Source of the DNA: a virus
Taxonomy: Duplodnaviria; Caudoviricetes
Reading direction: 5' to 3' (one strand)
Virus record (IMG/VR): IMGVR_UViG_3300021399_000147
Location: 1-64,000 of that record
DNA: 64,000 nt
A program made the position numbers and the translations under genes. Below are positions 1 through 64,000 of the stretch, one piece after another (positions within the stretch are counted from its first letter, which is position 1; each line of letters starts with the position of its first letter). The notes beneath the pieces were generated by a model. It did no database searches. It saw only the letters and a list, made by a program, of their open reading frames with translations, and had not been told where the DNA came from.

Positions 1-1
1 C

Positions 2-247
2 GATCTATGGGAAAAGAAGCTCAATAATCAATTGTTAAAGCTCATTGAAAATGGATATAACCCTATTGATATTATTAGACAAAGTTTAGATAAAAAATAT
101 TATAAGTTTGTACCACTAGAATCTAGCAGTAATAAGTACAACTGCAATAAAAGAGGTGGCGAACTATTAGATAGTAAGATAGTAGGTAATGATGTAGAAG
201 AAGCAAGACGAAGATTAGAAGAAGATGAAAGTGAGGAATGGTATTGA
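2..247 (+). CDS. Partial CDS (5' end outside window), possibly replication initiator C-terminus
   Basis: Frame open from base 2 to stop at 247; overlaps the start of the DnaC-like gene; function inferred from position only. Confidence 0.4.
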   Translation, partial: DLWEKKLNNQLLKLIENGYNPIDIIRQSLDKKYYKFVPLESSSNKYNCNKRGGELLDSKIVGNDVEEARRRLEEDESEEWY

Positions 248-909
248 TGTTTACAACATGGAATAGTAATAAGTTAAAAAATCTTGATGCTACAGAAAAG
301 TTTATACTAGAGAATAGCTATATCCCTAAATATCAGTGGATAGAAGATAGTTTAAAGCCACTTGATGATGTAGATGCTTTCAAACGATTATCTGAAATAA
401 GGTCAAATATAGATAGTTTTTTGTATAGTTATATAAAAAACAATCTTTTAATATGCAGTAATAATATAGGTAATGGTAAAACAGCATGGGCATTAAAGTT
501 AATGCTGACATATATAGAGGGACAAAAAGGTAAGCTCAACAATGTAGATGAAAGATTGATTACATTAGATAATTATGATTTCTGTGTATTCTGTCAATCA
601 GTTCCGTTTCTTGTAGAGATGAAACAGTTTGGCAACAATAGAGATAGTTATGAAATGTATAGACGATTATGTAAAACCAATCTTGCTGTTATAGATGATT
701 TAGGCGTAGTTAATATGTCGCAGTATGATTACAATGTTATATATGCAGTAGTTGAAAAACGATTGTTTGCAGGTCTGCCTACAATATTTACAACAAATAT
801 GACAAATAAAGATGAGATGCGAGAAGTGTTAGGACCAAGACTTACAGATAGAATATGGAACAACTCAGAAATTATAGAATTTAAGAATAGGGGATTTAGG
901 GGAGTATGA
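238..909 (+). CDS. DnaC/IstB-like AAA+ helicase loader
   Basis: Walker A GNGKT, Walker B IDDLG, TTN sensor, R-finger RLTDRI; directly upstream of helicase. Confidence 0.85.
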   Translation: MVLMFTTWNSNKLKNLDATEKFILENSYIPKYQWIEDSLKPLDDVDAFKRLSEIRSNIDSFLYSYIKNNLLICSNNIGNGKTAWALKLMLTYIEGQKGKLNNVDERLITLDNYDFCVFCQSVPFLVEMKQFGNNRDSYEMYRRLCKTNLAVIDDLGVVNMSQYDYNVIYAVVEKRLFAGLPTIFTTNMTNKDEMREVLGPRLTDRIWNNSEIIEFKNRGFRGV

Positions 910-2255
910 GCGCAATATATCTACAAGTATTAACACGAATAGTTGATGGGAAAGACTATTCATTTATAGAGGACAATAACCTCACAAGTAATATGTTTGA
1001 TGCATATTCGGATGTATTTGATTTTATAGTCGACCACTACAATCAATACAAAGTTATTCCAGAAGATACAACAATTCAGCAGAAGTTTCCGGAAATTGAA
1101 TTTGTTGAGGTGACTGAAAGTGATGAGTACTTATTGGATGCATTAAGAAGTGAGAATGTATCTAATAGATTGCAAAGTATATTCAGACACGCTAATGAGG
1201 TTGCCAGTAAAGACGGTAGCTTCGCCACATTAGAATATCTTAAAGATGCTATCACTCATATCGAAATAGAGAACCGTATAGCGTCCACAGAGATTATAAG
1301 TTCATTCAATGATAGATTACAACACTCAACAGATGTAACACTTAATCATGCTGATTGGTTTATACCTACAGGCTTTAATGAACTAGATAACGATATAAAT
1401 GGTTTTCAGAGAGGAGATGAGCTTGTAGTTTTATATGCTCGTACCAATCAAGGTAAATCATGGATATCTGAGAAGATAGCTACATATATGGCAGAGATAG
1501 GATTTAGAGTAGGCTACTTCTCTCCTGAAATGGGTGAACTTGATATAGGTTATAGATTTGATACATTACATGGTCATATCTCAAACAATGCTATGAGATT
1601 GGGCAGAGAAGAAGATGATTTCAGTCTTGAATCCTATAAAGAATACGGAGATACATTAAGTGAATTGACTGGTAAATTGTTCGTTACACGACCTAAGACA
1701 TTTAACAGAAAAGTTACTGTATCAAAGTTAAGACAGTGGATAAAGTCTGATAAATTAGATGCATTATTCATAGATGGTATCACATATCTTACCGATGAAA
1801 GATTTAAGAGAGGCGACAGTAAAACAATTTCATTAACTAATATTTCAGAAGATTTGATGGAACTATCAGCAGAATTAAAGTTACCAATAATTGTAGTTGT
1901 GCAAGCAAATAGAGGCGGAGTAGTAGATAAAAATAGTTTAGATACTCCAGAGCTAGAGAACATCAGAGATAGTGATGGTATAGCACAGAATGCCAGTATT
2001 GTATACGCAATTCGACAAGTGAAAACAGGTGGTGGTGAGACATTTCTCATCTTTGATAATAAGAAGATGAGAGGTGGAGAAGTAGGTAAATCCTATAAAT
2101 ATAGATGGGATATTAACTATGGTAAGTTTGTAGCTGTTGCAGATAATGAGATACAACTAAATCAAGATACAGATGAAGCTCCAGTAAGAGAAAAGAAAGA
2201 ACCTACAGCAGGTAGACGTTCAAAACGAGAAAAGGTAGCAGAAGATGATTATTGA
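906..2255 (+). CDS. dnaB: DnaB-like replicative helicase
   Basis: TGFNELD, Walker A ARTNQGKS, FSPEM, IDGI, QANR, DSDGIAQNA. Confidence 0.9.
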   Translation: MSAIYLQVLTRIVDGKDYSFIEDNNLTSNMFDAYSDVFDFIVDHYNQYKVIPEDTTIQQKFPEIEFVEVTESDEYLLDALRSENVSNRLQSIFRHANEVASKDGSFATLEYLKDAITHIEIENRIASTEIISSFNDRLQHSTDVTLNHADWFIPTGFNELDNDINGFQRGDELVVLYARTNQGKSWISEKIATYMAEIGFRVGYFSPEMGELDIGYRFDTLHGHISNNAMRLGREEDDFSLESYKEYGDTLSELTGKLFVTRPKTFNRKVTVSKLRQWIKSDKLDALFIDGITYLTDERFKRGDSKTISLTNISEDLMELSAELKLPIIVVVQANRGGVVDKNSLDTPELENIRDSDGIAQNASIVYAIRQVKTGGGETFLIFDNKKMRGGEVGKSYKYRWDINYGKFVAVADNEIQLNQDTDEAPVREKKEPTAGRRSKREKVAEDDY

Positions 2256-3201
2256 TAATACAGAATACTTAATAGATTCTATTGATATTATAAATCTGCT
2301 CAAGGTAGATTTAGCTCAACATAATATCGAGTATTTGAAAGATGTAAAAGATGGACCTAAAAACATACAGATTACTTGCCCCTATCATGCTAATGGTCAA
2401 GAGCATAAACCATCTGCTGGTGTAAGAAAGTCTGATGGAGTATTCCATTGCTTTGCGTGTGGCGCTACACATACATTACCCGAAGTAATATCATACTGCT
2501 TCGGGTATGATAGTGATAGCTATGGTAAGAGATGGTTAGATACTCATATACAAGATAGAATCTATACAAGCGGTAGACCACATTATAAAGAGAGTCAGAA
2601 AGAAATAGTAACTAATAACTTTGTTTCAGAAGAGGAGTTAGATAGTTACAGATGGACACATCCATATTGGGCAGAAAGAGGTATAGTAAATGATAATATT
2701 ATCGAGTTGTTCGACCTCGGGTATGACAGACAGACTCAATGTATTACATTTCCCGTTAGAAATGAGCAGGGACAATGTGAATTTGTTGCGAAGAGGTCAG
2801 TCAATACTAAGTTCTTTAAATACCCATCAGGAGTATCAAAGCCATTGTATGGACTCTATGAGTTATGCTCTTTGGGCTTACAAGATGAGGAAATACTTGT
2901 ATGTGAATCAATGATAGACTGTATTCTATTATGGCAGTCAGAACATTATGCAGTAGCACTAAATGGACTAGGTAATGAACGTCAGTTCAAGCAGTTAAGA
3001 GATTTGCCAGGCAAGAATCTAATATTAGCTACAGATAATGATAAAGCTGGTAGAGATGCTAGACAGAGAATAAGAAGTAAAGTAACTAATAAATGGATGT
3101 CAGAGATAGTATTCCCAAAAGGAATAAAGGATATAGGTGAATGTTCTAAAGAGCAAATAGATAACATATTAGATTGGAGAGAGTACATAGTATTCAGATA
3201 A
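2245..3201 (+). CDS. dnaG: DNA primase (CHC2 zinc finger + TOPRIM)
   Basis: CPYH...HCFAC zinc knuckle; TOPRIM motifs CESMID and ATDNDKAG. Confidence 0.9.
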   Translation: MIIDNTEYLIDSIDIINLLKVDLAQHNIEYLKDVKDGPKNIQITCPYHANGQEHKPSAGVRKSDGVFHCFACGATHTLPEVISYCFGYDSDSYGKRWLDTHIQDRIYTSGRPHYKESQKEIVTNNFVSEEELDSYRWTHPYWAERGIVNDNIIELFDLGYDRQTQCITFPVRNEQGQCEFVAKRSVNTKFFKYPSGVSKPLYGLYELCSLGLQDEEILVCESMIDCILLWQSEHYAVALNGLGNERQFKQLRDLPGKNLILATDNDKAGRDARQRIRSKVTNKWMSEIVFPKGIKDIGECSKEQIDNILDWREYIVFR

Positions 3202-3231
3202 AAATTAAAACAGGCAATTTTCTCAAAACAG

Positions 3232-3260
3232 TTTACAACTATAATTAAATATGTTATAGT
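3232..3260 (+). promoter_or_regulatory. sigmaA-type promoter
   Basis: TTTACA-17 bp-TATAGT with extended -10 TG. Confidence 0.6.
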
Positions 3261-3313
3261 ATGTTTAGTTGCTGAGAAACACAAAACGTCAAACGACAGA
3301 AAGGGACAAAACA

Positions 3314-4033
3314 ATGTCAAAAGAAAAGAACGAAACAAAAGTTGGTGTAATTGGACAGATGTATGAGGACAGAAAAACAGGAAAGCTCGGAGTACTTGAA
3401 GACCGTAATGAAAAGTATAAGACTTTGCTGATGCGAGATGAAGAAGGTAATTCATTCAATATTCAGTTCTCAACTTTTCACAGTCAGTGGCACAAGTATC
3501 AGGGTGATACTGTGATTCAGACTTCTGCACAGAAGGAAGAGATTAAGCAGGAAGAAAAGAAGAAAGTCAGAGAGCAGGAAAAGAAAGTACAGAAATCTAA
3601 AAAAGAGCTGTCAGAGATTGGTGAAAAGCCAGTACTATCCAGAGAAGATAAGCTCAAAGCATTGATAGCACTTGAAAATGTTGTTAAAGATGCTGTCGAA
3701 AAGAAAATCCCAAATTCAAAAGTAACCCACACAATGAGAGGTGGAGTGAAAGTCTACTATAAGAGAAAGTATCTTATGGGATTATATCCAAGAACAATGG
3801 AAAACAAGGTAACAGTGGACACTACAACTGATATTGCTAATCTGATTGATTTAGGTGATATTGAGGTAGAGAAGATTGTACATAAAGAATGGCATATTAG
3901 CACAAAGCTAAGATTCTCAGATAAGTACCTCAATGATGTACTGAAAATCTTCATAGGAGTATTAGTTGATTATGTCAATAATACATACATTACTAACGAA
4001 AAAACGAAAGAAACGAAGGAGGAAAACAAGTAA
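3314..4033 (+). CDS. Hypothetical protein (SH3-like N-terminus, Lys/Glu-rich linker)
   Basis: Long ORF, ATG at 3314 downstream of promoter; no recognised family. Confidence 0.6.
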   Translation: MSKEKNETKVGVIGQMYEDRKTGKLGVLEDRNEKYKTLLMRDEEGNSFNIQFSTFHSQWHKYQGDTVIQTSAQKEEIKQEEKKKVREQEKKVQKSKKELSEIGEKPVLSREDKLKALIALENVVKDAVEKKIPNSKVTHTMRGGVKVYYKRKYLMGLYPRTMENKVTVDTTTDIANLIDLGDIEVEKIVHKEWHISTKLRFSDKYLNDVLKIFIGVLVDYVNNTYITNEKTKETKEENK

Positions 4034-4716
4034 TGCCAAGATTTAGTTACGAGGAAGCAGAATCATATGGAAGTAATGGGAGTAAGACAAATTACTTCTC
4101 ACTAAAAGGTGATGGGGATAAAGCATACGTTCATCTTTTAGGAGATGATATGAATGACTTTCCGGGATATGCCGTACATGAGATTCACATGGGTGATAAG
4201 AAAAGATATGTGAACTGTCTGAGAGAAGCAGGAGCACCTGTTACAGACTGTCCATTCTGTGCACAGGGTAAGAATAATCCAGAACTTAGTAAAGTATTAG
4301 CTAAGTTGTTTATTCCACTTTATGACTGCGATACTGATGAAGTAAAGATTTGGGAAAGAGGTAAGGGATTCTTTAGAGACCTTGCAAGCTATTGTTCTCA
4401 TAATCCTCATGTATCTAAGTTAGTTACAGAGATTGAGCGAAGAGGAAGAGCAGGCGATACAAAGACTACATATGGTCTGTATAAAGATAGCGAAGAGCCT
4501 GAGTTTGATATAGCTAATGTTCAGGAAGATATTCCAGAAATCTTAGGCGACATAGTATTAGATAAGTCTAAGGAAGACATGGAGTATTTTGTAAAGAATC
4601 ATAGATTCCCTAATGAAAGCTCAGAAGCTGGGGTATCAAGAAGAGATAGCGGTGAAGCTACTGAAAGAAGAACATTCTCCAGAAGAAGTAACAGAACTGC
4701 CGAAGATGAATATTGA
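4033..4716 (+). CDS. Single-stranded DNA-binding protein (gp32-like, Zn-binding)
   Basis: FSLKGDGD N-terminus, H/C..CPFC motif, KIWERG, acidic C-terminus; lies between primase and polymerase. Confidence 0.7.
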   Translation: MPRFSYEEAESYGSNGSKTNYFSLKGDGDKAYVHLLGDDMNDFPGYAVHEIHMGDKKRYVNCLREAGAPVTDCPFCAQGKNNPELSKVLAKLFIPLYDCDTDEVKIWERGKGFFRDLASYCSHNPHVSKLVTEIERRGRAGDTKTTYGLYKDSEEPEFDIANVQEDIPEILGDIVLDKSKEDMEYFVKNHRFPNESSEAGVSRRDSGEATERRTFSRRSNRTAEDEY

Positions 4717-4980
4717 TTAAATTGGACCCCACAGTATTATTGCATGATATGATTAACGCTGGAAAAACTTACTTATGCTAAATAAATAATCTTATCACAT
4801 ATCAGATAAGAATATAGTTCCAACATTTCCACCCCATTTTTTGTAAGAGAAATTGAGAAAACAACTCCCGAAATAAACTTTCTTTCCAATTAGCATAAGT
4901 TAAATATCTAAGTTATAATTTATTGGACCGCTCCAATAAGGGTTTATAAGATATATATAAATTGAAAGGACGATAAGATA

Positions 4981-7236
4981 ATGCCACTATTTGAAGTTCC
5001 AAAGCTAAACGGCCGAGAGCAAGATTTAGCATTATTGAAAAAGTCCAAGACGAGAACAAAAACAACTGCCGCCACTAAATCAAGTGGTGGCAGTCTTGTT
5101 AATAAGATAAACGCCATAAAAGCTATGGTAGAAACTCATCTTGGAAAGTATAAAGATGAAACGCTCATCATACAAGACATAGATACACTCCATGACTATA
5201 TAGATAAATGTATAGCTAATGGAATATGTGGTATTGATACAGAAACAACAGGACTAGACCCATTACAAGATGATTTAGTAGGAGTAGGTATATATACCCC
5301 TAATGAAAAGACAACATATATTCCTATAAATCATATATCATATGTTACTGGACAAAGAGTAAAAAATCAGCTAACAGAAGAAGAGGTTGGAAAAGAGTTA
5401 GCAAGATTAAATATAGACATAGATATGTTCAATGCTCCATTTGATATACGATTTATCAAGAATCATAATGGTCCAAGATTAAAGTGTACATGGGATGCAT
5501 ACTTAGCTTCAAGATGTTTGAATGAGAATGAGCCTAATAAAGGTTTAAAGAAACTGCATCAGAAGTATGTACTTAGAGGCGAAGAAGATGCCTTCAAGTT
5601 TGATGAGGTATTCAAAGGTGTTAATTTTGCATATGTACCTATACAGACAGGAGCGTTATACGCAGCCCATGACCCTAAGATAACATATGAGTATGCGGAG
5701 TATCAGAGAAATATCTTTAAGACAAAGGAAAGTCTGAAAGATGTGTATTGGGTATTTAAGAATATAGAAATGCCATGTATAGATGCAATCGTTGAGCTAG
5801 AAGATAACGGTGTGGAATTTGACTTTGATTACAATCAAAAATTAAAGGATAAATATCATAAGATATTAGATGAGAAGATGGAAGACTTCCAGACTGCTTA
5901 TCATATGTATGATGAAGATATAGCAAACTATGATGGCAAAGTAAGATTTGATGAGCCTATCAATATAGCATCAGTACCTCAGTTACAAGCATTATTATAC
6001 GACATTATAGGATTAAAGGGGCCGATAGATAAAAAGACAAAAGAACCATCAAGAAGTACATCAGAAGAAGCATTAAAGGTAAATAAAGATAATGCAGTAG
6101 TAAAAGCAATACTGGAGTATAGAGAGTTTGCCACAATCGTAAGTACATTTATAGATAAACTTCCTGAGTGTGTTAATCCAAAAGATGGAAGAATACATTG
6201 TAAGTTTAATCAGTATGGCGCAGACACAGGTCGTATGAGTAGTCAAGACCCTAACCTCCAGAACATACCTTCGCATAATAAAGAAATACGAAAGATGTTT
6301 AAAGCTACTGACGGATATGTGATGATAAGTTCGGATTATTCCCAGCAAGAGCCGCGAATGATGGCACTTCTTTGTGATGATGAAAAGATGATAAATGCGT
6401 ATAAGCAGGGAAAGGATTTATATGCAGAAATCGCCTCATTGTCCTTTAATACAACATATGAAAATTGTCTTGAGTTTAGACCCGATGGAACGACTAACCC
6501 AGAAGGAAAAGAAAGAAGAAGTCAAGCCAAATCTATATTGCTTGGAGTGTTGTATGGAAGAGGGGTGCCAAGTATTGCAGAACAGCTTGGAACAACAACG
6601 GCGAAAGCACAAGCAATAAAAGACTCTGTATTTAGAGGATTTCCTGCTATTGAACAGTTTGAAAAAGACAGTATTCAAATGGCAGAAGATGTAGGATATG
6701 TCACAACATTGTGGGGAAGAAAGAGAAGATTACCTGCAATGATGTTACCAGACTATGAATTTGAATATATAGACAAAGATAGCTCAGACCCATTATCTTT
6801 TGACGAGGACGAAGATACAGAAGTTCCACAAGAGATAATAGATAAATATATGAGAAAGCTCAGTAGAGCGTGGGGAGCGAAACGAGGCAGTATTATAGCA
6901 GAAGCTAGACAAGAGGGTATTAAGATAACAGATAATACTAAGAATAAAGATATTACAAAAGTAGTTAATGCTAGAATACAAGGTAGTGCCGCAGACTTAA
7001 CGAAATTAGCTATGATAAGAATAGTTAATGATGAACGATTGAAAGAGTTAGGTTTCAGATTGCTCATACCTGTACATGATGAGCTGATAGGTGAATGTCC
7101 TGAAGAAAACGTAAAGGAAGTAGCTGAGAGATTCACACATCTCATGAATATAGCTGGTGGAGAGAGGTTTACTATTCCTATAAAGTGTGACGCAGAAATA
7201 ACAAAATGTTGGTATGGAGAACCTATAAGACTATGA
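4981..7236 (+). CDS. polA: Family A DNA polymerase (3'-5' exonuclease + polymerase, no 5'-3' exonuclease domain)
   Basis: ExoI DTETTG; TGRMSSQDPNLQNIP; motif A DYSQQEPR; motif B RSQAKSILLGVLYG; QGSAAD; motif C VHDEL. Confidence 0.95.
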   Translation: MPLFEVPKLNGREQDLALLKKSKTRTKTTAATKSSGGSLVNKINAIKAMVETHLGKYKDETLIIQDIDTLHDYIDKCIANGICGIDTETTGLDPLQDDLVGVGIYTPNEKTTYIPINHISYVTGQRVKNQLTEEEVGKELARLNIDIDMFNAPFDIRFIKNHNGPRLKCTWDAYLASRCLNENEPNKGLKKLHQKYVLRGEEDAFKFDEVFKGVNFAYVPIQTGALYAAHDPKITYEYAEYQRNIFKTKESLKDVYWVFKNIEMPCIDAIVELEDNGVEFDFDYNQKLKDKYHKILDEKMEDFQTAYHMYDEDIANYDGKVRFDEPINIASVPQLQALLYDIIGLKGPIDKKTKEPSRSTSEEALKVNKDNAVVKAILEYREFATIVSTFIDKLPECVNPKDGRIHCKFNQYGADTGRMSSQDPNLQNIPSHNKEIRKMFKATDGYVMISSDYSQQEPRMMALLCDDEKMINAYKQGKDLYAEIASLSFNTTYENCLEFRPDGTTNPEGKERRSQAKSILLGVLYGRGVPSIAEQLGTTTAKAQAIKDSVFRGFPAIEQFEKDSIQMAEDVGYVTTLWGRKRRLPAMMLPDYEFEYIDKDSSDPLSFDEDEDTEVPQEIIDKYMRKLSRAWGAKRGSIIAEARQEGIKITDNTKNKDITKVVNARIQGSAADLTKLAMIRIVNDERLKELGFRLLIPVHDELIGECPEENVKEVAERFTHLMNIAGGERFTIPIKCDAEITKCWYGEPIRL

Positions 7237-8072
7237 ATTTTGCAGTATTTATTACAACCCATGAAAGAGTAGATAGGGTGAGAACATATGACACGTTGAG
7301 AAAATGTGGTTATACAGGAAAGATATATATTGTAGTAGATAATGAAGATAAACAACTACAAAGATATTTGAATAGATTTCCTGACGTCCTGGTCTACAAT
7401 AAACAGCTTCAATTTAATAGATGCGATAAAGTTATAGATACACAGCAAAAAGCGTCTGTAACTTATCCTAGAAATGCTGTGGAAGATTATGCTAAACACT
7501 TCAAACTAGATACTTTTATGGTATGTGATGATGATATAGTCGGATTTAGATACAGATGGGTTGAAGGTACTACTGTGAAATCATTAGCTATGAATGGTGG
7601 GCTAGATAAAGTTTTTGAATTATATTCTGACTATATCTTAGCCCACGATATAGCAGTCACTTCATTTGTACATATGTTATTCTATATGTCAGGTGTGCAT
7701 AATCTTAATAAACGAATATCAGAACAAAGAGAGATTATCCAGCTCTTTATTAGAAATGCAAAGTTTGAAATGAATTGGAAAGGTGTAATGCGTCAAGATA
7801 TGCTCACAAATACTCTTACTTCAAAAGTAGGGTATTTGTGGTGGGCATTACCGTTCATAACATATGATGCTGAGCCTATGAATGAAACAGGTGATAATGA
7901 TGGTGGTATGAAAGAAACTTATAAAAACATATCAGAATATCAACGTTCATTTTTAGGAGTAATCACTACACCATCGTGCTTGAAAATAGGTGGTGCTAAT
8001 GGTAGAATCAAGATGCAATGGGATAAATCCAAAGCATATCCTATGATTATTAGTGGGAGATATAAGAAATGA
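7233..8072 (+). CDS. GT-A glycosyltransferase, TAGT/GREB1-like family, paralog 1
   Basis: FAVFITTHER start, GYTG, RNA, DDD motif, GGMKETY, YPMIIS end; ATGA overlap with polA stop; clearly paralogous to 8069 and 9437. Confidence 0.75.
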   Translation: MNFAVFITTHERVDRVRTYDTLRKCGYTGKIYIVVDNEDKQLQRYLNRFPDVLVYNKQLQFNRCDKVIDTQQKASVTYPRNAVEDYAKHFKLDTFMVCDDDIVGFRYRWVEGTTVKSLAMNGGLDKVFELYSDYILAHDIAVTSFVHMLFYMSGVHNLNKRISEQREIIQLFIRNAKFEMNWKGVMRQDMLTNTLTSKVGYLWWALPFITYDAEPMNETGDNDGGMKETYKNISEYQRSFLGVITTPSCLKIGGANGRIKMQWDKSKAYPMIISGRYKK

Positions 8073-8896
8073 ATTATGCCGTATTTATCTGTACTCATGG
8101 TAGACCATATACTCAGACAACATGGAAAGTGCTGAGAGAATGTGGATATACTGGCGACATTATAATGATGATAGATGATGAAGATGATGATGGTATGGGA
8201 TATTTAGATGTAGTACATCAGGATGACAGAATGTGGCTACATATATTCAGTAAACAGTTATATATAATGGCAAACGACAGTGGTACTGATAAGCCTATAA
8301 GAAATACCCATCTTTATGCATGGAATGCTTGTGAGAATATCGCAAGAATGGATAGATATGATTATGTCATTATAGTAGATGACGATTTAACAGGATTCAG
8401 ATACAGATATGAAGAAGATGGGCATTTAAAATCTCAACCTATAACTAAGAATATGGACAAATTGTTTGAAGCATATCTGAATTATATGGAAAACTCTAAT
8501 ATCTCCGCTCTATCAGTAGCAGATGCTAGAAACTATATAGGTGGTAAAGCAAAAGATGGGCGAAACATGAATACTCTTGTATTCAGAAAAGTAAGAGATA
8601 GAATAGTATGGAAATCTGAAATGTATGAGGAGATGGTAACATCATTACTAGCACAACAGACAGGAAAGTTCATATTTCAGCCAACATTCTTTCAGTATGA
8701 AACAAAGACAATGGCTAAAGATGTTAAAGGTGGTATGGAAGAAATCTATAATAGTAAGAGCATATTTAATAGGTCAGCTTATGTAGTAATGTATCATCCA
8801 TCATGTGTGAGTTTTGACGCAAATAATACTGGGTTTAAACTGAAAAAAGACAATGCATTTCCTAAGTTAATAAGTTCCGAACATAAACTATTGTAA
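8069..8896 (+). CDS. GT-A glycosyltransferase, TAGT/GREB1-like family, paralog 2
   Basis: YAVFICTHGRP, GYTG, DDED, VDDDL, GGMEEIY, FPKLIS. Confidence 0.75.
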   Translation: MNYAVFICTHGRPYTQTTWKVLRECGYTGDIIMMIDDEDDDGMGYLDVVHQDDRMWLHIFSKQLYIMANDSGTDKPIRNTHLYAWNACENIARMDRYDYVIIVDDDLTGFRYRYEEDGHLKSQPITKNMDKLFEAYLNYMENSNISALSVADARNYIGGKAKDGRNMNTLVFRKVRDRIVWKSEMYEEMVTSLLAQQTGKFIFQPTFFQYETKTMAKDVKGGMEEIYNSKSIFNRSAYVVMYHPSCVSFDANNTGFKLKKDNAFPKLISSEHKLL

Positions 8897-8919
8897 GCCT
8901 TAAAAATATGTTATATAAT
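8891..8919 (+). promoter_or_regulatory. sigmaA-type promoter
   Basis: TTGTAA-17 bp-TATAAT upstream of the 8961 ORF. Confidence 0.65.
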
Positions 8920-8960
8920 GTTTGTGTTGAGAAGCTACACAAAACGAGAGAGGAGAAAAC

Positions 8961-9440
8961 ATGAAACAGCTATTTGAAGATGAAAACGCAAAAAACAATC
9001 CTATGGGGGATGACACTAAGTATTCTAGGGCAATACGTGTACCACAGTATGAGCCATCTAATGAAAAGCCCAGTCTTGAATCAGTCTATGACCTTACTAA
9101 GTATAGTAAGCTAATGGCTAAAATCAATAAGTCTGGAGTATCAGAAGAAGAAAAGAAATTCCTTAAATTTGCCGCAACACGACACATTGTATTCACTTAT
9201 AGTAAGATAGCAGATTACTATGCCCATTCAGATAAAGAGATGCAGGAGCTTATGGAAGAGTCTGCATTAGTTATCTTAGATATAGATGATGCAATAGCTA
9301 ATGGTTATGTAGCTCTGTCTGAGAAAATGAAACAGCTTATAGAAGAAGAAAAGGCAAGAGATGCTAAAGCTAAAGATGCTAAGAATATTCTAAAAGCACA
9401 GAGAGAGCTGGCAGAGAAGAAAGCTAAGGAGAAAGTATGA
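8961..9440 (+). CDS. Conserved alpha-helical protein, partner of the phage glycosyltransferase
   Basis: P.YEP, AATRH.VF.Y.KIADYYAH, SALVILD.D.AI.NGY pattern that I recall from phage GT neighbourhoods; overlaps GT3 start. Confidence 0.6.
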   Translation: MKQLFEDENAKNNPMGDDTKYSRAIRVPQYEPSNEKPSLESVYDLTKYSKLMAKINKSGVSEEEKKFLKFAATRHIVFTYSKIADYYAHSDKEMQELMEESALVILDIDDAIANGYVALSEKMKQLIEEEKARDAKAKDAKNILKAQRELAEKKAKEKV

Positions 9441-10288
9441 ACAAACTTGATGATTTTGCAGTAATGATATTATGTCATGGCAGAGCAGAAAATGTTCCTA
9501 CTTATCCAACACTAAGAAAATATGGATATAGCGGTAGAATAATTGTAGTTTGTGATGATGAGGACACAGACTTACCTAATTATCAAGCTATATATCCTGA
9601 AGTGCAAGTATTCTCAAAACAAGAAGTATTAAAATATACCGACCCTATGGATAATAAGCATGATATGAGATGCGCAGTATACGCCAGAAATGCTTGTTTT
9701 GACATAGCGGAAAAAGAGGGAATTAAATACTTTGTAGAGTTAGATGATGATTATGTAGGAATGCCATACAGATATGAAGAAGATGGTGTAATGTATCGTA
9801 GTACATTAGCCAATCTTGATAAAGTATTTGAGGCTTACATAGATTTCTTAGAAACTAACGAGAACATCTATTCAGTAGCATTTGGACAGCCTGGGGATTT
9901 CATAGGGGGAGTAGGAAGTAGACTGCATCAGATGAAGTATAGAAGAAAAGTCATGAATAGTTGGATATGTAAAACTGAAAGAAGATTTACATTTAATGGT
10001 ACTATGGAAGATGACTTTTTAACTTACAGTTTATTAGGAAGTCAAGGTAAAATCTTTATTACTTTTGATTTCATAATGATAGACCAGCCAGAAACTCAGC
10101 AAGTACAAGGTGGAATGACAGATATGTATTTAGGTGCAGGTACATATCAGAAATCTTGGTACGGAGTATTATGTTGTCCATCATTTGTAAAAATAGGTAT
10201 GATGGGAGATAGGCATTATAGAATACATCATCAAGTAGAACATGAATGTGCTTACCCAATGATTATATCAAGTAAATACAAAAAATAG
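9437..10288 (+). CDS. GT-A glycosyltransferase, TAGT/GREB1-like family, paralog 3 (most canonical)
   Basis: FAVMILCHGR, DDED, YARN, ELDDDY, FIGG, RKVMNS, EDD, GGMTDMY, TYQKS, RIHH, YPMIIS. Confidence 0.8.
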   Translation: MNKLDDFAVMILCHGRAENVPTYPTLRKYGYSGRIIVVCDDEDTDLPNYQAIYPEVQVFSKQEVLKYTDPMDNKHDMRCAVYARNACFDIAEKEGIKYFVELDDDYVGMPYRYEEDGVMYRSTLANLDKVFEAYIDFLETNENIYSVAFGQPGDFIGGVGSRLHQMKYRRKVMNSWICKTERRFTFNGTMEDDFLTYSLLGSQGKIFITFDFIMIDQPETQQVQGGMTDMYLGAGTYQKSWYGVLCCPSFVKIGMMGDRHYRIHHQVEHECAYPMIISSKYKK

Positions 10289-10299
10289 GAGGAAAGATA

Positions 10300-11418
10300 A
10301 TGAAATTCACAACAAACACAGCACAGTTTCAGAACATGGTAGCAAAAGCAGTAAAGGGAGCGGGTATGAATAATGACTTATTCATTACTCAGCTTATGTC
10401 AATATCATTAAAGGACAATGTATTGACACTAACAACAACAGATAGCAATAACTATCTGTATGTCAAACAGCACAAGGTAGCAGGAGAAGATTTTTCAGTA
10501 GTAGTAGCAGTAGATAAGTTTGCAAAGCTCATTTCCAAGCTTACTTGTGAAGAGGTAACTCTTGAAATTCCTACTGCAAAGCAGGGTGAGTTAGATAAGT
10601 TAGTGATTAAAGGTAATGGTAAGTATGTCATTGAATTACCTTATGATGAAGAGGGTGAACTGATTGACTATCCAAATCCACTTGAAGCAGATAGTGAAAA
10701 ATTCTGGAGTCATTCAGAAGTAAAGTTATCCACTATTAGACACATTCTTTCAACAGCTAAAGCCGCATTGCTTGTAGGTAAAGAAGATATGTGTTATTCA
10801 GACTATTATGTAGGAGATAGGGTAGTAGCAACAGATACATATAAAATCTGTGGTATTGATGTAAAAATCTTTGATGAACCTAAACTTATCTCATCTCAGC
10901 TCATGGATTTACTTGACGTAATGACACAGGAGAACATTGAGGTAAGATATAATGATGATACAATCATCTTTGATACAGGTGATGTTACTGTATATGGTAA
11001 GTCAGATGAGGGTGTAGAAGAGTATCAGATTGATGCTATCTCAGGACTTCTTGATGAACAGTTCCCAAGCTCATGTAAGATAGAGAAGTCACCACTGTTA
11101 CAGATGCTTGACCGTCTATCATTGTTTGTAGATGTATTCGATAAGAATAGTGTATACCTTACTTTCACAAAAGAAGGACTTCAGGTATCATCTAAGAAAG
11201 ACAGTGGTTCAGAGTTAATTCCATATAAAGAGAGTGATAACTTTGCAGACTATACCTGCTGTCTTGATATTGACCTTTTTAAGACACAGGTTAAAGCCTA
11301 TCAGTCAGATGTTATCGAGATTCTGTATGGCAAGGAAAATAGTGTAAAGTTTGTGCTTAATAGTACAAAGCAGGTTATCGCCCTTGCAGATGATGACAGA
11401 ACAACAGAGGAAGAATAA
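10300..11418 (+). CDS. dnaN: DNA polymerase sliding clamp (beta subunit-like)
   Basis: 372 aa with three-domain beta-clamp pattern (LTLTTTD, VATDTYK, LLQMLDRLSLF); clamp-loader genes in same genome. Confidence 0.8.
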   Translation: MKFTTNTAQFQNMVAKAVKGAGMNNDLFITQLMSISLKDNVLTLTTTDSNNYLYVKQHKVAGEDFSVVVAVDKFAKLISKLTCEEVTLEIPTAKQGELDKLVIKGNGKYVIELPYDEEGELIDYPNPLEADSEKFWSHSEVKLSTIRHILSTAKAALLVGKEDMCYSDYYVGDRVVATDTYKICGIDVKIFDEPKLISSQLMDLLDVMTQENIEVRYNDDTIIFDTGDVTVYGKSDEGVEEYQIDAISGLLDEQFPSSCKIEKSPLLQMLDRLSLFVDVFDKNSVYLTFTKEGLQVSSKKDSGSELIPYKESDNFADYTCCLDIDLFKTQVKAYQSDVIEILYGKENSVKFVLNSTKQVIALADDDRTTEEE

Positions 11419-11436
11419 CTCACTATGACTAGATTG

Positions 11437-11466
11437 AGGGAGAGTTAAATACTCTCCCTTATTTTA
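11437..11466 (+). terminator. Intrinsic terminator-like hairpin
   Basis: AGGGAGAGT-taaat-ACTCTCCCT followed by T-rich run. Confidence 0.6.
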
Positions 11467-11481
11467 ACTGAAAGGATAATT

Positions 11482-12276
11482 ATGAGTAGAGATAGTCTAA
11501 AGAATGTTTCAAGATTGATTTCATTGGCAAGTAAAGAGATGCCAGTAGAAGAATCCTTTTTAGAGGATTATAAAAGAAGTGTAGAACTCACAGCTAATAA
11601 AGATAGAGGTTTATCTTCACCAACATTTAAACCATCGTCACTTAATTGTAAGAGAGGATGTTGGTATCAGATAATGCAAGTTCAGCCTGATGAAGGTAAT
11701 ACATCTTTTAATATGGTAGGTATATGTGACTCAGGTACTGATATCCATGTGAGAACACAGACAGCAATCATGCAGATGAAAGATAATGGCATAGATTGTG
11801 AATGGATAGATGTAGAAGAGTATATAAAAGAACATAACCTAGACTATCTGATAGTGAGGGAGAAAAAGGGTACAGAAACGAAACTTTATGATACTAGATA
11901 TGGTACATATATTAGCTTTATGTGTGATGGTATTATAAAGTATAAAGGTAAATATTACATTGTAGAGATAAAGACAGAAAGCAGTAGTAAGTGGTATGGT
12001 AGAACAGATGTGGATAAGAAACATTATCATCAGGCAATATCATATTCAAACAGCTTTGGTATAGATGATGTATTATTTATCTATCGTGAAAGAGATTTAT
12101 TAAATACGAAGGTGTTTAAATTTCATGTTACAGATGATATGAGAAAAGACCTTGTAGACTTCATTACAGATGTACAGGGTTATGTAGAACGTAAGATAAC
12201 TCCACCTAAAGAAGATATACCAGCTGTGAATTGTCGTTACTGTGCATATTCAGCACAATGTAAGAAGGATAAATAA
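11482..12276 (+). CDS. Cas4-like PD-(D/E)XK exonuclease with Fe-S cysteines
   Basis: PSSLNC..., CDG...VEIKT, Q...Y, terminal CRYCAYSAQC. Confidence 0.8.
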   Translation: MSRDSLKNVSRLISLASKEMPVEESFLEDYKRSVELTANKDRGLSSPTFKPSSLNCKRGCWYQIMQVQPDEGNTSFNMVGICDSGTDIHVRTQTAIMQMKDNGIDCEWIDVEEYIKEHNLDYLIVREKKGTETKLYDTRYGTYISFMCDGIIKYKGKYYIVEIKTESSSKWYGRTDVDKKHYHQAISYSNSFGIDDVLFIYRERDLLNTKVFKFHVTDDMRKDLVDFITDVQGYVERKITPPKEDIPAVNCRYCAYSAQCKKDK

Positions 12277-12288
12277 AAGGGGGATAAT

Positions 12289-12744
12289 ATGGCAAAAGTA
12301 AATCGTGGTAAAGACTTTGAACATCAAGTAAGAGAAGGATTACAAAAAGTACCTAATACAGAGGTATATAGATTACCTGACCAGATTACTTATCGTGTGG
12401 GAAGTAAAAATCCATGTGATATGTTCGTATTTCATGCTCCGCTTTTCTATGCCATAGAGTGTAAGTCTGTCTATGGAGACAGACTTCCCTTTGCTAATAT
12501 CTCAGAATATCAGTGGTCAGAGTTATTGCGTATGTCAAAGCTGCCTGGAATCGTTTCCGGTATACTGTGCTGGTACATTGATAGAGATAGAACAGTATTT
12601 ATTCCAATTCAATTCCTCGAGACCCTAAAGCAAAATGGAGCTAAGAGTATTCGATATGATGCAGATGACAGTCATCTTATAGATATAAAGGGTAAAAAGA
12701 GGAAAATACTGTGGGATTATGACTTTTCAGCATTTCTCCTATAA
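12289..12744 (+). CDS. recU: RecU-like Holliday junction resolvase
   Basis: NRGKDFE, PCD, AIECKS, ISEYQ motifs. Confidence 0.8.
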   Translation: MAKVNRGKDFEHQVREGLQKVPNTEVYRLPDQITYRVGSKNPCDMFVFHAPLFYAIECKSVYGDRLPFANISEYQWSELLRMSKLPGIVSGILCWYIDRDRTVFIPIQFLETLKQNGAKSIRYDADDSHLIDIKGKKRKILWDYDFSAFLL

Positions 12745-12798
12745 ACACCATAATAAATATGTTATATAATGAAAGAAAAAACAGAAAGTGAGTGTGTT

Positions 12799-13011
12799 AT
12801 GGGAGAAATTGTAAAGTTTGAATTAGGGTGTAAGCATTGCGAGAATTTATCTAGGATAGATAAAAACACTTATGTTTGTTTAGCATTATTACATAATGAC
12901 GATAGTGATGTTATACCTGTAAAAGACGGCAGAAAAACTGATGATTGGTGTGCTTGTGATGGTGATGATTTTGTAAGAACATTAAACAAGAAACATTTAC
13001 ACGTAGATTGA
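12799..13011 (+). CDS. Small Cys-containing hypothetical protein
   Basis: ORF after extended -10 TGTTATATAAT at 12760-12770; CxxC. Confidence 0.5.
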   Translation: MGEIVKFELGCKHCENLSRIDKNTYVCLALLHNDDSDVIPVKDGRKTDDWCACDGDDFVRTLNKKHLHVD

Positions 13012-13024
13012 AAGGAGAAGAAGC

Positions 13025-13525
13025 ATGGCAATATCTAAAGAATTATTAGATAAGATAGAGTCAAATTCAGAAGAGCTGGATAAGACCATAAATGAAATTA
13101 CAGAAATGTATTCAGGTGAACTTGATGAATATATGAGATTTGTATTAGGTATTCTTAGAGATGATAAACAGCCACCTACTGATGAAGAGTTGGATGACTT
13201 TGTTCTTAGATTATCTTCACTCATATATTTTACAAGTGTTGGTGCAGAACAGATGGGCATAAGAGATGATTTATCCCACACTGCATATAAAGAAGCATAT
13301 AATACCGCTCGTTCATTATTGACAACAGGTACTGTAGCTGATAAAAACGCACAGGCAGAGCTAGATGCATTAGCTGAACACGTAGTACATCTGGTATATA
13401 ACAAGTCATATAAGATTTTGAAAGCAAAAGTAGAAGCGGCACAGGAAGTATTATCTTCTATAAAGAAGGTAATAAGCCGTAGAATGAGCGATTTCACTAC
13501 ATCTCAGTTAGATGTTAATAAGTAA
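13025..13525 (+). CDS. Helical hypothetical protein, possible recombination mediator (UvsY-like)
   Basis: All-helical 166 aa directly before recA; function inferred from context. Confidence 0.4.
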   Translation: MAISKELLDKIESNSEELDKTINEITEMYSGELDEYMRFVLGILRDDKQPPTDEELDDFVLRLSSLIYFTSVGAEQMGIRDDLSHTAYKEAYNTARSLLTTGTVADKNAQAELDALAEHVVHLVYNKSYKILKAKVEAAQEVLSSIKKVISRRMSDFTTSQLDVNK

Positions 13526-13537
13526 GGGAGGATAATA

Positions 13538-14593
13538 ATGGCTAAAGAAGCTAGACCGTCACTTGATGATGTTATAAAGAAAATCAATAAAGATTCGGGT
13601 TCAAATATAGTTGGATATGGTATACCTAAGAGAGAATACACAAGAATACCTTTCACATCTCCTAGAATGAACTATTGTACTTATGGGGGAATACCTACAG
13701 GAAGAATAGTTGAGTTTTTTGGTGAAGAAGGCGGGGGTAAGACAACATCAGCACTTGATATTGTAGGTAACTATCAGCGTATGCAGGCGAATGAAGAACA
13801 TCCTAAACGAGTAGTATATTTCGATAATGAGAATACTTTGGATGTACTATGGGCAGCAAAATTAGGGGTAGATGTAGATTCACTAATACTTATTCAGCCA
13901 GAAGAACAGAGTGCCGAAGAACTGTTGGAAGATGTATTAGATATGATGAGAACAGGCGAAGTAGGGTTAGTTGTAATTGATTCAATTGCAGTATTAGTAT
14001 CAGCACAAGCTATGGAAAAAACAGTTGCCGACAAAACATATGCAGGTATATCTATGCCACTTACAACATTCGGTAATAAAGCTAATATGTTATGTAAACA
14101 GCATGATTGTACTGTAATAGGTATAAATCAGTTAAGAGATGATTTAGCTGCCATGTACGGTAATGCTACAAAAACGCCTGGGGGAAGAGCATGGAAACAT
14201 CTGTGTTCTGTAAGATTACAGTTTACAAAGGGTGCATTTATTGATGAAAAGGGCAATGAGATAAAGCGAAGCTCAGAAAGTCCTGCGGGCAATAAAGTTC
14301 TTATGAGTATGGTTAAAAATAAAACTTGTCCATCAAATAGAAGGGGTGGATATTATACAATCGATTATGCTAATGGTATAGATTACTTAGCAGACTTGAT
14401 AGAAGTAGCTCTTAAATATGACCTCATATTACAGAAAGGCGCATGGTTCTCAGTTATAAATCCAGATACAGGAGAGATATTAGCTGAAAAGATACAAGGT
14501 ATGTCTAACGTTAGAGAGTTTTTCATGGATGAGGTTAACGAGCCTACACTTGATTTTGTAGAGCAGTATATAGACAGTAAAATAGGCATGTAA
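13538..14593 (+). CDS. recA: RecA-family recombinase
   Basis: GGIPTGRIVEFFGEEGGGKTT, IQPE, VVIDSIA, INQLR, TPGG. Confidence 0.95.
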   Translation: MAKEARPSLDDVIKKINKDSGSNIVGYGIPKREYTRIPFTSPRMNYCTYGGIPTGRIVEFFGEEGGGKTTSALDIVGNYQRMQANEEHPKRVVYFDNENTLDVLWAAKLGVDVDSLILIQPEEQSAEELLEDVLDMMRTGEVGLVVIDSIAVLVSAQAMEKTVADKTYAGISMPLTTFGNKANMLCKQHDCTVIGINQLRDDLAAMYGNATKTPGGRAWKHLCSVRLQFTKGAFIDEKGNEIKRSSESPAGNKVLMSMVKNKTCPSNRRGGYYTIDYANGIDYLADLIEVALKYDLILQKGAWFSVINPDTGEILAEKIQGMSNVREFFMDEVNEPTLDFVEQYIDSKIGM

Positions 14594-14597
14594 AAAT

Positions 14598-14630
14598 AAG
14601 CGGGAGATTTCATTCTCCCGCTTTACTATT
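14598..14630 (+). terminator. Intrinsic terminator
   Basis: AAGCGGGAG-atttcatt-CTCCCGCTT then T-rich. Confidence 0.75.
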
Positions 14631-14650
14631 ATATAAATGTGTTATATAAT
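14622..14650 (+). promoter_or_regulatory. sigmaA-type promoter
   Basis: TTTACT-17 bp-TATAAT. Confidence 0.55.
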
Positions 14651-14688
14651 GTTTAATATAAAATGTGTATAAACAGAAAGGGGAGACA

Positions 14689-14838
14689 ATGAAAGAAATT
14701 TTACAAAAGTGGTCAGGTAAGTTTGAAATTAACAATGAAATCTATACAGACTTACATGATGTGGAATTGAAAGACGGAGAAGATTTTCATATCACGTTAC
14801 TTTCAAAAAGACGGGAGGTGAGTGATATTGAAGATTAA
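14689..14838 (+). CDS. Small hypothetical protein (49 aa, below ORF-track cutoff)
   Basis: GGGGAG RBS then ATG; reads MKEILQKWSG... Confidence 0.5.
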   Translation: MKEILQKWSGKFEINNEIYTDLHDVELKDGEDFHITLLSKRREVSDIED

Positions 14839-15094
14839 ATGCAATCCTGAAGATTGCGACAACTGTCCGTACTCAGATTGTATAGGGGAAATTAAAAAGA
14901 AACCGGGCAGAAAAGCTCTACCACCAGAAGTGTTAAAAGAACACAGGCGAGCTTATGATAGACAATATTATTTAGCTCACAAAGAAAAACATAACGCATA
15001 TTATAGGGAGTATTATAAGAGGAAAAAGTATGAAAAAGCGAATAGTCGAAACTCTAGTTGTGGTAAGTTTCCTGACACTTCTAATAGTCAGTAA
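14822..15094 (+). CDS. Small basic Cys-containing protein, possibly DNA-binding
   Basis: CxxxCxxCxxxxC then PGRK and Arg/Tyr-rich helix. Confidence 0.5.
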   Translation: MILKIKCNPEDCDNCPYSDCIGEIKKKPGRKALPPEVLKEHRRAYDRQYYLAHKEKHNAYYREYYKRKKYEKANSRNSSCGKFPDTSNSQ

Positions 15095-15599
15095 TAGAAA
15101 TACTGCTATAGATGAAAAAGATGTTGCCGAGAGTCAAACTATCATAGATACGATTGAACCAGAGCTGTATGCTGATTTTAGTAATTATACAATAATAGCT
15201 CACACAACATTTACAGATGAACAGGAAGAACTGAGAAACGAGATACTATATGGGGAACTTGAAGAGGCAGTACTTGTAGTTCAAGCAGAAGCGGGGAATC
15301 AAGATGAACTTGGTAAAAGATATGTTGCAGATGTAATATTTAATAGGCTGGATAGTGAAGATTTTCCAGATACTGTACATGAGGTAGTATATCAGAGAAA
15401 TCCAATTCAGTTCGCAACAACAGTAAATGGTAGTATGGATGTTGCCGCATATAATGTGACAGAAGATGTATTTCAAATAGTATTAGAGGAATACATAAAC
15501 AGAACAAATTCCGACATAATCTACTTTAGGACAGAACATTATAGCACAGATGGAAAGCCTGCATTTAAGCACGGTGACCACTTTTTCAGTACGAGGTGA
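15030..15599 (+). CDS. SleB/CwlJ-family cell-wall hydrolase (Hydrolase_2) with N-terminal signal/TM segment
   Basis: VQAEAGNQ...VA.VIFNRL....FPDTV.EVVYQ...QF, terminal HGDHFF. Confidence 0.85.
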   Translation: MKKRIVETLVVVSFLTLLIVSNRNTAIDEKDVAESQTIIDTIEPELYADFSNYTIIAHTTFTDEQEELRNEILYGELEEAVLVVQAEAGNQDELGKRYVADVIFNRLDSEDFPDTVHEVVYQRNPIQFATTVNGSMDVAAYNVTEDVFQIVLEEYINRTNSDIIYFRTEHYSTDGKPAFKHGDHFFSTR

Positions 15600-15726
15600 G
15601 AACATGACAATAGTAGATATGATGGAATTAGGGCTAATGTTTCTAAAAGTAGTGCTTGAAATATTAGTAGCAAACATAATATCCGCAGAAACATTAAACT
15701 TAATTGATTTTATTAAAGAGGATTGA

Positions 15727-15942
15727 ATGAATAGGAGAAGCGAAAAACTAGACCAATATCTCAATAAGCAAGTTGAAATCACATTTATTGATGGAGATAT
15801 TGTGACAGGAATTTTAGAATTTGACAGACCATATTGGGGACTAAAATTTGGTTCAAATCAATATTCAATAACACGCAATGGCACACATATGTTTTTTAGA
15901 AAAAGCCATGTAAAGAACATAAAGGAAAGTGAGAAAATGTAA
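15727..15942 (+). CDS. Small hypothetical protein (Sm-like fold possible)
   Basis: KQVEITFIDGDIVTGIL pattern. Confidence 0.45.
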   Translation: MNRRSEKLDQYLNKQVEITFIDGDIVTGILEFDRPYWGLKFGSNQYSITRNGTHMFFRKSHVKNIKESEKM

Positions 15943-16194
15943 ATGCTTTGGGAAGAAATGGAAAGATACACAAAACTCACAGGAGAAGATGCAACTCATG
16001 TGCCAATAATAAAATTAGGAGCTTATCTTGATGGATATGAAAAAGGTATAGAGGTGCTAGACAAGATAAGAGCCGAGATAGAGGAAACATATACGAATAT
16101 TACTTATCAAGAAAACAGAGATAGAAAAGCAACGTGGGGATTAAGAAAGGCTTTAGAGATAATCGACAAGTACAAGGCAGAAAGTGAGGAATAA
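15943..16194 (+). CDS. Hypothetical protein, DKIRAE...KAESEE module family
   Basis: Shares C-terminal half with 27200-27490. Confidence 0.6.
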   Translation: MLWEEMERYTKLTGEDATHVPIIKLGAYLDGYEKGIEVLDKIRAEIEETYTNITYQENRDRKATWGLRKALEIIDKYKAESEE

Positions 16195-16195
16195 T

Positions 16196-16387
16196 ATGTA
16201 TGCATCAAAATTAGTATCGTTAATTTTTGTATTTTTAGCAGTATGGATGGGGGTATCTCATGTATTGATAGGGTTGACTGATATAGGTGGATATAGGAGT
16301 ATTAAGACAAAGAGTATAGCATTGATAGTACTTATCTTATTTTTAGTTTTAATGAGAATTTCAATATTTTTGATGATGGGAGAATAA
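16196..16387 (+). CDS. Small membrane protein (2 TM)
   Basis: Two hydrophobic segments. Confidence 0.5.
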   Translation: MYASKLVSLIFVFLAVWMGVSHVLIGLTDIGGYRSIKTKSIALIVLILFLVLMRISIFLMMGE

Positions 16388-16388
16388 A

Positions 16389-16574
16389 ATGAAAATGACA
16401 GTAAAGCAACTAATAAATAAGTTAAAGAAATATCCCGAGGATGCAAAGATAGTTGTAGACAATGACGAAAGTTATTTTAGTGGTACATATTTTGCTACCA
16501 GTGTTGAAGAATATGAAGAAGGTACGGTATTGATAGCTACAGACTATAAAAAGAGGTTAGAAGAATGGGAATGA
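16389..16574 (+). CDS. Small hypothetical protein
   Basis: MTVKQLINKLKKYPEDAKIV start common in phage small ORFs. Confidence 0.55.
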   Translation: MKMTVKQLINKLKKYPEDAKIVVDNDESYFSGTYFATSVEEYEEGTVLIATDYKKRLEEWE

Positions 16575-16876
16575 CGATTGATGAAGCTAGGACAGCACTA
16601 GGAAAAGAACGAAAATATGCACTTCACGAAAATAAGCAAGCCTTTGATATAGCTATTGACACTATGAAAAACTATCAAATGATGGAAGCCGACTATGAAG
16701 CAAGATTAAAGGCTGATATGGTGGCTATGCTTACTGATATACAGTTGAGGATTGAAGAATTAGATACACCTCCTGCATATCAAGATGAAGATTACTTTTT
16801 GATTGGCACAAATAAATGTAGCGAACTTATCCAACAGAAAATAGACAAACTGAAAGGAGTAGCAAATGATATTTGA
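16571..16876 (+). CDS. Hypothetical protein, ADYE.RLKADMVAML module family
   Basis: Shares modules with 16986-17336. Confidence 0.6.
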   Translation: MTIDEARTALGKERKYALHENKQAFDIAIDTMKNYQMMEADYEARLKADMVAMLTDIQLRIEELDTPPAYQDEDYFLIGTNKCSELIQQKIDKLKGVANDI

Positions 16877-16985
16877 TTTAATCAATAATGGTGCAGACCC
16901 ATCATCTGTAATAACACTAACAGTATTGGCATTTGTATGTGGGTTTTCAATAGCAACATTTATCCATAGGATAGGGAGGTAGAAG

Positions 16986-17336
16986 ATGGGAATGAGAATT
17001 GATGATGAAATCTATGTACATGGTTATTTGGATGAAATACGACAGGATAAAGTAATAGTCAGAAATGAGGGCGGCTATTTTGGAACAGTAGTAGATGAAT
17101 TAGTAGAAGCAATTCCAAAAGCCGACTACGAAAATCGCTTAAAGGCTGACATGGTGGCTATGCTTACAAAGTTAAAGGAAGAGATAAGTGACTATCACGA
17201 AATTGGTTGTGATAAAGATTGTAATAATTGTCGTATGGTGGCCTGTATCGAGCCAGCAAACGTTATTAAAGATTTAAATATTATCCAACAGAAAATCAAT
17301 GAATTAAAAGGAGAAAAAGATGATAAAGATAATTAA
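16986..17336 (+). CDS. Hypothetical protein, ADYE.RLKADMVAML module family
   Basis: Shares modules with 16571-16876. Confidence 0.6.
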   Translation: MGMRIDDEIYVHGYLDEIRQDKVIVRNEGGYFGTVVDELVEAIPKADYENRLKADMVAMLTKLKEEISDYHEIGCDKDCNNCRMVACIEPANVIKDLNIIQQKINELKGEKDDKDN

Positions 17337-17493
17337 AAAAGGAACAAAACAGACAGTAGAATGTGAAAGATGTGGATGCCTATTTAGTTTTGATACCAAT
17401 GATATAAATTATGGTAATCAACATGACCCTGAAAGAACTATTAACTGTCCACAGTGTACATATAAAATTGATTTATGGGAGTATGAACAATGA
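17320..17493 (+). CDS. Small zinc-ribbon protein (57 aa)
   Basis: MIKIIKKG...CERCGC...CPQC; ATGA overlap with next gene. Confidence 0.6.
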   Translation: MIKIIKKGTKQTVECERCGCLFSFDTNDINYGNQHDPERTINCPQCTYKIDLWEYEQ

Positions 17494-17906
17494 ACAGAGC
17501 ACAGAGAAGATTACAGGCAGTACAACAGAGAAAGAGCGAACTTACAGATAAGGAAAGGCAGCTAAACGAAAGATTACATAACTACTATCAAAAACAGCTC
17601 AATGAATTGGTAGATAAATATAATAAAGAGTTAGAAGAGATGGAAGAAGAGTTACAACATGAGAGGGAAAATAATGTAACTAATGACTGGTATTGGTTTT
17701 ATGCAAACTTATGTTTAACTCTTAAAGATGATTACCACAAGAATAATGATTATATTGCCAAGTTTGTTGATAAGATGGAGAATCGTCTAAGAGGTTTCAA
17801 GAATACAGATATGAGCCGTGATGAATTGATAGCAATGTGTAGTGATAAGTGCGGTATTATTCTATGTGATGAGGAGGACGAACACTGTGAGCAAGACAAT
17901 AAGTAA
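17490..17906 (+). CDS. Coiled-coil hypothetical protein
   Basis: MNRAQRR start; helical. Confidence 0.55.
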   Translation: MNRAQRRLQAVQQRKSELTDKERQLNERLHNYYQKQLNELVDKYNKELEEMEEELQHERENNVTNDWYWFYANLCLTLKDDYHKNNDYIAKFVDKMENRLRGFKNTDMSRDELIAMCSDKCGIILCDEEDEHCEQDNK

Positions 17907-18219
17907 GTTCTTATTAGTAATAATTATGTGCCTAATGCTATCAGGGTGTGAAGATAAAGAGTTAATTAAAGATACTGTAATAGATTGTAGATATAATGAA
18001 TCTTACACAGAAACAGTTACCGATTACGATTATAAATATAATCTGCATGAAAGTAAGTGGGAGTTAGTTCCTGATATTCACACAGAGTATCATCCTGAAA
18101 GCTATGAGCTATACCATGAATATACATATTCAGATGGCAGTACAAGAAGAGTATGGACATACTGTACTAGAGGAGAATATTTAGCTACCTCAAAGGAGTT
18201 ATATGGAACAGACTATTAA
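17887..18219 (+). CDS. Putative lipoprotein
   Basis: GTG start, hydrophobic signal and lipobox LSGC. Confidence 0.55.
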   Translation: MSKTISKFLLVIIMCLMLSGCEDKELIKDTVIDCRYNESYTETVTDYDYKYNLHESKWELVPDIHTEYHPESYELYHEYTYSDGSTRRVWTYCTRGEYLATSKELYGTDY

Positions 18220-18595
18220 AGAGAAAATACTTCAAAGAAGAAGGCAGATGTTAGTCCATTCTTATATATATTATGAATTGAACCAGAATATAGTATCTGA
18301 CCATCAATGGGCTAAATGGGCTAAAGAATTAGAACAGTTGCAGAAGGATTATCCTAAAGAATCATCAGAAGTAATGTATTATGAGGACTTCAAAAACTGG
18401 GATGGTAGCTCAGGTGCATTTTTAAATTTTGGAGAAGATATAAAGACCGTCGCAAAAATTCTTTTAGGAGAAATTAAAATCTCAGATTCTACTAATATAA
18501 AGTCAAATTTTGTACAAAAAGTACAAAAATCACAATTAAAATCACTAAATCCTAAAAAATCAGTGAAAAATAGTGGAACAAGGAGTTTATTCTAA
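18203..18595 (+). CDS. Stand-alone NAD+-dependent ligase domain Ia-like protein
   Basis: HSYIYYE...IVSD..W......L..L...YP matches LigA N-terminal helical hairpin; no adenylation (KxDG) domain. Confidence 0.6.
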   Translation: MEQTIKEKILQRRRQMLVHSYIYYELNQNIVSDHQWAKWAKELEQLQKDYPKESSEVMYYEDFKNWDGSSGAFLNFGEDIKTVAKILLGEIKISDSTNIKSNFVQKVQKSQLKSLNPKKSVKNSGTRSLF

Positions 18596-18600
18596 ACGTA

Positions 18601-18629
18601 TTGACATTTACGTTACCATAATGTATCAT
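18601..18629 (+). promoter_or_regulatory. sigmaA-type promoter
   Basis: TTGACA-17 bp-TATCAT with extended TG. Confidence 0.7.
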
Positions 18630-18694
18630 CTATATTGTAAATGATATATAACACATTTAACAAACGAAAGAAACGAGAAAAGGAGAAAAACGAG

Positions 18695-18979
18695 ATGACA
18701 CTATTAGAATTACAAGATGTATTAGGAGACAGAATTAAAGTAGCTTTAAAAGAGAACATGACACCGGAGCAGAGACAGACAGAGAATGAGCAGTCAGCAT
18801 TGATTGTAGGCTTAGCAAAGCAGATGATTAACAATGGAGACCTTATTCTCAGAACAGAGAAACTTGCCGCTCAGACAAAATCACTTTCAGAGTCAGCCGC
18901 TATGAAGCTGATAACAGGCAGATTGATAGACGAACAGAAGAAAGTAGAATCGGCTATTGAGACTGTAGTGGAGAAGTGA
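18695..18979 (+). CDS. Hypothetical helical protein
   Basis: AAGGAG RBS, ATG 18695. Confidence 0.55.
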   Translation: MTLLELQDVLGDRIKVALKENMTPEQRQTENEQSALIVGLAKQMINNGDLILRTEKLAAQTKSLSESAAMKLITGRLIDEQKKVESAIETVVEK

Positions 18980-18980
18980 T

Positions 18981-19667
18981 ATGAACAGAGAGTATACGGA
19001 AGAGCAGATAGAGTGGATAAAGGATAACAGAAGCGGTCATTCTTATCAGGAATTAACTGAGCTGTTTAATGAGCGTTTTGGCACAAACAGAACATTTAAT
19101 GGTATAAAGACAATGTGTACTCATAGACTTCATGCCTGTGATACACATGAGCCCTATACAAAAGAACAGGATAAATGGTTAATCGAAAATGCTTTGAAGT
19201 ATAACAATTATGCAGAAGTTGCCGAAGAGTTTAATAAGCTCTTCGGCACAAATAAAGTTGATAGAGGTGTTCAGTCCCATTGTGTTAGAGTGTTAAAAAT
19301 AATATCAGGCAGACAGTCAAAAGCTCCTAGTGGTTGGAATAAACAGCCTATAGGTGCAGAGTTGCTTACTAAAGAAGGTTATACTTTAGTAAAAATAAAT
19401 GACACAGGCATTAAGAATAAAGACTGGATAACTAAGCAAAGATATATCTACGAACAACACTACGGTAAGATAGGCGACACTGATATAGTAGTATTTTTAG
19501 ACGGTGATAAATCAAATTATTCTTTAGATAATCTTGAGGCTATACCTAGAGCTATAAGTTTAAGAATAAACGCTAATAAATGGAATCATCCTAATAAAGA
19601 GTTCACTTTAGCCGCTATAAGATGGTGTGAGTTGTATTATGTATTGAAAGCGCAAGGCGCTATTTGA
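18981..19667 (+). CDS. HNH_3-like endonuclease with N-terminal repeats (catalytic His apparently degenerate)
   Basis: YTEEQ.EW / YTKEQ.KW repeats; PIG.E...GY..VK; FLDGDKSNYSLDNL. Confidence 0.65.
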   Translation: MNREYTEEQIEWIKDNRSGHSYQELTELFNERFGTNRTFNGIKTMCTHRLHACDTHEPYTKEQDKWLIENALKYNNYAEVAEEFNKLFGTNKVDRGVQSHCVRVLKIISGRQSKAPSGWNKQPIGAELLTKEGYTLVKINDTGIKNKDWITKQRYIYEQHYGKIGDTDIVVFLDGDKSNYSLDNLEAIPRAISLRINANKWNHPNKEFTLAAIRWCELYYVLKAQGAI

Positions 19668-19680
19668 AAGGAGATAATAA

Positions 19681-19989
19681 ATGGAAAACACAGTAGTAAC
19701 AAACACAGTATTGGACAAGAAGCTAGATGGATATGGGGCAGATTCAAAATTACAGAATTTTGTAGCCCCACAGGAAATCACAGTTACAATTACTCTGTCA
19801 GAATATAGGGAATTAGTATCTAAGGTAGCTACAAGAGATGCAGATATTGATAAGGCTAATACTGAAAAATGGAAGAGAGATGATGAGAATAAGAAGCTCA
19901 AAGCGGAAGTATCTGAACTTAAGGCAAAACTCTATGAATTACAGAGTAATATGAATAATGCTAAGGAAGAAGAATCAGATGAGACCTAA
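19681..19989 (+). CDS. Coiled-coil hypothetical protein
   Basis: ORF with RBS; VTITLSEYRELV. Confidence 0.55.
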   Translation: MENTVVTNTVLDKKLDGYGADSKLQNFVAPQEITVTITLSEYRELVSKVATRDADIDKANTEKWKRDDENKKLKAEVSELKAKLYELQSNMNNAKEEESDET

Positions 19990-20332
19990 GAATTTCAGCA
20001 CAAGATATTATTCATCCAAGCAAGAAAAGAAAGTAGCAAAAGCTGTTGGTGGTAAGCAGACTGCCAATAGCGGGGCTACACTTTGGAGTAAAGGGGACGT
20101 CCGAACAGTCGATAATCTTTTCTTGTTGGAGTGTAAAACTCATACAGAGTTTAAAGATAGTTTCTCCATTAAACATAGCTGGATAGAAAAGAACAGAGAA
20201 GAAGCATTTCAGATGGGCAAAAGATATTCAGCATTAGTGGTAGATTGGGGCGATGGCGAGAACCATTATCTTATAGATGAGCACCTGTTTCAAGAGTTGT
20301 TGGAACATTTAAGAGAGGTGAACAAAGAATGA
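19979..20332 (+). CDS. Holliday-junction-resolvase-like PD-(D/E)XK nuclease
   Basis: QEKKVAK..GG...SGA....GDV...LLECKT. Confidence 0.7.
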   Translation: MRPKNFSTRYYSSKQEKKVAKAVGGKQTANSGATLWSKGDVRTVDNLFLLECKTHTEFKDSFSIKHSWIEKNREEAFQMGKRYSALVVDWGDGENHYLIDEHLFQELLEHLREVNKE

Positions 20333-20688
20333 GTGATATTGTATTTGAGGATAAAAGTAGATTTTTCAACTCAGTAGCTAATGGGCACTATGGCTCAAAC
20401 ATTAAAAGTTTTAAAGAGGTATTTAAGAAAGAGGTGAATAAAGAAATGACATTGCAGAAATTAAATGAATTATGTGTTAGGCATAATATTCCTAAAGATG
20501 TGAAGTTGCTTTCAGATTCTGGCTGGGAATGTGATGAAACTGAGATGAATGGAGTATATTATTGTGAGCAGTCAAATGTAATAGTGTTCACTCAAGGTAG
20601 TAGTAAATTTGACTATGAATATAACAATAATGGTTATGGTGACTTTGTGAGAATTGATGATAGAGAGGTGAACAATGAACATAATTAA
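20329..20688 (+). CDS. Hypothetical protein
   Basis: ORF track; overlapping start/stop. Confidence 0.5.
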   Translation: MSDIVFEDKSRFFNSVANGHYGSNIKSFKEVFKKEVNKEMTLQKLNELCVRHNIPKDVKLLSDSGWECDETEMNGVYYCEQSNVIVFTQGSSKFDYEYNNNGYGDFVRIDDREVNNEHN

Positions 20689-20887
20689 ATTAACTCGTGT
20701 AGATGATGATGCGGCAGTATACATAAATGCTGATACTATAACTCATGTAGTAGATTATTGGGATGGTTCAGAAGTCTATGTAGTAGGTAGAAAGAAGCCT
20801 CTGTATGTAAATGAAGAGGTAGACGTTATTGTTAAAGTGTTACTATATTTAGATAGAAAGGATAAAGATGAAATTCAGCATACCTGA
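20675..20887 (+). CDS. Small FlbD-like-fold hypothetical protein
   Basis: IIKLTR....VYINAD.I..V pattern. Confidence 0.45.
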   Translation: MNIIKLTRVDDDAAVYINADTITHVVDYWDGSEVYVVGRKKPLYVNEEVDVIVKVLLYLDRKDKDEIQHT

Positions 20888-21004
20888 GTATCTAAAAGAA
20901 GAGGAAGAAAAGCAAAACATAAGTTTATTGCCAACATTAGATGAGTTGTATGAGATGGAAAGTTACTTGTATGACCCTGATGTAGAAAATGCAGGAGATA
21001 GAGA

Positions 21005-21256
21005 TTGAATAAGAAGTTATTGATGGAACAATTTGATGACATTTTAGCAAGTTATCGTCCAGAAGATTCAAAGATAGTTTGTGACACCGTGAACGAATTG
21101 TGTGAACATGGTATACCTAAGGGGTGTTATCAAAATTATGCGGTATTGAACGACATTCTTAGAGTTTTAGGTATATTCGAGAGTTTGGTTAAGATTAAAG
21201 GGGATGAAAATGAACAAAACTCAGAAAGTAAAAGAGCATCTATTGAGATTCGGTAG
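21005..21256 (+). CDS. Hypothetical protein
   Basis: ORF track. Confidence 0.45.
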   Translation: MNKKLLMEQFDDILASYRPEDSKIVCDTVNELCEHGIPKGCYQNYAVLNDILRVLGIFESLVKIKGDENEQNSESKRASIEIR

Positions 21257-21431
21257 TATAACTTCTTGGGATGCCATAAATCTTTATGGCGAAACAAGAT
21301 TATCTGATGTAATATTAAAGCTCAGACAAAAGGGTTGGGATATTAAAACTGTCAGGTGTGAGTTTACAGACAGATATGGTAATATTGGTAAATATGCAAA
21401 CTATGTTTTGAAAGGGGATGATGATGTATAG
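21210..21431 (+). CDS. Winged HTH protein (HTH_39-like)
   Basis: Q..KEHL...GSITSW.AI..YG.TRLS..I..LR..GW.I. Confidence 0.75.
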   Translation: MNKTQKVKEHLLRFGSITSWDAINLYGETRLSDVILKLRQKGWDIKTVRCEFTDRYGNIGKYANYVLKGDDDV

Positions 21432-21669
21432 AATATTTCAGAACAAGAGAAATCCAAATAAGTTTATAGAAGTGAAACGATATAACGATGGCCATTATGT
21501 ATGGAAACAGTTTATCGAAAATACAGTTACTCATACAAGAACTTATACAGGATGTTCCCTTAAAAGAAGTAAGCTAGGTAAATGGAATAGAGTAAGTTGT
21601 GATACATTAGCAGAGGTAATATCTAGTGATTATGTATTTGTAATGGAGGAGATGGAGAACAATGAGTAA
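21418..21669 (+). CDS. Hypothetical protein
   Basis: ORF track. Confidence 0.5.
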   Translation: MMMYRIFQNKRNPNKFIEVKRYNDGHYVWKQFIENTVTHTRTYTGCSLKRSKLGKWNRVSCDTLAEVISSDYVFVMEEMENNE

Positions 21670-21898
21670 TTCAAACAGTAACAATTCAAACAGTAACAAA
21701 TCAACAGCAGGTGGAGTAACATTCTGTGGACTTCTTACAATAGCTTTTATTGTATTAAAGCTGACAGGAATAATCACATGGTCATGGGTATGGGTATTAG
21801 CCCCTCTATGGATACCAGCTATCATTGTTATAACAACGATTATAACTTTTATAGTCCTAATAATAAGATTTAACGGGGAGGTAAATAATGACAGATAA
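21662..21898 (+). CDS. Small phage membrane protein
   Basis: GG.TF.GLLTIAFIVLKL.G.I.WSW.WVLAPLW, a common phage TM family. Confidence 0.7.
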   Translation: MSNSNSNNSNSNKSTAGGVTFCGLLTIAFIVLKLTGIITWSWVWVLAPLWIPAIIVITTIITFIVLIIRFNGEVNNDR

Positions 21899-22124
21899 CA
21901 ATTTAAAAATGACATTCGATTATAAATATCCAGACGAGCCAGTATTGATGATATATAGAGTTACAAACTTTGGTGTTATGTTTGGTTCTGAGCCTTCTAT
22001 AAGTGTTGTGAAAACTTTTGTAGGAGAAGAGGCTCTAAATCTATATTCTAAGTTATCAGGAAAAGATATAGATAAAATCAAAAAAGACGCTGGATGTGAA
22101 AATAATAATAAGGAGAATATATAA
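21888..22124 (+). CDS. Hypothetical protein
   Basis: ORF track. Confidence 0.5.
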   Translation: MTDNNLKMTFDYKYPDEPVLMIYRVTNFGVMFGSEPSISVVKTFVGEEALNLYSKLSGKDIDKIKKDAGCENNNKENI

Positions 22125-23161
22125 TGAAATCACTAGCAGTACAATACCGCCCCAAGACATTTGAGGATGTGACAGAACAAGAGGCAATAAAGATTATTTT
22201 AAAACAGCAGTTAGAGAGTGGTAATATCCATTCAGCTATGTTATTCTGTGGACCATCAGGTGATGGTAAGACAACAACAGCAAGAATCTTTGCAAACGAA
22301 TTAAATAAGGGTAAAGGTGTTCCTATTGAGATGGATGCCGCATCACACAATGGTGTAGATGATGTAAAAGAGATATGTAAGATGGCAAGTACAAAATCCA
22401 TTGATTCAGAATATAAAGTAATTATAGTGGATGAATGTCATTCTATATCCAATACTGGTTGGCAAGCTATGCTAAAAACAATAGAAGAACCACCAGCAAA
22501 AGTAGTATTTATTTTCTGTACTACCGATCCACAGAAGATACCAGCAACAATACTATCGAGAGTGCAGAGATTCCAGTTTAGTAAAGTAAGTACAAACGGT
22601 ATAGCAAGTAGATTGACATACATAGCGGAACAGGAAAATATTTCTATTAACTCTGATGCCATTATGTATATAGCTAAATTAGCTAATGGCGGTATGCGAC
22701 TTGCTATACAGTATCTTGAAAAGTGTGCGGCATATGAGAATAATGGAGAGATTAAAGTAGATAGTGTGGTAAAAGCACTTAATGTAACAGATTATAAAGA
22801 CTATACCAAGCTTACAGACCTGATAGTTTCTCAGAAGAAGTCAGAGCTTATTATGTTCCTTGATGAAATTTATGCTTCTGGAGTCGATTTTAAGCAGTTT
22901 TTAAAGCAGTATGTACAGTTTATATTAGATGTGAATAAAGCACTAATCCTAGATGACCTGGATGAAACATTTAAGTACACAAGTTTGCCTAGAACTAATG
23001 ATATAGAAACATGGCTGACAGAGATACTGCAGGATGGAAATCTTGATTTGTTCAACAGACTTTTAAGCCATTTAGTAAAGACAGATTCAGAGGTTAAATA
23101 TAGCCAGAGCGTAAAGTGTGATATAGAGTGTGCAATATTATTATTTGAGGTGGAAAAATGA
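22124..23161 (+). CDS. dnaX: Clamp loader gamma/tau subunit (DnaX-like)
   Basis: YRPKTFEDV..Q, GPSGDGKTTTARIFA, EMDAAS.NGVDD, DECH, KTIEEPP, PATILSR. Confidence 0.9.
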   Translation: MKSLAVQYRPKTFEDVTEQEAIKIILKQQLESGNIHSAMLFCGPSGDGKTTTARIFANELNKGKGVPIEMDAASHNGVDDVKEICKMASTKSIDSEYKVIIVDECHSISNTGWQAMLKTIEEPPAKVVFIFCTTDPQKIPATILSRVQRFQFSKVSTNGIASRLTYIAEQENISINSDAIMYIAKLANGGMRLAIQYLEKCAAYENNGEIKVDSVVKALNVTDYKDYTKLTDLIVSQKKSELIMFLDEIYASGVDFKQFLKQYVQFILDVNKALILDDLDETFKYTSLPRTNDIETWLTEILQDGNLDLFNRLLSHLVKTDSEVKYSQSVKCDIECAILLFEVEK

Positions 23162-23346
23162 CAAAGTATAAGTATGAAGTGGTCAGAACTTATGATGATG
23201 GCAAATGTGAAGCAAATTTACAAAGTGCATTTGATATTGGCTATGAGTTTGTAAGAGCATCAGAATATGTACCTGAAGCCACTCACAATGGAACGAGAAG
23301 GTATGGCTATATAGAGTATATTCTTAGAAAAGAGGTAGAGGAATGA
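23158..23346 (+). CDS. Small hypothetical protein
   Basis: ORF track; overlapping starts. Confidence 0.5.
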   Translation: MTKYKYEVVRTYDDGKCEANLQSAFDIGYEFVRASEYVPEATHNGTRRYGYIEYILRKEVEE

Positions 23347-23945
23347 CAAAGAGAGATTTAGTGAAGTGGTTAGAAAGAAAACAGTCTGAAGCCTACGATA
23401 CAGCTTCAGAGTATGCGGATAAAAAGATTGATGAGATTAAAGAGTCATTTTATAAAGATTTAGGTCTTGATGAGTTTGTTAATACAGTTGTACCCATCTT
23501 TGAGAAAGCCTTTGCTGAGTATGAAAAGTTTTATAAAAAGATAGATGATATAGATGGAGTATCTATATCAAAGTATGGATTTAGACGAGGCTATTATGAT
23601 ATACAGGACCTTACTGATGCAAGTAAAGTTAGATTATCTATCATAGAATGTCTTAATTATCTTAATCATCCAGTGTTTACAAAGATAAATGAGGCACGTA
23701 ATGAGTGTAAAATGGTAAACCATACTTACAGTACAGTTATTGAAACCGTAAAGAATCTACCAACAGCAAAAGATGGCATTGAGTATCTAAAGAAGCTTGG
23801 CTTTGATGTTTCAGAGATTCAGCCAGCAGAGCAGAAAAAACAACTTCCTGCAACTATTAGCGTTAATGTAGATGTAAAGTATCTTTTATTAAATAAGGAG
23901 AAAGAAGATGTTGGGACAAGCGAAACTGATAGCACAGATAGATGA
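23343..23945 (+). CDS. Hypothetical helical protein within clamp-loader cluster
   Basis: 200 aa ORF between dnaX and holB-like genes. Confidence 0.55.
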   Translation: MTKRDLVKWLERKQSEAYDTASEYADKKIDEIKESFYKDLGLDEFVNTVVPIFEKAFAEYEKFYKKIDDIDGVSISKYGFRRGYYDIQDLTDASKVRLSIIECLNYLNHPVFTKINEARNECKMVNHTYSTVIETVKNLPTAKDGIEYLKKLGFDVSEIQPAEQKKQLPATISVNVDVKYLLLNKEKEDVGTSETDSTDR

Positions 23946-24771
23946 CCTCGTAGCAGAGGATAAATTTCCTCGATTCTCTATAGTAGTAGGAGAAAAGGGG
24001 ATGGAACATGAAGATGTAGCAAGATATGTGGCAAATAAAATGAATTGTACACTTATAGAGCTACTGGATGTAAAAATAGATACAATAAGGAATATGATAA
24101 ATCAAGCATATAAACTTCATGCTCAGACGGTATTTAGTATTCCTCATGCAGATGATATGTCCATTAACGCAAAGAATGCCTTATTGAAAGTTGTAGAAGA
24201 TACACCTAATAAAGCATACTTTATCATGTGTTTAGAGGACTTATCAAATACTCTGGCTACAATACAAAGTAGGGGTATAGTATTTTATATGTATCATCCT
24301 AGTGTGGGGGAATTAAAAGATTTTGCCAGAAGTTTGTACGTTAATAAGAACGATATAGATGAGAAAGAAATAGAGTTGTATGGAGAGCTTTGTAGTACGC
24401 CTGGGGATGTACTCACTTTACAGAAAGCAGGTATAACAAACTTTTACAGGTATGCAGAATATGTTGCCCACAATATATGTGAAGTGTCTGGAGCAGAAGT
24501 ATTTAAGTTTTCAGATAAGTTAGCATTAAAAGACGGGGCAGATGGATATGATTGTCTATTATTTCTTAAAGCATTACAGTTACAGTTTTGGGAAATGTGT
24601 CAATATGCTTATAAGCCTGATGCAAATAAATGTGCCAACTACTGTGATTGTGAGTTAGTAAGGTGTATAGGTAGATATATGCAAGATTTAAGAATCCGTG
24701 GGGTGAATAAGAGTATGCTCATGGATAATCTATATTTAGAAATGAGGAAGATATGGAAATCTCAGATGTAA
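23908..24771 (+). CDS. holB: Clamp loader delta-prime-like subunit
   Basis: AAA+ remnant; NALLKVVED.P...FI...L.TIQSRG; degenerate Walker A. Confidence 0.7.
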   Translation: MLGQAKLIAQIDDLVAEDKFPRFSIVVGEKGMEHEDVARYVANKMNCTLIELLDVKIDTIRNMINQAYKLHAQTVFSIPHADDMSINAKNALLKVVEDTPNKAYFIMCLEDLSNTLATIQSRGIVFYMYHPSVGELKDFARSLYVNKNDIDEKEIELYGELCSTPGDVLTLQKAGITNFYRYAEYVAHNICEVSGAEVFKFSDKLALKDGADGYDCLLFLKALQLQFWEMCQYAYKPDANKCANYCDCELVRCIGRYMQDLRIRGVNKSMLMDNLYLEMRKIWKSQM

Positions 24772-25670
24772 AACAGCAGATAAAAACAGGCAACTTGGAT
24801 AAGATTTATATTTTCTATGGAGAAGAGTATCAGGTAATTAAGATTTATCTAAAAATGATGGCAAAGAAAGCAAATCTTGAATTAACTTATGCAGATAGTC
24901 TTATGGATATAATGACTGGTGCTAAGACAAAATCTCTAATTCAGTCACACCATTTATATGTAATTATGGACGACAAAGAGTATCTCACTAATGAGAAGAT
25001 GTGGGAGCAGTTTAAGGGGCTGAAAGAAGATATTGTAGTATTCTACTATACAAGTGCTGATAAACGTTTAAAATTTTGGAAGAATAATAAAGACCGTGCG
25101 ATTGAGTTTGCCAAGTTAGATAATCAGGTATTAACAAAATATATCAAGAAAGATGCTCCATTAAGTGATAGTGCCTGTGAAAAACTTATAGATATGTGTC
25201 AGAATGACTACGGAAGAATCTTACTGGAGATAGATAAAATAAAAGCCTATTCCATAGCAGAAGCTATAACACCAGATGGGGCATTTGAAGAGTTAGTAAA
25301 GCAAAGAGTCATCTATTATCAGCCGAAAGACGCTATTTTTGACTTTGTGGCAGCTTTCCTTGAGCGTAGACCTTCTAAAGCATATAACTTACTTCAACAG
25401 TCAAAAGCTGTCGGAGAAGCAAATATGGTCATATTATCAGTACTATATAATAACATTAAGACACTATTACAAGTACAATCAGCAGAAAACTATAAAACAT
25501 TAGGTCTGAATGGGTTCGTACTAAAGAATACATTACCTTATAGAGGTAATTATAGTAATGGTGAATTAGTGAAAGCCATGAAACTGATAAGAAATATAGA
25601 AAAGGGAATAAAGACTGGTCAGATACCAGATGAATTATCCATAGAGTATCTGATGGTACAAATTCTCTAA
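24753..25670 (+). CDS. holA: Clamp loader delta-like subunit
   Basis: IYIFYGEEY, L..ELDKI-like LLEIDKI, IFDFV.A, C-terminal KGIKTG. Confidence 0.7.
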   Translation: MEISDVKQQIKTGNLDKIYIFYGEEYQVIKIYLKMMAKKANLELTYADSLMDIMTGAKTKSLIQSHHLYVIMDDKEYLTNEKMWEQFKGLKEDIVVFYYTSADKRLKFWKNNKDRAIEFAKLDNQVLTKYIKKDAPLSDSACEKLIDMCQNDYGRILLEIDKIKAYSIAEAITPDGAFEELVKQRVIYYQPKDAIFDFVAAFLERRPSKAYNLLQQSKAVGEANMVILSVLYNNIKTLLQVQSAENYKTLGLNGFVLKNTLPYRGNYSNGELVKAMKLIRNIEKGIKTGQIPDELSIEYLMVQIL

Positions 25671-25708
25671 TAAGGGTGAGAAGTGATAAATATAAAGGAG
25701 GTAAGAAG

Positions 25709-25993
25709 ATGTATTGCCCATTATGTGGAAGTGATAAAATCTCTGTCTTAGATACTATATCAAGACAGAGAGATACCCTGAGAAGAAGGAAGTGCGATAG
25801 TTGTAATGCTAGATTCTTTACTCAGGAAAATATAACTGATTCAGAAGATGTAGCCAGAGTATTTTCTGAATGGTCTAAAGAGAGAACAAGGAAGTATAGA
25901 GCAAAGCAGAAAGGAGTGGAATATGAAGTCAGTTTTGCAGATGGAAGAGGAAAATCAACTGCCCCAAAAAAACCTACATCCCCTTTGTTTTAG
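25709..25993 (+). CDS. NrdR-like zinc-ribbon protein lacking ATP-cone
   Basis: MYCPLCG...V.DT....RRRKC.SC..RF.T.E. Confidence 0.7.
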   Translation: MYCPLCGSDKISVLDTISRQRDTLRRRKCDSCNARFFTQENITDSEDVARVFSEWSKERTRKYRAKQKGVEYEVSFADGRGKSTAPKKPTSPLF

Positions 25994-26096
25994 ATGTGGT
26001 CGTAAGCTCAAATCTGAGCAGTCGAAACTATTAGGTATGGGGCCAACTTGTTATAAAAAATGGCAGAATGAACAAAGCACAAAGCCATTGATTTAA
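25941..26096 (+). CDS. Small DUF6011-like zinc-binding protein (51 aa, not in ORF track)
   Basis: CFRCGRKL...S..LGMGPTC. Confidence 0.6.
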   Translation: MEEENQLPQKNLHPLCFRCGRKLKSEQSKLLGMGPTCYKKWQNEQSTKPLI

Positions 26097-26110
26097 AGAG
26101 GTGATATATC

Positions 26111-26455
26111 ATGCATTTCAGAAGAAAGTTAAGAAAACCACCTAAGAAGTTAATGAGAAGGCCTAAGAAGTACATTTATCCATATTTATGCCCATACTGT
26201 GGAGAAGCGGCATATCCTGTTTTCACAGATGAAGAGAAGCCATATCTTAGATTACCTACAAGAAGTTTTTCTACATGGAGATGTTTCGGTGGGCATGAGT
26301 TTTTAGTTTTAGAGAAAGTGATAGGCGACCAAGAATGGGGCACAAGAGTGTATACAGATGAGAAGTTACGAAAAGAATCTAAAGAATGGATAAACGAACT
26401 GAGAACACATAATTTTGATGTAGGAGAAGTAACGGACGAGTCGGAAGAAGTGTAA
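26111..26455 (+). CDS. Hypothetical zinc-ribbon protein
   Basis: CPYC...C..GH; basic N-terminus. Confidence 0.5.
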   Translation: MHFRRKLRKPPKKLMRRPKKYIYPYLCPYCGEAAYPVFTDEEKPYLRLPTRSFSTWRCFGGHEFLVLEKVIGDQEWGTRVYTDEKLRKESKEWINELRTHNFDVGEVTDESEEV

Positions 26456-26519
26456 ATCTTCTATATAATGCAGAGCGATTAAATAAGCATAGTATGGCAA
26501 GTTTAATCGCTCTTTATTA

Positions 26520-26589
26520 TTCCTGTTGAAGCGCAATATCAGATATGCTATCCTAATACTGTAAACAGAAACACACAGATTGAAAGGAG
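26520..26589 (+). promoter_or_regulatory. Conserved early promoter-leader-RBS element, copy 1
   Basis: TTCCTG-TTGAAG-17 bp-TATCCT...TGTAAAC...ACACAC...TTGAAAGGAG. Confidence 0.75.
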
Positions 26590-26594
26590 AATAA

Positions 26595-26891
26595 ATGATG
26601 AACGAAGAGGAGTTTACAACTACATTTTGGCAAGACTTTAGTATAGCTGATGCTTTTGGAGTAAAGGCTATCAAAGACACCTACAAAAGAGCATTTGAAG
26701 AGTGGAAAGATGATTACAGATACCTTACTGATTTAGTAATAGTACTGAATCATAAGTGCTGGCAGCATTATGAGAATGGTAATGAGAAGATTAGTCAGTT
26801 ATACAGTGACCTGTATTATGAAGCTGATGAATATGCCCTAGATAATCTTAAAGGTGATGAAGCTACATACTATTTTAAAAAGACAGATTGA
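26595..26891 (+). CDS. Conserved hypothetical protein (TTFWQDFSIAD family)
   Basis: First ORF after promoter copy 1. Confidence 0.6.
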   Translation: MMNEEEFTTTFWQDFSIADAFGVKAIKDTYKRAFEEWKDDYRYLTDLVIVLNHKCWQHYENGNEKISQLYSDLYYEADEYALDNLKGDEATYYFKKTD

Positions 26892-26900
26892 GGTGAAGAG

Positions 26901-27203
26901 ATGACAAAGGAAGAACTAATTAAACAACTTGATGATATAGTTCCTAAAAAGCCAAAATCAGAATGGTCTAAATATCAGCGTCAAATAGTAGATGAGGCTA
27001 TCAAGACATTAGAGCAAGAGCCAAAGACAGGGCATTGGATATTTGCAGAGGGTATTAAAGGGAAAGACAATGTTGAAAAATGCAGTCGCTGTGGTTCACA
27101 TTGGAGAGAAGCAGTCATTTATCGAACAGATACACAGGAGTATTTAAGAACAAGGCTATTGTATTGCCCTAATTGCGGAAGTAGAAACGAGGTGGAAGTA
27201 TGA
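26901..27203 (+). CDS. LEQEP-module hypothetical protein with C-terminal zinc ribbon
   Basis: LEQEPKTGHWI...CSRCG...YCPNCG. Confidence 0.6.
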   Translation: MTKEELIKQLDDIVPKKPKSEWSKYQRQIVDEAIKTLEQEPKTGHWIFAEGIKGKDNVEKCSRCGSHWREAVIYRTDTQEYLRTRLLYCPNCGSRNEVEV

Positions 27204-27490
27204 CATACGAAGAATTAAAAGAACATTGCAAAAGACAGGTACAACAGTTTGAACGAATTGAGAAAATAATGCCTGTGACACCAAATGATTGGAAAAGATA
27301 TGAGGAACACAAGCTGATATTAGAATTGCTAGAGCAAGAGCCTATTCTTGACAAGATAAGAGCTGAGATGCTTGAAGAAATGTTGTCTCATAGCGGAACA
27401 GGCGAAGAAGTGATACAGGCCTATGCTGATGGACTTAAAAAGGGGTTAGATATTATTGATAAATATAAGACAGAAAGCGAGCAAGTATGA
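27200..27490 (+). CDS. LEQEP/DKIRAE-module hypothetical protein
   Basis: Shares C-terminal half with 15943-16194. Confidence 0.6.
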   Translation: MTYEELKEHCKRQVQQFERIEKIMPVTPNDWKRYEEHKLILELLEQEPILDKIRAEMLEEMLSHSGTGEEVIQAYADGLKKGLDIIDKYKTESEQV

Positions 27491-27744
27491 ACAGAGAAGA
27501 AACGAAAAAACACTTTAAATCTTGGTGTCAGGGGCATATAGGTAACAATGGATCCGATAAAGATTATCATATGTTCAATAATATTATGGCATTGTTAGAG
27601 CAAGAGCCTACGCTTTACAAGATATTCTGCATAGTACATCCATTAAGCATTATGTCAACACCAGAGTTGGAACACAAAGCAATAATGCAGATAGCAGAGT
27701 TGTTAGAACCAATATGTTTGCCGGAAAGTGAGGACGAGGAATGA
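27487..27744 (+). CDS. LEQEP-module hypothetical protein
   Basis: LLEQEP; ends ESEDEE. Confidence 0.55.
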   Translation: MNREETKKHFKSWCQGHIGNNGSDKDYHMFNNIMALLEQEPTLYKIFCIVHPLSIMSTPELEHKAIMQIAELLEPICLPESEDEE

Positions 27745-28001
27745 CAAACGGAGAGAAACTAAAAGAAATATTTCCAAATTTACGAATAATAGAGTGTAAG
27801 TATTTTGTAGGTGTAATGGGAGAAAATTATGAATTTAATAATACATACCCATTAAAATGGTGGAATGCTGAATATAAAGAACCAATAACTTGTAAGGATT
27901 GTAAATCCAGAAAGTGTAATGATGCTGGTGATTATTATTGTGATATAACTGGTGGATATTATGAACCCGATTATCATTGTAAAGATGCGAAGAGAAAGTA
28001 G
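27741..28001 (+). CDS. MTNGEKLKE-module hypothetical protein
   Basis: Paralog of 28011-28310; C-terminal Cys cluster. Confidence 0.6.
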   Translation: MTNGEKLKEIFPNLRIIECKYFVGVMGENYEFNNTYPLKWWNAEYKEPITCKDCKSRKCNDAGDYYCDITGGYYEPDYHCKDAKRK

Positions 28002-28010
28002 GGTAAGAAA

Positions 28011-28310
28011 ATGACAAATGGAGAGAAACTAAAAGAAGTATTTCCAGATATAGAATTTACAGAAATGGCGTATACTGTTCATGCAGTGGCAGGAGTCACT
28101 TCAAATGGAGTAAAGGGACACATTAGTTATGATTTTTGGAAAGAATGGTGGAACGCAGAATATAAAGAGCCAAGAAAAGGTTATCTATCCATTGATGATG
28201 TAATGGAGGTATTTGATGATTTTATGTGTGGAGAAGTGGACGAAGATGGCATAGACACATTTGTGGAAATGTTAAGAGATAAGGCAGATATGAGAGAGGT
28301 AGAAGAATGA
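28011..28310 (+). CDS. MTNGEKLKE-module hypothetical protein
   Basis: Paralog of 27741-28001. Confidence 0.6.
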   Translation: MTNGEKLKEVFPDIEFTEMAYTVHAVAGVTSNGVKGHISYDFWKEWWNAEYKEPRKGYLSIDDVMEVFDDFMCGEVDEDGIDTFVEMLRDKADMREVEE

Positions 28311-28645
28311 CAAGAAAAGAAAGAGCTATAAAAAATCTAAAACAGATGTGTAGTGATGGAAGATATTTAGGAAGTGGGAGTTATGTACCTTTAGAAGTGT
28401 TAGAAGATTTTAATTTAGCAATTCAAGCACTAGAGCAAGAGCCTAGATGGATTCCTGTTAGTGAGAAGTTGCCCGAATCAGATGAAGAATATCACACGTT
28501 TTTGGTAACAGATAATAAAGGTAGGGTAACATTATCAGAGTTTTATCTATCAATATCGGATAGGAAACCTTATTGGAGTGGGATGATAGATGTTAAAGCA
28601 TGGATGCCATTACCGAAACCATATGAAGTAGAAAGTGAGGAATAA
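28307..28645 (+). CDS. DUF551-like domain protein
   Basis: ALEQEPRWIPVSEKLPE...FLVT...AWMPLPKPY. Confidence 0.7.
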   Translation: MTRKERAIKNLKQMCSDGRYLGSGSYVPLEVLEDFNLAIQALEQEPRWIPVSEKLPESDEEYHTFLVTDNKGRVTLSEFYLSISDRKPYWSGMIDVKAWMPLPKPYEVESEE

Positions 28646-28647
28646 GG

Positions 28648-28800
28648 ATGGGATGTTCAAAATGTGAATATGCACCAAGAACATACGAGGAATATTGTAT
28701 GAGTACAAAGCAACCACAATCATTTTGTCCAGATGCTTATACAGAGAAAGCACAATACTGTGGTAATTATGAAAAATCACAGGCAGAAAGTGAGGAATAA
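28648..28800 (+). CDS. Small Cys-rich protein (50 aa)
   Basis: MGCSKCEY...CPDAY...AESEE. Confidence 0.5.
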   Translation: MGCSKCEYAPRTYEEYCMSTKQPQSFCPDAYTEKAQYCGNYEKSQAESEE

Positions 28801-28802
28801 AC

Positions 28803-29072
28803 ATGGCAGATATAGAGTTAGTGATTAAGATACCAGAAAGCACATATCAAGTATTTAAACAACTTAGTAAGATTATAGGTGTTCTAGTATATGAAAAAGA
28901 TATTTTAACGCTTATAAAAGCAGTTAAAAATGGCACACCACTTCCTAAAGGACATGGAAGATTGATAGATGCTGATGATATAGATAATCATATTATAGGT
29001 CACGTTGATACAAGAAGTTGTCCAACAATCATAGAAGCAGACAAGGGAAGTGAGGGAATATGTCAGAGCTAA
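28803..29072 (+). CDS. Hypothetical protein
   Basis: IELVIKIPE...NGTPLPKGHGRLIDAD...PTIIEAD pattern. Confidence 0.6.
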   Translation: MADIELVIKIPESTYQVFKQLSKIIGVLVYEKDILTLIKAVKNGTPLPKGHGRLIDADDIDNHIIGHVDTRSCPTIIEADKGSEGICQS

Positions 29073-29176
29073 TAGCAATCTATTTGGTAGGTTTTGTAGG
29101 TGGAACATTGTTCGGATTGTCAATTGCATTTGCAGTATGGGTATATAAAGTAAAAAGCAGAAAGTGAGGAATAAAT

Positions 29177-29416
29177 ATGCAAAAAATAAATTGGGATGAG
29201 ATAGATAAACAGGAAATATCAAAGTCGGTAGTATTACTTGATTTGTTTACCAAAACCTTTTGTAGATACCAGAATGATTATGAGAGGTTTGACGATTTGA
29301 AATTTAGATGTGATGAATGTCCATTCAGCAAATCTAATGGGAATTGTATGTGTAAAGAGTTTAAAAACAAATACGCTCCAGATTATCGAGATTTTGGTAG
29401 TATGGGGGATTTATAA
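29177..29416 (+). CDS. Hypothetical Cys-containing protein
   Basis: ORF track; RBS in AAAGTGAGG motif. Confidence 0.5.
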   Translation: MQKINWDEIDKQEISKSVVLLDLFTKTFCRYQNDYERFDDLKFRCDECPFSKSNGNCMCKEFKNKYAPDYRDFGSMGDL

Positions 29417-29539
29417 GGCAGAAAGTGAGGAAACATGAATGTATAATTTCTTACTAGGATGTGTTATAGGTGCAATAATTACAAATCTTTTATGGTATAT
29501 ACATGACAGAAAGTGAGAAATAAGAAGTGAGGAATAAAG

Positions 29540-29725
29540 ATGCCTAGAAAGAAAAAAGAGCCCCCTACATATTCAAAAGAATATGAATGGGAATTATATC
29601 AGAAATTACAGAATCATGCCTTTAGTGATGAGGATATATTACAAGGATTCTTTCATCATCTTACGCCCGAAGAGTCTTGTGCGGTAATGGAAGATATTTG
29701 TAGGGAAAATGAAATAGAGCTTTAA
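29540..29725 (+). CDS. Small acidic protein, paralog of 30206-30385
   Basis: YS.EYE.EL..KL...SDED alignment. Confidence 0.55.
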   Translation: MPRKKKEPPTYSKEYEWELYQKLQNHAFSDEDILQGFFHHLTPEESCAVMEDICRENEIEL

Positions 29726-29727
29726 AG

Positions 29728-29800
29728 TTCCTGTTGAAGTGTGTTATTGCTTATGCTATCCTAATATCGTAAACAATAACACACTTTTATTTTGAAGGAG
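29728..29800 (+). promoter_or_regulatory. Conserved early promoter element, copy 2
   Basis: TTCCTGTTGAAG...TGCTATCCT...GTAAAC...ACAC...GAAGGAG. Confidence 0.75.
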
Positions 29801-29809
29801 ATTGAAGTT

Positions 29810-30019
29810 ATGGTGGAAATTAAAAAGAAGTGCTTAATCTGTGGTAAGACCACATCACTAAAAATCACAAACAAGGTAGCAGAGATGTATGACAAGTATT
29901 TAGCTGGATATGGACTTATTCAAGATTTACCATTGCCAGCTGATAAGAGAGAATTTCTTATGTCAGGTATGTGCATGAGCTGTCAGGAAGATTTCTTTAA
30001 TAGTGAGGAGGAAGAGTGA
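29810..30019 (+). CDS. Small zinc-binding protein
   Basis: CLICG...REFLMSGMCMSCQ. Confidence 0.6.
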   Translation: MVEIKKKCLICGKTTSLKITNKVAEMYDKYLAGYGLIQDLPLPADKREFLMSGMCMSCQEDFFNSEEEE

Positions 30020-30205
30020 TGGATAATATTGTAATGTTCTTTGATAGAAAAGGCGAAGGTCATTATGGTCTGATGATTAGAGAATATCCAGCATTTGAGG
30101 GTGGTATGAGATATATCATTGAGGATGAGACTAGCGGATATGAGTATAGATGCGTTAAAGAGAATGGCAAGTATGTAGAGCTTGTGGTGTGAAAGGAGAA
30201 CAGAT

Positions 30206-30385
30206 ATGAGTAAGCCATATAGTAGAGATTATGAAAGTGAATTATTGGATAAACTCAGAGAGAATGAAATAACAGATGAGGATTTAGTAGGATGTTTCCT
30301 AAACTATTTTAGCTCAGATGATACTTGTGCCTGTCTTGAAGATGCGTGCAGAACCTATGATATAGAATATGAGGAGGAAGAGTAA
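30206..30385 (+). CDS. Small acidic protein, paralog of 29540-29725
   Basis: AAAGGAG RBS; alignment to 29540 ORF. Confidence 0.55.
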   Translation: MSKPYSRDYESELLDKLRENEITDEDLVGCFLNYFSSDDTCACLEDACRTYDIEYEEEE

Positions 30386-30663
30386 TGATGGAATATGTTA
30401 CCCAATGCAAAGATAACAAGACAGGACTTACATTAGTCTTGTCTGAGGTAAGCTATAATCAAGCGATTGACTGGTTACAGAGAAAAGCCGAAAAGTATTT
30501 CAAAGAAATATTTAGGTGTGAAAGTATAGATACTACCCGTACAGTAATAAGTGTAGGCACACCTAAGCATGATTTTGATTTTAACGGTAATCCTACTGTG
30601 TGGTACACTAATATCATTAAGTTCTACTATGATGAGGAAAGAGGATTGCTTCTGGAAGAATAA
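30385..30663 (+). CDS. Hypothetical protein
   Basis: ORF track. Confidence 0.5.
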   Translation: MMEYVTQCKDNKTGLTLVLSEVSYNQAIDWLQRKAEKYFKEIFRCESIDTTRTVISVGTPKHDFDFNGNPTVWYTNIIKFYYDEERGLLLEE

Positions 30664-30673
30664 AGGAGATTAT

Positions 30674-30949
30674 ATGGAGATTCAGTATTCGTTTAAACCT
30701 GAAGAGGTTATATGTGATTTCAAGTTGATTGGCGAAACCTTTATGTTAGGCAGTCAAAAAGTAAAGACAGGAAAAGGCAAGAGAATGTACACTCAGTTAA
30801 TTACATCAAAAGGATATGATGATATTGCAGTGGAGTTGATAAACAAAGCTAGATACGCATATACTCATGGATTAAAGAATGATGTGGTTTTAACATCACA
30901 AGAGATAAGGGTATTAAAAGAGCTGGTAATTTACTGTGTAGGACTATAA
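30674..30949 (+). CDS. Hypothetical protein
   Basis: AAAGGAG RBS, ATG 30674. Confidence 0.5.
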   Translation: MEIQYSFKPEEVICDFKLIGETFMLGSQKVKTGKGKRMYTQLITSKGYDDIAVELINKARYAYTHGLKNDVVLTSQEIRVLKELVIYCVGL

Positions 30950-30950
30950 C

Positions 30951-31024
30951 TTCCTATTGTAGGATAGTACAGAACGTGCTATCCTATACTTGTAAACGAA
31001 AACACACTTTTTATTGTAAAGGAG
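30951..31024 (+). promoter_or_regulatory. Conserved early promoter element, copy 3 (hairpin type)
   Basis: TTCCTATTGTAG; AGGATAGTAC-agaac-GTGCTATCCT inverted repeat; TGTAAAC; AAAGGAG. Confidence 0.75.
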
Positions 31025-31031
31025 AAAAACT

Positions 31032-31352
31032 ATGGAAATGTTATTTGATGAGAAAGATTATGAGCCACTGAAAGAAGGCGAGACTTACGAAGGTAAGTTC
31101 GTTATTATCGCACCTAAGTACTTTAGACCTGAGTATAGAAGTGCTAAGTACCAGTTGTTTCATGCAGAAGGTGGATTTGGTTGTGACCCTAGTAAGATGG
31201 GTAATGCAGTATTCGGCAGAGATTGTGAAGAGATGTATAGGCAGGAGAGATATAACATTCTTGGTGTAGCTAAAGAGTCTGCAATTCGTGAGTGGGAAAA
31301 AACCTACCATATGAGTAGAGAGGATATATTGAAAGTAGGTAGAGATGAGTAA
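31032..31352 (+). CDS. Hypothetical protein with GGFGC module
   Basis: GK.VI......PEYR....QL..A.GGFGC.P...G.AVF. Confidence 0.55.
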   Translation: MEMLFDEKDYEPLKEGETYEGKFVIIAPKYFRPEYRSAKYQLFHAEGGFGCDPSKMGNAVFGRDCEEMYRQERYNILGVAKESAIREWEKTYHMSREDILKVGRDE

Positions 31353-31530
31353 AGGAAGAGATTTCTATAATTTAAGAGCCCTGCTAAAACAGCGGGGCTA
31401 CAATGTTTCTGATGATTATATATGGGCAGTAATAGATTATCTTGATTTATGTCCTGATACATACACTATATTTGACTGGTTAGAAGATACAGAGAAGAAC
31501 TATCCAGAAACTTTGAAAGGAGAATATTAG
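31345..31530 (+). CDS. Small hypothetical protein
   Basis: ORF track. Confidence 0.5.
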   Translation: MSKGRDFYNLRALLKQRGYNVSDDYIWAVIDYLDLCPDTYTIFDWLEDTEKNYPETLKGEY

Positions 31531-31532
31531 TT

Positions 31533-31841
31533 ATGCAAAAACAAAAAGAACATACATATCGGAGAATGATAGTAGGAAAGAATGTAAAATTCAGATTAAA
31601 CGAGGTATACAAGGACATAGCTATCTATGAAGAAATTTGTCCTACAGGATATGTAGTTAGTCAGTCTTGGTTACTTGTAAATCAGCACCTCTATATATTT
31701 GTACAGTCATACAATAATATGTGCAAAGAAGAGTTGCTGGACGCCATTGACAACTATAAGGATTGTGGTGAGTTTGGATTCAAGGGATTTATGAGAATAA
31801 CAGGTTTTACAGTTCATCCGAACGGAAAGGATACATTATGA
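31533..31841 (+). CDS. Hypothetical protein
   Basis: ORF track. Confidence 0.5.
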   Translation: MQKQKEHTYRRMIVGKNVKFRLNEVYKDIAIYEEICPTGYVVSQSWLLVNQHLYIFVQSYNNMCKEELLDAIDNYKDCGEFGFKGFMRITGFTVHPNGKDTL

Positions 31842-32176
31842 GTTTTTGTGATTTCCATACAATGCAGACAAAATCGGGGCGTACATTTACGCCCCTTAAC
31901 AGTTATGATGTTGTCGAGGTTATCAGAGATGATATGGGTGATGAAGTAGCTGATGAGGTAACTGGATGGTTAGAAGAGAACGTCAGAGAAGAGATGGAGT
32001 TCAATTCTGACTACACTGCTATGGAGCAGGAAGTAGAAATCTGGCATAGTTTTGTAGATGACCTCTCAGAAGAAATCGAGCGGCTAAGAGAAAAGATAGA
32101 GGATAATAAATTGACAAAAGCCAATATTTCAGTGGAACTCTATAAAATCTATGAAAAGATGAGAAAGGAGCTTTAA
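31838..32176 (+). CDS. Acidic helical hypothetical protein
   Basis: ORF track. Confidence 0.5.
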   Translation: MSFCDFHTMQTKSGRTFTPLNSYDVVEVIRDDMGDEVADEVTGWLEENVREEMEFNSDYTAMEQEVEIWHSFVDDLSEEIERLREKIEDNKLTKANISVELYKIYEKMRKEL

Positions 32177-32229
32177 TATGTGGTACTTGATATTATTTAT
32201 TCTGTTTTGTGTCTTTGTTCTTTGAAATA

Positions 32230-32305
32230 TTCCTGTTGTAAGGGCAATCAGAGTGTGTTATCCTATTATTGTAAACAAAAACACACACAAAACATTGAAA
32301 AGGAG
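32230..32305 (+). promoter_or_regulatory. Conserved early promoter element, copy 4
   Basis: TTCCTGTTGTAA...TGTTATCCT...TGTAAAC...ACACAC...AAAGGAG. Confidence 0.75.
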
Positions 32306-32314
32306 ATTACCGTT

Positions 32315-32560
32315 ATGACAAAGCAGGAAAAGAAAGAATATGAGAACAAGGAACCAATAGCAACATTTGTATTGTGCAACTTAGGCGGAATAGAGATTTT
32401 AGATATTCTCTATGGAATTGATGATTATGTAGTATACCGATTTAACTTTGGTAAGCCTGAAGAAACACACAGAGCTAAAATAAGATATGGTGTAAACCAC
32501 TCTAGTTTCAAGACATTTGTTGGATATAGCGTACGTCTTGATGAGTGCATGAGAGTATGA
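32315..32560 (+). CDS. Small hypothetical protein
   Basis: ATG 32315 after RBS of copy 4 (the longer ORF-track start runs through the promoter). Confidence 0.55.
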   Translation: MTKQEKKEYENKEPIATFVLCNLGGIEILDILYGIDDYVVYRFNFGKPEETHRAKIRYGVNHSSFKTFVGYSVRLDECMRV

Positions 32561-32573
32561 AAGGAGAATTAAG

Positions 32574-32792
32574 ATGGAAGAAGAATTTGTGATTGTAGGA
32601 GATTCAAAGAAATTTAAAGGCTGTCTGATAACTACTTGTGGAACTAAGCAGAGAGCAGAAGAGGTATTGGAGCGTATGTTAACAGCTCCAACACGTAATG
32701 ATAAACTACTAATAGGTGATTGCACTAATCTAAGAATAAAGGGCTGTGACCCTAAGAAGTCTTGGTGGAATGATTCAGTACTTGCAAATTGA
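32574..32792 (+). CDS. Small hypothetical protein
   Basis: GAAAGGAG RBS. Confidence 0.55.
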   Translation: MEEEFVIVGDSKKFKGCLITTCGTKQRAEEVLERMLTAPTRNDKLLIGDCTNLRIKGCDPKKSWWNDSVLAN

Positions 32793-32807
32793 AAGGAGAA
32801 TAAGATA

Positions 32808-32981
32808 ATGGGTGAACATGAATATACTTGTTGCATATGTGGAAAACATTTTGTAGGCTGGGGTAATGACCCTTGGCCAGTAGATATGAGAGATAATGTG
32901 GAGTGTTGTAATGCTTGCAATAATAGCAAAGTATTACCTGCAAGACTCCAGAGTTTATATAAAAATGGAAAGGAGAATTGA
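32808..32981 (+). CDS. Small Cys-rich protein (57 aa)
   Basis: CCICG....WGNDPWP....CC..CN...V.PAR. Confidence 0.6.
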   Translation: MGEHEYTCCICGKHFVGWGNDPWPVDMRDNVECCNACNNSKVLPARLQSLYKNGKEN

Positions 32982-32985
32982 GATT

Positions 32986-33168
32986 ATGGAAGAACGAATA
33001 CAGATTATTAAATCTTATATAGATTATTATTTAGATTGCGCAAAAAAAGAAACGGATGTTATTAAAAAAGATTTATGGGTAGAATCAGCCGCACATTGGA
33101 CGCAATATCTAAAGAGTATATCAGGCATTAAATATAGGGAAAAAGAATGTAATATTTATTGCCAATAA
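32986..33168 (+). CDS. Small hypothetical protein
   Basis: AAAGGAG RBS, ATG 32986. Confidence 0.45.
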   Translation: MEERIQIIKSYIDYYLDCAKKETDVIKKDLWVESAAHWTQYLKSISGIKYREKECNIYCQ

Positions 33169-33200
33169 AACCTAATTTTCATTGGGAAAGGAGAATTAAG

Positions 33201-33494
33201 ATGACAAAAGAATCCGAAGTAGTAAGAGATAGATTTGAAGCCTTAGTAAAGAAGTATGGATATAGAAGTATAAGGAATGTCTGCTTATCAGCAGGCATTA
33301 CTGCTTCTAATCTATATTCCAATATTACAGGAGTGTATGACATATCCATTAAAAGAATGTTCAGGATAGCCAATGTTCTAGGCTGTGATGTGACAGAGGT
33401 TATAGATGCATTTCACCACGACCTATATGAGGAGAATAAAGAGATAGTAGCAGAAGGTAAGAAACTTCCTGTTGAAGTGGTAGAAAATGTGTGA
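33201..33494 (+). CDS. XRE/Cro-C1 helix-turn-helix regulator
   Basis: SIRNVCLSAGITASNLY...ISIKRMFRIANVLGCDV. Confidence 0.75.
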   Translation: MTKESEVVRDRFEALVKKYGYRSIRNVCLSAGITASNLYSNITGVYDISIKRMFRIANVLGCDVTEVIDAFHHDLYEENKEIVAEGKKLPVEVVENV

Positions 33495-33536
33495 TATCCT
33501 ATACTCGTAAACAAAAACACACTTATTGTAAAGGAG
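33466..33536 (+). promoter_or_regulatory. Conserved early promoter element, copy 5 (overlaps 3' end of XRE gene)
   Basis: TTCCTGTTGAAG...TGATATCCT...GTAAAC...ACAC...AAAGGAG. Confidence 0.7.
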
Positions 33537-33543
33537 ATTAGTT

Positions 33544-33864
33544 ATGGAAAACTACAACTTTAAAATTACAGAATGGTTAGACAATCAGGTAGAGTACACG
33601 AAGAAGCTGAGTGAGATTGTGGAATTTAAAGATGATGATGTGGAATTACACAATCTGGCAATGCACAGAGATAAGTACGAGGTCCATTTAGCAACAGATA
33701 CCTTGAGATTCATAGCCACAAAGTTAAATTTAGACTTATGTGTAGGCTCAAGGAGAAAATATGATAAAGAAAATCCTTATGAGGTGTTCTTTATATATAA
33801 GGGCTTTAAGTTCTTAGATATAGAAACCGAAGAAGAATATCAGAAATACGGACCAGTGGTTTAA
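33544..33864 (+). CDS. Hypothetical protein
   Basis: ORF after copy 5. Confidence 0.55.
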   Translation: MENYNFKITEWLDNQVEYTKKLSEIVEFKDDDVELHNLAMHRDKYEVHLATDTLRFIATKLNLDLCVGSRRKYDKENPYEVFFIYKGFKFLDIETEEEYQKYGPVV

Positions 33865-33878
33865 CTCGCTGATACTTC

Positions 33879-33919
33879 AAGCACTAGGAATGTAAAAGTT
33901 CCTAGTGCTTTTCTTTTTT
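33879..33919 (+). terminator. Intrinsic terminator fused to promoter copy 6
   Basis: AAGCACTAGGAA-tgtaaaag-TTCCTAGTGCTT then T-run. Confidence 0.75.
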
Positions 33920-33968
33920 AGATATGCTATCCTATTATTAGAAACAAGAACACACAGATTGAAAGGAG
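33899..33968 (+). promoter_or_regulatory. Conserved early promoter element, copy 6 (weak -35)
   Basis: TTCCTAGTG...TGCTATCCT...AAAC...ACAC...GAAAGGAG. Confidence 0.6.
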
Positions 33969-33975
33969 AGCCAAT

Positions 33976-34230
33976 ATGAAGAAACCTACATTAGTATTTT
34001 TTGATGAAGCTTATGGCTATACTGCATCAGCAACAAGAGAAGCAGGCAGAGACCTGACAGAGAAAGAAATGAGAAAGTGGTGGAAACACTACGCAAAGAG
34101 AGCACCTGAGTGTATAGCTATATCAGCAACCTATGAGAATGATGAGGGCGAAATTAGAGATATTACAGAAAACTGGGTGATGCACGAATGTGCCATGTAT
34201 GCAGATGCACATAGTAATATTTTTAACTGA
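33976..34230 (+). CDS. Hypothetical protein
   Basis: ORF after copy 6. Confidence 0.55.
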   Translation: MKKPTLVFFDEAYGYTASATREAGRDLTEKEMRKWWKHYAKRAPECIAISATYENDEGEIRDITENWVMHECAMYADAHSNIFN

Positions 34231-34243
34231 AAGGAGACAGATT

Positions 34244-34489
34244 ATGTGCCACGGATGTAATGATTGCAAATGGTGTAAATGTTATAGAGGTGACTATTGG
34301 ACACCTGATGAATATGAGTGTCAAGGTGGATATGATATACCTGAAGATGTTATGCAGAGAGTATGGGAAAATGGTGAAGAGTGGAAAGATAATGAAGAGC
34401 CCATCTGCCCTGCGTATGAAGAAGCACCTACAGAAGATGATGAGTATTGGGACAGATACGCTTATGAGGAGAATAAATCAGAGAGATAA
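34244..34489 (+). CDS. Small Cys-rich acidic protein
   Basis: AAAGGAG RBS; CHGCNDCKWC. Confidence 0.55.
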   Translation: MCHGCNDCKWCKCYRGDYWTPDEYECQGGYDIPEDVMQRVWENGEEWKDNEEPICPAYEEAPTEDDEYWDRYAYEENKSER

Positions 34490-34621
34490 TTACCTGTTGA
34501 AGGTACTTACTAGCTGTGAGACAATATACTTGTAAACAGTAATTGACAGCTAGTAAGTACTCCTGATGCTGAGTATACTCCGTCAGAAGTGCTGAACGGG
34601 TCACAACAACACACAAAGGAG
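34490..34621 (+). promoter_or_regulatory. Variant early promoter element, copy 7, with long structured leader
   Basis: TTACCTG-TTGAAG-17 bp-GACAAT...TGTAAAC; 15-bp perfect inverted repeat 34503-34517/34546-34560; AAAGGAG. Confidence 0.6.
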
Positions 34622-34628
34622 AGAAGAT

Positions 34629-34949
34629 ATGATACAGTTAGATGGAGTTTACCCAAGTAATATCAATGGAGTAGTAATTGAGAAGTTTGAAGATATGCTG
34701 GCAGACCATCCTCTTGATGACAGATATGCTAAAGATATTGTGACAACCAATAATGCTAATATTCAGGCATATTCAGATGAGTTTGCAAAGCAGGTAGCAT
34801 ATGCAGAGAATATTGATTTTGGTGAATGGATTAAGTACAACACAGGATTGATGCCTTATATCAAGAAAGCCGCAAACACAGTACACTGGTTACATGAGAA
34901 TGGATATACAGAGTACAAGGTAAATATGCAGTCGGGAATCATTAAGTAA
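34629..34949 (+). CDS. Hypothetical protein
   Basis: ORF after copy 7. Confidence 0.55.
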   Translation: MIQLDGVYPSNINGVVIEKFEDMLADHPLDDRYAKDIVTTNNANIQAYSDEFAKQVAYAENIDFGEWIKYNTGLMPYIKKAANTVHWLHENGYTEYKVNMQSGIIK

Positions 34950-34963
34950 GAAGGAGAACAGTT

Positions 34964-35314
34964 ATGGCAACAATGATTAAATATGGAACAAAATTAGGTG
35001 AAAGTCTTATTCACGATATGAATTATTATAGGCATGATGGAGATACACTCTATGAAGTGTATGGTAAACCATCTAAGAAAAAGAGAGATAGTTGGGAGAA
35101 GATTAGACGGGATTGTGAGTATCTCAAAGGCAGACACCTTCATATAATAGGAGCATCAAGTTATAGTTATTCCTGTATATATGCTTATCCTGTATATGAT
35201 TTTAGGGATAACAGCATTATATCTATGATTATTAGAAAAGAAACATCAGGCAGCACATATGAGATGGAAATGCCATTAGATGATTACGAAAGATTGATAA
35301 TAAGAAGGCATTGA
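34964..35314 (+). CDS. Hypothetical protein
   Basis: AAGGAG RBS. Confidence 0.55.
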   Translation: MATMIKYGTKLGESLIHDMNYYRHDGDTLYEVYGKPSKKKRDSWEKIRRDCEYLKGRHLHIIGASSYSYSCIYAYPVYDFRDNSIISMIIRKETSGSTYEMEMPLDDYERLIIRRH

Positions 35315-35373
35315 GAATGACTGCCTTAAAGAAAATTGATTACGAGGAATTACCTTTCAATTAAATGTGTGTT

Positions 35374-35411
35374 TAGTCGTGTAGGTGTAACAGCTTGCAC
35401 GACTATTTTTT
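35374..35411 (+). terminator. Intrinsic terminator
   Basis: TAGTCGTGTAG...CTTGCACGACTA then TTTTTT. Confidence 0.7.
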
Positions 35412-35530
35412 AGGCGTAAAAATCAATAGCGCCAGGAAGCTCAGGATTCGATTTTTATTATTCGATTGATAAAATGTTCATTGAAGCAGATTAAAAGCTC
35501 AGGAAAGAGCTGGAAATGAGAAGTCAAAAC

Positions 35531-35599
35531 TTCCTGTTGTAGCTCATTATCAGATGTGCTATCCTATTCTTGTAAAAAGTAATACATATTGAAAAGGAG
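35531..35599 (+). promoter_or_regulatory. Conserved early promoter element, copy 8
   Basis: TTCCTGTTGTAG...TGCTATCCT...TGTAAA...AAAGGAG. Confidence 0.75.
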
Positions 35600-35608
35600 A
35601 TTACCATT

Positions 35609-35833
35609 ATGAATGAGAATGTAACATACCTATTAGAGAAGCATGGCCTTGAAAACTATGAAGATTACGCTGCCATGTTAGGAAATATGAGTCAGGCGGC
35701 AAAAGAAATGCTCGAAAGTACAGAGATGGGCGAAAGAGATGATATAGAGAAGAATAACCTTAAGATATTAACAGAGTTACTTCCTATATGCTCAGACTTA
35801 TTCATTAACTGTGACCCGTATTACAGAAAATAA
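35609..35833 (+). CDS. Small hypothetical protein
   Basis: Single ORF between promoter copies 8 and 9. Confidence 0.55.
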   Translation: MNENVTYLLEKHGLENYEDYAAMLGNMSQAAKEMLESTEMGERDDIEKNNLKILTELLPICSDLFINCDPYYRK

Positions 35834-35903
35834 TTCCTATTGATAGGCTAACATAGATGTGTTAGCCTATTATTGTAAACAAACACACATATTGAAAGAG
35901 AGG
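35834..35903 (+). promoter_or_regulatory. Conserved early promoter element, copy 9 (hairpin type)
   Basis: TTCCTATTG; ATAGGCTAACA-tagatg-TGTTAGCCTAT perfect inverted repeat; TGTAAAC. Confidence 0.75.
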
Positions 35904-35911
35904 AAACCGAT

Positions 35912-36190
35912 ATGATGTATGGAATGAAACGAGAGTTACCTAGAAATAAAGAGGGAAAGAAGTTATACCCAGTATGCTCATGGGAAAAGAATCAGCACAA
36001 GCTCTATAACGCCCATGATAGAGTGATGAATGCCATTAGTGATGGCAAAGCAGATTGGGATGACCTTGATAAAGTTGAGAAAGCTATGGGAGCATTTGAA
36101 GCTCATGTTATAGATGGCACAGTATTCGCAACATGGGAAGACCGAAATCTGATAATGGATTATATATTCGCATATAATGCCAGACACTAA
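35912..36190 (+). CDS. Hypothetical protein
   Basis: Single ORF between copies 9 and 10. Confidence 0.55.
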   Translation: MMYGMKRELPRNKEGKKLYPVCSWEKNQHKLYNAHDRVMNAISDGKADWDDLDKVEKAMGAFEAHVIDGTVFATWEDRNLIMDYIFAYNARH

Positions 36191-36210
36191 TGTCTGGCAT
36201 TTATTTTTTT
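36177..36210 (+). terminator. Intrinsic terminator
   Basis: ATGCCAGACA-ctaa-TGTCTGGCAT then TTATTTTTTT. Confidence 0.75.
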
Positions 36211-36277
36211 CCTGTTGATAGGTTAGCATCAGTATGCTAACCTATTCTTGTAAACAAAAACACACTAAAAAGAGAGG
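36209..36277 (+). promoter_or_regulatory. Conserved early promoter element, copy 10 (hairpin type)
   Basis: TTCCTGTTG; ATAGGTTAGCAT-cagt-ATGCTAACCTAT perfect inverted repeat; TGTAAAC. Confidence 0.75.
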
Positions 36278-36285
36278 TAACCATT

Positions 36286-36486
36286 ATGTTTGAAGAAGTT
36301 ATTGCCAATGCAGTAAAAGCCTATGATGAAGAAGTAGCTGAGGTTAAGATTGAAGATAAGGTTGTCACCATCACATATACAGACGGTGATACATACACAG
36401 GTGAAGTCAGAATAGATGGCTCAACCATTCTGTTAGATTTTCACAGAACCTTCATCATCAGAATAGACCTTAATGCCAATATGTAA
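36286..36486 (+). CDS. Small hypothetical protein
   Basis: ORF after copy 10. Confidence 0.55.
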   Translation: MFEEVIANAVKAYDEEVAEVKIEDKVVTITYTDGDTYTGEVRIDGSTILLDFHRTFIIRIDLNANM

Positions 36487-36501
36487 AGAGAGGCGGCAAA
36501 T

Positions 36502-36639
36502 ATGAAGATGTATTTAGAAGTAATAAATGGCTATGAGGTTTATTATACAGATGGTGATTGGGTTGTAGAAGATGAATATGGCTGTTGCACACCATATGAG
36601 ACATTTGAAGATGCCAAAGCGGCAGCAGAAGAAATGTAA
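36502..36639 (+). CDS. Small acidic protein (45 aa)
   Basis: AGAGG RBS; MKMYLEVINGYEVY... Confidence 0.45.
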   Translation: MKMYLEVINGYEVYYTDGDWVVEDEYGCCTPYETFEDAKAAAEEM

Positions 36640-36640
36640 A

Positions 36641-36712
36641 TTACCTATTGCAGGTTAGCAGTCAGAGTGCTAACCTATACTTGTAAACAAACACACACAT
36701 ATTTGAAAGGGG
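36641..36712 (+). promoter_or_regulatory. Conserved early promoter element, copy 11 (hairpin type)
   Basis: TTACCTATTG; AGGTTAGCA-gtcagag-TGCTAACCT; TGTAAAC; GAAAGGGG. Confidence 0.7.
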
Positions 36713-36720
36713 TAAACATT

Positions 36721-36978
36721 ATGCAGAGAAGAAAATCATTATCCGAGAAAGATGTTAGAACAGTTTTAGCCGTCATTGAGTGCTTCCAAGAGCAGAATCA
36801 TTATAGATTTGATGAGATGAACCGTATCATGGGAAATCTGACAATCGAAGATATGATAGCCTTGAAGTCAAAGCTAGAGAAGTGGAAGGGCGAAGAAGTT
36901 GTAGATGAGTATGAAGATGTGGACATGGATGAGTATAGAGAATCCTATGCTGATTATATAGCACCATATATCTATTAA
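36721..36978 (+). CDS. Hypothetical protein with acidic tail
   Basis: ATG 36721 after RBS of copy 11. Confidence 0.55.
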   Translation: MQRRKSLSEKDVRTVLAVIECFQEQNHYRFDEMNRIMGNLTIEDMIALKSKLEKWKGEEVVDEYEDVDMDEYRESYADYIAPYIY

Positions 36979-36993
36979 GAAAGGAGAAATATT

Positions 36994-37197
36994 ATGTTAA
37001 TGATTACAACACCAAATGGTAAATTAGAGCTTAGAAGTTTTGGCAAGTCCATGTACGGAGGATGGTATTTAGATTACTATGACTTCAACCTTGAGAAGAT
37101 GGACGGTATAAAGAGAAATACGCTCCGTGAGTTATGTGAGTGGGCAGGTGTAGATAAATCTACTATGATTAAGAGAGTAAAGAGATGGGACAATTAA
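36994..37197 (+). CDS. Small hypothetical protein
   Basis: AAAGGAG RBS. Confidence 0.55.
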   Translation: MLMITTPNGKLELRSFGKSMYGGWYLDYYDFNLEKMDGIKRNTLRELCEWAGVDKSTMIKRVKRWDN

Positions 37198-37300
37198 AAT
37201 AATCGTGCCAGGATGACTTTCCAGACACTTTAAACATCTATGTCGATAAAAGTATCATCTGAGATATTTAGGTGTCTGGAAAAGCGAAGGCAGAATAAAA

Positions 37301-37378
37301 TTCCTGTTGAAGCAGTATTTCCAATATGCTATCCTGTTCTTGTAAGAAATAACACACATTTGAAAGATATGAAAGGAG
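37301..37378 (+). promoter_or_regulatory. Conserved early promoter element, copy 12
   Basis: TTCCTGTTGAAG...TGCTATCCT...TGTAAG...ACACAC...AAAGGAG. Confidence 0.75.
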
Positions 37379-37385
37379 AACCTAT

Positions 37386-37553
37386 ATGTTGATGGCAGTA
37401 TTCAATGCTAAGGTGTATCTTGAAAGAGCAAACAGCGACCACTTTGAGGCATCAAAGTTACTTCACAGAGATTATCAGAGAGGATACTACACAGAAGATG
37501 AGTACCTTGAGATGATGGATGTGCTTGCATCTAAGATGATGTGGGAGCACTGA
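37386..37553 (+). CDS. Small hypothetical protein (55 aa)
   Basis: Single ORF between copies 12 and 13. Confidence 0.55.
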   Translation: MLMAVFNAKVYLERANSDHFEASKLLHRDYQRGYYTEDEYLEMMDVLASKMMWEH

Positions 37554-37565
37554 TAACTGAATAAG

Positions 37566-37636
37566 TTCCGCTTGAAAGAATAGCAACTAAGTGCTATCCT
37601 GTTCTTGTAAACAGAAAACACACATTTGAAAAGGAG
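37566..37636 (+). promoter_or_regulatory. Conserved early promoter element, copy 13
   Basis: TTCCGCTTGAAA...TGCTATCCT...TGTAAAC...ACACAC...AAAGGAG. Confidence 0.7.
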
Positions 37637-37644
37637 ATACCAAT

Positions 37645-37908
37645 ATGAAAATTGAAATTTTAATTCCATACCTTATTCGTCAAGTAGTTGATGTAACTGT
37701 TACAGAATGTCCTATGGGCATCAAGTGTTACGAAAGTGACGAGATTGAGTTTATGTTATTTGGAAGAACCCATGTGTTGACCTTCACAATAGAAGAGAGA
37801 CCTGACAGTAAAACCTTGTACTATACGATTGATAGAAATTATGATGACCAGAAAGCTCTTAGAGAGAATGAATTTACCTACAATTTAGTGAAGGAGGTGA
37901 CAGTATGA
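37645..37908 (+). CDS. Hypothetical protein
   Basis: ORF after copy 13. Confidence 0.55.
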   Translation: MKIEILIPYLIRQVVDVTVTECPMGIKCYESDEIEFMLFGRTHVLTFTIEERPDSKTLYYTIDRNYDDQKALRENEFTYNLVKEVTV

Positions 37909-38072
37909 GTCAGCGTCCATGTATAGGTTGTATCTACTATAAGCAGTGCGGTGAAAGCACAAGAACAATGCCATGTGAAGGCAGAATGACAAAGACCGAT
38001 AAGAAAAGACGAGAGGAACTAATAAGAGAGGGAGAAAGGGAGCAGGCTAGAAGAGCCTTCTACGAAGATTAA
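37905..38072 (+). CDS. Small Cys-containing basic protein (55 aa)
   Basis: AGGAGG RBS; CIGCIYYKQC...PC. Confidence 0.5.
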   Translation: MSQRPCIGCIYYKQCGESTRTMPCEGRMTKTDKKRREELIREGEREQARRAFYED

Positions 38073-38181
38073 AAGGGAGAGAGGAAAACAGTATGATAAA
38101 AGGATATTACACAGACGGGGATGGAAAGACATATGCGTATGAGAACGGCGAATGGAAAGAAATCGAAGAAGGAGATAAGAG

Positions 38182-38637
38182 ATGAACACACCATATAATG
38201 AATATTCAGCAGGAGATGTAGCAGAGATATTAAAGGTAGACAGGTCAACAATTACATATTGGTGTAGAAAAGGTTTGATAATTGCAAAGAGTGTTAGTGA
38301 TGGTGCAAAAAATGCCCGTTGGGTTATTCCAGAAAAAGAAGTAGAATATCTTAGGCAGCTCGGTAAGCAGTATGGAAGTAAAGGAATCATGAAGCACTAT
38401 GAAAGAGTGGGAGAAGAGATAACTCCAGCTGTTGCAGTACCTACTATAAAAGATGATACCCCTACAACAGAAATCAAAAAAGAGGCGGCACCAAAGAAGT
38501 TCGATATAGATGAAATAGCCTTACAAATAGCACAAATCCAAGATATAAAAGAAGAACTAAATAATCTGGATGCAAGAAAGACCCAACTTCTTAATGAGCT
38601 GGAAGCAATAAGAAAAGACATTCAGCCATATCTCTAA
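38182..38637 (+). CDS. MerR/excisionase-type HTH protein with C-terminal coiled coil
   Basis: YSAGDVAEILKVDRSTITYWCRKGLI.A...RWVIP. Confidence 0.75.
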   Translation: MNTPYNEYSAGDVAEILKVDRSTITYWCRKGLIIAKSVSDGAKNARWVIPEKEVEYLRQLGKQYGSKGIMKHYERVGEEITPAVAVPTIKDDTPTTEIKKEAAPKKFDIDEIALQIAQIQDIKEELNNLDARKTQLLNELEAIRKDIQPYL

Positions 38638-38642
38638 TCAGA

Positions 38643-38678
38643 AATAGGGGCGGTATAAAGAGTACTGCTCCTATTTTA
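38643..38678 (+). terminator. Intrinsic terminator
   Basis: AATAGGGGCGGTA-taagag-TACTGCTCCTATT then TT. Confidence 0.65.
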
Positions 38679-39260
38679 ATATATCCATATATAGTCACTA
38701 ATAAATCATAATATCCCTAATAAATCATCAATCAAATCAGAAAAGCATAATCCAATCAGAAAAGCAGGGCGGCATAAAAGACACCTGTGATTATAAAAAT
38801 AACCAGTAATACCATATTCCAATATAATCAATAGAAGTAGTAATAGTATAGATAGATATACCAACATGCCCTCTTGCCTTCTTTTAGCCTTGTATTCACA
38901 GAAATGTTGTAGCCATCTGTGTTTGTCTTAGTTTTTAGTACATCTTCCTTTATCCATTTTTAGCCCCTTTCCCATCATCCTTCTCCCTCATCCTTATTAT
39001 CATTAGCCCGGCGCCCGCCGTCGATATTTGATTTCAATCAAACAATTTCGCCATCCTAGGCCCAAAATGGCACGTTTTTGAGCCATTTTTGCTCCATTGG
39101 CGATTCTCGTTGTGCAAGGTGCACAAGTCTCCATTTCAGCATCCCCGCAGGGTTTGGGGAGGATGGCAACGATATTTCGATAGGTAGTGTTTTTTTTTAT
39201 CGAGTAGGAAACACGATATTTCGTAATGCCATCCTGAGGTATTGTGATTTTGCACAAAAG

Positions 39261-39327
39261 TTCCTATTGTAGGAAAGTGCTGGACGTGATACCATAAAAT
39301 AAAAACAGCACACAGATTTGAAAGGAG
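39261..39327 (+). promoter_or_regulatory. Conserved early promoter element, copy 14 (divergent)
   Basis: TTCCTATTGTAG...TGATACCAT...CACAC...TTGAAAGGAG. Confidence 0.6.
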
Positions 39328-39336
39328 AACCTAATT

Positions 39337-39588
39337 ATGATGAACTTTGGAAGATTGGAAAGCCTGATGTACGATTGTAGAATGAACCTGTATTGGAGAG
39401 ATGGCTACGATTTTATAGACCTGAGAGATGCAAAGGTGGCAAAGATAGAGGGTAATGAGATTGTCCTCTATGATGAGAAAGAAAACCTATATTGGCACTA
39501 TGAGATAGATTCATTAGAGGCTAAGCTAGATTCCCTTAAAGATATCCATGCCAATGAGTTTAAGAGTCTATTCCGTATGTCAAGATAA
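39337..39588 (+). CDS. Small hypothetical protein
   Basis: ORF after copy 14, followed by terminator at about 39594-39638. Confidence 0.55.
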   Translation: MMNFGRLESLMYDCRMNLYWRDGYDFIDLRDAKVAKIEGNEIVLYDEKENLYWHYEIDSLEAKLDSLKDIHANEFKSLFRMSR

Positions 39589-39931
39589 TCCCTTAGCACC
39601 GCCCATTGATTTGAGTGGTGCTATTTTTAGGTCTCCATATTCCCCATTATAACAGGCTCCATTTGCCTGCCCATCAGGTAATTCTCCCATCTACCATCCT
39701 CCATTGGCCCATCACGCTCCCCCGGTAATCTCCGTAGGGGCAGATGGAACATGGCCCATTAACGTGGTGCTGGAGGTAGAGGTATGGAGGGTGTGAGGAG
39801 CGGGAGGAGAAAATGTGTGACTAAATTTTTACATTATATAGAAGAAACACAACTAAAAACAGCTCAAATGCAGTAATAGCAAGCGTTACAAGCATTTTAG
39901 AAACTTTTTTCAAAAAATTTTAAAATTATAC

Positions 39932-39960
39932 TTGTAAACAAGAATAAATTGTGCTACTGT
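39932..39960 (+). promoter_or_regulatory. sigmaA-type promoter
   Basis: TTGTAA-17 bp-TACTGT with extended TG; AT-rich UP-like tract upstream. Confidence 0.6.
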
Positions 39961-40084
39961 ATATACAGAAACAAACAAGTCTAGTTGTTTCTAGTCGTGT
40001 TCACGACTTTGTTAGTATCTAAACTAACACACTATAACACACAGTAACGTAAAAACATTGTAAAATTGAAAGGAAAAAACGAAC

Positions 40085-40576
40085 ATGAAAAAGAACACAG
40101 CAACAACTAACAACAATGCAACTAATAACAATAATAGTTTTGAGATGACAAAAAAAGTCTTTGCTACTAAAGAGCAACTACTTGATTTTACTAAGTATAT
40201 GAGCGAACATAATTTTAACACAGCTACAGCTCTTACAAGAGAAGATAAGCCTATCAACGTTACAGTTGCCACTCACTTAGTAACGTACACAGGAGATACA
40301 AACAAGGGAACGTTGATAAGTGTTTGGAATACAAACAAAAAGAGTCGTACTTGCTACAGTGTACGCATAAGCGTTGATTTACAGAAAAAGCTCGAAGCTA
40401 TGAATAAATCATTAAAAGTGCTTTTCAGTAATTTTAAGTATGCTGATTCTAATGAAAATAGATGTGATTTTTATAGTATCGACGACGTAAAACTGTTTTT
40501 TGATAAGATGTTTAGTTATACAGAGTCTGCTAAGAGCGTCAAGAAAATTACAGAAAGCGAAGTGAAAACAGCGTGA
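40085..40576 (+). CDS. Hypothetical protein (Asn/Thr-rich N-terminus)
   Basis: TGAAAGG RBS; long ORF in AT-rich island. Confidence 0.55.
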   Translation: MKKNTATTNNNATNNNNSFEMTKKVFATKEQLLDFTKYMSEHNFNTATALTREDKPINVTVATHLVTYTGDTNKGTLISVWNTNKKSRTCYSVRISVDLQKKLEAMNKSLKVLFSNFKYADSNENRCDFYSIDDVKLFFDKMFSYTESAKSVKKITESEVKTA

Positions 40577-40695
40577 TAATATTTACAGTTTGTAGCATTA
40601 CATTTTTAATCACATTATATAAAATATTCAAGTAAAAACAGAGTCGCAAGTGTATAAAAAGCACTTGCGACAATATGAAAGTGAGATAATAGAAA

Positions 40696-41016
40696 ATGAA
40701 TAGTAATACTTTAGCTTTAATGTATATAGAACTTGCAAAAGTTAATAGTGAAAGTAATATTGATATTAAAAATATAGAATTATTAAATACTAGTGACGTG
40801 ACTATATATACTTATAGAAATAGTGAAAATTCAAACGATAACGATTATATAGTTGTTATGTATAGTGATTTTTTAGATACTAATTCAAATGAAACTTTTT
40901 GCGCACAATTGTTTTTTAATGTATCTCAATATAATGTCACACATAAACTCAATAATGAGTATGTGAGAAGTAGACAACTTGAAGTAGCTTATCTATATGC
41001 ATTAAATATGCACTAA
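40696..41016 (+). CDS. Hypothetical protein (very AT-rich)
   Basis: ORF followed by strong terminator. Confidence 0.5.
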   Translation: MNSNTLALMYIELAKVNSESNIDIKNIELLNTSDVTIYTYRNSENSNDNDYIVVMYSDFLDTNSNETFCAQLFFNVSQYNVTHKLNNEYVRSRQLEVAYLYALNMH

Positions 41017-41029
41017 ATAATAAACTTAT

Positions 41030-41069
41030 ATAGCTTGCTAGTCTTAAAACACTAGCAAGCTATTTTTTT
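41030..41069 (+). terminator. Intrinsic terminator
   Basis: ATAGCTTGCTAGT-loop-ACTAGCAAGCTAT then T-run. Confidence 0.8.
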
Positions 41070-41217
41070 ATGCTTTATTAAATATGTTATATATTATTTT
41101 TCTCTGTTTTCTTGACGTTCTATATACTTAAAATATCATTCTAATATAAAATATTATTTACATACTTTTTTATCGTTACAAGTCGATTTTTGACGCTATT
41201 TAATTGCGTACAATCTT

Positions 41218-41233
41218 TGTTTCACGTGAAACA
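41218..41233. promoter_or_regulatory. parS: parS centromere site (perfect 16-bp palindrome)
   Basis: TGTTTCACGTGAAACA, identical to the canonical bacterial ParB/Spo0J binding consensus. Confidence 0.85.
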
Positions 41234-41299
41234 TTACTACGCTACCACCCCCTATTCGTACATATGTTCGATAGAGAGCTACGTGAGCGAGTAGGCACC

Positions 41300-41439
41300 C
41301 GGACACAGCCTGGTAAGTTTTCATATAACCGTGACCTGTCCTTCAAAATAACTTCGGACACAGCCTAGGTAGATTTACTTATAACCGTGCCTGGTCGTTC
41401 ACTAAAATACTTGCCTGGAATGATTTTCGTATAACCGTG
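41300..41439 (+). repeat. Three imperfect 50-56 bp direct repeats upstream of the terminase operon
   Basis: CGGACACAGCCT at 41300 and 41355; TATAACCGTG at 41324, 41380, 41430. Confidence 0.75.
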
Positions 41440-41560
41440 AGAGGTCGCGGAAGGCTGTGGTTTCAATAAATGCCAAAATGATGTGTCATTTTAGCCAATA
41501 TATTTGTAAAAAATGGCGCGTATGTGTTATAGTATGTTTACAAAGGAGGGGCTAGATTAT

Positions 41561-41923
41561 ATGTCACCAACACCAGTTACTTTAGCTAGAACAATGGCAA
41601 ATGCGCTGAACCGCCTATATGGCACACATATTGTTATCAACACAACACAGTTCTTTGGAGGCGAGGGTAAACTCGTCAGGATGTACGTCATCAAGGATGC
41701 GTATTTCTTGGGCAGCAAGAAGAACTACTCGGACAAGGAGTTGTTTAAGACTGCTAGTGGAGTATATACCTGTCTTTTTATGAGGGATATGTTGTTTGCG
41801 TTTCAAGGTAAACCTCCGGCAGAGATTACAAACGAGGGTTACCTTAATGTTTTTGCTAAGAAGAATGGACAAGCAAGCATAGATTATATGCTGGAAAAGT
41901 ATTTAGGAGGTAAGGAAGAATGA
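41561..41923 (+). CDS. Hypothetical protein upstream of terS
   Basis: AAGGAGG RBS, ATG 41561; extended -10 TGTTATAGT upstream. Confidence 0.55.
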   Translation: MSPTPVTLARTMANALNRLYGTHIVINTTQFFGGEGKLVRMYVIKDAYFLGSKKNYSDKELFKTASGVYTCLFMRDMLFAFQGKPPAEITNEGYLNVFAKKNGQASIDYMLEKYLGGKEE

Positions 41924-42411
41924 TTAGTTCACAGATGCCAGAAGACGCCGTACCTAGCGTCAAGAAACACATTTTAGAGGGGACGTGCGTAACACAGGAC
42001 GGTACACGTCTTACCCCAAAAGAAGATAAGTTTATCAGTTTGTACATCCAGTACTCGGATCCTATAAAGGCAGCTAGAGAAGCTGGGTACATGGTACGAC
42101 CTGACAGAAAGAACAAGGACTTGGCTTATGCTCACAAAGGTAAATCTCTTTTAGCTAAAGACTATATCCGTAATGAGATTGCGGCTAGAATGGATATGAT
42201 AAGAGATGAACAGATAGCAGATGCTAAGGAAGTTCTTGTATATCTTACTAAGGTAATGCGAGGAGAAATCAAGGACCAGTTTGATATTGATGCTTCATTG
42301 TCTGAAAGGACTGCAGCCGCTAAGGAACTGAACAGAAGGTTCAAAGAGCTTGAGGATGCGAAAGAACATGGACCAGCTAAGGAAGTACATCTTGTTCTGA
42401 GGAGGGAATAA
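41920..42411 (+). CDS. terS: Terminase small subunit
   Basis: LTPKEDKF..LY...AAREAGY, IADAKEVL.YLT.VMRGE..DQF, ERTAAAKEL. Confidence 0.85.
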   Translation: MISSQMPEDAVPSVKKHILEGTCVTQDGTRLTPKEDKFISLYIQYSDPIKAAREAGYMVRPDRKNKDLAYAHKGKSLLAKDYIRNEIAARMDMIRDEQIADAKEVLVYLTKVMRGEIKDQFDIDASLSERTAAAKELNRRFKELEDAKEHGPAKEVHLVLRRE

Positions 42412-43718
42412 TGGGTAGACCGAGAAAAGCTAAAGAAAAGAAGGGAGAGATTATCTTAGATGTTAATGAGAATATCGCTCCCGTTTATTTTTCCGCAATG
42501 GATGATATTTTAGACCATGGGCACGTACACTATGTCTTTAAAGGGGGACGAGGCTCTGCTAAATCTTCTTTTATTTCAGAGATGATACCACTACTACTCA
42601 TAAATAATCCTAAAACTCATGCCATAGTGTTTAGAAAGATTGGTAATACTATCAAGAACTCTGTATGGGCACAGGTAGTTTGGGGAATAGATAGATGGGG
42701 ACTCAGAGATTACTTTCAGATACCTAAGACTATTGCCAATCCTATTGTATATAAACCTACAGGACAGCAGATATTATTTATGGGACTTGATGACCCTAAC
42801 AAAGTAAAGTCTGTAAAGTTGCCTTTCGGATATATCGGAATAACATGGTGGGAAGAGCTTGACCAGTTCTCTGGTGAAAAAGAAATTCGTAAAGTATTAC
42901 AGTCAACAATGCGTGGTGGTACAGATTTTTGGGACTTTAGAAGTTTTAACCCACCTATCTCTAATCTTAATTGGGCTAATCAGTATGCCGCAGATGCATT
43001 GAGCAGAGAGAATACCCTTGTAACATCAACGAACTACAATGATATTCCAGCAGAGTGGTTAGGACAAGCATTTATAGATGAAGCTATGGACTTAAAAGAA
43101 ACTAATCCTAGAGCGTATGAGCATGAATATTTAGGAATACCTGTAGGTACAGGTGGTAATGTCTTTGAGAACGTAGAACCTATGTACATGACAGATGAGT
43201 TTATCAATTCCTTTGAGAGAACAAATGCAGGTGTTGACTGGGGGTGGTACCCAGACCCGTTTGCTTTCACTAAATGTAGTGTGGATATTAGTAGAAGGTG
43301 TGTTTATATCTTTGCGGAGTTTAGATGTAATAAGTTATCTAACAGACAGACGTTTGATAAACTGTATCATGAATTACAGTATTGTGGCAGACCTTATTTA
43401 TCGCCTGATGAGATTGTTACTTGTGATAGTGCTGAGCCTAAATCTATCTCAGACTGGAAAGATTATGGAGCATTTGGAGCTAGACCTGTGAAGAAAGAGC
43501 CTGACAGCATCAACTATTCTATGAAGTGGTTACAGTCAATGAAACATATCTACATAGACCCTAAAAGATGCCCTGAGACCTATAAAGAGTTTATAGAGTA
43601 CGAATATGACAGAGATAAAGATGATGAGGTAGTCAGTGGCTATCCTGATGCAAACAACCACAGTATAGATAGTGTAAGATATGCGACCAGTGGATATTGG
43701 AGAAGAAGAGGTCAGTGA
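42411..43718 (+). CDS. terL: Terminase large subunit (PBSX family)
   Basis: GGRGSAKS, WEELDQF, SFNPP, GVDWG, CDSAEP, NHSIDSVRY. Confidence 0.95.
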   Translation: MGRPRKAKEKKGEIILDVNENIAPVYFSAMDDILDHGHVHYVFKGGRGSAKSSFISEMIPLLLINNPKTHAIVFRKIGNTIKNSVWAQVVWGIDRWGLRDYFQIPKTIANPIVYKPTGQQILFMGLDDPNKVKSVKLPFGYIGITWWEELDQFSGEKEIRKVLQSTMRGGTDFWDFRSFNPPISNLNWANQYAADALSRENTLVTSTNYNDIPAEWLGQAFIDEAMDLKETNPRAYEHEYLGIPVGTGGNVFENVEPMYMTDEFINSFERTNAGVDWGWYPDPFAFTKCSVDISRRCVYIFAEFRCNKLSNRQTFDKLYHELQYCGRPYLSPDEIVTCDSAEPKSISDWKDYGAFGARPVKKEPDSINYSMKWLQSMKHIYIDPKRCPETYKEFIEYEYDRDKDDEVVSGYPDANNHSIDSVRYATSGYWRRRGQ

Positions 43719-43769
43719 TTGAATATATGATGGCTGAATGTTATACTACATATATAAAGGAGGGCAAGT

Positions 43770-44123
43770 ATGGAGAAAAGAGTGGTCAACATTTTAGGTA
43801 CAGAGTGGACCATATTATTTGGTACAGAATCACAGTTTCCTAATCTTAAAGATAACGATGGATATATGGATAGTTCAATAAGGTGCATAGTTATTGATGA
43901 TATGTCCGCTTCTGAAAATGATGCTTCCGCTAAGAAAGATATGGATGCATATAAGAAACAGGTACTGCGACATGAGATTGTTCATGCGTTTATGTTTGAA
44001 AGCGGTCTTGACAGCAGTAGTAATTCACATGAGCATTGGGCTGTAAACGAAGAAATGGTAGATTGGATGGCTATTCAGTTACCAAAGATAATTGATGCTT
44101 GTAGAGAAGCATTAGCATTATAA
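43770..44123 (+). CDS. HExxH metallopeptidase-like protein
   Basis: VLRHEIVHAF...EE.VDW between terL and portal. Confidence 0.55.
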   Translation: MEKRVVNILGTEWTILFGTESQFPNLKDNDGYMDSSIRCIVIDDMSASENDASAKKDMDAYKKQVLRHEIVHAFMFESGLDSSSNSHEHWAVNEEMVDWMAIQLPKIIDACREALAL

Positions 44124-44133
44124 GGAGAAACTT

Positions 44134-45909
44134 ATGAGCTTATGGGACAAATTGAAAGGAGCATGGCGAAAAATGCTGAAACGTGAGGTAATAGAAAAAG
44201 TCTTATCTGTAAAGACCGCTGTTTCTGATGACATGGTAAACAGTATTCAGTTATGGTCACAGATGTATGAAGGTAGAGCCCCATGGTTAAAAAATCCTGA
44301 ACCTGGCAATCCTGAGAGAGTAGTTTCTTTAGGACTGCCAGCACTTATAGCTAGTGAGAAAGCTAGAATGGTGACTCTTGAAATGGAGAGTGAGATTACA
44401 CCTCCAATGAAGGATGTAGAGAAAGTCAATCCTGATTATGTGCCGCCTTCTGTTGATGCCGAAACAGGTGAAGTCAACATGGGTAGAGAAACAATGGTAA
44501 TCACAGAACCTGAACCTGATGGTCCTACTGAGAGAGCAAACTTCTTGAATGATGCTTACCAGAATAAATTGTTGAAGCATATAAGAAGGCAGATAGAATA
44601 TGGAATAGCTAAAGGTGGTCTAGTAATCAAACCTTATGTTATTCAGTATGAAGAAGGCTCACCTACTATTGAAGATGATGAGGATAAAGATAGATTATCA
44701 GCAGAAAAGCCTTTACCTAAGTATGAGATAGAGTTTGACTTTGTACAGGCTGATAGATTCTATCCTCTGTCTTTTGATAACAACGGAAAGATAACTGAGG
44801 CAGCTTTTATTCAGACTAAAGTAGATAATGATAAAGTATATACGCGCCTGGAGCATCATATACTTATCGGAAGAACTGTAACAGTAAGAAACTATGCTTT
44901 TGTTAATTCTAATGATAGCAATCGAATATGGTACAAGACGGCTAATGATTTAGGTAAGCCTTGTAAATTGTCTGAGGTAGCTGAATGGGCTAATCTTCAG
45001 GAAGAGGTAACAATCAAGAATGTAGACAGACCTTTGTTTGCATATTTCAAGATGCCTGAAGCTAATACGATAGACCCATATTCGCCACTTGGTGTATCAG
45101 CTTATAGCCGAGTTATTTCTCTTATCAGAGATGCCGACGAACAGTATTCAAGAATGCTGTGGGAGTTTGAAGGTGGAGAACTTGCTATTGATGTAGACAG
45201 AGATGCCTTAAAGATACAGGAGTATCAGAATGGTCAGCATCAAACAGTATTACCTACAAAACAAGAACGTTTGTTCAGAAAGGTAGACTTGAATAGTGAA
45301 GAAACATACAATGTCTTTGCCCCTACACTTAGGGATGAGTCTATTTCTCATGGATTGAACGTTATTCTTACAAGAATAGAAGATGTTGTAGGATTTAGTC
45401 GAGGCACACTTTCAGAAGAAGCCGACGTCAATGCTAAGACCGCTACTGAATTAAAGATAGAGAAGCAGAGAAGCTATGCCACAAATAGAGATATTCAGTT
45501 AGCATTGGAAGATGCACTTAGAGATGCTATCTATGCTATGGATGTATATTGCACTCTATACAAAGTAACACCGCCTGGGGAATATGAGGTATCATTTGAA
45601 TGGGATGATTCTATCATAGTAGATACTGAGGCAGAGTTAGAGAAACGTCTTACAATGGTAAACGCTGGCATCACATCTAAGCTAGAAACAAGAATGTGGT
45701 ACTTCGGTGAAACTGAGAATCAGGCAAAAGCCGCATTACAGAAAGTTGAAGATGAGAAGAAACAGAGCATGGAAACTAATATTCAAGCTCAGGCACAGCT
45801 TGGTGATGTAGCTCAAGGTAAAGACTTCTCAGGTAATAACAATAATCCAAACACTCAGCAGAAGGCATTTAATAACGCTGAAAAAACTTCTGCCAAAGTT
45901 GTTGGATAA
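44134..45909 (+). CDS. Portal protein (A118/SPP1-like)
   Basis: Position after terL; LPALIASEKAR, YFKMP.AN, D..YSR..WEFE, TATE, FEWDDSI. Confidence 0.85.
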   Translation: MSLWDKLKGAWRKMLKREVIEKVLSVKTAVSDDMVNSIQLWSQMYEGRAPWLKNPEPGNPERVVSLGLPALIASEKARMVTLEMESEITPPMKDVEKVNPDYVPPSVDAETGEVNMGRETMVITEPEPDGPTERANFLNDAYQNKLLKHIRRQIEYGIAKGGLVIKPYVIQYEEGSPTIEDDEDKDRLSAEKPLPKYEIEFDFVQADRFYPLSFDNNGKITEAAFIQTKVDNDKVYTRLEHHILIGRTVTVRNYAFVNSNDSNRIWYKTANDLGKPCKLSEVAEWANLQEEVTIKNVDRPLFAYFKMPEANTIDPYSPLGVSAYSRVISLIRDADEQYSRMLWEFEGGELAIDVDRDALKIQEYQNGQHQTVLPTKQERLFRKVDLNSEETYNVFAPTLRDESISHGLNVILTRIEDVVGFSRGTLSEEADVNAKTATELKIEKQRSYATNRDIQLALEDALRDAIYAMDVYCTLYKVTPPGEYEVSFEWDDSIIVDTEAELEKRLTMVNAGITSKLETRMWYFGETENQAKAALQKVEDEKKQSMETNIQAQAQLGDVAQGKDFSGNNNNPNTQQKAFNNAEKTSAKVVG

Positions 45910-45915
45910 TTAGTA

Positions 45916-45944
45916 TTTACACGCTAGAAAATATGTTCTATAAT
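45916..45944 (+). promoter_or_regulatory. sigmaA-type promoter for the capsid operon
   Basis: TTTACA-17 bp-TATAAT. Confidence 0.7.
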
Positions 45945-46160
45945 GAATGTGGGCAAGATGTAGATATTTGCCATATCCTGACCCTCCTAAAAGTGTTAAC
46001 GGTAGTGCTGCCACTGCCGTTAACTAGGGTAATAACTCTGTAATGAGATTATTATAAATAAGTCTTGCAATCGGACATTTAAACGATTGTACATTCCAGT
46101 GTAGAAAGTGACTACACATTTAAACAACAAACTGATAGAAGAATGTAGAAGGAGAAAAGT

Positions 46161-46832
46161 ATGTTACTAAAAGAAATTTTTGACAAGGCTACTTCCGAAA
46201 ACAAGTCTTTAACTTGGGAGGAATTTGAAGCACTTGCGAAGGAAAACAAAGCAAAGTTTACAGACCTATCTGAGGGTAGATATGTAGACAGGCAGAAGTA
46301 TGAGGATGACCTTGCTAAAAAGGACACAGAGATTACATCTCTGAATGACACTATCACAACCAGAAACAATGATTTAGAAACATTGAAAACACAGTTAGCT
46401 GAGGCAGGAAGTGATGCTGGAAAGCTAGACGAGCTTAATGCTAGTCTTGTTGCTTTACAGTCCAAGTATGATGCTGACACCGCAGCCCTACAGGGTAAAC
46501 TTTCAGCACAGGCTTATGAGTTTGCAGTTCGTGATTTTGCAGGTAAACAGAAATTCTCTAGCAATGCCGCTCGTAGAGATTTTGAAAGAGCGTTGATAGA
46601 AAAACATCTTCCTATGGAAGATAAAGCAATACTTGGGGCAGATGATTTCTTGAAAGTATATGCAAAAGCTGACCCAACTGCTTTTGTAGTTAAAGAGACC
46701 GCTCCAAAAACACCAGCTCCAGAATTTGCAGGAAGTGCAACTGGAACAAAGCCAAGTGGAAGTAAAATGACTTTATCAGAAATGATGAAGGCTAAAAATG
46801 AAAACCCAGATTTTGTTGTAAATTTTGATTAA
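46161..46832 (+). CDS. Capsid scaffolding protein
   Basis: Coiled coil, GRYVD..KY, acidic; immediately before capsid gene. Confidence 0.75.
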   Translation: MLLKEIFDKATSENKSLTWEEFEALAKENKAKFTDLSEGRYVDRQKYEDDLAKKDTEITSLNDTITTRNNDLETLKTQLAEAGSDAGKLDELNASLVALQSKYDADTAALQGKLSAQAYEFAVRDFAGKQKFSSNAARRDFERALIEKHLPMEDKAILGADDFLKVYAKADPTAFVVKETAPKTPAPEFAGSATGTKPSGSKMTLSEMMKAKNENPDFVVNFD

Positions 46833-46848
46833 CCGAAAGGAGTAAATT

Positions 46849-47928
46849 ATGGGATTATTTGACGCAAAGCTGTTTAACGGCGAGGTATTCCAGAAGTATG
46901 TTGACAGAGTACCTAATGTACATCTTAATGAACTTATTAAGTCAGGTGCAATCGTAGCAAGACCAGAGCTTGCAAGTGCAATGGCAGACCAGATTGGTGG
47001 TAACTACTTGACAACACCTCTTAAGGGTCTCATCAATCACACAGTACCACTTAACTATGATGGTACTACAGATATTACATCTGAAAGCACACAGACATAT
47101 TCACATTCCAGAGTAGTAGTTGGTCGTGCGGCAGCATGGACAGAGAAAGACTTCTCATATGATATTACAGGCGGAGTAGATTTCATGCAGAATGTAGCTG
47201 AACAGGTTTCAGAGTACTGGGATGAAATTGACCAGAAAACACTTGTTAATATCATGAATGGTATCTTCTCTATGGATTCATCTGTTGAAGCTAATGCAGA
47301 ATTTGTAGAGGAACATACATCTGATATTACAGGTGTAACAAATAGCGAAGGCGTAGTTGGTTACATGGACGGCTCATCTCTTAACTCAGCTATGCAGAAA
47401 GCATCTGGTGACCACAAGAATCAGTTCAGTCTTTGCTTGATGCATTCCGCTGTTGCTACACATCTTGAAAACTTAAAGGTACTTACATACCTTAAATACA
47501 ATGATGCTAATGGTATTGAGAGAGACCTTAACATTGGTACTCTGAACGGAAGAATGGTAATCATTGATGATGATATGCCTGTAATTACAACAGGAGAAGG
47601 TGCATCAGCAGTTAAGAAGTATGTAACTTATGTATTCGGTAAGGGTGCAATTGAGTTTACAAACTGCGGTGCTAAAGTTCCTTACGAAATGAGCAGAGAC
47701 CCTAAGACTAACGGTGGTCAGGATACACTGTATTCAAGACAGAGAAAGTGCTGGTCACCATATGGTATCAGCTTTACAGGTATCAACGAAATTGCAACAC
47801 CTTCACCTACAGATGCAGAGCTTGCAACAGGTAGCTTCTGGAATCTTGTTAGCACAGGTGGAACAAGCAATATCAAGTATATTGCTCACAAGGCTATTCC
47901 TATCGCAAGAATGATTTCACTTGGTTGA
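46849..47928 (+). CDS. Major capsid protein
   Basis: FNGEVF..YV, GR..AW.EKDF, YW..IDQ, GGQDTLYSR, KAIPIAR.ISLG. Confidence 0.85.
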   Translation: MGLFDAKLFNGEVFQKYVDRVPNVHLNELIKSGAIVARPELASAMADQIGGNYLTTPLKGLINHTVPLNYDGTTDITSESTQTYSHSRVVVGRAAAWTEKDFSYDITGGVDFMQNVAEQVSEYWDEIDQKTLVNIMNGIFSMDSSVEANAEFVEEHTSDITGVTNSEGVVGYMDGSSLNSAMQKASGDHKNQFSLCLMHSAVATHLENLKVLTYLKYNDANGIERDLNIGTLNGRMVIIDDDMPVITTGEGASAVKKYVTYVFGKGAIEFTNCGAKVPYEMSRDPKTNGGQDTLYSRQRKCWSPYGISFTGINEIATPSPTDAELATGSFWNLVSTGGTSNIKYIAHKAIPIARMISLG

Positions 47929-47985
47929 TAGTTAGCATTCCTTCATACACCCTAAATTCTTTTCCTCAGAAAGGCGGATTTAACT

Positions 47986-48432
47986 ATGTATCTATCATTT
48001 TCAGAATATCAAGAATATGGCGGAACATTGGAAGAATCCGCCTTTCAAGATTTAGAGTTTGATGCAGAAAGCACAATAAACTGGTATACATTCAATCGTC
48101 TGAAAAGACCTGAATGGCAATCTGTTTTAGAAACTGATGAACTAAAAAGATGTATGTATCAGCTTATCAGATTAAAGCAGATGGAAAATGAACTGTTAGC
48201 TTCAAGCTCAGGTGGTGCTGGATGGGGTGTAGGTTGGACTAAAGAAGCCGGAATAACTCAGGAGACTAATGATGGAGTATCAACTAGCTATAACACTATG
48301 AGTAGTGGGGAGCTAATGAATTACTTTAATGGTACAAAAACAAAGTCAGACCTGATTGACAAATATTTAGGTAGCATAGTGAATGATTTAGGTAGGAGTA
48401 TTCTTTATAGGGGCATCTATAAGGGAGAGTAA
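47986..48432 (+). CDS. Head-tail connector/adaptor
   Basis: MYLSFSEYQEYGG, ETNDGVS.SY, LYRG end. Confidence 0.7.
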   Translation: MYLSFSEYQEYGGTLEESAFQDLEFDAESTINWYTFNRLKRPEWQSVLETDELKRCMYQLIRLKQMENELLASSSGGAGWGVGWTKEAGITQETNDGVSTSYNTMSSGELMNYFNGTKTKSDLIDKYLGSIVNDLGRSILYRGIYKGE

Positions 48433-48436
48433 ACGT

Positions 48437-48769
48437 ATGTATGGATATATATTTTTAACAGAGAATAAATTGACAGGTAAGAAATATATAGGTCAGTATG
48501 CATCTGTTAAGTTCGATAAAAAGTATCTCGGAAATGCGCCTGCATTGATTTCTGACGTTGCAATTCATGGAAGTGATAATTTCTCAGTTAGAATGTTAAG
48601 GGCGTGTGAATCGAAGCCAGAATACGAAGGAGCATATGAAGCTATTTTAGCCGAGTACAATGCACTTTCAGATAGTAACTACTACAATTGTGAGAAGGCT
48701 GAACCTGAAACTACAGAAGAACAGCCGAAGAAATCACGTAAGAGAAAGAAAGAAGAAGTAGAAGAATGA
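48437..48769 (+). CDS. GIY-YIG domain protein, probably degenerate
   Basis: YGYIFLTEN..TGKKYIGQ, FDKKYLG, G.DNF, YYN. Confidence 0.65.
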   Translation: MYGYIFLTENKLTGKKYIGQYASVKFDKKYLGNAPALISDVAIHGSDNFSVRMLRACESKPEYEGAYEAILAEYNALSDSNYYNCEKAEPETTEEQPKKSRKRKKEEVEE

Positions 48770-49212
48770 ACAGATACCCCTCATGGTGGGACGACACTAT
48801 AACTTTATATAATAAGTATACGGATCCTACTACTAAGAAGGTGAAGTGGTATCGTCATGTTATTACTGATTGTTTCTATAAACATACTGTTGAAAAGATT
48901 ACAGTTGGTAATACTACTTTGGATTCTAACTCTTCTATTTGCCGCATTCGTGTTTCTGATAATTTTATTGATAAAAAGTCATGGATGAAACTAGATGATT
49001 CTGAAAGAGCTGAAAAATTTACCTTGAGTGCTGGAGATATTATAGTAGCTGATGAGGTAGATTTTCAGATAGATGATTACACTTCAGGAAGTCGTTCATC
49101 TGACTTAATAAAAGAGAACAAAGAGTGGCCAGGCTGCTTTACAGTAGAAACTGTAAACATAAATGTCGGTGGTGGAAGAGGTAATGAACATTACCATGTA
49201 CGAGGTGTTTAA
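48766..49212 (+). CDS. Head closure / minor capsid-type protein
   Basis: TITLYNK...W.R; synteny. Confidence 0.6.
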   Translation: MNRYPSWWDDTITLYNKYTDPTTKKVKWYRHVITDCFYKHTVEKITVGNTTLDSNSSICRIRVSDNFIDKKSWMKLDDSERAEKFTLSAGDIIVADEVDFQIDDYTSGSRSSDLIKENKEWPGCFTVETVNINVGGGRGNEHYHVRGV

Positions 49213-49214
49213 CT

Positions 49215-49613
49215 ATGCCTAGTATTTATGTGAGCTTCGATAATAAAGCTATGAATAAATATCTTACAGAAACTCTTGGTAATAAAGCTAAGATGTTAGA
49301 TGAAGATATGAATTTAAGAAATGCTGCCGCAGGTCAGTATGCCGCATATGTCAGCAAGTATGTTCCTTTAGGTAAAACTGGCAGATTAAGACAAGCCAAA
49401 GTTAAAGATGGCGAAGTAAGATATTCAGCTATTGCGATAAAGAAAGATGGTACAAGATATGACTATGCAGAAACGCAATATAATGGACCTGATTGGTGGG
49501 AAAGACGTACACCGGGTACATATAGTCATTGGAACAGACATATGACTACTGCTGAAAGACAAGCATTTTATGATGATGTAAAACAGATGTTGCTGGAGAA
49601 GATGAATAGATGA
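49215..49613 (+). CDS. Head-tail joining / minor capsid-type protein
   Basis: YVP..TG.LR, YA..QY, W; synteny. Confidence 0.6.
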   Translation: MPSIYVSFDNKAMNKYLTETLGNKAKMLDEDMNLRNAAAGQYAAYVSKYVPLGKTGRLRQAKVKDGEVRYSAIAIKKDGTRYDYAETQYNGPDWWERRTPGTYSHWNRHMTTAERQAFYDDVKQMLLEKMNR

Positions 49614-50086
49614 GCGATAAAAATAAAGCAATGATAAGTTTCCTATTAAGGTGTCCTATTATACAGGAAAATCCTCTATTCTTTAACTTTGCAGATGAAG
49701 AGGACGGCAACAATCATTTTATTACAGAAAAAGATAGTAAAATAAAGCGTTATATTGACGGCAGTGAGTTAAAACAGTATACTTTTACTATAGCCAGTTA
49801 TTATTCTGTATCGCATAATGCCATATTAACGAATGAGGGGGAGATTTATGATGCGAATATCGAAAATATGGCAAAGATACAGGAAATACTTGATTGGATA
49901 AATGAGCAAGCAGATAACGAAGAATATCCTGATTTTGGGGAAAATTGTGAGATTGATGAAATGGAAACTCTTACAATAGACCCCGATATAGATGGAATTG
50001 ATACTTCTGTTAATCCTCCCGTAGCAAGGTATTCAGTCGGTGTAAAACTGAAATACCTAGATAAATCAAAACAAGTTTGGAAATAA
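49610..50086 (+). CDS. Tail terminator-like protein
   Basis: YIDGS...Y.F, ARYS; synteny before major tail protein. Confidence 0.6.
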   Translation: MSDKNKAMISFLLRCPIIQENPLFFNFADEEDGNNHFITEKDSKIKRYIDGSELKQYTFTIASYYSVSHNAILTNEGEIYDANIENMAKIQEILDWINEQADNEEYPDFGENCEIDEMETLTIDPDIDGIDTSVNPPVARYSVGVKLKYLDKSKQVWK

Positions 50087-50100
50087 GAAAGGAGTTAACT

Positions 50101-50619
50101 ATGGCAGAGCAGTTTAATCTTAACAATGGCCAGAGAGCCGAGAGAAAACTTCTCATCACAGTAGCAGAATGGACTGAGGGTACAAGTAAGGTAAGAGAGT
50201 TTCTTGGTACTAGAACAGAGGATTCATCTATTGAGTATAACTCAGAGATTAACACAACTACTGATGTACTTGGAAACAACTATACAGACCTTGAGAGAAC
50301 TCAGCCTGAACAGACATTCGACGAATCACCTATTATTGGTGGTGAAAAGCTGAAGGTGCTTCTGAATGACATTCGTAGAAGAAATGCTATTTCAGAGCTT
50401 AACCAGTTCACAATCTATGTTATCACAGCATTTGTAGGTGATGCTACAAAGGGTTATGCCGCTGAGAAACATGATGATTGCACAATCACATATGATTCAA
50501 TCGGTGGTGATACAAAGATTAACTTCCCTTATACTGTACACTTCTCTAACAAGATTACAACAGGTACAGTTGATAAGTTGGCAGATGACTTTGTGTTCAC
50601 AGCTGATGCAACAGTCTAA
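50101..50619 (+). CDS. Major tail protein
   Basis: LG..TEDSSIEYN, DVLGN, GG; ATG 50101 after AAAGGAG. Confidence 0.75.
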   Translation: MAEQFNLNNGQRAERKLLITVAEWTEGTSKVREFLGTRTEDSSIEYNSEINTTTDVLGNNYTDLERTQPEQTFDESPIIGGEKLKVLLNDIRRRNAISELNQFTIYVITAFVGDATKGYAAEKHDDCTITYDSIGGDTKINFPYTVHFSNKITTGTVDKLADDFVFTADATV

Positions 50620-50638
50620 TAATTAGGAGGGAAAAGAT

Positions 50639-51262
50639 ATGACAAAATCTACATCAAAACTCTTTGAAAATGAAGAGCCAAAGCCAATGCAGGAAGATGC
50701 TATGAATACTCCTGTAGAAGAAAAAGAGGTTGAAGAGAGTGTACCTGAAAAGAAAGCAGAAGTTGTGAAGATGCCTTCTGCCACTGATGATGACATTCAG
50801 GATATCAATCTTTCTGCAATCAAAAAGAAAAGATTCAGGATTAACGGAGACAGCAATAAAATCCTTGAACTCAACACAAGTGATATGAATATTGCATCCA
50901 GACTTGCTATTGCTTATGAAAGATTACAGACATACATGGAAGATGTAAGCAAAGTGTTGGGAGAAGTTCCTGAAGAGACTGATGATATTTCAAAAGAACA
51001 GGAAACATTAGCTACAACAGAATTAGCTAAGATTGATGCAAAGATGAAACAGGAAATTGATTACATCTTTGATGCTCCTGTTAGTGAAGTATGCTCAGAT
51101 GGTGGTTCAATGTATGACCCATTTGAAGGTATGTTTAGATTTGAACATATCATTGATGCTTTATCCAAACTCTATGAGAACAACCTCAATTCTGAGTTTA
51201 ATAAGATGAAGCGTAGAGTGTCAGCAAAGACTTCCAAGTATACCAAGAAATATCATAATTGA
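50639..51262 (+). CDS. Tail assembly chaperone
   Basis: Synteny; F.ING, ID.IF. Confidence 0.6.
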   Translation: MTKSTSKLFENEEPKPMQEDAMNTPVEEKEVEESVPEKKAEVVKMPSATDDDIQDINLSAIKKKRFRINGDSNKILELNTSDMNIASRLAIAYERLQTYMEDVSKVLGEVPEETDDISKEQETLATTELAKIDAKMKQEIDYIFDAPVSEVCSDGGSMYDPFEGMFRFEHIIDALSKLYENNLNSEFNKMKRRVSAKTSKYTKKYHN

Positions 51263-51284
51263 AATTGAATAGGAGCCTCCGTGT

Positions 51285-51869
51285 ATGTATGAATTACCTA
51301 CGGAGATAATGATAGAAGAACGTCCGTACCACATACGAAATAACGGGGATTATCGTATGGTATTGGACGTTTTTTCCGTTTTAGAGGATGAAGAACTAAA
51401 TCAGGAAGAACGACTTATCTCCGCTTTAATTATATTTTATGAAGATTATAACGAGATTGAAGATGTATATGCTGATATAGACAATATAGCAGAATTACTC
51501 AAACAGATGTTCTGGTTTTTACGTGGTGGTAAAGATGAAGATGATTCAAACACTAAAAACCAAAAACTGATAGATTGGAATGGAGATTCTGATATAATAA
51601 TATCAGCGATAAATAATGTTGCAGGGCGAGAAGTCCGAGCAGAACAATACACCCATTGGTGGACATTCTTAGCATATTATATGGCAATAGGTGATAGTAT
51701 ATTATCAACAGTTGTCGGCATCAGAAATAAAATGATAAGCAGTAAACCTCTCGATAAATGGGAGAGGGAATATCGAAATCGCAATCCCCAATATTTCAAC
51801 TGGCAATATAAAACTACTGATGAAATAGATGCAGAAAAATGGCTAAAGAGTGTATGGAATAAGGAGTAG
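51285..51869 (+). CDS. Gp15-like tail chaperone
   Basis: MYELP..I, DYR, DW..D...I.SA, HWW.F, IR.K. Confidence 0.7.
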   Translation: MYELPTEIMIEERPYHIRNNGDYRMVLDVFSVLEDEELNQEERLISALIIFYEDYNEIEDVYADIDNIAELLKQMFWFLRGGKDEDDSNTKNQKLIDWNGDSDIIISAINNVAGREVRAEQYTHWWTFLAYYMAIGDSILSTVVGIRNKMISSKPLDKWEREYRNRNPQYFNWQYKTTDEIDAEKWLKSVWNKE

Positions 51870-51872
51870 CTT

Positions 51873-54800
51873 ATGGATGATGAAGTAAAAATTCCGGTGA
51901 AATTCCAAGTAGACACCTCAGACTTATCGAAGCTAAAGAGCGAAGTTGATAAGGTTATAGAGTCTGCAAATAGAGCCTCTAAAAGAAGAGGTAAAAATGC
52001 CCTTTCTATCGTAGATAAAGATACAGTCCAAAATAATATAGCTAACTTGACTATATTAGAGGGCGAAATAGCTAAAGTGCAACAGAAAATCTCGGAATTG
52101 TCCAAGACTAGTATAAAAACAGATTTCACTAAAGCTATAAAAGATGTGGAGTACTTCCGAAAGTTAGCAGATAAAGGTATCAAGGACGAAGCTGATGCTC
52201 TTAGGGAACTAAAGAACGCTAGAAAAACAAATTCTAGTGCGAAGAAAAATGAAGAAATAAGAGTTCCTCAAAAAATAGCTGATATACAGGCTAAAGCTAA
52301 GGCGGATAATAGAGAACTTACTGCTCAAGAAAAACAGAAAATAGCTCTTTTAAAAACTGAGGCTACATTACGTTCTAAATTGGCGGCAAATCGACTCTCC
52401 CAAGCTAAGTCATCCTATGATAGTGCAAAGGAAGCGGTTGAAAGTGACAAAGCGAATTTATCAGCCGCAGAACAGCGAAGGGCAGAGCTTAGTGACATTC
52501 TCCGTAGCGAACAAAAGAGTGAGGAGTACAATGAACGTATAAATCAAAGAGTACAGAAATTAAATGGTACTCTTAAACAAACAGCGGAATTATATAGTAA
52601 AATTGCTCAGAATACCGACAAGATAGCTAATGGAACACCTGATGGCACATCTAATTCAAGTAGAGCTAGTTCATCTGCATCTTTAACAAAGCTCATAACA
52701 CAAAATTACAATGAACAGATAAAAGCGTTGAATAGAGAGAAGGCAGCTATACAACAGTCTACTGCTAGATTCTATTACAAACTCCGTGCAGTAAAAATGC
52801 TGGGTTATCAGATTAAAGCATTAGACTCCGCATTAAACAAATTCGGTAAAACTGCTTTAAATGCTTCAAAGACAGCATTAAGTGGATTTTTGAAATTAAC
52901 TAATCCGGTAGCTCTTATAGCTGGCAACTTGAAGAAAGCTACTTCGGCAATGAAGAAATTCAGTCAGGCTACAAAGAGTGCTAAGAAATCACATGATGGA
53001 TTAGGCACATCATTAAAAGGTGCAGTAATGACTTTGTTGAAATATACATTAGGTATAAGGTCATTATATGTACTGTTTAATAAACTCAGAAATGCTATGG
53101 TCTCTGGTATGGAGAATTTAGCACAAGCGTTTGACCCTGTAAATCAGAAAATGTCATCTATTGTCACATCTCTTTTACAGATGAAAAATGCGGTTGCCAC
53201 TGCAGTGGAGCCTATGCTTAGTGTATTAGCTCCTGCACTTGAAAAGATTGCGGCATTAGTTGCTGATATTGCATACAAAATAGCTTCATTTATCGCCGCT
53301 CTTACTGGTAGAAGTTTTGTATACAGAGCAACTAGAGCGCAGGTCGACTATGCTAAATCATTAGAATCTACTGCAAGTGCGGCTAAAGACGTTAACAAGC
53401 AATTGATGGCATTTGATGAACTAAATGTCATCAATACGAATAAAGATAGCGGTAATGGAATGCCTGATGTAGGTAGTATGTTTGAAGAAGTACCTATTGA
53501 CGGTATAATGGCTGACTGGGCAAATAAATTCAAAGAGTTTTTAGACAAGCTATTCAGTCCGATTAAAAAAGCATGGGAAAAAATGAAGGACTTTGTTATA
53601 AAGTCTTGGAAGTATGCATTGAATGAAATGAAACTTCTTGCAGATGCAGTAATGGAAGACTTCTGGGCAGTATGGGGAGAATATGCTACACAAAAAGTCT
53701 TTGAGAATATCTTTAAGATAGTTGGCGACATAGGATTGATTGTAGGCAACATAACACACAATCTCAGAATTGCTTGGAAAGAAAACAAGAATGGTTATAG
53801 AATATTAGCATCTATAAGAGATATTATTCTTGTAATAACCAATCATCTTGTAGACCTGTTTGATTATATGACAGATTGGTCAACAGAGCTTTCCTTTATA
53901 GCAGTATTTAATGCTCTTGCAGATGTGTTAGAAAAACAAGTAGTACCTGCAGTAGATAAGCTCATGGATTTGCTTGTGGTACTGTTTGAGGACATTGTTT
54001 TAGAGTCATTACGCTATATTATAGAAGACCTAATCCCTAAGCTCCTACGAGCATTTGGCAATATTGTTGAAGCTATTGGAAATCTTGCTGAGAACTTTAA
54101 ATCAGCATGGGAAGAAGCTGGAAAAGGTCAAGCTATTGTAGAAAAACTAGAAGAGATAATTTCCTATATAGCAGATGCCATCTATGATTGTACTGAGGCG
54201 ACAAAAGAATTTGCGGCTGAGTTGAACTTTAACCCTCTATTAGAATCTATCAGAGATAATCTTGATAAACTTGAAAGACCTATTAAAGCTATTACAGATG
54301 GCTTTAAATACTTCTATGAAAAAGTATTACTACCTTTCTGGAAATATATCGTAGAAGATGGTTTGCCTAAGTTACTAAATAAATTAGGCGAGATTTCAAA
54401 TAAAATTGATTGGGATGCTTTAACAGAGAAGGTAAATAGATTCTTAGATGCATTTGAACCATTCTTAGAGAAAGTATGGGAGACATTAGTAATAATACTT
54501 GGAGATTTAGGAACTGCTATTGCAAACTTTGTAAACTCTAAAGAATTTGACCATATTGTAGACAAACTCATAGAGTGGATGGACAATGCAGACCCTAATG
54601 AAATGGCAAAGGGAGTAGAAAGTCTTGTAGAAGCATTTATAGGATTCAAAGCATTTACAGGATTTGCATCAGCGGTAACATCAGTATTAACTGGAATCAT
54701 GACATTTGGCAATGTAATTTCTCAAACAGCCATGACTGCTAAATTAAACGAAATCTCCGTTGCGGTAAATAATCTATCAGGTACAACATCTGCATTAGCA

Positions 54801-56438
54801 AGTGGAGGATTCTTAACAACAGTCGGACAGCACATAAGCAGATTCTATGCATTACTGAGTAACCCTACTGGAGAGACTGCATTAGCTAACTTTGGAGTTA
54901 ATATTTCAAACGCAGTATCTAGTATAGAAGGTATAGCTAAACCAATAGCAGGTGTAGTTTCTATCATAGTAGGTTCTATCACAGCAATATCGAATTTCGG
55001 TAGTATGTTGGCTGATGGATTTAATCTTGGTAAAGAAGCGGCTATGTTACTTGGTGTAGCATTGACAGCACTTGGCGCAATTCTCTTAGGTGCACCTGTA
55101 CTTGTAACTGGAATAGTAGCCGCAATAGTAGCTGCCGTAGCAACACTTGTAACATTCTTAGGTACATATGGAAGTGCAATACAAGAGTGGTGGGATGGAT
55201 TAGTTGAAAATGCAGGCGAATGGTTCAATAACTTAGGTGAGAAGTTAGGAGAGTTAGCTGGAGAAGCCATACTCAAAATGATTGATGCCTTTAAAAACTT
55301 CCCGACAGAGTTCAAGGCATGGATTTCAGAAGTAGACTGGTTAGACTTAGGTAAGAATCTTATAGACGGTATATTGTTCATATTTACATTACCTTATAAG
55401 ATTGCAGAACTTATATGGTCAGCAATTTCAAATTTCTTCCTAGGGTTTGTAGAAGGATTATGTAAAGCATTCGGAATACACTCACCTGCAGAAGAGATGA
55501 AGCCTTATGGTAAATACATAATTCTCGGTATATTAGAAGGTATATTAGATGTAGTTAAGAACATAGCTGATTGGGTAGATACTAATATATGGCAGCCTTT
55601 TAAATCTGCTATGCTTGCTATACTTAATCCTGAGTCACTTGTCGAAACTGGTAAAAATGTAATGACAGGATTCTGGAATGGTATATCATCTAAATGGAGT
55701 GAGTTTACAGATTGGTGGCAAAATACTGCTCTTGCAAATTGGTGGAATAATAATATAGCCCCTTGGTTTACATCAGAAAAGTGGCAAGAAGTAACTAAGG
55801 GTATTAAAGAAGGTATCTCAGCTACTTGGAATAAGACTGTAGGATATTGGGTAGAATCATTAACATCTTGGTGGAATGATAATGTTACCCCTTGGTTTAC
55901 TACTGAGAAATGGAAGACTTTGCTTAACAATGTTTCAACCGCATTCACATCTACTTTTGATAGTATTGTAACCTCAGTAACAAGCAAGTTTGATAAGATT
56001 ATTTCATCAGCACAGAATATGGCTAGTAAGATAAGTGGCATAGTTAGTAGCATTAAGAATAAACTAAGTGAGATTGGCAGCACAGTAAGTAGTGCCGCAT
56101 CATCTGCTGGTTCATGGATAAGTAGTAAAGTAAGCTCTTTAAATATCAGTATACCTCATTTAGCTCAAGGTGCAGTAATTCCGCCTAACAAAGAGTTTAT
56201 GGCAGTACTCGGTGACCAGAAGAGAGGTACTAATATTGAAACTCCACTTGCTACAATGATTGAAGCATTTAATGCCGCAAGAGGTGATGAGGAAATACTT
56301 CTTAGAGAACAGAATGAGATACTTATGGCAATACTTGAAAAAGAATTTAGTATATCTACTAAAGATGTTTTCAAAGCGGTAAAGACTGAAAATAATAACT
56401 ATATCAGACGTACAGGTAAGAGTGCATTTGTATATTAA
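51873..56438 (+). CDS. Tape measure protein
   Basis: 1521 aa helical, LMAFDELNVI, Trp-spaced repeats, IPHLAQGAVIPPNKEF.A.LGD. Confidence 0.9.
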   Translation: MDDEVKIPVKFQVDTSDLSKLKSEVDKVIESANRASKRRGKNALSIVDKDTVQNNIANLTILEGEIAKVQQKISELSKTSIKTDFTKAIKDVEYFRKLADKGIKDEADALRELKNARKTNSSAKKNEEIRVPQKIADIQAKAKADNRELTAQEKQKIALLKTEATLRSKLAANRLSQAKSSYDSAKEAVESDKANLSAAEQRRAELSDILRSEQKSEEYNERINQRVQKLNGTLKQTAELYSKIAQNTDKIANGTPDGTSNSSRASSSASLTKLITQNYNEQIKALNREKAAIQQSTARFYYKLRAVKMLGYQIKALDSALNKFGKTALNASKTALSGFLKLTNPVALIAGNLKKATSAMKKFSQATKSAKKSHDGLGTSLKGAVMTLLKYTLGIRSLYVLFNKLRNAMVSGMENLAQAFDPVNQKMSSIVTSLLQMKNAVATAVEPMLSVLAPALEKIAALVADIAYKIASFIAALTGRSFVYRATRAQVDYAKSLESTASAAKDVNKQLMAFDELNVINTNKDSGNGMPDVGSMFEEVPIDGIMADWANKFKEFLDKLFSPIKKAWEKMKDFVIKSWKYALNEMKLLADAVMEDFWAVWGEYATQKVFENIFKIVGDIGLIVGNITHNLRIAWKENKNGYRILASIRDIILVITNHLVDLFDYMTDWSTELSFIAVFNALADVLEKQVVPAVDKLMDLLVVLFEDIVLESLRYIIEDLIPKLLRAFGNIVEAIGNLAENFKSAWEEAGKGQAIVEKLEEIISYIADAIYDCTEATKEFAAELNFNPLLESIRDNLDKLERPIKAITDGFKYFYEKVLLPFWKYIVEDGLPKLLNKLGEISNKIDWDALTEKVNRFLDAFEPFLEKVWETLVIILGDLGTAIANFVNSKEFDHIVDKLIEWMDNADPNEMAKGVESLVEAFIGFKAFTGFASAVTSVLTGIMTFGNVISQTAMTAKLNEISVAVNNLSGTTSALASGGFLTTVGQHISRFYALLSNPTGETALANFGVNISNAVSSIEGIAKPIAGVVSIIVGSITAISNFGSMLADGFNLGKEAAMLLGVALTALGAILLGAPVLVTGIVAAIVAAVATLVTFLGTYGSAIQEWWDGLVENAGEWFNNLGEKLGELAGEAILKMIDAFKNFPTEFKAWISEVDWLDLGKNLIDGILFIFTLPYKIAELIWSAISNFFLGFVEGLCKAFGIHSPAEEMKPYGKYIILGILEGILDVVKNIADWVDTNIWQPFKSAMLAILNPESLVETGKNVMTGFWNGISSKWSEFTDWWQNTALANWWNNNIAPWFTSEKWQEVTKGIKEGISATWNKTVGYWVESLTSWWNDNVTPWFTTEKWKTLLNNVSTAFTSTFDSIVTSVTSKFDKIISSAQNMASKISGIVSSIKNKLSEIGSTVSSAASSAGSWISSKVSSLNISIPHLAQGAVIPPNKEFMAVLGDQKRGTNIETPLATMIEAFNAARGDEEILLREQNEILMAILEKEFSISTKDVFKAVKTENNNYIRRTGKSAFVY

Positions 56439-56449
56439 GAGGTGAGACT

Positions 56450-56863
56450 ATGAGTGATTTTCAAGGATATTTAATAAAGATGGGTGGGGAATTATTTCCC
56501 CACCAGTATATAGCATATGATACATATAAAACATCACCTAACCGCAGACTTGATTTAGATTCTACAAGAACTGCTAATGGCAAACTTAAAAGATATGTAT
56601 TAGAGCATACGGCATCAACATTACAGTTTGAGCTTAGACCTTTAGAAGGATATGACCAAGAGATTGTATGTGACTTCATATTCAACCACTTATCTAATGT
56701 AACTGAGAAGAAAGCATTAGTTAAATATTGGAGTCCTGATGTGCATACATATAAAGAAGGTGAAATGTATATTCCTGATATTGAATGGTCAGTACAAAGA
56801 ATTGATACAAATTTAAACAAAATTTGGTACAAAGGTGTTACAATTAAATTTATAGAATACTAA
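56450..56863 (+). CDS. Distal tail protein
   Basis: Follows TMP; D..RTANG, Y.G.MY, FIEY end. Confidence 0.65.
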   Translation: MSDFQGYLIKMGGELFPHQYIAYDTYKTSPNRRLDLDSTRTANGKLKRYVLEHTASTLQFELRPLEGYDQEIVCDFIFNHLSNVTEKKALVKYWSPDVHTYKEGEMYIPDIEWSVQRIDTNLNKIWYKGVTIKFIEY

Positions 56864-56881
56864 GAAGAAAGGAGAGTGTAG

Positions 56882-59338
56882 ATGTTACCTTATACACGTG
56901 AGGAAATATTGGCGTTCGATAGTAGCACACAAAAGCAATTAGTTCTAACATTCTCCGATGGCACAGTTATTACTAATGAAGATATTGAATCAGAGAGTAT
57001 GTCTCTGGAGCAGAGTATTTGTGAAGATGAACAGCTTACATTTGGTCAGGTATCAGCATCTTGTTTTAAGGTGAGACTACTTGGAGTTGCTAAGAGTTAT
57101 AAGAATCTCACAGTAATACCTACTATCTCAGCTACTTATTATGATGACGAAACTGGTGAGACCACAACTTTTACAAGACAGTTAGGCAAATATAAAGTAT
57201 ACTCAGACACAGCTACATCTAACAGACTGAGTAGAGATTTGGAATGTTATGACCTGTTATATGAAGTATTAGATACCGATTATACTGACTGGCATAACTC
57301 ACAAGACTTTCCAATGACTGTAAAATCATACCGTGATGCGTTTTTTCAGCACGTAGGAATAGAGCAAGCAGATATTACATATCAGAGAAGTGATGGTTCT
57401 TATAGCTTGCCTAATGACGATATGGTTATAGAGAAGAACTTTATAGCTGATGGTTATAGTGGTTCAGACTTACTAAATAGCTTATGCGAAATAAATGGTT
57501 GTTTCGGTCATATAGACTTTGATGGTAAGTTTAAGTATGTAATAATTCAGCCTGAGTTTAGAGGACTTTATCCTTCAGATGACCTCTTTCCTAGTGATAC
57601 AATATATCCTATTGATGCTGACATAAGTATATTGGATGCTAGAGAATATGTTCAAGGCAGTCTAAAATACGAAGAATTTGAAACAAAGAATATAACTCAG
57701 TTACAGGTAAGAATGACTGAGAATGACATTGGGGCAGTAGTAGGTGGTGAAGGAAATACTTACATAATAGAAAATAATCCTCTATTATATGGAAAGACTT
57801 CTGAACAATTAACTGAAATAGCTAATAATATATTTGCTGTCATAAGACTTCCTCATTACACACCTGCATCAGTTAAACTTCCTTGTGCACCATGGTATGA
57901 ATTAGGTGATTGTTTCAAAATCTTGTCAGAATCGTCCTCAATCATCATATGTGTATTGCATAGAACTATTACAGGAATAACAGCATTATTTGACACATTT
58001 GAATGTGAGGGCGTTGAATATTATAGCGAAAGAGCTAATGGTGTAAATAGAAATATAGATATTCTAAAACAATACACCAATGAACTATCAAGAACAGTAG
58101 AGCAGACGCAATCTACTATAACTGAAATGACTGAGGCCATTAATGGTGAATTTTCAAATATTCGGTCTCAAATTACACAGACAGCAGACGCTATTACTTC
58201 CGAAGTACAGAGAGCTTCAAGTGCGGAAAGTGACCTTAGTACAAAAATCACACAGACTGTTGAAAGTATCAGTTTGGAAGTGCAGGATGATGGTAGTTCC
58301 AGCAGTATTCAGTTAAAACTAGGTGAAACTATATTATCTAGTGGCAAAATTACATTGAGTGGGTATGTAACATTTACAGACTTATCTGACCCTAACTCAA
58401 AAACAACAATAGACGGTAATCTTATCAAAACTGGTACTATTGATGCTAGTAAAGCAACCATTACTAATATCAATGCAGATAATATAACATCTGGTAGTAT
58501 TAGTGCAGATAAGATTAAAGGTGGTCAGCTCACTATTGATACTGCAAGTAATACTACTAAAGCAATCGTAATTAACAGGTCTAATACCAATTATATGACT
58601 ATATCACCAGACAAAGGTATAGTTATACACACAAATGTACATAACACAGGAGTGACTGTGGATAATGGTATAAGTGTAGGTGATAAAACTGTAATTGATA
58701 GTGGGGGTGTTAAAGTAGGAGGCTCATGGGGCACACAGATACAATTAACAAGTAAAGGATTTAAAGTAGGGTATGGCTCAAGCTCGTCAGACATAACAAA
58801 TCCAGCACTAGAAATAACTGCTGAAGCCTCCTCTTCTAAAATTATAGTAGGCAAAAGTTATTTATCACAGGTTATCATAACGAATACAAATATTACAATG
58901 AATTATGCAAGTACTAATGCTTTAAGTATTGCCTGCTCATCTGCAACTAATACTGCAATAAATGTATCTAGTGGTAAAACTTCATTACAAGAGTTATCCT
59001 GTACAAGTTTGTCATGTAAAAGCGGCGTGACTGTAGATAGTAAAGCATATACACCTAAAACAGTCTATAGCGTGTATTCAGGCTCAGACTATGGGGATCC
59101 TAAATTTAATGAGGTGAAGAAATATTCTCTAAATAATACTAATCTATGGGCAGTTAATGCATACTCAGCACCATCAATGTATAGAGAAAGTAATGGAAGA
59201 TATACTTTTAGTAGTAACCCATCTTGGACTAAAATATCATTATCAGAGAGTAGTTACTCTACAAAAATTTATGGAATATCGGGATATTCTTCATCTTACA
59301 CACCTAGTTTTAAAAAATACCAAGCATTAGCTCAATAG
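56882..59338 (+). CDS. Baseplate hub / tail tip protein
   Basis: FG.V.AS.F hub domain, coiled coil, I.TGTIDAS/ITSGSISAD repeats, beta-rich C-terminus. Confidence 0.7.
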   Translation: MLPYTREEILAFDSSTQKQLVLTFSDGTVITNEDIESESMSLEQSICEDEQLTFGQVSASCFKVRLLGVAKSYKNLTVIPTISATYYDDETGETTTFTRQLGKYKVYSDTATSNRLSRDLECYDLLYEVLDTDYTDWHNSQDFPMTVKSYRDAFFQHVGIEQADITYQRSDGSYSLPNDDMVIEKNFIADGYSGSDLLNSLCEINGCFGHIDFDGKFKYVIIQPEFRGLYPSDDLFPSDTIYPIDADISILDAREYVQGSLKYEEFETKNITQLQVRMTENDIGAVVGGEGNTYIIENNPLLYGKTSEQLTEIANNIFAVIRLPHYTPASVKLPCAPWYELGDCFKILSESSSIIICVLHRTITGITALFDTFECEGVEYYSERANGVNRNIDILKQYTNELSRTVEQTQSTITEMTEAINGEFSNIRSQITQTADAITSEVQRASSAESDLSTKITQTVESISLEVQDDGSSSSIQLKLGETILSSGKITLSGYVTFTDLSDPNSKTTIDGNLIKTGTIDASKATITNINADNITSGSISADKIKGGQLTIDTASNTTKAIVINRSNTNYMTISPDKGIVIHTNVHNTGVTVDNGISVGDKTVIDSGGVKVGGSWGTQIQLTSKGFKVGYGSSSSDITNPALEITAEASSSKIIVGKSYLSQVIITNTNITMNYASTNALSIACSSATNTAINVSSGKTSLQELSCTSLSCKSGVTVDSKAYTPKTVYSVYSGSDYGDPKFNEVKKYSLNNTNLWAVNAYSAPSMYRESNGRYTFSSNPSWTKISLSESSYSTKIYGISGYSSSYTPSFKKYQALAQ

Positions 59339-59349
59339 GAGGGATAAAA

Positions 59350-59574
59350 ATGAAAGATATAGAAATTAGACAATTCAGAGATGATTTATTGGAGCTTATC
59401 AACAACACAATGTTACCATTAGAAGTCAAAAGACTTGTTTTATTTGAGATTTCTAAGGCAGTTTCTGAGGCTAGTGATAATTATATCAATTCTCAGAAAC
59501 AGAGTATCATCAAACAGTTAGAGGAAGGAGAACAAAATGCAGAAAGCGTATCAGAGAAGAAATTGGGAGAATGA
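59350..59574 (+). CDS. Small helical tail-associated protein
   Basis: Synteny; LPLEVKRLVL. Confidence 0.5.
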   Translation: MKDIEIRQFRDDLLELINNTMLPLEVKRLVLFEISKAVSEASDNYINSQKQSIIKQLEEGEQNAESVSEKKLGE

Positions 59575-61564
59575 ACCTTCAACAGCTACACCTATAAATG
59601 AAGATAATCTCAATGCTATGGACTATGCCCTAGATGTTGTAGATACTAGGGTTGTGGAATTATCTGCATATAAAGAAACTATGGAAGAGAAAGTTGCTCA
59701 GGCATCTGCCTCTGCTTCTTCTGCCGCTACTTCTGAAACTAATGCCGCTACTTCTGAGAGTAATGCGGCAGAGAGTGAAAGTAATGCGGCTACTTCCGAA
59801 ACTAATGCTCAGAACTCAGCTTCTGCCGCCGCTACATCAGCTTCTAATGCCGCTACAAGTGCAAATACTGCCGCTACAAACGCTACCAATGCATCTAATA
59901 GCGCACGTACTGCTACTGCTAAAGCATCAGAGGCTTCTACAAGTGCTACAAGTGCGGCTACAAGTGCTACTAATGCCGCTAATAGTGCATCTAGTGCCAG
60001 CACAAGTGCTGATAGTGCTGCCAATAGTGCGTCCAATGCTTCTACAAGTGCTAGTAATGCGGCAACAAGTGCTAGTAATGCGTCTACAAGTGAGAGTAAT
60101 GCGGCTTCAAGTGCTAATAATGCATCTGGTTCAGCTACAAGTGCTAGTAATGCGGCTACAGATGCGGCGGCATCAAGAGATAGTGCATCAGCTTCCGCTA
60201 CAAGTGCGGCACAATCTAGTAGTGATGCTGAGGCATGGGCAATAGGAACAAGAAATGGTGTAGATGTGCCAGCTACTGACCCCACATACAATAATAACTC
60301 TAAGTATTATGCAGAGAGCATGAGTGATATGTGGAAGATACAAGGCAAATTAGGTGCTAAGAATTTACTTGCATATCCGTATTATCAAACTACTACAACT
60401 TCAAACGGAGTAACGTTTACTGATAACGAAGATGGTTCTATTACAATTGATGGAACAGCAACCTCAGCCGCATTATTCTATCTTGAAGATGATTTTACAT
60501 TAAAGGCGGGTTCATATATTTTAAGTTCAGCAGAATTGTTCCCGTCAAGTGTATATTCACAAGTATTGAATAAAAGTACAGGTTCATCCATTGCATCAAT
60601 CGGAAATAATAACATTCAAGCAACAACATTCACTGTTTCAGAAGATACAGTAGTAAGAGTGAGAATATCTTCATCACGTGGCAATACGGTTAACAATCTT
60701 ACAGTTCATCCAATGTTAAGATATGCCACAGATACAGATGATACATGGCAACCTTATGCACCAACAAACAAGACATTAGATAATAATGTAAATGGTATTT
60801 GGGCAATTCAAGGTAAGTTTGGTTCAAAAAATCTTTTAAAAAAGCCTTATAACACACCAACGCCTTATGTTACAGGCGGTATTACATTTAGCGATAATGA
60901 AGATGGTGGAGTTGTAATCAATGGAACATCAACAGGCTATATTATTTTGCAAATGATAAGAGAATTAGAAGTGTTGCCACATGGGAAATATATATTATCG
61001 GTGCAAGAAGATTTGCCTAGTGGTGTAGTATTGCAAATGGGATATGTTACAACAGATGAAACTATTGCTTTTATCCAAAAAGGTTATAATGCACTCACAA
61101 CTCATAGTATGGTAGTTACCATAGATGATGAATTTGACGGAAACCTTATTAACATCAGATTGTCAATAAACAGTGGCACAACAGTAGATAATTTAGTAAT
61201 TCATCCAATGTTGCGATATGCGGAAGATACAGACAGTACATGGCAACCTTATGCAATGTCGAACAAACAATTGACTGATGCTATAATGAGTAATGGGGAA
61301 GAAATAGCCAATGAAAGCACAGTATCACAAGAATTAAAGCCTAACTATTTCCATCTGTTCACTAATGCGGTAAAGTCGCTGACAATCACACTTCCATCTA
61401 ATCGCCGCCCTTGGAATGAATTTAACTTCGCCTTTACTACTTCATCAAGCGGTTGTAATCTTGCGTTACCTAGTGCAGTCACATGGGTGGGTGGTACACC
61501 TACACTTGATGCAAATACTTATTATGAGGTATCAATAAGAAATAATAGAGCAGTAATAGGATAA
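59537..61564 (+). CDS. Tail fibre / receptor-binding protein
   Basis: W.N.PS..TPIN..NLN start, Ala/Ser/Asn repeats, two tandem ~150-aa beta domains, C-terminal TPTLDANTYYEVSI domain. Confidence 0.75.
   Translation: MQKAYQRRNWENEPSTATPINEDNLNAMDYALDVVDTRVVELSAYKETMEEKVAQASASASSAATSETNAATSESNAAESESNAATSETNAQNSASAAATSASNAATSANTAATNATNASNSARTATAKASEASTSATSAATSATNAANSASSASTSADSAANSASNASTSASNAATSASNASTSESNAASSANNASGSATSASNAATDAAASRDSASASATSAAQSSSDAEAWAIGTRNGVDVPATDPTYNNNSKYYAESMSDMWKIQGKLGAKNLLAYPYYQTTTTSNGVTFTDNEDGSITIDGTATSAALFYLEDDFTLKAGSYILSSAELFPSSVYSQVLNKSTGSSIASIGNNNIQATTFTVSEDTVVRVRISSSRGNTVNNLTVHPMLRYATDTDDTWQPYAPTNKTLDNNVNGIWAIQGKFGSKNLLKKPYNTPTPYVTGGITFSDNEDGGVVINGTSTGYIILQMIRELEVLPHGKYILSVQEDLPSGVVLQMGYVTTDETIAFIQKGYNALTTHSMVVTIDDEFDGNLINIRLSINSGTTVDNLVIHPMLRYAEDTDSTWQPYAMSNKQLTDAIMSNGEEIANESTVSQELKPNYFHLFTNAVKSLTITLPSNRRPWNEFNFAFTTSSSGCNLALPSAVTWVGGTPTLDANTYYEVSIRNNRAVIG
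59700..60230 (+). repeat. Coding low-complexity tandem repeats (NAATSAS-like, about 21 bp units)
   Basis: Repeated AATGCGGC/AATGCCGC...ACAAGTGC units. Confidence 0.8.
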
Positions 61565-61619
61565 ATGGTAGCAAATTAAATGTTATATAGTATAATCAAA
61601 ATATAAGGAGGTATTTAAA

Positions 61620-61832
61620 ATGGTTAGAGTAACTTCAATGACACTTAATGATTCTGATAAGTCAGCTAAAGTATTCCTTGAAGCCGATACAAAATCTGAG
61701 ATGAGTAGTATTTCTACAGATGATATTGAGGGTTTTCCTTCAGGATATACCATTGATTTTTTCAGTAAGGTTTTGACCTCATCAGGTGAACTTGGCATAA
61801 TGAAGTCAGATGGTACATGGAATTGGGGATAA
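61620..61832 (+). CDS. Small hypothetical protein with own promoter
   Basis: TGTTATATAGTATAAT upstream; AAGGAGG RBS. Confidence 0.6.
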   Translation: MVRVTSMTLNDSDKSAKVFLEADTKSEMSSISTDDIEGFPSGYTIDFFSKVLTSSGELGIMKSDGTWNWG

Positions 61833-61849
61833 ATGAAAGGAGGTAATTC

Positions 61850-62815
61850 ATGGCTATGAAAGTAGAAGATGCCTTTACACAGGCATTAGCGGCATCAAGA
61901 GCATATACAAAAGAAACTGTATTAGGCGGTGGAGCTATTAAAGGCAAGAACTGTACAATATCCAACAAAGTCGCTATTGAAGGTGGTACAAGAGTCTATT
62001 TTAGCTGGACATTAGATGATGGTACAGAAAAAAGTGATTACATAGATGTGATGAATGGTGATACTTCTTCTATTTGGAAGATACAAGGCAAATTTGGTGC
62101 TAAGAATTTACTTGTATATCCGTATTATGAAACTTCTAAAACTAAGTATGGCGTAACCTTTACAATCAATGATGATAGCTCAATTACAGTTAATGGAACA
62201 GCAACGGGTAGTGCGGGGCAATTCTTTTTAGAGGACAACCTTACATTAAAAAAAGGTTCGTACATTCTGAGCACAACAGAATTATTACCGAAAAGCGTGT
62301 ATTCACAAGTATTAAATAAAGGTACAGGTGTAGCAATTGCTACTATTGGAAATAATAGCGTTCAGTCGAGTTTATTTACTCTTACCGAAGATACTGTGGT
62401 AAGAATTAGAATATCTGCATCAGTAGGCTCAACTACTGATAACCTAGTTATATACGAAATGTTAAGATATGCAGAAGATACAGATGATACATGGCAACCA
62501 TACGCAATGACAAACAAACAGTTAACAGATGCTTTAGTGAATGATGGTGAGGTTGTAAATAATGAAGCCACAGTATCACAAGAACTGAAATCCAACTTCA
62601 CTTATATATTTAGTAATGCAGTAGAGAATCTTACTATTAGTTTGCCTTCTAATCGTAGAGAATGGGAAGAATTTAATTTCATTTTCACCACCTCTTCTAC
62701 TGGTTGCAACTTAGCACTACCTAGTGAGGTAACATGGATTGGTGGAACTCCTACACTTGACGCTAACACATATTATGAAGTGTCGATAAAGAACAATAAG
62801 GCGGTGATAGGATGA
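61850..62815 (+). CDS. Second fibre / receptor-binding-like protein, paralog of the 59537 C-terminal half
   Basis: One copy of the GAKNLL.YPYY...WQPYA domain plus the same terminal domain. Confidence 0.7.
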   Translation: MAMKVEDAFTQALAASRAYTKETVLGGGAIKGKNCTISNKVAIEGGTRVYFSWTLDDGTEKSDYIDVMNGDTSSIWKIQGKFGAKNLLVYPYYETSKTKYGVTFTINDDSSITVNGTATGSAGQFFLEDNLTLKKGSYILSTTELLPKSVYSQVLNKGTGVAIATIGNNSVQSSLFTLTEDTVVRIRISASVGSTTDNLVIYEMLRYAEDTDDTWQPYAMTNKQLTDALVNDGEVVNNEATVSQELKSNFTYIFSNAVENLTISLPSNRREWEEFNFIFTTSSTGCNLALPSEVTWIGGTPTLDANTYYEVSIKNNKAVIG

Positions 62816-63180
62816 GTGAGTTTAGAAGAAGATTGTTAGTGAAAAACGCCAATAAAGACAGTATAAAGTTACCTACATATGATGAAAGCACTTATCCTTA
62901 TACCGCCTTGCTAAAAGGCACATTTTTAAGTTGGGTAACTGAACAAATAGGAATTTCAAGTGGGTATGCATTTTGTCTTAGCAATAAGCAAATTGGAACA
63001 TTCAAATACAATGCTTCATACGGGTATCTATGGGGTTCAAGCACAGGTGCTCATGGAATTGTATTTGCGTCAGCTGATGGTATTACATGGCAAAGCATAT
63101 ACGAGGGCGACAGTTATGTAAGAACAGGTTTAAGCACACTTGAGGAAACATTATTTGACAATATCACAAAGACAGCATAA
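62812..63180 (+). CDS. Hypothetical protein with MSEFRRRLL N-terminus
   Basis: ATGA overlap with the 61850 gene. Confidence 0.55.
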   Translation: MSEFRRRLLVKNANKDSIKLPTYDESTYPYTALLKGTFLSWVTEQIGISSGYAFCLSNKQIGTFKYNASYGYLWGSSTGAHGIVFASADGITWQSIYEGDSYVRTGLSTLEETLFDNITKTA

Positions 63181-63192
63181 GGGAGAAAACAC

Positions 63193-63465
63193 ATGATGTA
63201 TGGTAAATTAGTTGATGGGGAATTTATTTTAGCACCAAAATCATTCGTTGAAGAAATTACTCACACCAGAGTAGAAACATATGTTGATGAGGAAACTGGT
63301 GAAGAGAAAACAATTACATATGACGAAACAGAAGAAGTCACAGTAATAGGTTTTACAGAAGAGTATATGAGAAAGAAAGGTTATAAACCTGTCATTCTAG
63401 CAGAAAATCCTAGTGGTAAATATACAGAAGATATTGAGTATATTTATCAAGAAGAATTACAATGA
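63193..63465 (+). CDS. Small acidic tail-associated protein
   Basis: MYGKLVDG...AP, GYKPV. Confidence 0.5.
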   Translation: MMYGKLVDGEFILAPKSFVEEITHTRVETYVDEETGEEKTITYDETEEVTVIGFTEEYMRKKGYKPVILAENPSGKYTEDIEYIYQEELQ

Positions 63466-63545
63466 ATACCTAACAATTTCTAACAAAGGGGCTAATAATT
63501 ATAGAGGAACTTTGTTATAATTGAGCTAGATTGAGAGGTTGACCT

Positions 63546-63881
63546 ATGATACAAACAATATTACCTATATTACAGACTTTATTAGCTTTTGCGAATATAT
63601 GCATAATAGGATATGGCTTATTTAACTTTCTTAAAAAGCCACATACTGAACTTGAAGATAAAGTAAAAGAACATGATATTAAAATAAAAGAGATTGAAAA
63701 GGCTTTACTTCGAGATAACGACAGATTTCATAAACACGACGATACAGATGAGGTAATATTGTCATGTATGCTCGCCCTTATTGATTTTGAATTAGCATAT
63801 TGTATTCATACGTCATATGAAGATACAGAAGATTTAATAAAAGCGAGGACAGAGCTTAGAACACATTTAGCAAGGAAATGA
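63546..63881 (+). CDS. Putative holin/membrane protein
   Basis: N-terminal TM then coiled coil; lysis-module position. Confidence 0.5.
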   Translation: MIQTILPILQTLLAFANICIIGYGLFNFLKKPHTELEDKVKEHDIKIKEIEKALLRDNDRFHKHDDTDEVILSCMLALIDFELAYCIHTSYEDTEDLIKARTELRTHLARK

Positions 63882-63882
63882 T

Positions 63883-64000
63883 ATGAAAGCACTAGATAGA
63901 TATGTAAGATTCTCATTTATTTGTCTGATAACATTTACTATTGTAGAAATTGTTGTACAGGCTATAACAAGCGTACCTCAGGACACACTTATCACTTGTT
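63883..64000 (+). CDS. Partial membrane protein (holin-like), truncated by window edge
   Basis: MKALDRYVRFSFICLITFTIVEIVV... Confidence 0.45.
   Translation, partial: MKALDRYVRFSFICLITFTIVEIVVQAITSVPQDTLITC

Follow-up and report, generated by a model that had tools for sequence, protein, structure and literature searches.

A putative two-gene helper-glycosyltransferase module between the DNA polymerase and sliding clamp genes of a ruminant gut phage, and its recurrence in viruses without a known base-priming enzyme

Between the polA and beta-clamp genes of virus record IMGVR_UViG_3300021399_000147 lie three genes for GT-A glycosyltransferases of the TAGT family (PF20691), here GT1 to GT3, and a gene for a 159-aa helical protein, the helper (hel). 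Judged from gene order and conservation, the helper and GT3 form a conserved two-gene module, and no known enzyme for priming a base was found in the genome. The window, i.e., the whole stretch of DNA analysed, comprises the first 64,000 nt of a record of 72,893 bp. The record is 98% complete according to CheckV and its ends overlap by approximately 125 nt, so the genome is essentially complete. The habitat of the phage is the anoxic ruminant gut. We propose that the cassette carries out post-replicative, DNA-directed glycosylation which is guided by an adaptor, sparse, extended by the accessory glycosyltransferases, and requires no known base-priming enzyme; we regard this proposal as evenly poised between right and wrong.

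The layout given by the initial annotation, with GT1, GT2, a helical ORF and GT3 between polA and the beta-clamp gene, was confirmed with exact ORF coordinates, including the overlap of the polA TGA stop with the GT1 ATG as ATGA. All features are on the + strand. The operon starts with the family-A DNA polymerase (polA, 4981..7236; Pfam DNA_pol_A 1.3e-91 and DNA_pol_A_exo1), followed by GT1 (7233..8072, 279 aa), GT2 (8069..8896, 275 aa), the helper (8961..9440) and GT3 (9437..10288, 283 aa), and its last gene encodes the beta sliding clamp (10300..11418; Pfam DNA_pol3_beta, phrog_947). Starts and stops overlap by 4 nt at three junctions, polA/GT1, GT1/GT2 and helper/GT3. GGAGA is located 11 nt 5' of the GT1 start, and a second in-frame ATG for GT1 is present at 7206. 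A terminator-like hairpin with an 11-bp stem and a subsequent T run (11435..11461) is found at the end of the unit. Within the 64-nt gap 5' of the helper gene a consensus scan gave a candidate promoter-like site, TTGTAA-17-TATAAT (8891..8919), which is weak, such matches being no commoner in the sequence than in shuffles. All four cassette genes are under purifying selection, with dN/dS of 0.05-0.22 against two relatives, and an independent contig, approximately 5% diverged, spans the whole cassette.

The glycosyltransferases matched PF20691 with 55.6 bits (GT1, 8.8e-15), 44.8 bits (GT2, 1.8e-11) and 105.8 bits (GT3, 3.8e-30), all above the gathering cut-off of 27.5 bits, and a six-frame search gave the same result. 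All three also matched phrog_842 (5.9e-31, 1.2e-32, and 1.4e-56, respectively). They thus belong to the TAGT type, as first claimed, and not to a cell-envelope family. The alignment likewise agreed with the earlier description of a shared DxD and a divergent later acidic motif: DDD is invariant (residues 103-105 in GT3), while the later motif reads MEDD in GT3, MYEE in GT2 and MRQD in GT1. In the phylogenetic tree GT3 was placed within the core clade, and GT1 and GT2 in a divergent accessory clade. GT3 possesses R16, DDD103-105 and D193, corresponding to the TAGT motif set of an N-terminal Arg, DDD and the later acidic motif. Its AF2 model (pLDDT 89) has a GT-A fold with an alternating beta/alpha core. 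The closest folds were viral TAGT-domain proteins (TM 0.87), and a homologue of the T-even beta-glucosyl-HMC-alpha-glucosyltransferase from PKO111 was matched with TM 0.67 (E 1.7e-8). Among solved structures the best folds were the generic GT-A enzymes GpgS, ColGalT1 and TarP, at TM of about 0.45.

The helper gave no Pfam or NCBIfam match in profile searches and a weak match to the C-terminal part of phrog_620, and PF02195 (ParB_N) was absent from both the protein and the entire genome. It aligned solely to the C-terminal half of ParB_N-containing partner proteins, with 40-60% identity over residues ~17-130 in 85 of 87 loci. The helper-domain alignment comprised 59 sequences with 33-93% identity to the query and revealed the motif Y-T-x-K-I-x-x-P-x-Y-E-P ... 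AAxRHxVFNYxKIADYYAH ... SALVIIDF. No DNA-binding fold was recognisable in the fold analysis (AF2 pLDDT 82), and dN/dS was 0.045. A helper homologue accompanies the glycosyltransferase in 85 of the 87 loci, mostly overlapping its start, and the two exceptions are cut at a contig end; counted by ORF, it lies directly 5' of 78 of 106 TAGT ORFs. Homologues stand alone or make up the C-terminal half of a ParB_N protein, and in some cases they are joined to the glycosyltransferase in one polypeptide. In longer proteins the domain is fused solely with ParB_N and/or TAGT, ParB_N-hel-TAGT proteins included, and the ParB_N halves bear the motifs G-H-x-R-x-x-A and ADN...W. From gene order, the helper appears to be an obligate partner of GT3 only. 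Binding of the helper to GT3 is supported by the modelled complex, which scored 0.86 against 0.00 for the best of three controls, with at least 95% of contacts agreeing between runs and a partner pLDDT of at least 84. This mark was attained by 58 of 80 solved complexes and by 2 of 110 mismatched pairs, and both figures are rough, since own alignments were used. Of the role first suggested for the helical partner, the tie to the glycosyltransferases therefore holds, for GT3 only, while no sign was seen of the helper supplying chemistry.

The initial annotation named the cassette its best candidate for an undescribed system, which overstates its uniqueness. The helper-glycosyltransferase pair has at least 574 matches in IMG/VR, more than a quarter of complete E. 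coli genomes (1580 of 5426) give a match to the ParB(ynaK)-type module, and the pair has homologues in cultured phages of Lactobacillus, Porphyromonas, Nocardia and haloarchaea. The polA-to-clamp context is found in this genome and about 10 loci, and a terminase adjoins the module in 41 of the 87 loci. One locus, L015, has a ParB_N-N6_N4 methyltransferase directly 5' of ParB_N-hel, TAGT and TerS, and an N6/N4 methylase is present in L009. The polA-to-clamp, terminase and methylase neighbours make a DNA-centred context, from which we infer DNA as the probable target. The literature already records that ParB co-occurs with glycosyltransferases, that phage GT-A enzymes resemble JGT, and that approximately 65% of phage glycosyltransferase contigs have no neighbouring 5mYOX or ThyS (bioRxiv 10.1101/2023.12.21.572611). 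New here are the putative two-gene module of helper and GT3, previously unstudied, its spread, and the accessory clade of GT1 and GT2.

The absence of a priming enzyme, originally noted for the window, extends to the whole 72,893-bp record. Tet_JBP, ThyA and ThyX (PF12851, PF00303, PF02511) were absent from it at E<=10, and no match was obtained to C5- or N6/N4-methylases, TGT/DpdA, the dUTPase family or radical SAM, nor to nucleotide-metabolism genes for a pre-replicative route. The six-frame search with PF20691 gave TAGTs of GT-A type only. Neither Tet_JBP nor ThyA occurred in any of 41 related virus records, of which 15 are at least 90% complete, and Tet_JBP was absent from seven cultured phages carrying the pair; the positive control, mycobacteriophage Cooper gp2, was recovered by the Tet_JBP search with E 4e-8. 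TET-type dioxygenases depend on O2 and cannot work in anoxic habitats, so that such an enzyme would be of little use in the ruminant gut.

Restriction sites are strongly avoided in the genome. GATC was observed 6 times against 270 expected, GAATTC 0 against 21, and GGCC 17 against 72. This argues against generally shielded phage DNA and makes wholesale modification of the T4 kind unlikely; the modification would probably be sparse or site-specific rather than genome-wide. The stepwise DNA hypermodification first suggested is thus upheld in part, since the accessory clade is consistent with stepwise extension, while site avoidance speaks against hypermodification throughout the genome. In the proposed mechanism the core would be a heterodimer of GT3 and the helper. 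The latter is best read as a free-standing version of the domain which in most other phages forms the C-terminal half of ParB_N proteins of the CTP-switch type, and by analogy with the ParB partners of phage thymine dioxygenases it would most likely be an adaptor placing or activating GT3 on duplex DNA. GT3 would put on the first sugar, on an acceptor other than a hydroxymethylpyrimidine made by TET or ThyA. Counting against the proposal, besides the site avoidance and the want of a recognisable DNA-binding fold in the helper, we know of no glycosyltransferase acting on canonical DNA, and the acidity of GT3 (pI 5.3) and the helper (pI 6.2) is unusual for DNA binders.

GT1 and GT2 both retain R16, D43, K61, D69, DDD103-105, G204, GG225-226 and Y231, and both are without many core-invariant residues. 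GT1 is missing the core QGGD, K171/N174, TQ and HH residues and has Q at the conserved E192 and E at G15, and GT2 has E at the invariant D193. Because the nucleotide-sugar and metal site is kept and the acceptor side rebuilt, they would probably extend or vary the glycan. The same substitutions would suit dead paralogues, one or both with a structural or regulatory role, leaving GT3 as the only enzyme and no stepwise oligosaccharide; we hold this to be very improbable in view of the retained residues, the dN/dS of GT1 (0.09-0.12) and GT2 (0.10-0.21), and the recurrence of tandem TAGTs in unrelated phages (2-3 copies in 15 of 87 loci, this genome counted). It also seems improbable, if a little less so, that the three are ordinary TAGTs supplied with a hydroxymethyl or hydroxy pyrimidine by a host enzyme or an unrecognised phage one. 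There is room for such an enzyme among the many unannotated ORFs in 16-41 kb, and thousands of 5mYOX-like contigs have no Pfam TET/JBP annotation (PMC13229309). The 254-aa ORF at 3269-4033, with no Pfam or PHROG match, would be another candidate, but it is of low complexity, Lys/Glu-rich and not enzyme-like. A radical SAM gene, which could prime anaerobically, adjoins the glycosyltransferase in 13 of 87 loci and occurs in 9 of 42 records, but not in this genome, where genes for pre-replicative nucleotide metabolism are lacking too. Moreover, temperate phages of 31-38 kb from E. coli, Lactobacillus, Porphyromonas and haloarchaea carry the module among otherwise ordinary genes, and, terminase apart, the pair has no further conserved companion gene in the 87 loci.

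DNA may not be the only class of acceptor, since the TAGT family includes GREB1, a reported protein O-GlcNAc transferase. Like GREB1, NleB-type effectors or prophage TarP, the helper-glycosyltransferase complex and the accessory enzymes could instead modify a polymer of the cell envelope or some protein, be it a host factor, a component of the replisome or of the packaging machinery, or the helper (or ParB partner) itself. This is an unlikely reading, though one to be taken seriously: the nearest solved folds belong to enzymes whose substrates are small molecules, proteins or teichoic acid, the genome has no known route to a hydroxylated base, its site avoidance indicates unshielded DNA, and in the helper Tyr21, Tyr30 and Tyr87 are invariant and the disordered N-terminus bears a conserved P-x-Y-E-P motif. 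Yet in the complex model the Tyr30 region contacts GT3 away from DDD103-105 and D193. In addition, fusion or adjacency to ParB_N is systematic, a ParB_N-type domain is also fused to phage DNA methylases, the module sits among replication and packaging genes, and its closest viral fold relatives are DNA glycosyltransferases of the T-even type. Within the DNA-directed proposal, the boldest form, in which the helper/ParB-TAGT pair attaches sugar straight to an unmodified constituent of DNA, at selected sites and with no priming step, and accessory TAGTs build an oligosaccharide on it, is offered tentatively, as somewhat doubtful. The sugar could be attached to a canonical base, through an exocyclic amine or oxygen, or else to an oxygen at a terminus or in the backbone.

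To our knowledge, all DNA glycosylations characterised so far, those of T-even phages, base J, phage TET pathways and arabinosyl-hydroxy-C, build on a hydroxylated pyrimidine. Here a TAGT and a dedicated, apparently ParB-derived adaptor recur in bacterial and archaeal viruses, anoxic habitats included, without means to make such a base. Either an undescribed DNA glycosylation chemistry exists, or the "DNA glycosyltransferases" include a large branch with another target, and either outcome would lead to re-annotation of thousands of phage genes. If true, direct glycosylation of unmodified DNA would add a new chemical class of DNA modification, present in hundreds of phages, among them those of strict anaerobes and prophages common in E. 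coli. The presence of the pair in cultured phages and many E. coli genomes makes the question directly testable.

Prophage TarP and animal GREB1 share the GT-A fold with the cassette enzymes, TarP being among the top PDB folds and GREB1 carrying a TAGT domain, but TarP acts on wall teichoic acid and GREB1 on protein, and neither has a ParB-type partner or a replication or packaging context. The beta-glucosyl-HMC-alpha-glucosyltransferase of T2/T6, whose name PHROG 842 bears, is a TAGT with a sugar as acceptor and thus a precedent for the role proposed for GT1 and GT2. In T-even phages hmC is made by the ThyA-like gp42 dCMP hydroxymethylase, a dCTPase also belonging to the system, and the first glucose is added by a GT-B enzyme, and as far as we know their enzymes work without a helper; unlike these phages, the cassette genome has no ThyA-like (Thymidylat_synt) or dUTPase-family match. 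The GT-A enzymes associated with phage 5mYOX (TET/JBP) and the trypanosome JGT share PF20691, the GT-A fold and the R...DDD...(E/N)(E/D)D motif set, and the phage ones are likewise often in tandem (di-/tri-saccharides) and near ParB, terminase, polymerase and clamp genes. They differ in that no 5mYOX, C5-methylase or ThyS is found in this genome or the 41 related records, and in the predicted obligate helical partner of the cassette enzyme. In phage ParB_N-DNA methyltransferase fusions a methyl group is transferred by one polypeptide, while an adaptor and an enzyme would transfer sugar here; the ParB_N motifs of the helper partners recur in these fusions, and L015 pairs both systems. A parallel in organisation is found in phage thymine dioxygenases, where ParB activates 5mYOX on dsDNA (O'Toole et al., 2026, PMC13229309). 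The helper bears no similarity to Cooper gp1, encoded upstream of the TET-like gene, and compared with the ParB-dependent dioxygenases the enzyme is a glycosyltransferase and its partner in this phage is without the ParB nucleotide-binding domain. Both systems, however, place a ParB-derived partner without a DNA-binding domain beside a (here putative) base-modifying enzyme, and they would be alike in cognate-pair specificity and in a partner needed on dsDNA, as is the case for the dioxygenases (PMC13229309) and predicted for the helper.

The record comprises 72,893 bp with a CheckV completeness of 98%, and its ends (1-131 and 72769-72893) share a repeat of ~125 nt. The entry labelled linear in IMG/VR is a circularly closed or terminally redundant assembly, and given the end overlap the genome is essentially complete. 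Every gene is on the + strand, GC content is ~0.35, and among cultured phages those of Clostridium are the closest relatives, with ~67% nucleotide identity in polA. Downstream of polA (4981-7236) follow GT1 (7233-8072) and GT2 (8069-8896), a promoter-like site (8891-8919) at a 64-nt gap, the helper ORF hel (8961-9440), GT3 (9437-10288), the beta clamp gene (10300-11418) and a terminator-like hairpin (11435-11461). The three GTs were assigned to Pfam TAGT (PF20691), a family reportedly defined by Iyer et al. in 2013, and to phrog_842, while NCBIfam gave no match for any of the four cassette proteins. Judging by dN/dS values of 0.05-0.22, GT1, GT2, GT3 and the helper are all under purifying selection, the helper being the most constrained. 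GT1, GT2 and the helper share 78-93% amino acid identity with the relatives L006 and L007, two of the IMG/VR loci, against 68-69% for the flanking polA and 70-79% for GT3. This better conservation than in polA suggests that the GT1-GT2-helper part moves by recombination, with mosaic exchange inside the operon. The four-gene unit is real and selected. Elsewhere in the window, a 130-aa ORF (18203-18595) corresponds to the NAD+-binding Ia domain of DNA ligase alone (Pfam Nlig-Ia, 1.4e-26), and a ligase catalytic domain is absent near it.

The gene-neighbourhood survey of homologues proposed in the initial annotation was carried out on 87 loci, namely four annotated phage loci (L002-L005), 82 loci from IMG/VR (L006-L087) and this genome; the IMG/VR scan had yielded at least 574 relatives, and 80 loci from it were retained. 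In 85 of the 87 loci residues ~17-130 of hel have a homologue (40-60% identity, E 1e-25 to 1e-49), and the two loci lacking it are both cut at a contig end. The homologue occurred as a free-standing protein of 123-190 aa (35 cases), as the C-terminal half of a larger protein of 200-340 aa (50 cases), or fused to the GT in a 522-aa protein at locus L013. In profile searches the domain was fused in longer proteins only with ParB_N and/or TAGT, some proteins carrying both, and ParB_N (PF02195) was found in 22 of 42 records. Neither Pfam nor NCBIfam includes a model of the helper domain. ParB_N halves of helper partners contain a G-H-x-R-x-x-A motif, of a type characteristic of the ParB_N domains in fusions with phage DNA methylases. 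This fits two loci with methylase neighbours: at L015:7918-11321, 5' of terminase, a ParB_N-N6_N4 DNA methylase (392 aa), a ParB_N-helper (262 aa), a TAGT (311 aa) and an HTH TerS-like protein (167 aa) are encoded, and at L009 an N6/N4 methylase lies 5' of the GTs. Apart from a radical SAM protein, terminase subunits were the only recurrent neighbours of the pair among the 87 loci.

The system is not unique to this phage. In tblastn against cultured phages GT3 matched proteins of 36-44% identity in lambdoid phages of E. coli and Salmonella, Porphyromonas phages, 190-kb Vibrio phages, Lactobacillus phages c5, phi jlb1, LL-Ku and Ld17, halovirus HHTV-2 and Nocardia NTR1. At all cultured-phage loci inspected, a gene that is either called "ParB-like" or has no name stops within or just 5' of the GT start, and the pair usually lies just 5' of terminase. 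The E. coli pair, a ynaK-type ParB-helper plus TAGT (reference L002:5220-6936 in E. coli phage ON470614, positions 20903-22619 of that accession), had matches in 1580 of 5426 complete E. coli genomes, with 80% or more of its length covered in 889 of these, and is located in lambdoid prophages between lysis genes and terminase. RefSeq names ynaK "ParB/Srx family N-terminal domain-containing protein" and the following TAGT "hypothetical protein"; our literature search returned no functional work on ynaK.

The AF2 model of the helper (pLDDT 82) consists of four short helices and one long helix, and its N-terminal motif is disordered in the model yet conserved. Foldseek gave nothing in the PDB at E<=0.001 and VIA-align wide matched only coiled coils to the long C-terminal helix (Z ~6), results that do not mark the fold as new; the ESM Atlas gave no usable match. 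Sequence and profile searches of the PDB with helper and GT3 returned nothing significant. The helper-GT3 complex was modelled with a score of 0.86, the best of three controls scoring 0.00; 58 of 80 solved complexes attain this mark, as do 2 of 110 mismatched pairs, a calibration which is rough here since our own alignments were used. At least 95% of contacts agreed between runs, and partner pLDDT was at least 84. To the predicted interface GT3 contributes residues 111-144 and 203-213 as well as its conserved C-terminal tail (270-283), and the helper residues 102-137 and 25-32. Binding of GT3 by the helper is supported by the model. In a comparison with the helper profile, gp1 of Mycobacterium phage Cooper showed no similarity, and so gave no sign of a link between the helper and 5mYOX-associated partners. 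Cooper gp1 itself (265 aa; L091:1-1750) lies upstream of, and overlaps, the TET/JBP-like gp2, and has no Pfam match.

A quick tree search with 100 TAGT sequences placed GT1 and GT2 in a divergent 12-member clade (SH-aLRT 99), together with extra GTs from other polymerase-linked cassettes, and GT3 in an 88-member core clade, most members of which lie directly 3' of a helper gene. Tandem arrays of 2-3 TAGTs recur at 15 of the 87 loci, one of which is this genome. The alignment bore out the motifs described in the initial annotation: DDD never varies, and at the later motif GT3 reads MEDD, GT2 MYEE and GT1 MRQD. All members keep R16, D43, K61, D69, DDD103-105, G204, GG225-226 and Y231. Residues that hardly vary in the core (present in 85% or more of its sequences) and are replaced in the accessory clade are Q151/G153/D154, K171/M173/N174, T220/Q221, G235/T236 and H264/H265. 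From this residue pattern we infer that GT1 and GT2 would retain the same donor chemistry and act on another acceptor, the simplest candidate being the sugar placed by GT3.

The initial annotation recognised no priming enzyme in the window, that is, no known enzyme making the hydroxylated base for TAGT sugars, and proposed to seek one in the rest of the genome. This absence extends to all 72,893 bp: six-frame searches at E<=10 gave no hit for Tet_JBP, Thymidylat_synt, Thy1 (ThyX) or C5 DNA methylase, nor for N6/N4 methylase, TGT/DpdA, dUTPase or radical SAM. The Tet_JBP search is able to detect phage homologues, since an identical search recovered mycobacteriophage Cooper gp2 (E 4e-8). Tet_JBP was also absent from all 41 related virus records (15 of them at least 90% complete) and from the seven cultured phages bearing the pair, and Thymidylat_synt from the same 41 records. 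A hidden primer making a hydroxylated base, one of two main rival readings, is, in our judgement, improbable. The larger unassigned ORFs gave replication, recombination, lysis or structural functions or no match in Pfam and PHROG. Six candidates for a hidden enzyme, at 3269-4033, 13025-13525 and 23343-23945 of the window and 66904-67866, 67881-68348 and 68361-68801 of the genome, fell into no enzyme family and are SSB-adjacent, coiled-coil or Gly/Cys-rich proteins. An unclassified radical SAM protein of ~320 aa lies beside the pair at 13 of the 87 loci (9 of 42 records), for example at L014:10875-11834 and, between helper and GT, at L049:9023-9991. It could be a sugar-tailoring or anaerobic priming enzyme; as primer for this phage it was rejected, the gene being absent here and the other loci giving only generic radical SAM matches. 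The cassette was found in bovine and sheep gut metagenomes of three studies besides the probable source sample, one contig of 5,314 nt (~5% diverged) spanning GT1 through the clamp gene; the public runs listed as containing it include no RNA dataset. The ruminant gut is anoxic, so that a TET route, which depends on O2, would hardly be useful there.

The other main rival reading, a protein or other non-DNA acceptor, we regard as unlikely, with a somewhat better claim than the hidden primer. The AF2 model of GT3 is a GT-A fold (pLDDT 89), which among solved structures resembled only generic GT-A enzymes (GpgS, TarP, ColGalT1; TM ~0.45). Its matches in viral models were proteins with a TAGT domain (TM 0.87) and, at TM 0.67, a beta-glucosyl-HMC-alpha-glucosyltransferase of the T-even type. 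The match to viral TAGT folds speaks against assignment to a cell-envelope or protein GT family, which the initial annotation had named as a refuting outcome. We favour, with moderate confidence, a glycosylation system that is guided by an adaptor, needs no priming step and is directed at DNA. Counts over the whole genome (G000:C1:1-72893) were 6 GATC against 270 expected (z -22.7), 0 GAATTC against 21, 1 ATTAAT against 37, 17 GGCC against 72 and 5 GATATC against 41, and such avoidance of palindromes implies that host restriction systems have exerted strong selection in the past. Since wholly hypermodified phage DNA generally needs no restriction-site avoidance, we infer that any modification in this phage is sparse or site-specific. 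A single perfect host-type parS palindrome (TGTTTCACGTGAAACA) lies in non-coding DNA 5' of the terminase operon (window 41218-41233), in a phage that has no ParB_N gene. The other 41 helper-TAGT records all lack parS, which is thus not a general feature of the module, and a ParB_N-less helper using host ParB loaded at phage parS was dropped as a general mechanism.

The system is unexplained yet easy to test. The literature searched describes neither the obligate helper domain nor its form without ParB_N, and neither the naturally occurring fusions nor the acceptor, and a survey of ParB folds (PMC12704722) does not mention GTs. It has already been reported that ~65% of phage contigs with a GT-A or GT-B gene lack 5mYOX or ThyS next to it, and that GTs and ParB-like genes occur together (bioRxiv 10.1101/2023.12.21.572611; PMC8256090). 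The cassette enzymes are TAGT members by sequence and fold, but stand outside the TET/JBP context that gave the family its name. Their nearest functional analogy is the ParB-dependent subclass of thymine dioxygenases, in which a DBD-less ParB activates the dioxygenase on dsDNA (PMC13229309).
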